This document shows, one piece after another, positions 1 through 18,689 of a stretch of 18,689 bases of DNA. The notes beneath the pieces are model-generated. The model saw nothing but the letters and a program-made list of their open reading frames with translations, had not been told where the DNA came from and searched no databases. Source of the stretch: Abditibacteriaceae bacterium (GTDB taxonomy: Bacteria; Armatimonadota; Abditibacteriia; Abditibacteriales; Abditibacteriaceae); NCBI GenBank assembly GCA_031372065.1, contig JANMKN010000094.1, forward strand, positions 1 through 18,689, given 5' to 3'. A program made the translations under genes and the position numbers. Every line of letters starts with the position of its first letter. The stretch's first letter is position 1.

Positions 1-2
1 CC

Positions 3-137
3 GCCTTTGATCCGGTCGCCTTCATGAAGCGGCACATGGACCGGATCACCTATGTGCATTTCAAGGACATTGATCCGAAGGTGCGCGCGGAGGCGATCGC
101 CAACAGCACGGATTTCAATAGGTGGCAACTTGGGTAA
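3..137 (+). pseudogene. Fragment of a sugar-phosphate isomerase/epimerase TIM-barrel gene (IolE/MocC inosose dehydratase-like), 5'-truncated by the window edge and breaking off near nt 117
   Basis: Frame +3 reads AFDPVAFMKRHMDRITYVHFKDIDPKVRAEAIANSTDF, which has the 'I-x-Y-V-H-F-K-D' strand typical of AP_endonuc_2/IolE-like proteins. It then runs into NRWQLG* instead of the expected F-x-x-L-G-x-G-x-V-D-F continuation. Confidence 0.6.
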
Positions 138-194
138 ATAGCATTCTGGTTAACGTGTTCCAAGCCCTGCCTTAGCCTTGCGGCGCCCTGCCGC

Positions 195-417
195 GTTATC
201 GCTTTCCCTATCCGCCCTATCGCTTTGGCTTCCCGTCGTATCGCTTTCGTTTGCCGTCGTATCGCTTTGGCTTCCCGCCGTATCGCGTTAGCTTGCCGTT
301 GTATCGCTTCGGGCATAATTCGTATCGCTGCGACTCGCCGCTGCATTGCCGTGAGCATAATCCGTATCGCTTTGGCGATAATTCGTATCGCTTTGGGCAT
401 AATTGGTATCGCTTTAA
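195..417. repeat. Degenerate tandem array of 11 units with a 21-bp period, core TATCGC(T)
   Basis: TATCGC starts at 197, 218, 239, 260, 281, 302, 323, 365, 386 and 407. The 344 unit is degenerate (CATTGC). Spacing is exactly 21 nt throughout. Confidence 0.9.
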
Positions 418-510
418 CGATAGATTGAAATGATTTCGAATTCCACTGGCGAAAAACGGCTGTTCGCGGAGAAGCGCGGCGCTACACTGCACAAAAGTTT
501 GCGTTTTCTC

Positions 511-942
511 ATGCGACAGGGCTATTTTTCGCGTTTGGCACAGCGACATCCCTTTGGGCGATGGTTTCCGTTGCTGCTTGTCGCGTTACAAGTCGTCGCA
601 CCGTTGTGGCACGTTTGCGAAATGAGCGGCAACTGCGCGGATTGCCACGGCAAAAAGGGCGCATTGGTTTGCCGTGGCACGAAGAAATCTGCCGCGCCGC
701 GCTGTAAACACTGTAAGGTTGTCGCTTTTATCGGCGCCGATAGTCGTTCGGAGCGTTTTAAAGGCACCTGTTTAGCGCGCGAACTCATGAGTATGGCGCG
801 CGTGACTGTCGCGCCCTTAGCTCTTAAATTTCAAATTACACGCGTGCGCGTTCACCGTCCAAAACACGCGCCGCAACGTGAATTTTTCGCTTCCAGCCTT
901 CCTCCTTCACGCGGCCCGCCTGCGCCTTTCGTTGTTTTGTAA
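511..942 (+). CDS. DUF2946/CruR/CutF-like metal-sensing leader protein with a C-terminal RGPP ribosome-arrest motif
   Basis: N-terminal basic plus hydrophobic segment (RWFPLLLVALQVVAPLW), then a Cys/His-rich region (HVC, CADCH at 634-648, CKHC at 703-714, CLAR at 769-780), then a Pro-rich tail LPPSRGPPAP with RGPP at 910-921. It lies directly upstream of an HMA gene. ATG 511 is preferred over ATG 430, but the start is uncertain. Confidence 0.8.
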   Translation: MRQGYFSRLAQRHPFGRWFPLLLVALQVVAPLWHVCEMSGNCADCHGKKGALVCRGTKKSAAPRCKHCKVVAFIGADSRSERFKGTCLARELMSMARVTVAPLALKFQITRVRVHRPKHAPQREFFASSLPPSRGPPAPFVVL

Positions 943-960
943 TTGTCATCAACGAAAGGA
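925..960 (+). promoter_or_regulatory. Shine-Dalgarno-sequestering hairpin (translational attenuator)
   Basis: CCTTTCGTTG (925-934) is the perfect reverse complement of CAACGAAAGG (950-959). The 3' arm overlaps the SD AAAGGA (955-960), which lies 6 nt before ATG 967. Confidence 0.8.
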
Positions 961-966
961 ATTTTC

Positions 967-1476
967 ATGTTTGAATTTAGTAAACCGCGCCACGTTTTTT
1001 CCGGCGTTTGGTTTTTCGTCTCATTGTTTTTATGCGTTTTGCCTGTTTTCGCCGACAATACAGCGACAAAAACGCCCGTTCGCGCCTTGAGTTTTCAAAT
1101 CGCCGTTGAGTGCAATTGCGCTTCGTGCGTGTTTGATGTGCAACGCGACTTGAAAAAATTCGCGGGCGTGCAAAGCGCCAAATTCAACGGCAAAACGCAT
1201 CGCATCGAAATCGGATTTAATGAAGGCACGCACACAGTTTCGGAATTGACGCACGCCGTGGTGAAATCGGAGTTGGGCAAAGGCGCGGCGCTGTGTTGGA
1301 GCGTGCCAGCGGGCAGCAAAGCCGAAACTTTGGTCAAGGCACTCTTGAATGTGCCCGGCGTGCAAAGCGCGCGTTTGGATAAATCTGGCCTGATTTTGCT
1401 GACTTTCAAAAACGCGCCCGCCGTGAAATTGCAACAATTGGACGAGGCTACCAAAGGAGCCAGCGATGAAAAGTAA
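967..1476 (+). CDS. Exported heavy-metal-associated (HMA, CopZ/MerP-like) protein with two HMA-like domains
   Basis: Signal peptide ending LPVFA-D. The first domain has ECNCASC followed by LKKFAGVQSAKFN. The second domain (LLNVPGVQSARLD) lacks the Cys pair. The SD supports ATG 967 rather than TTG 943. Confidence 0.8.
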   Translation: MFEFSKPRHVFSGVWFFVSLFLCVLPVFADNTATKTPVRALSFQIAVECNCASCVFDVQRDLKKFAGVQSAKFNGKTHRIEIGFNEGTHTVSELTHAVVKSELGKGAALCWSVPAGSKAETLVKALLNVPGVQSARLDKSGLILLTFKNAPAVKLQQLDEATKGASDEK

Positions 1477-2182
1477 GTTTGGTGGCAGTTTTGCCGGAGC
1501 CGCATTGCTTGTTTTTTCAGCTTGCAATCCGGCAGCGGCGCATCACGGACGCGATTTTTTGCTGCTCGAAACCGACGATATGCCCGCCAAAGGCGACAGT
1601 TATTTGGTGGCGACAGTGGACACCATTCGCACCAAAGATGAGCGCGCTACAGAAATCACGCCGGGCCTCGTTTTGCGCGCCGGAAACCGCGTTGCCATTG
1701 AACCTCATTTTCATATCGCGCGTGAGGCGGGCGAAAGTTTTCGCTATGCCGCTTCGGCGCTGGGCGTGCGCTTGCGGCTCGGCGACATCGGACACACTGG
1801 CTGGCGTGCTGCTTTGAGCGGCGAAGTGGAAGTCACGCGCAACCGCGCCGCCGAACCGACGGGCGGCACGTTTCGCTTTATCGCGGCCACCACGCGACCC
1901 TGCGCGTTAGTGACAGCTAATGTTATTGTCGGCCATGAATTTACAGCGGGCGGCGCGTCGAATTATGCACTGGGACTCGGTGCGCTGGCGCCGCTTTCTA
2001 ATGGCGATCAAGTGGGCATTGAAAGCATCGTATCGCTGCCGTTGCGCGAAGGTATCGAAATTTTGCCGTCCTATTCGCATCGTTTCGGCAAACGCACACA
2101 GGGCAAAATCGGCGTCGGCGTTTTTCACGCGCGCGGTTTCACATCGGGCACTTTGCACGCGCAGTTGGTGCAGCGATTTTGA
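1466..2182 (+). CDS. Putative outer-membrane beta-barrel protein with an N-terminal His-His motif
   Basis: Signal peptide ending PAAA, then HHGRDFLLLE. Alternating amphipathic strands (LGVRLRLG, KIGVGVF) and a C-terminal Phe (LHAQLVQRF, BAM-signal-like). Overlaps the upstream gene by 11 nt and has SD AAGGAG. Confidence 0.65.
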   Translation: MKSKFGGSFAGAALLVFSACNPAAAHHGRDFLLLETDDMPAKGDSYLVATVDTIRTKDERATEITPGLVLRAGNRVAIEPHFHIAREAGESFRYAASALGVRLRLGDIGHTGWRAALSGEVEVTRNRAAEPTGGTFRFIAATTRPCALVTANVIVGHEFTAGGASNYALGLGALAPLSNGDQVGIESIVSLPLREGIEILPSYSHRFGKRTQGKIGVGVFHARGFTSGTLHAQLVQRF

Positions 2183-2240
2183 ATTTTGCCTTTACGCGTG
2201 GCGTGCAAGCGTCATACTTTCTGTGATGAAGGAGTTGCAC

Positions 2241-2981
2241 ATGAGATGTAAAATTTGGCGATGGGCCACCCTTGCGACGTTGCCTCTCGTTTTGCCGTTG
2301 GCGCTATCCGGTTGCACCTCCGGCGGCGCCAATGTGGAAGTGAAAAACGAAACTGCCGTTGTCGGGCATCAATCGGGCGAGGCGCTTTTGGGGCCGGACG
2401 GCAAGCCGCGCTACAAACTCAATCCCAATTTGCCGCACGCTTATTCCAAAAAAGAAGCTGTGGTGCGTCGCATCAAAATCAATGAACCCGCGCCGGATTT
2501 CAAAATGCCAACATTGGATGGCCAAACGCTCAAACTCAGCGATTTTCGGGGCAAAGCCGCGCTTTTCATGTTCGCCGATACAACTTGCCCGTGCGTCAAG
2601 GCTTACGCTGACCGCATGAAAGCCTTGGATGCGAAGTTTGGCGAGTTCGGCTTGAAAACCATTTACATTTTTTCCAACGGCAAAACTGACACGAAAGACG
2701 AAATCGCGCAGTTTGTCAAAGCGCAAGATTACAAATGGCCGATTGTCTTGGATTTAAATCAAACGCTGCTCAAGCAGTTTGATGCCGCCTGTTCGACTGA
2801 AGTGTTTTTGTTTGACCCGAAAGGGCGTTTGCGCTATCACGGACGCATTGACGACGATACGTTTGAACCCGGCGCGGTGCGCGAACGCGATTTGCAAGCC
2901 GCCGTTGTCGCCGTTCTTGATGGCCGCGCTGTGCCCGACGCCGAAACCCAAGCCTTTGGCTGCGCGTTTCCAAAACTTTGA
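2241..2981 (+). CDS. AhpC/TSA-redoxin family (PRX_like1-type) thioredoxin-fold lipoprotein
   Basis: SD GAAGGAG at 2228-2234 and lipobox LSGC. Motifs APDFKMPTLDGQTLKLSDFRGK, TCPCV, LRYHGRIDD and C-terminal AFGCAF. The ORF-track start at 1920 overlaps the previous gene and is rejected. Confidence 0.85.
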   Translation: MRCKIWRWATLATLPLVLPLALSGCTSGGANVEVKNETAVVGHQSGEALLGPDGKPRYKLNPNLPHAYSKKEAVVRRIKINEPAPDFKMPTLDGQTLKLSDFRGKAALFMFADTTCPCVKAYADRMKALDAKFGEFGLKTIYIFSNGKTDTKDEIAQFVKAQDYKWPIVLDLNQTLLKQFDAACSTEVFLFDPKGRLRYHGRIDDDTFEPGAVRERDLQAAVVAVLDGRAVPDAETQAFGCAFPKL

Positions 2982-2987
2982 AATAGA

Positions 2988-3078
2988 AACACAAAGAACA
3001 CAGAGGTTTCTACAAAGAACACCAAGAAAAATACAAGCTCTTTGTGAAACTTTGTGCGATCTTTGTGTTCTTTGTGTT
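2988..3078. repeat. REP-like intergenic imperfect palindrome (ACACAAAGA-type units)
   Basis: AACACAAAGAACACAGAG (2988-3005) pairs with CTTTGTGTTCTTTGTGTT (3061-3078), 17/18. An inner ACAAAG/CTTTGT pair is also present. Confidence 0.75.
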
Positions 3079-3091
3079 GCGAGGAAAGACA

Positions 3092-3499
3092 ATGAAAAAA
3101 CTCATGCTCACCGTCGCATTATGCGGCTTGATGTTGCCCGTCGCGGCCCACAAAGACAAAGCGGGCAAACAATGCAAAACGGAAAAAACCGCCCTGAAAA
3201 GCTGCTGTTCGATGCTTTCGCGCAGCGCGATGCTGAAAAATTCCAGCAAAACTGTCGCTTCAGCAAGCGCCAAAAAGACTGACAAAACTGCCATTTATGC
3301 TGTCAGCGGCATGACCTGCGACGGTTGCGCCAGCGGTTTGCAAGCGGGACTTGCCAAAGAAAAAGGTGTTGGCAGCGTAAAAGTGGACTTGAAAACCAAA
3401 AAAGCCACGCTGCTTTTCGACCCGAAGCAAACCGACGCCAAAAAACTCGAAGCCGCTTTTGCGCGCAAAGGTTTTCCGGCGAAGCTTGTAAAAAGTTAA
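3092..3499 (+). CDS. Exported HMA-domain metal-binding protein (MerP/CopZ-like)
   Basis: SD GAGG at 3081-3084. Signal peptide MKKLMLTVALCGLMLPVAA, a Lys-rich linker with a CC pair, and the canonical VSGMTCDGC...GVGSVKVDL...GF HMA domain. Confidence 0.9.
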   Translation: MKKLMLTVALCGLMLPVAAHKDKAGKQCKTEKTALKSCCSMLSRSAMLKNSSKTVASASAKKTDKTAIYAVSGMTCDGCASGLQAGLAKEKGVGSVKVDLKTKKATLLFDPKQTDAKKLEAAFARKGFPAKLVKS

Positions 3500-3500
3500 A

Positions 3501-3611
3501 ATTCACCGCTGAGGATGCAGAGCGCGCAGAGCAGAGAAAAGAAGAGGGAGATTTGAAATTCTCCAAAATCGTTGTTTCCTCTTCGCGTTTTCTGCATCCT
3601 TTGCGGTGAAT
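3501..3611. repeat. REP-like intergenic imperfect palindrome (CACCGC-GAG-GCAGAG type)
   Basis: ATTCACCGCTGAGGATGCAGA (3501-3521) versus TCTGCATCCTTTGCGGTGAAT (3591-3611) is 19/21 complementary, with internal GCAGAG reiterations. Confidence 0.75.
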
Positions 3612-3618
3612 GAAAAAC

Positions 3619-3647
3619 AGCCCCGGCGATTTTGCGTCGGGGCTTTT
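3619..3647 (+). terminator. Probable intrinsic terminator of the metal operon
   Basis: Stem AGCCCCGGCG / CGTCGGGGCT (one G-U pair), 6-nt loop and a short T tail, preceded by an A run. Confidence 0.55.
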
Positions 3648-3666
3648 CGTGCGTTACCGAAGCCTT

Positions 3667-6600
3667 ATGCAATTACTCGATCTCGTTGCCTCGCAATTCG
3701 ATTTTCAAAAAGCCGCAGAAGATTCGGCGCTGAGTTTCTATGGCGCGCCGTCGCCTTCGTGGGCCACGCTGGCGGCGGCGCTGCAAAATGCGCGCGGCGG
3801 GCACGTTTTGCTCCTTGTGCCCAACAGCGAAGCGGCGGAAAATGCCGCCAGCGATTTGCAGGCGCTCTTTGCGCTTTCCGAAACCGCGCCGCCCGAAGTG
3901 GCGCTTTTCCCCATTCCTGACCGCGCCGGTTTTGAAGACGGCACCGGCGACCGGGGCGCTGTTCAAGACCGCCTTGCGGTTCTCGATATTTTGCACGGCA
4001 CCGCGCCCGCCCTTGTCGTGGCGCCGGTCAATGCCCTTGCGCATCCGACTTTGCCCGCCAACGAATTGCGGCACGGTTACGACACCATAAACAAAGGCCA
4101 GACGCTTGACCGCGATGAATTTATCGAGCATCTTTCGGGAACGGGCTACGAGCGAATGCCGCAAGTCGAAGCGCCCGGCCATTTTGCCGCGCGCGGCGGT
4201 CTGATTGATTTTTTCCCGCCTGCCGCGCGCGAAGCGATTCGCATCGAGCTTTTTGGCGACGAAGTAGATTCGATTCGCTGCTTTGACGTGGATTCGCAGC
4301 GCAGCACCACGAAGTTAGATAGTGTAAGACTTACACCTCCACGCGAAATTTACTTGGCGCCCGAAAAAGGCCGCAAAATCGCCGTGCAATTGCAGGATTT
4401 ATTGGATGAACAAGCCGCGCAATTGCGCCGCGCCGCCAGATTAGACGAAGCCAATCATTTAGTGGAAGCCGTCGGGCGCGATATTCAACGCTTGAGGCAA
4501 GGCGTTTACTTCGACGGCCTTGACCGCTACCGCGCCTTGCTTTACCCGCAGCGCCCGACTTTGCTCGATCATTTGCCGCCCAGTAGCCTTGTGATTTGGG
4601 CCGATCCGACGCGCTGCCAAAGCCAAAACACGCGCCTGATAGACGAAGACCAAAGCACACGCGATGCCGCCGTTGAAGCGGGCGATGCCCTGCGTTTGCC
4701 CGAAGGCCCGTTGTGCGATTTCGCCAGTTTGAAGAAACGCGCCGATGATTTTTCGAGTGTGCAATTTCATGTTCAGCAAGATGAAAATTCCGCACTTCAC
4801 ACTCCGCATTCCGCACTCGATATTCATCTGCCTCCCGTTTTCGGCGGCAAGTTGGAGCAGGTTCTCGAATGGGTGCGCACATGGCAGCGGCGGGGCGGTA
4901 TTGTGGTTTTGTCCAGCGCCCATGCGCGGCGCGTGCGCGAAATTTTGGCCGATGGCGATGTGCGCCATGTGCATTTGCTTGATGCCGTCACCGAACCACA
5001 AGCGGGCCTCGTTTTGGTGATGGGTCAGCGTTTGAGTAGTGGCTTCACTTTCGGCGACGTGAATAGTGGTCAGTGGTCAGTGGTCAGTGGTCAGAGATTA
5101 GCCGTTCTCACCGATTCTGAAATGTTCGGTTGGCGCACGGAGCCGGTGCGATTGGCGGCCAAGCGCAAGTCGAAAAAGAAGCGTGAAGTGACAGCAAAAA
5201 AAGGCAGCGCTGCCGCTTTAACCGATTTGGCCGATTTGCGTGAAGGCGATTTCGTGGTGCATATCAATCACGGCATTGCGCGCTATGGCGGCGTGGCGCG
5301 GCGTGAAGTGGCGGGTGCGGTCAACGATTATTTGATGCTGGAATACGAAGGCACTGACCGTCTCTATGTGCCGGTTTCGCAGCTTGACCGCGTGCAAAAA
5401 TATCTTGGTTCCGGCGATGGCACGCCGCCTCTCAACTCGCTCAAAGGTAACGCGTGGGAGCGCACCAAAAAACGTGTGCGCGAAGAAACCGCGCAAATCG
5501 CCAAGCAATTGGCCGAACTTTACGCTTCGCGCGAACAAGCCGAAAAACTGCCTTATCCGCCCGATTCGCCGTGGCAGCGCGAAATGGAATCGGCCTTTCC
5601 CTACGAAGAAACGCCCTCGCAATTGCAAGCCATCAAGGATGCCAAAAGCGATCTCGAAAATTCCAAGCCAATGGATAGGTTAGTGTGCGGCGATGTCGGC
5701 TATGGCAAAACCGAAGTGGCAGTGCGCGCCGCCTTTAAAGTGGCGCAGGAAGGCCGCCAAGTCGCCGTTTTGGTGCCGACAACCGTTTTGGCGCAGCAGC
5801 ATTATCAAACCTTTTCTGAGCGCCTCGCGCCTTATCCGACAAGGGTTGAAGTGATGTCGCGCTTTCGCACACCGGGCGAACTTCGCAAAATCGCCGACGA
5901 TGTCAGGCTGGGTGCTGTGGACATTCTTATCGGCACGCATCGCCTTTTATCGGGCGATGTGCAGTTCCGCGATTTGGGCCTTGTCGTGGTGGATGAAGAA
6001 CAGCGTTTTGGCGTGTTGCAAAAAGAAAAACTCAAAGAAATGCGCGCCGAAGTGGATATTCTCACGCTGTCGGCCACCCCGATTCCGCGCACTTTGCATT
6101 TCGCGCTCGGCGGCCTGCGCGAACTGTCTTTAATCACCGACCCGCCGCCCGGACGCCTTGCCGTAAAAACTTTTATTGCGCCTTACAAAGATGACGTAGT
6201 GCGCCAAGCGATTGAACGCGAAATCGAGCGCGAAGGGCAAATTTACTACGTTCACAACCGCATTCAAAGCATTCATCATGTCGCCGAACATTTGCGCCAA
6301 TTGGTGCCGCACGCGCGCATTGGTGTCGGGCACGGACAAATGGGTGATGAAGCGCTCGAACAAGTGATGCTCGACTTTATGCATCGCCGCACGGATGTTT
6401 TATTGTCCACAACGATTATCGAAAACGGCCTTGACTTACCGAATGTCAACACCATAATTGTTGACCGCTCGGAACTGTTGGGATTGTCGCAAATGTATCA
6501 ATTGCGTGGGCGCGTCGGGCGCAGTCCTCGTCAGGGTTACGCTTATTTTTTCAGTGGCGCACGCGGCAAACTATCGGTTGCCAGTGAAGAACGCTTCGCG

Positions 6601-7296
6601 GCGTTGCAGGAAAATACTGACCTTGGCGCCGGATTTAAAATCGCCATGCGCGACATGGAAATTCGCGGCGCGGGCGAACTTTTGGGCGCCAAACAAAGCG
6701 GCGGCATCGCGCAAGTTGGTTTTGAATTGTATGCCGAAATGCTCAGTGAAGCCGTGCAAAAATTAGAACACAGCGAAAAACAGCGCGTGCGTTTTCGCCG
6801 CGAAAGTTTGCCCGAAGCCGATTTGCCCGTCGCGGCGTTTTTACCCGACGATTATGTGCCGCAAGAAGGTGACCGCTTGCATTTTTATCGCAAACTGAGC
6901 GGCGTTTTAACCTTGGACGATGTGGAATCTTTGCGCGAAGAATTGCGCGACCGCTTTGGCGCTTTGCCGCAACCGGCGTTTAATCTCATTCGCGTTTTAA
7001 AAATTCGCGTGCTACTTTTAACCGCCCGTTTGCGCGGCATTTCCAAAAGCGATACCGAAGTTTTAATTCGCTTGAAAATCGGCGATACTTTCGCACCCGA
7101 AGACACAAAAGAAGTCTTCGCCAAACTCAACAAATCACAAGACAAGCGCAATTTGCAGCATATTTCTTTGCGCCCGCGCGAAGGCATCGCTCTTAGCACG
7201 CGCGTCCTCACGCCGTTGCAAGTTTTGAAGATGATCGAAGACATTTGCGAAGCCTTAGCCACCGTGCGCGGCGCGCGGTTTTTGGGCGATGGCTAA
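3667..7296 (+). CDS. mfd: Transcription-repair coupling factor Mfd
   Basis: UvrB-homology FAARGGLIDFF, CarD-like RID GDFVVHINHGIARY, Walker A CGDVGYGKT, DEEQRFG, SATPIPRT, QLRGRVGR, TRG motif GFKIAMRDMEIRGAGELLG and a C-terminal TRCF domain. ATG 3667 is preferred because ATG 3610 lies in the REP arm and upstream of a terminator hairpin. Confidence 0.97.
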   Translation: MQLLDLVASQFDFQKAAEDSALSFYGAPSPSWATLAAALQNARGGHVLLLVPNSEAAENAASDLQALFALSETAPPEVALFPIPDRAGFEDGTGDRGAVQDRLAVLDILHGTAPALVVAPVNALAHPTLPANELRHGYDTINKGQTLDRDEFIEHLSGTGYERMPQVEAPGHFAARGGLIDFFPPAAREAIRIELFGDEVDSIRCFDVDSQRSTTKLDSVRLTPPREIYLAPEKGRKIAVQLQDLLDEQAAQLRRAARLDEANHLVEAVGRDIQRLRQGVYFDGLDRYRALLYPQRPTLLDHLPPSSLVIWADPTRCQSQNTRLIDEDQSTRDAAVEAGDALRLPEGPLCDFASLKKRADDFSSVQFHVQQDENSALHTPHSALDIHLPPVFGGKLEQVLEWVRTWQRRGGIVVLSSAHARRVREILADGDVRHVHLLDAVTEPQAGLVLVMGQRLSSGFTFGDVNSGQWSVVSGQRLAVLTDSEMFGWRTEPVRLAAKRKSKKKREVTAKKGSAAALTDLADLREGDFVVHINHGIARYGGVARREVAGAVNDYLMLEYEGTDRLYVPVSQLDRVQKYLGSGDGTPPLNSLKGNAWERTKKRVREETAQIAKQLAELYASREQAEKLPYPPDSPWQREMESAFPYEETPSQLQAIKDAKSDLENSKPMDRLVCGDVGYGKTEVAVRAAFKVAQEGRQVAVLVPTTVLAQQHYQTFSERLAPYPTRVEVMSRFRTPGELRKIADDVRLGAVDILIGTHRLLSGDVQFRDLGLVVVDEEQRFGVLQKEKLKEMRAEVDILTLSATPIPRTLHFALGGLRELSLITDPPPGRLAVKTFIAPYKDDVVRQAIEREIEREGQIYYVHNRIQSIHHVAEHLRQLVPHARIGVGHGQMGDEALEQVMLDFMHRRTDVLLSTTIIENGLDLPNVNTIIVDRSELLGLSQMYQLRGRVGRSPRQGYAYFFSGARGKLSVASEERFAALQENTDLGAGFKIAMRDMEIRGAGELLGAKQSGGIAQVGFELYAEMLSEAVQKLEHSEKQRVRFRRESLPEADLPVAAFLPDDYVPQEGDRLHFYRKLSGVLTLDDVESLREELRDRFGALPQPAFNLIRVLKIRVLLLTARLRGISKSDTEVLIRLKIGDTFAPEDTKEVFAKLNKSQDKRNLQHISLRPREGIALSTRVLTPLQVLKMIEDICEALATVRGARFLGDG
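4788..4815 (+). repeat. Imperfect 4 x 7-bp tandem repeat inside mfd
   Basis: TTCCGCA CTTCACA CTCCGCA TTCCGCA, translated as (N)SALHTPHSA. Confidence 0.75.
5065..5094 (+). repeat. Perfect (AGTGGTC)4 tandem repeat inside mfd
   Basis: AGTGGTC at 5065, 5072, 5079 and 5086, plus AG. Translated as SGQWSVVSGQ. Confidence 0.95.
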
Positions 7297-7299
7297 ATT

Positions 7300-7593
7300 T
7301 TAATGAATGACCCACTGCGCATCGGAGACTAAGCACACGCCGCCGATAGCGCGCAAAATGGGGCGAATGGCCTCAATGAGTTCGGGCACTTGTTCGGGCG
7401 CACAAGTCGTCAGCAGGTAGCTGTTCTTAAAGGCGTCCGAAAGTTCGTCGCCCGATTGGATGCCGCGTTCGCCACGTCCCGTCACGTTTTGCACGACGGT
7501 GTAGCCTTGCACGCCGTGTTCTTCCAAAACCCTGCACACTTCACGCAATTCCAGCGCGTTGGTGATGATTTCCAGCCGTTTAACGTTCTGCAT
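7300..7593 (-). CDS. sbtB: PII-like regulator SbtB
   Basis: 97 aa, MQNVKRLEII...GVQGYTVVQNVTGRGERG...GGVCLVSDA. It has SD GGAG and starts 2 nt after the sbtA stop. The ORF-track extension to 7941 overlaps sbtA and is rejected. Confidence 0.88.
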   Translation of the reverse strand: MQNVKRLEIITNALELREVCRVLEEHGVQGYTVVQNVTGRGERGIQSGDELSDAFKNSYLLTTCAPEQVPELIEAIRPILRAIGGVCLVSDAQWVIH

Positions 7594-7595
7594 TG

Positions 7596-8570
7596 TTATC
7601 TCCACAAACCATTGATAATCGCCATGTAAAGCGGAATTCCGATGATGACATTGAACGGAAACGTCATGGCCAAAGCCATTGTGACATATAAACCGGGATT
7701 GGCGTCGGGAATAGCCAATCGCACCGCCGCCGGCACTGCGATATACGAAGCGCTGGCGCACAACACGCAAAACAAAAGCGCATCGCCGCGCCCCAATTGC
7801 AGCGCAGAGGCCAAAACCAGCGCCAGAGCTGCGTTTAGCAGCGGCACGACCACCGCGAAGCTGATGGGAAAAGCGCCCAGCGCCCGCGAACCGCGCAGGC
7901 GCCGCGCGCTGACAAGGCCCATATCCAGCAAAAACAAGCACAACACACCTTTGAAAATATCGCCGGTAAACGGCTTGAGCGCGTGTTCACCGTTTTCGCC
8001 GGTCAAAATGCCAATCAGCAGGCTGCCAACTAACAAAAACACCGAACCGTTGGCAAAAGCATCGCGTAGTAAATCGCCGCGTGGCAAAAATTTTTCGCTG
8101 CTAATTTCGCGTTTCGCTATGCGCGCCAGCAAAACGCCCACGATAATTGCGGGCGATTCCATCAGTGCCATCGCCGCCACCATGTGCCCGCCGAATTCCA
8201 TTTTTTGCTGACCCAAAAACGAAGTTGCCGTGATAAAAGTCACCGCACTGACCGAGCCGTAAGTCGCCGCCACTGCCGCCGCGTCTGGCACACTCATTTT
8301 GCGGCGCAGCACGAAAAATGTGTAAAGCGGCACCGCCAAGGCCATGAAAATCGCCGCGACCAGCGTCCACACCACCTGACTGCTCACGCCGCTTTTGTTC
8401 AATTCTACGCCGCCCTTAAAACCCAGCGACATCAAAAGATACAACGAAAAAAACTTCGGCAATGGCTGGGGCACATCCAAATCGGATTTTATCCACACCG
8501 CTGCCATGCCCAAAAAGAAAAACAGAACGGGCGGGTTCAGCAAATTTGCCAGCAAAGGCGACATATCCAT
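7596..8570 (-). CDS. sbtA: SbtA-family sodium-dependent bicarbonate transporter
   Basis: Motifs NLLNPPVLFFFLG, KSDL, YLLMSLGFKGG, AATYGSVSAVTF, MALMESPAIIVG, LFLLDMG, ASASYIAVPAA and TFPFNVIIGIPLY. About 10 TM segments, adjacent to a PII-like gene. Confidence 0.93.
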   Translation of the reverse strand: MDMSPLLANLLNPPVLFFFLGMAAVWIKSDLDVPQPLPKFFSLYLLMSLGFKGGVELNKSGVSSQVVWTLVAAIFMALAVPLYTFFVLRRKMSVPDAAAVAATYGSVSAVTFITATSFLGQQKMEFGGHMVAAMALMESPAIIVGVLLARIAKREISSEKFLPRGDLLRDAFANGSVFLLVGSLLIGILTGENGEHALKPFTGDIFKGVLCLFLLDMGLVSARRLRGSRALGAFPISFAVVVPLLNAALALVLASALQLGRGDALLFCVLCASASYIAVPAAVRLAIPDANPGLYVTMALAMTFPFNVIIGIPLYMAIINGLWR

Positions 8571-8611
8571 CGGCAGGCACTCTCCACTATGTTAAAATTC
8601 GTCCTGAGGCA

Positions 8612-8640
8612 ATCATATCGTGAATTTAATTTCACGTCAA
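8612..8640 (-). promoter_or_regulatory. Sigma70-type promoter of sbtAB
   Basis: The minus strand reads TTGACG (8640-8635), a 17-nt spacer, then TATGAT (8617-8612), about 40 nt upstream of the sbtA start. Confidence 0.8.
8619..8636. promoter_or_regulatory. Palindromic operator candidate CGTGAA-N6-TTCACG
   Basis: Perfect 6-bp inverted repeat that fills the sbtA promoter spacer and overlaps the -35 box, between sbtA and a divergent regulator gene. Confidence 0.7.
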
Positions 8641-8678
8641 ATGATTCGCGAAAAGAATGTCGTATTTCGGAGAAAAAC

Positions 8679-8987
8679 ATGGTCGAAGAGCAAATTTTGC
8701 CTGCCGCTGAGGGCGGTTGGACGTTTTTAACGAACTACGCGCATATTTTGATTTGCCTTGCCAAGCAGCCGGATTTGACGCTGCGCGAAGTGGCCGAGCG
8801 CGTGGGCATAACCGAGCGCGCGGTGCAGCGCGTGGTCGGCGATTTGGAAAAAGCGGGCATTTTGGTGCGCAGCCGCGATGGGCGTCGCAATCGCTACGAA
8901 ATCGTGCGCACAGCGCAACTGCGTCATCCCTTGGAAGCGCATCGCAGCGTGGGCGACTTGCTGGATTTGGTTTTGGGAAATGGCTAA
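8679..8987 (+). CDS. Small winged-helix transcriptional regulator (ArsR/MarR-like, WTFLTN-x-AH family)
   Basis: SD GGAG before ATG 8679. 102 aa with WTFLTNYAHILICL, HTH LTLREVAERVGITERAVQRVVGDL, wing RDGRRNRY and LRHPLE. Confidence 0.88.
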   Translation: MVEEQILPAAEGGWTFLTNYAHILICLAKQPDLTLREVAERVGITERAVQRVVGDLEKAGILVRSRDGRRNRYEIVRTAQLRHPLEAHRSVGDLLDLVLGNG

Positions 8988-9087
8988 ATGTGCACTTGCC
9001 ATTAGTAACATGGATGTTTTGTTGTCCCCCAAGAACTGCGAAGTCTTGGCTACAGGGCGTAGTGCCCGGTTTTTGGGTGAATAGATT

Positions 9088-11085
9088 ATGAATCTTGCTT
9101 TATGGCGGGTTACAGAATGGGCTATTTTATTGATAGTGATATGCCTTTTTTCGGGATGCGGCTTCTCCCCGCAAAGTGAAAGCGATGCGTCGCTTCCGGC
9201 GTTTGTGCCTACGCGGATGCCAAAACCGTCATTGCCTTCTCCTGTGACCATGACGGATGTAACAAAGGCCGCCGGGATTCATTTTAAGCACAATAACAGT
9301 GCATTTGGCTTGCATTTATATCCTGAATCCAATGGCGGTGGCGTTGCTTTCGTGGACTACAACCGTGATGGTTATCAAGATATTTTTTTCGTCAACGGGC
9401 GCGATTGGACAGCCGGTGAAATCAAAGCGTATGAAACTACAATGGGGCGCATTCACAAGAAGCGATTTGGCTTTGCTTTTCCAAAATCAAGAGCCTATAA
9501 GCGCACCGTGAGCGCGCTTTACAAAAACAACAAAAATGGCACGTTTACAGATGTGACGTCAGGAAGCGGGTTGAATAAAGAAATGATGGGTATGGGCGTG
9601 GCTGTTGGAGACTACGATAACGATGGGAAAGACGATATTTATGTTACGGGCTATGGGCGCAATTATCTATTTAAAAATGATTCGCTTGAAACTCCAAAAT
9701 TTCGTGAAGTTGCCGAGCAAGCGGGTGTGCGTGACAGTGGTTTTGGGGCCAGCGCAGCATGGGTTGATTATGACCGCGATGGAAAACTTGATTTGTTTAC
9801 TTGCCGCTATATAGATTGGAAACCAACCAACGATATTTGGGCTTTTGGCTCGCTTAAAAAGATAAAAGGCGGTTATTTAAAAGGCTATTCAGGCCCGCCA
9901 TCGTATGATGGACAAGCAAGTCATCTTTATCGTAATTTAGGCAACGGACGATTTGCTGACACCTCGGCAAAATCCGGGATTTATGCCCCAACTCCTGATT
10001 TGGTTGGTGAACGAGCCTTGATGGTCTATCCTACGCCTGATCCCGCTTTGCCGATGGATAGCAACGACTTACGAAAACTGCGCTCGTCACCGCGTAAACG
10101 TCAAGGAAAATCTTTGGGCGTAGCTATTTGTGATTACAATAACGATAGTTGGCCTGATATATTTGTGACGAATGACACGGTGCGCAATTATTTATTTGAA
10201 AATCAAAAAAACGGGACTTTTAAAGAAGTCGCTGAATTAGCTGGCATCGCGTTTGACCCCAACGGAAAAGCGCGGGCGGGTATGGGCGTTGACTTCGGGG
10301 ATATTAACTATTCGGGCCGCGAAAGCGCTGTCGTCGGTAATTTTATGGATGAAAGCCTTGGACTCTATCAAAATGATGGAGGAGTTTTTTCAGAAATCGC
10401 TTTTTCCGCCGGTGTAGTGGGTAGTAGTCGGAGATTTCTGACATTTGGATGCTTGTTTCTTGATATTGATAACGATGGCTGGCTTGATATTCTCAGTGCC
10501 AACGGGCATGTGCGCGATACAGTGGAAAGCATGGAGCGAGGACAAACCTATGCACAACGCCCTTTACTGTTTATTAATCGCCGAGAAAGGCCTGTCAAAT
10601 TTGATGAAGTAGGCAGAAACGGTGGTTCGGCTTTGAGTAAACCGATTGTAGGGCGCGGTTTAGTAACTGCTGATTACGACTTAGATGGCGATCTGGATGG
10701 GATTCTTGCTGCTAATGGAGGCGTGCCCATTCTAATGCGCAACGATTTGTCTGCGAAAGCACGTCATAACAACGTTTTACGTTTGACTTTGGAAGGGACG
10801 CAAAGCAACCGAAGTGCCATTGGCGCATTTGTCGAAGTTGTAATTAAGTCGCCCGAAACTGCAAAAGTTATGACGCTGCGTCGCACAGTCAAAAGTGGTT
10901 CTTCTTTTCAGTCACAAAGCGAGCTTCCCCTTACACTGGGACTGGGGCAAGCCAAGCAAATCGAAAATTTAACCGTGCATTGGCCTTCCGGTCAGACAAC
11001 GCAGACTGGCCCGCTTGCGGCGAATCACCGTGTGCTGGTGCGCGAAGGGCGAGGCATCGTGCGGCGCGAGAAACTCCAGCACTGA
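9088..11085 (+). CDS. CRTAC1-family FG-GAP repeat / ASPIC-UnbV domain lipoprotein
   Basis: Lipobox-like FSGC. Multiple D-Y-D/N-x-D-G-x-x-D repeats (DYNRDGYQD, DYDNDGKDD, DYDRDGKLD, DIDNDGWLD, DYDLDGDLD). C-terminal SNRSAIGA...SFQSQS...GLG...VHWPSG. Confidence 0.88.
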   Translation: MNLALWRVTEWAILLIVICLFSGCGFSPQSESDASLPAFVPTRMPKPSLPSPVTMTDVTKAAGIHFKHNNSAFGLHLYPESNGGGVAFVDYNRDGYQDIFFVNGRDWTAGEIKAYETTMGRIHKKRFGFAFPKSRAYKRTVSALYKNNKNGTFTDVTSGSGLNKEMMGMGVAVGDYDNDGKDDIYVTGYGRNYLFKNDSLETPKFREVAEQAGVRDSGFGASAAWVDYDRDGKLDLFTCRYIDWKPTNDIWAFGSLKKIKGGYLKGYSGPPSYDGQASHLYRNLGNGRFADTSAKSGIYAPTPDLVGERALMVYPTPDPALPMDSNDLRKLRSSPRKRQGKSLGVAICDYNNDSWPDIFVTNDTVRNYLFENQKNGTFKEVAELAGIAFDPNGKARAGMGVDFGDINYSGRESAVVGNFMDESLGLYQNDGGVFSEIAFSAGVVGSSRRFLTFGCLFLDIDNDGWLDILSANGHVRDTVESMERGQTYAQRPLLFINRRERPVKFDEVGRNGGSALSKPIVGRGLVTADYDLDGDLDGILAANGGVPILMRNDLSAKARHNNVLRLTLEGTQSNRSAIGAFVEVVIKSPETAKVMTLRRTVKSGSSFQSQSELPLTLGLGQAKQIENLTVHWPSGQTTQTGPLAANHRVLVREGRGIVRREKLQH

Positions 11086-11117
11086 CAGAGAAGCATTTCT
11101 TAGCTTTAACCGTAATA

Positions 11118-11156
11118 CAAAAAGCCGCGTTGAGTTTGGCTCAACGCGGCTTTTTG
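11118..11156. terminator. Bidirectional intrinsic terminator
   Basis: CAAAAAGCCGCGTTGAG-TTTGG-CTCAACGCGGCTTTTTG, a perfect 17-bp inverted repeat between convergent genes. Confidence 0.92.
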
Positions 11157-11174
11157 CCATCCAACGGTGCGTCT

Positions 11175-11975
11175 TTAGTAAACAGATTCCAAAAGTTGCA
11201 GTCTGCTCAACGCGCCGGGAGAGATTTCATCGCAATTGGGATTCTGGGCGTCGTCATTGCTGTTCCAACTGGCAGCAAGGCAACCGGGAATTGCATCTGT
11301 GTTATCCACGAATGCGCCCCACATATTGTATTTGTTCATGGTCGCGGTAGGACGCAAAGCCTTTACATGACCATCGCCAAAAGTGAAGTTGACGGTTTGC
11401 AAGTGACCCGCCCAGCCGCGATCTCTGAACAGCGTGCCGGCTTGCCAGTCGGCATGAGCATGAACTGCTTGCCCAATATTGCCAGTTTCGGTGATCATGA
11501 TTTTATCAGCAGGTTTTGTGATGTTCGCAATGGCTAATGATTTATTGCCATCCCAGCCAAAAAAGTGAGCGCTTCCGCCGTAGCCACGCTTAATCGCAGG
11601 GGCATTCATGGCGGGATAAGCGGCTTCGCGATCTACTTTGCCTGCCGGATTGGATGGACAGGCGTAGAGTTGCGCACTTTTCACATAGGGGAAGATGCGT
11701 TGTGCCCACGAACCTTGGCCGCTGTCGCAGGGTGAACCAATGCAGGGTGGCGGCAAAGTTTCGTCGTAATCCTGCACATATTGCAGCACGCCCAAACCAA
11801 TTTGCTTAAGGTTGTTGGCACAGGAACTTTTGCGGGCGTTCTCACGAGCGCGGGCAAAGACAGGGAACAGAATGGCCGCGAGGAGCGCTATTATCGCTAT
11901 GACGACAAGCAGTTCGATGAGCGTGAAACCGCGCTTTGTTAGAGACTGAGGGGGTTGATTTGAGGACGTAAACAT
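11175..11975 (-). CDS. Prepilin-type N-terminal cleavage/methylation protein, DUF1559 family, with H-X9-DG motif
   Basis: [48 protein letters not shown], then [11 protein letters not shown] and [22 protein letters not shown]. Confidence 0.92.
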
Positions 11976-12060
11976 GGTTTTCCTTGAGGAAGAGATTTTG
12001 ACAGATAGGTTTTAGGAACACACACTGGTGAGTGTTCGCTGCCGACGCTAAAGCCAATAT

Positions 12061-12066
12061 ATTATA
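12061..12066 (-). promoter_or_regulatory. Possible -10 box for the DUF1559 gene
   Basis: Perfect TATAAT on the minus strand about 85 nt upstream of the start. No convincing -35. Confidence 0.4.
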
Positions 12067-12285
12067 CCCATCCCTTGGCGTTTCTAATCAGTAGATTTGT
12101 AAGGCATTTTAAAGAATAGACATAAGTATGTAAGTGATTCAAAATAGCCATATTCGTTAAAAATCTCCTTAGTTTAGACGTAATGTAGTAATCGGCAACG
12201 CCTGATGAGTAGATAAAGCTACGATCACAAGCAATCTATTGTCATTAATAACATTGGCACTTTTCCCATCATACTGCGTTGCTTT

Positions 12286-12346
12286 CTATTTCAATTAAAA
12301 GCCGCGCTTTGCAAAATTGCAAAGCGCGGCTTTTTAATTGAAATAG
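12286..12346. terminator. Long inverted repeat / intrinsic terminator after the Calx-beta gene
   Basis: CTATTTCAATTAAAAGCCGCGCTTTGCAA-AA-TTGCAAAGCGCGGCTTTTTAATTGAAATAG. Arms of about 29 bp with one extra T, ending 3 nt from the stop codon at 12350. Confidence 0.9.
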
Positions 12347-12349
12347 CGG

Positions 12350-14983
12350 TTAGTTTGATCTATCGTCGTTGACGATGGTGCCAACGCCGCGTCCCCGTCC
12401 GATGGTGGAGTTCGTTGAGCCAGTTAAGAGCATATACAGCACTTCGTTGGCTTCCACGACGGTATCGCCCAAAACTGGAACGTTAAGGATTTTGCTGCTT
12501 TCGCCGGGCGCAAAGATGAGCGTGCCACTAATGCCCAAATAATCGCTGTTGGCCCGTGCGGTGCCATTGGATGTTGTGTAATTTACGGACACACTCTGGC
12601 CGCTGGGCGCCGATAAACTCACCGTGAACGCCAAATTCTTCTGGCCAAAATTGCCTTCGGTCACGATGGGATCATCAACAGTAAATGCCGGAGTGCGATC
12701 ATCGTTGAGAATCACGCCTCTGACTTGCTTTTGAATAACGCTGGCCCCAATGGGATTGGATAGATTCACGAAAAACGTTTCGTTCTGTTCATTGAGCAAG
12801 TCGCCGTTAATCAGCACGCGCGCCAGTGTTACAGTTTGGCCGGTAGTGAAGGCAATCTCCTTATCTTTCACGGTCACATAGTCGCTGTCGCCAATCGTTG
12901 TGCCATCGCTGGTCGAATAAGTCACTTTGACCAATTGGCCGCTGGGCGCCGATAAACGCAAGCGGAACACAGCGGTGCGCAAACCACTGTTGCCTTCGCC
13001 AATGCTGACTTCTTCAATAGTAATGACTGGCGCACCGTCGTCATCTTTGATGGTGCCAATGCCGCGTCCACGCCCCGCCGTGACGGGCGCATTGACTGGC
13101 GACGAGAGAACGACATAGAAAATCTCATCTACTTCGTCCACGACATCGCCAACCACCGGCACGCTGAATGTTTTGGATGTTTCACCCGGCGCGAAAGTCA
13201 GCGTTGCACCGCCCGCCGTGTAATCAGCAGGCGAACTCGCCGAACCGCTAAAAGGAACTGCGTTCACACTCACCGTCTGCGAACTGGGCGATGACAAACT
13301 GATTGTAAATGTTGCATTCGTGTTGCCGCTGTTGCCTTCGGTGACTGCAATATTGTTGATGGAAAGCGAAGGCGGGCTTTCATCGTTGACAATCGTGCCC
13401 AGCCCTTGTGCATCGGTCACCGTGGCATTCGCGGGGGCCGTCAGGTTCACGAAGAATGTTTCGTTCGCTTCATTTAAGGTGTCACCTTTGACTGGAACTG
13501 TAATGGTTTTGGTGGTGTCACCGGGCGCGAAGGTCAGAGTGCCGGTGGCAGAGGTGTAATCTGTAGGTGCTGTGGCGGTGCCATCCGCCGTTGTGTAATT
13601 AACGGTCACCGTGGTCGCCGTAGCAGCCGAAAGTGTCACGGTGAAGATGGCGTTTGCTGTGCCGGTGTTGCCTTCGGTGACAGTCACATCGTTGATAGTC
13701 AGCGAGAGCGGGGTGTTGTCGGTGATGGTCAACACAGATGTCGTGGGAGTAACTAAAGTTGCACCAACCGGCGCGGAAAGCGTGAGTCCAACCGTTTCAT
13801 TGCCTTCGGCCACGCCGTCATTGGCAACCGGCACCGAGACAGTTTTGCTGGTTTCCCCCGCCGCGAAGCTGACTGTTTGGGTGACCGATGTATAGTCGCC
13901 GGGCGCCGTTGCAGTGCCATTACTGGTGGCAAATTGCACCGAGGCGGCTCCAGTGGTATCACCTTCGCGCAGAATCGTAATGGTGGCCGAAGGCCCGCTT
14001 TCATTGACTGTATAAGTGGGCGCACTAAAACGCAGCGTCGGCACCGCAATAGCCGATAACTGCGTCGTCACATATTGTGCAAACGTTTGCGATTGACCTG
14101 CCGCCAAATCGCGCGGCGTATTAAAGCCCCAGTAGTAAACCACCGAACTATCCGTATTGCCGCCGATGTTGCTAAAGTCCCAGGCAGAGCTATCGCTGCT
14201 TCCCCAAGAGGCATAACGCAATTGATCGGGCACCGTAGGAACCGGATTCAAACCGAGATTGCCGACGCTGCCAAAGATGCTGAAAGTGGGAGTCGTCGCA
14301 TCATCCACTTCTTCAAACAAGAGAAAATTGGGATTATCAAAATTAGCGAACGTGCTGGAAAAAGTGCCATCGGGCGAACGCGGGCGAAAAAGCGAGGCGT
14401 CATTTCCAGCAATTTGCCAGTCCCACATATAACGCACGCCGAAAGCGCGAGCCGCATCACCCGTGTTGCGCACTTTGACCTGATGCAAAACGTTGGTATC
14501 GGTCAGCGTGGTGCCATTGATAACGACATCCTCTGTTACCTCTAAGTTAGGCACCACATAAACCGTGCGAAAACCATTGGTCAGGGGCGTGGTTGTCGTG
14601 GACGGGTTCACCATGCTTTGCAAGGTATACCCGGCTAAACCGGGCACCGATGGCGCGAAAACATCGTTCAGACTCAAGTTGACCCACATAATTTTGCTGG
14701 TCGCATCGCGCAGCGTAATGAAACTGGAGCCAACAGGAAAGAACACAGTTTGGTTGGGCTTGGGATGGCTTGCTCCCGTGGAAATACTGAAAATACCATT
14801 GGTGTCATCGTAGCGAACGCTCAGAATACCATTGGTTACAGTTTGCGTGGCTCTGGTCGTTATCCGGCTCGCTGCCTTGGCCGCTTTATCGGAGCTTTGC
14901 GCAGGAGAACAGAATGCAACAAGCAGCAAGGCAGCAAGAGCGGTGGCGGCAAAAACACGGTTTACGGTTTGCGTCAATTTCAT
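12350..14983 (-). CDS. Secreted/surface protein with an uncharacterised N-terminal beta-rich domain and five Calx-beta repeats
   Basis: Signal peptide (ALAALLLVAFCSPAQS). Five repeats of the form V-x-E-G-N-x-G...T-x-D/N-G-T-A...DY...F-A-P-G-E/D-T...D...E-x-N-E-T-F...TI-x-N/D-D. SD AAGAAGG. Confidence 0.9.
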   Translation of the reverse strand: MKLTQTVNRVFAATALAALLLVAFCSPAQSSDKAAKAASRITTRATQTVTNGILSVRYDDTNGIFSISTGASHPKPNQTVFFPVGSSFITLRDATSKIMWVNLSLNDVFAPSVPGLAGYTLQSMVNPSTTTTPLTNGFRTVYVVPNLEVTEDVVINGTTLTDTNVLHQVKVRNTGDAARAFGVRYMWDWQIAGNDASLFRPRSPDGTFSSTFANFDNPNFLLFEEVDDATTPTFSIFGSVGNLGLNPVPTVPDQLRYASWGSSDSSAWDFSNIGGNTDSSVVYYWGFNTPRDLAAGQSQTFAQYVTTQLSAIAVPTLRFSAPTYTVNESGPSATITILREGDTTGAASVQFATSNGTATAPGDYTSVTQTVSFAAGETSKTVSVPVANDGVAEGNETVGLTLSAPVGATLVTPTTSVLTITDNTPLSLTINDVTVTEGNTGTANAIFTVTLSAATATTVTVNYTTADGTATAPTDYTSATGTLTFAPGDTTKTITVPVKGDTLNEANETFFVNLTAPANATVTDAQGLGTIVNDESPPSLSINNIAVTEGNSGNTNATFTISLSSPSSQTVSVNAVPFSGSASSPADYTAGGATLTFAPGETSKTFSVPVVGDVVDEVDEIFYVVLSSPVNAPVTAGRGRGIGTIKDDDGAPVITIEEVSIGEGNSGLRTAVFRLRLSAPSGQLVKVTYSTSDGTTIGDSDYVTVKDKEIAFTTGQTVTLARVLINGDLLNEQNETFFVNLSNPIGASVIQKQVRGVILNDDRTPAFTVDDPIVTEGNFGQKNLAFTVSLSAPSGQSVSVNYTTSNGTARANSDYLGISGTLIFAPGESSKILNVPVLGDTVVEANEVLYMLLTGSTNSTIGRGRGVGTIVNDDRSN

Positions 14984-15053
14984 GATTCTTAACCTTCTTT
15001 AAGGCAAAACTTACGATAACAGGGCTGTTACCGCATTCAAATTGCTTTTAATT

Positions 15054-15082
15054 ATTATCGCTACCATTCACCGCCTTGACAA
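15054..15082 (-). promoter_or_regulatory. Sigma70-type promoter for the Calx-beta gene
   Basis: The minus strand reads TTGTCA (15082-15077), a 17-nt spacer, then GATAAT (15059-15054), 70 nt upstream of the start. Confidence 0.6.
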
Positions 15083-15171
15083 GAAGACACAAAGCCGCGC
15101 ATAGCGAACGATGTAGCCTTTAGAGACGGCGGCGCCTTTCATTGTGTCATTATGCTCACAAAACGATAATA

Positions 15172-18108
15172 TTAATTGGCTATTGTTCCACGAATCGCCA
15201 GATCGCCAAAACGCTCGCGGCGCAGGCAACGCAAGGCATCAATCCAGAAAATATAGGCAGCGAAAAGGCAAAGAATAATGCCAAAAACAGTCGTCGCAAC
15301 TGCCCAAAAGCCTTGCGTTGAGGTGATAATCCCCCCGAAAATCAATAGGAAAAGCCCTTGAGGAATCATCGCAAAAAAGAATAGCCATGCGCCACCATCC
15401 CCTACTCGCCTGGCGCGTGTGGCGCTCCAAACAGAACTCATGGCGTTCAACACCAAAAATGCGTGTAGCAACAGCGTTATTAAAAGCAGCAGGGGCAAAA
15501 TCGCGACTTGCCCGGCAGCGATTTCCAGCAAGCACGCCACCAAAATAAAAGGATAAAGCGCACTATGATGCCACAAGCAGGGCAGCAAGGCCGCGCCTAA
15601 ATAACCGCCGATAATTTCACTTTCGGTTAACGGTGTTAAGAATAAGAACACCATTCCGCCATTGGCGCGCTCTTTGTCGAAAATTTTGGTGTGCGAGAAC
15701 AAAGCCACTAAATTCGCGATGAAGCCAAATGCCATTGTCACTCCAAAAGCGACATCGCCCCAACCGCGCCAATGGAACACTCCCAACGCGGCTGGCCCGC
15801 TCTTTCCGAGGCTGCCAAAAAACAAAAGTGAAACGGATTTAAACACACTAACACACAAGAGAACCAATAAAATTAAGCACTGAATAAACACGAAAGAAAG
15901 CCATGCCGTGGATAAATTTTCTTCGCGCTTGGTGCGAAGGGCACGCCGTAAAATGGGATTGTCAAAAGTATCAATCCACAGCCACAATTGTTGCACTTGG
16001 CGGTCAAGAAAAGGCTGCGCAGCGTTTCTAAGGCGTTCTGCAAAATGATAAAAGCCTATCGCCCCCGTTTTAAGAGGCCGGAAGATTATTTGAAAAAATA
16101 AACCGGGCACAAACCAAATGACGCGCCAGAAAGTCGTCACGAATTTCAAGAAAACAGAAGGTTTTTTGGGGATTTCTTCTGCTGCAATAGAAATATTTCG
16201 TCGCACAAAGGTGTCTTGCGCTTGAAAGGTCAATTGATAGGCTGCGACGCCGATGAGAGATGCGAAAATCAGTTGCCATAAGGCGCCTTGTAGCGACAAT
16301 GTGGCGTCACTGTTGAGCAAGTTCAGCAGCGAGACAAAGGGCGAGAGCAGAACGTGCGGCTCGTCTTTTAAATCGAAAGGTATCGTCGCATAATGTGCCC
16401 CAGCCACGCGAAAAACCGCTTCCCATAAAAGCCCCCAAAACCAGAAAAAACGTAGGCCGTTCCAGAAATTCTGAAGCGACGCCGGAAGCACATTTTTCAA
16501 AACGAGACTGCTAAAATCAGCCAGCAAATACGCAAGCATCACGAGAATCGTGGTTAGCAAGCGCGAACGCCAAACCGCATCCATGCCGAAGGTGCCGCCG
16601 AGCCAGCACAATACAAAATAAAGTGCCGCAGGCCCCCAAAACAAACCTTTCACTTTGTGCCACGCCTTCCGGCAGCGCACCAAAGTCACTTTTTGGCGGC
16701 GCAAAACGCTTGTCTTTTTAAAAGGTGTATCAAAGACACTATGTAATCGTGCGCTAATCATCCATGTGCTGATAATTAGCAGCACCGTCCACAAGGCGGC
16801 GCGTGCCCACGAGGCGTTAATCGGCGCCCCCGGAAGCGCCGCCGCAAAGGCGCCTTTGCTAATCAGCCACGGCCACAAAAAGCCGGAGGCAAAAAACCAA
16901 AATAAAAAAGTCTGAGCGCGTTTCACTTCGCACCAGTAGCGGCCCCAGCGCCGGAATTGCAACGAATGTGAGCCAAGATAACTCAAGCGAAATGTCGAAA
17001 ACGCGGCATAACGCATAAGCAACAAACGCGGCACAAGCCACAAGCCGGGCGGTAAGGCGATGCCAAAAAACGGCAGCGGCGAGGTGAGAAATTGCACGAT
17101 AAGTAGCGGCCACGAAAAAGGAAACGACGGCAGCAAATTCCACACTTCGGGCGGCAAAAATTCGCGCCACTGCGGCAGAAGATAATTCACTGCCGAAGGC
17201 GGGACTTTAAAGCCCGCAAAGCGCGCCCAAAACATCGCAACTTGCCAGACAATGAGCAGCGTTATCGTGCCTGTCGGATCAAATTTTAAAATTGTTTGGT
17301 AGCGAGGGTCGGCGACAGGAACGAAATATTCGTCGTCCTCTTCGGGTTCATCTTCGTTTTTTTGCGTTTGATTTACTGGCGCAGCGGATATTGAAGCCTC
17401 CTCCGCTGTTGCTTCTTTCGTCGTCTCCGCGTCATCAGGCTCTTTTGGCATGACTGGCGGCGCTGGGAAAATTTCATAAAGCGGCGTCCATTCGGGAGGG
17501 CGAATTGTGAACAGCAAAAACAAAAGCGGCACACCGAGAAATTCGCGCCACGACCATTGATTTGTCGCTAAAGCCACAAGCCATAAAGGCATCAGCAAAA
17601 ACCACAACGCCATCGCCGCAAACGCTCCCGGAGCGCTGGTGAGCAGTCCGAGTCGGGTTTCGGCCAGAGGAAGGAGGAGGAGTTGATTGAAAGTTCCCGC
17701 GTTGTAGTCGCGCAGAAAAATCCGTGCGGCGCGTTGGCTATAAATCAAGGTCGCACAGCCGCACAATCCCACTGAGACAAGGGCCAGCCAAGCGATTTCG
17801 TTTTTGCTGAAGGCGCGTGTAATAAAGGCTTGATGGCGTGCTAAATCAATGATGAATGCAGTGACAGGCGTGCTATATTGTGCAGTCAGCGCCAACGCGA
17901 CGCCAATAATTAATAGCGGCCAGAAAATAAAAAGCGGCCCGCTTTTGCTGCGCCACGAACGATGCAATTCCAGCGATAAAAATGGATTGAATTGGGGCGA
18001 GGCCCAATGGAAAATCGCCGCGCCCACGCGCAACTTTCCGCGTCGCAGAGCAAAATGCAAAGAACGCCGCGAAAATTTGAAACGGGAAAAGCGCGTGGGC
18101 ATAAGCAA
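15172..18108 (-). CDS. Large polytopic membrane protein with two ABC-2-type permease-like modules
   Basis: 978 aa with many TM segments. Two copies of the permease-type motif (FLRDYNAGTFNQLLLLPL and FDKERANGGMVFLFLTPLTESEIIGG), each preceded by an NP-x-L motif (FNPFLSLE, DNPILRRA). Start is TTG 18108 or ATG 18102. Confidence 0.65.
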   Translation of the reverse strand: MLMPTRFSRFKFSRRSLHFALRRGKLRVGAAIFHWASPQFNPFLSLELHRSWRSKSGPLFIFWPLLIIGVALALTAQYSTPVTAFIIDLARHQAFITRAFSKNEIAWLALVSVGLCGCATLIYSQRAARIFLRDYNAGTFNQLLLLPLAETRLGLLTSAPGAFAAMALWFLLMPLWLVALATNQWSWREFLGVPLLFLLFTIRPPEWTPLYEIFPAPPVMPKEPDDAETTKEATAEEASISAAPVNQTQKNEDEPEEDDEYFVPVADPRYQTILKFDPTGTITLLIVWQVAMFWARFAGFKVPPSAVNYLLPQWREFLPPEVWNLLPSFPFSWPLLIVQFLTSPLPFFGIALPPGLWLVPRLLLMRYAAFSTFRLSYLGSHSLQFRRWGRYWCEVKRAQTFLFWFFASGFLWPWLISKGAFAAALPGAPINASWARAALWTVLLIISTWMISARLHSVFDTPFKKTSVLRRQKVTLVRCRKAWHKVKGLFWGPAALYFVLCWLGGTFGMDAVWRSRLLTTILVMLAYLLADFSSLVLKNVLPASLQNFWNGLRFFWFWGLLWEAVFRVAGAHYATIPFDLKDEPHVLLSPFVSLLNLLNSDATLSLQGALWQLIFASLIGVAAYQLTFQAQDTFVRRNISIAAEEIPKKPSVFLKFVTTFWRVIWFVPGLFFQIIFRPLKTGAIGFYHFAERLRNAAQPFLDRQVQQLWLWIDTFDNPILRRALRTKREENLSTAWLSFVFIQCLILLVLLCVSVFKSVSLLFFGSLGKSGPAALGVFHWRGWGDVAFGVTMAFGFIANLVALFSHTKIFDKERANGGMVFLFLTPLTESEIIGGYLGAALLPCLWHHSALYPFILVACLLEIAAGQVAILPLLLLITLLLHAFLVLNAMSSVWSATRARRVGDGGAWLFFFAMIPQGLFLLIFGGIITSTQGFWAVATTVFGIILCLFAAYIFWIDALRCLRRERFGDLAIRGTIAN

Positions 18109-18113
18109 TCAAT

Positions 18114-18602
18114 TCAATGATTGCCCGCTGTGACCCAATCCAAAACATCGGAGAATGGGCGCGCATCCCAAATGCCAAATAAAGGAGTTCGTGTAAGTTT
18201 CGCTTTGCTTAAAGCCGGGCTGGAAAGCCCACATAAAAAGCGCGCTTTTTGACGCGGCAAACCAAGCGCGTCGGGGTTAGCGCGACAAAGTTCGCTCCAT
18301 GTTTGCAGATTTAATTTGTCGGGTAATTCTGGCAATTCTTCTTCTTCGGGCATGAACGCTTCTTGTCCGGTGCGGCAAAAAGAACAATGACCGCACGGCG
18401 CTTCGCGGGCTTCGCCAAAATAAGCAGTTAAGGCGTTGGTCTGGCAGCTATCGAGTTCAATAAGTTCCAAAACCTGTCCCAAACGCTCGATTTCGCGCGC
18501 TTCGCGGTTATCGAAACGGCGCGTTAGTTCAGTCACTAATTCGTCGGTATTTTCAGTTTCGCGTTGGCGCGTGTAGCGCTGGCGCACATCGCTGGCCGTC
18601 AG
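18114..18602 (-). CDS. recQ: C-terminal part of a RecQ-family ATP-dependent DNA helicase (Zn-binding domain); helicase core absent
   Basis: CQTNALTAYFGE-x4-PCGHCSFC is a RecQ zinc-binding signature, followed by ARFLCGLSSP...LFG. Resemblance appears to end near 18602. Confidence 0.7.
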   Translation of the reverse strand: MTASDVRQRYTRQRETENTDELVTELTRRFDNREAREIERLGQVLELIELDSCQTNALTAYFGEAREAPCGHCSFCRTGQEAFMPEEEELPELPDKLNLQTWSELCRANPDALGLPRQKARFLCGLSSPALSKAKLTRTPLFGIWDARPFSDVLDWVTAGNH

Positions 18603-18689
18603 GTTCAACTCATCTTTCATATGGGGGCTATTTCTGACACAACGGAGAAAGATGTTGATTTGATTTTGAACCAGAATTACCGCTTGACC
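18603..18689 (+). pseudogene. hldD: Internal fragment of ADP-L-glycero-D-manno-heptose 6-epimerase
   Basis: The plus frame from 18603 reads VQLIFHMGAISDTTEKDVDLILNQNYRLT, matching the HldD/RfaD motif IFH-x-GA-x-S-x-TTE-x-D...N-Y/F. The N-terminal Rossmann GxxGxxG part is missing. Confidence 0.72.

Follow-up and report, generated by a model that had tools for sequence, protein, structure and literature searches.

Two metal-responsive arrest leaders have been characterized, CruR of Bordetella pertussis and CutF of Rhodobacter capsulatus, which, according to the cited literature, differ in output and have opposite signs of regulation. Translational arrest of CruR has been demonstrated (PMC12992588), and a fixed spacing is a hallmark of this leader (PMC9426467). 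In the contexts tested in the survey of RAPP/RGPP upstream ORFs (uORFs), RGPP gave the strongest arrest, and genes for metal handling, thioredoxin-domain, and DUF1559 proteins were enriched downstream (DUF1559, 112 versus 68, 6.5-fold); since E. coli ribosomes were arrested only poorly by 6 of 7 Streptomyces peptides, arrest depends on context (PMC12992588).

Here, we analyzed a window of 18,689 nucleotides, i.e., the whole stretch taken from contig JANMKN010000094.1 of an Abditibacteriaceae bacterium, in which an initial annotation had singled out an RGPP leader coupled to a hairpin over the Shine-Dalgarno sequence (SD) of the next gene as a candidate metal-responsive translational switch. 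Such a design is already known: CutF relies on this stem-loop logic (PMC9973294), and RAPP/RGPP leaders of metal genes have been surveyed in many bacteria (PMC12992588). We describe the locus as a member of this class.

Results

The leader ORF and its locus

The features of the locus are collected in Table 1. The leader (511-942, + strand; 143 aa; C-terminal end ...SLPPSRGPPAPFVVL*) starts at ATG 511 with no SD 5' of it, while the database gene call (P0003) begins at 430 and yields 170 aa. A sigma-70 scan at the leader found no full promoter; the hexamer at 483-488 is identical and in the same place in a congener, G002, and similar hexamers were seen by eye in several other loci. Residues 18-36 have a mean hydropathy of 1.74, preceded by a basic N-terminus, with a helix predicted at 18-33. 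This segment is likely a signal anchor or signal peptide, with export suggested by the basic N-terminus and hydrophobic stretch; its cleavage site is hard to place because Ala30-Pro31 is conserved. Six residues follow RGPP to the C-terminal end. The AlphaFold model of the leader is of low confidence (pLDDT 66, pTM 0.33), and the metal site is not resolvable from it. Inside the variable region of the leader lies a perfect 12-bp inverted repeat (643-654/668-679) with a 13-nt loop.

Table 1. Positions of the features of the leader, the hairpin, and the downstream genes in the window
Feature	Position	Strand	Basis or remark
Possible -10 promoter element (inferred)	483..488	+	About 22 nt 5' of the leader start
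Leader ORF, 143 aa, unnamed Abditibacteriaceae family	511..942	+	Start coincides with that in congener G002
Hydrophobic segment, residues 18-36, ending in conserved AP-x-WH-x-C	562..618	+	Hydropathy, conservation, predicted helix
His34-x-Cys36, putative half of sensing site	610..618	+	H 49/49, C 48/49
Cys87 of CLAxxL motif, 47 residues before Arg134	769..771	+	Invariant, 49/49
RGPP motif of the arrest type; stall predicted with 916-918 in the P site	910..921	+	R, P, P 49/49
5' arm (anti-SD)	925..934	+	925-929 pair with SD bases; compensatory changes in G002
3' arm (950-959) overlapping SD (955-960)	950..960	+	Complementarity, folding
First regulated gene (predicted), HMA-domain protein, hydrophobic N-terminus, CxCxxC	967..1476	+	PF00403, 31 bits (cut-off 24.8)
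Likely beta-barrel transporter of the outer membrane; overlaps the HMA gene	1466..2182	+	Atlas look-alikes (lead only)
AhpC/TSA-redoxin family protein	2241..2981	+	PF00578, 72 bits; PF08534, 58.5 bits
Second HMA-domain protein (MTCDGC)	3092..3499	+	PF00403, 52 bits

The leader-hairpin junction is real sequence and did not arise in assembly: run X1, which may be the source sample, has a contig spanning 116-3600, and run X3 has one spanning 914-1140, both with zero differences; all three sequencing runs compared come from one study. Further upstream, the X1 and X2 contigs over 1-116 continue into other sequence, and the X1 contig of 116-3600 differs before 116; positions 1-115 are likely a chimeric join. 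About 12 degenerate 21-nt repeats occupy 168-414 and read on the minus strand as a heptad-repeat ORF (50-400) that has no Pfam match, and arrays resembling this one are present on contigs C320 and C159. Elsewhere in the window, 7300-8987 holds genes for an SbtA-family bicarbonate transporter and a P-II-like protein, with a small winged-helix regulator encoded divergently.

Conservation of the leader family

The leader had zero Pfam or NCBIfam matches. Its recovered homologues comprise 8 relatives, 51 cluster representatives, and 28 further sequences; the family alignment contains 49 sequences, excluding P0003, the longer gene call of the locus itself, and seven partial or over-long matches. 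Profile search detected the family in 17 of 26 other Abditibacteriaceae genomes and, with 9 candidates scored per genome, in 0 of 374 genomes of the phylum sample outside this family, where a further search gave one weak, stop-interrupted match. A locus search with a 9-sequence alignment returned 5 genome loci, all apparently duplicates of known ones, and the relatives carrying the leader are labelled Abditibacteriaceae or Abditibacterium.

Positions A30, H34, C87, L88, L92, R134, P136, and P137 are invariant in the 49-sequence alignment. Conservation of the arrest motif was thereby confirmed: R-x-PP is found in 49/49 members, 2-9 residues from the C-terminal end, as RGPP in 34 and RAPP in 14 of the 48 scored, with the single RSPP member left out. 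Of the 7 Cys and 6 His in this Cys/His-rich leader, only H34 (49/49), C36 (48/49), C68 (40/49), and C87 (49/49) are conserved in the family. Two CxxC motifs (42-45 and 65-68) are poorly kept (C42 13/49, C45 12/49, C65 11/49), and heme-c binding at C42xxC45H was ruled out, the His being present in 6/49 homologues. The motif Arg codon is CGC in 19/19 genome loci, a count made apart from background codon use.

The distance from C87 to R134 is 47 residues in 41 and 48 residues in 7 of the 48 members scored with a pattern allowing 36-59 (the RSPP member was unscored), and in the 28 further homologues, scored with no distance limit, it is 47 in 22 and 48 in 6. This spacing of 47 or 48 thus holds in 76/76 scored sequences, compared to a range of 45 to 107 for the His-to-Cys distance. 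Because this C-terminal spacer is poorly conserved in sequence yet fixed in length, its length looks to be under selection, as reported for CruR (PMC9426467).

A hairpin over the start of the HMA gene

RGPP at 910-921, the perfect arms at 925-934 and 950-959, the SD at 955-960, and the HMA ATG at 967 all lie where the initial annotation had placed them. The arms are 100% complementary over 10 bp and enclose a 15-nt loop containing the leader stop (940-942), which is 24 nt before the ATG; the SD, AAAGGA, is 6 nt upstream of the ATG, and each of the 10 stem pairs has a predicted probability of at least 0.97. The fold of 900-1000 is modest when taken alone (z = -2.0; 8/200 shuffles equally good). 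Among the 1076 SD-bearing genes of the genome, 9 have a perfect stem of 10 bp that reaches into the 24 nt preceding the start, and 52 have a duplex of equal strength into the start region. Compared to G002, both bases differ in three adjacent pairs, six pairs are identical, and the innermost pair is not kept; this figure of 3/10 double-sided changes, with slid controls giving 0-1, was reached by 69/500 shuffles and, coming from two sequences, is not significant by itself. An Rfam search over 100-3700 gave two chance-level matches, both outside the feature, and a riboswitch family was rejected.

The hairpin across related loci

A MAFFT/RNAalifold consensus of 9 unanchored loci gave no common stem, as unequal loops misalign, so alignment-free pairing tests were adopted. 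Across the 19 genome loci, pairing between the 24 nt that follow the motif and the start region of the same locus averages -13.1 kcal/mol, versus -7.3 kcal/mol for cross pairings between loci and -6.0 to -7.6 kcal/mol for shifted-window controls. None of 20,000 permutations (0/20,000) gave an own-versus-cross difference as strong, although the loci are kin and this figure is overstated, as are all hairpin statistics here, which treat related genomes as independent. By the same duplex test, 14/19 genome loci beat 95% of shuffles, L019 and L028 are borderline, and L016, L018, and L025 fail; of these, L016 and L018 have the SD paired with the Pro codons themselves. Of four metagenome loci, one passes, one is borderline, and two fail (L054 duplicates L053). 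L018 and L040 (G006) have a frameshifted leader and a short stem, reflecting decay or sequencing error.

In partition-function calculations, the partner of the start region begins +1 to +13 from the first Pro codon in 21/23 loci, with no stable partner found in L025 and L056. The position of the arm start has a standard deviation of 2.9 nt when measured from the P-site codon, versus 8.3 nt (range, -40 to -2) when measured from the stop, and the ATG lies 45-277 nt away across the 23 loci. Five of the 19 genome loci are without SD-like pairing, and 4 of those 5 still have the stem. In L027 and L017, the leader stop is separated from the next start by 229 and 158 nt of largely self-folded sequence, and the motif-proximal arm still pairs with the start region. 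The arm sequences are wholly different between genera; judged by these pairing predictions, the hairpin is conserved as a structure, not as a sequence. Conservation of the hairpin in orthologous loci, which the initial annotation had proposed as a check, is thus supported by the compensatory pairs relative to G002 and the tie of the arm to the arrest site in 21/23 loci; together with the invariant motif and the fixed Cys-to-arrest spacing, this favours the initial reading of the locus as a candidate switch.

These data also bear on whether the stall might control transcription through Rho access, with the stem being secondary. The genome does encode rho (628.9 bits, over the cut-off), and CruR, the nearest characterized R-x-PP leader, is reported to work via Rho (PMC9426467). 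Nevertheless, we regard this explanation as highly improbable at the present locus, given that only 24 nt lie between the leader stop and the next start, that the stem targets the start region in nearly all loci (21/23), and that the stem is absent from the intrinsic-terminator listing.

Predicted opening of the start region by a stalled ribosome

The ribosome edge was placed at +11 to +15 from the P-site codon. In the folding model, placing the first Pro in the P site brings 925-929, the partners of the SD bases, under the ribosome. Opening the start region costs 12.8 kcal/mol in the free RNA and 8.7, 6.8, and 5.0 kcal/mol with the stalled ribosome edge at +11, +13, and +15, respectively, i.e., a ribosome stalled at the first Pro is predicted to cut this cost roughly by half. 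With the ribosome ten codons earlier, the cost is 13.5 kcal/mol, and it drops from 12.5 kcal/mol at the Arg codon to 6.8 kcal/mol at the first Pro codon; over the 19 loci, it falls from 10.4 to 6.4-4.4 kcal/mol with a stalled ribosome. The stall register was adopted from the CruR toeprint (PMC12992588).

For a ribosome that has moved past the motif or reached the stop, the model gives an even more open stem (4.1 kcal/mol). Because these later positions, including the stop, open it further, ordinary translational coupling stays a rival, in which the stem would be opened by every ribosome that reaches the end of the leader, itself a small metal-binding protein, and RGPP would be no more than a slow spot. 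The position of the stop, in the loop and 24 nt before the ATG, fits this explanation, as does the full opening of the stem by a terminating ribosome in the model. However, the position of the arm follows the arrest site more closely than it follows the stop, a contrast that owes much to L027; the motif-proximal arm still pairs with starts lying 158 and 229 nt past the stop; and the motif is restricted to RGPP or RAPP (one RSPP) and keeps a constant distance to one Cys. We consider coupling alone improbable.

The downstream operon and its cargo

The leader is followed by four same-strand genes (HMA, probable barrel, redoxin, and HMA) and then mfd; none of the four is a pump or importer. Matches of the HMA gene (967-1476) to MerP/CopZ are below the cut-off. 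The barrel gene (1466-2182) has no Pfam or NCBIfam match; its Atlas look-alikes at 0.97 belong to HAEPLYID, UCP029691, and MetA-type clusters, and its single-sequence structure model has a pLDDT of 31. The HMA gene had been named as the regulated partner, but it is not the usual one in the family: of the 19 genome loci, 10 have a redoxin as first cargo gene, 6 have a prepilin-like DUF1559 gene, 2 have HMA, and 1 has DUF7282. Among the selection of operon genes scanned, DUF4198, DJ-1/PfpI-YHS, CusF-like, HMA, and ResA/TlpA-like genes recur further downstream. In G002, DUF1559 and DUF4198 genes (L037:6107-7704) separate the leader from the same HMA-barrel-redoxin-HMA block, a difference due to loss here or gain there; the G002 DUF4198 gene has no tblastn match in this genome at E<=1e-10. 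The stem, SD, and first codons remain attached to the leader in G002, and therefore the cassette travels as a unit.

The cargo raises the question of what the switch would sense. The same arrest-hairpin switch might respond not to metal but to the envelope thiol-redox state or folding/export capacity, e.g., through a C36-C87 disulfide. Redoxin is the commonest first cargo (10/19), ResA/TlpA-like and DJ-1/PfpI genes recur in the operons, the conserved core comprises two to three Cys and one His, and a Cys-pair arrest peptide before a thioredoxin-domain gene appears in PMC12992588. Set against these points, the same operons repeatedly carry HMA, CusF-like, YHS, and DUF4198 genes, His34 is invariant, and the spacing parallels that of the copper sensor CruR; we think a redox or folding input unlikely.

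Other candidate arrest leaders in the genome

Genome-wide, 4/240 near-stop RAPP/RGPP frames pass the leader filter, versus 2/391 for control motifs, and all 4 head metal-handling genes. The three others are RAPP leaders (L063:9409-9912, minus strand; L064:1243-1776, plus strand; and L065:9032-9505, minus strand), whose clusters are CusB/CusA/OEP-like, CzcA-like, and cupredoxin/CsoR/CopA-type. A motif-proximal stem was found by partition function in 1/3 of them, and profile comparison with two of them gave probabilities of 11% and 0.8%, with no kinship detected. In another family of the phylum, the minus strand of L008 (G054) carries a different Cys-rich leader with both RGPP and RAPP near a heavy-metal ATPase-like gene.

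Discussion

We consider it likely that arrest of the leader at RGPP holds a start-hiding hairpin open and that metal, probably copper, at the His/Cys site sets translation of the operon. The motif, hairpin, SD, conservation, spacing, and cargo are read from the loci, and the stall, export, and sensing steps are modelled on work with CruR, CutF, and RAPP/RGPP peptides. The ribosome would stall at RGPP during export of the leader and thereby keep the SD free, and H34, C36, and C87 would bind metal, probably copper, altering the pull on the nascent chain. C87 is 49 residues away from the P site, about the length of the tunnel plus the translocon.

As to the sign of regulation, we lean slightly toward a default stall with metal release, rather than the metal-induced stalling of CutF, because no motif tested gave stronger arrest than RGPP, CruR works with a default stall, and the operon has no pump. 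With a default stall, the operon would be on when metal is scarce, and metal-driven folding would pull the chain free and let the stem close. The cargo resembling MerP/CopZ and CusF points toward metal-induced stalling, as do the efflux operons headed by the other leaders of the genome. A redoxin or DUF1559 gene is first in 16/19 loci, which names no metal. A broader reading is possible but doubtful, namely a portable, family-wide cassette of leader, RGPP, stem, and ATG with swappable cargo, in which a CruR-type default stall, released via a split H-x-C...C site, would be joined to a CutF-type output, sensing envelope metal or thiol-redox and gating starts even without an SD.

The initial annotation had compared the leader with those of the DUF2946 type, and here it proved to be a distant look-alike only, with no match to the PF11162 HMM (cut-off, 23.7 bits). 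Of the family members, 6/49 match over the whole profile at E<=0.05 (best, 21.8 bits) and 12/49 match at E<=10, with one genome member scoring 18.8 bits; an Atlas neighbour of the leader contains 23% DUF2946 members. The CxxC at the DUF2946 family position is absent (CLAR here; CLAC in 3/48), and profile comparison with the sole above-cut-off DUF2946 match in a relative gave a probability of 3%, i.e., no kinship. The C-terminal RAPP-type motif of DUF2946 is present, as RGPP 6 residues before the end, and so is a fixed spacing of Cys to motif (45 intervening residues, within 1-2, in DUF2946), which amounts to 43-44 residues here if counted from a CxxC, 1-2 shorter than in CruR. Altogether, the sub-threshold matches and the Atlas neighbour suggest a distant kinship of the two families.

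The leader family brings no new principle. Nonetheless, its natural variants make it a compact test case, combining strict Cys-to-arrest spacing with a site other than CxxC, a stem re-evolved in sequence and fixed in position, and four cargo families. The family could show what sets the sign and ligand of arrest-leader sensors, and it links orphan genes (DUF1559, DUF4198, barrel, and redoxin) to one regulon.

The class to which these leaders belong, RAPP/RGPP arrest-peptide uORFs such as ApdA, ApdP, and the Streptomyces SLIV peptides, resembles them in motif, size, position, and localization signal (PMC12992588). The family is not among the portion of the RAPP list of PMC12992588 that was searched, the RGPP list of that report and the CutF-like list of PMC9973294 may contain it, and the main text of PMC12992588 has no 'stem-loop', 'Armatimonad', or 'Abditibacter'.

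CruR (Bp2923, DUF2946/PF11162) shares with the present leader a length of about 145 aa, an N-terminal export-type segment, and a near-terminal R-x-PP (PMC9426467), as well as a fixed Cys-to-Arg spacing, the distance from the first Cys to Arg being 49 in CruR and 47 in the Abditibacteriaceae leader. The latter differs in having no CxxC at the site and in scoring below the PF11162 cut-off; moreover, CruR is described as acting through Rho over a 162-bp intergenic region, whereas the Abditibacteriaceae output looks like a start-hiding stem. In this respect, the locus is closer to cutFOG of R. capsulatus, with which it shares a small exported-type Cys leader, a C-terminal Pro-Pro, metal-handling cargo, and a short intergenic stem-loop over the SD of the next gene, the last being based here on prediction and conservation (PMC9973294; bioRxiv 10.1101/2025.02.05.636593). 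With 143 aa, PP 6 residues from the C-terminus, and a same-strand neighbour at 24 nt, the leader lies within the filters used for CutF-like proteins (<=150 aa, <=15 residues, and <=1000 nt, respectively; PMC9973294). It differs from CutF in having RGPP rather than a proline run and H-x-C plus a distant Cys rather than CxxxC, the CutF copper motif being absent from its sequence, and in its cargo, which is HMA, redoxin, or DUF1559 rather than a multicopper oxidase. The class and its link to DUF1559 are already published, and the Abditibacteriaceae leaders are a new family within this known class.
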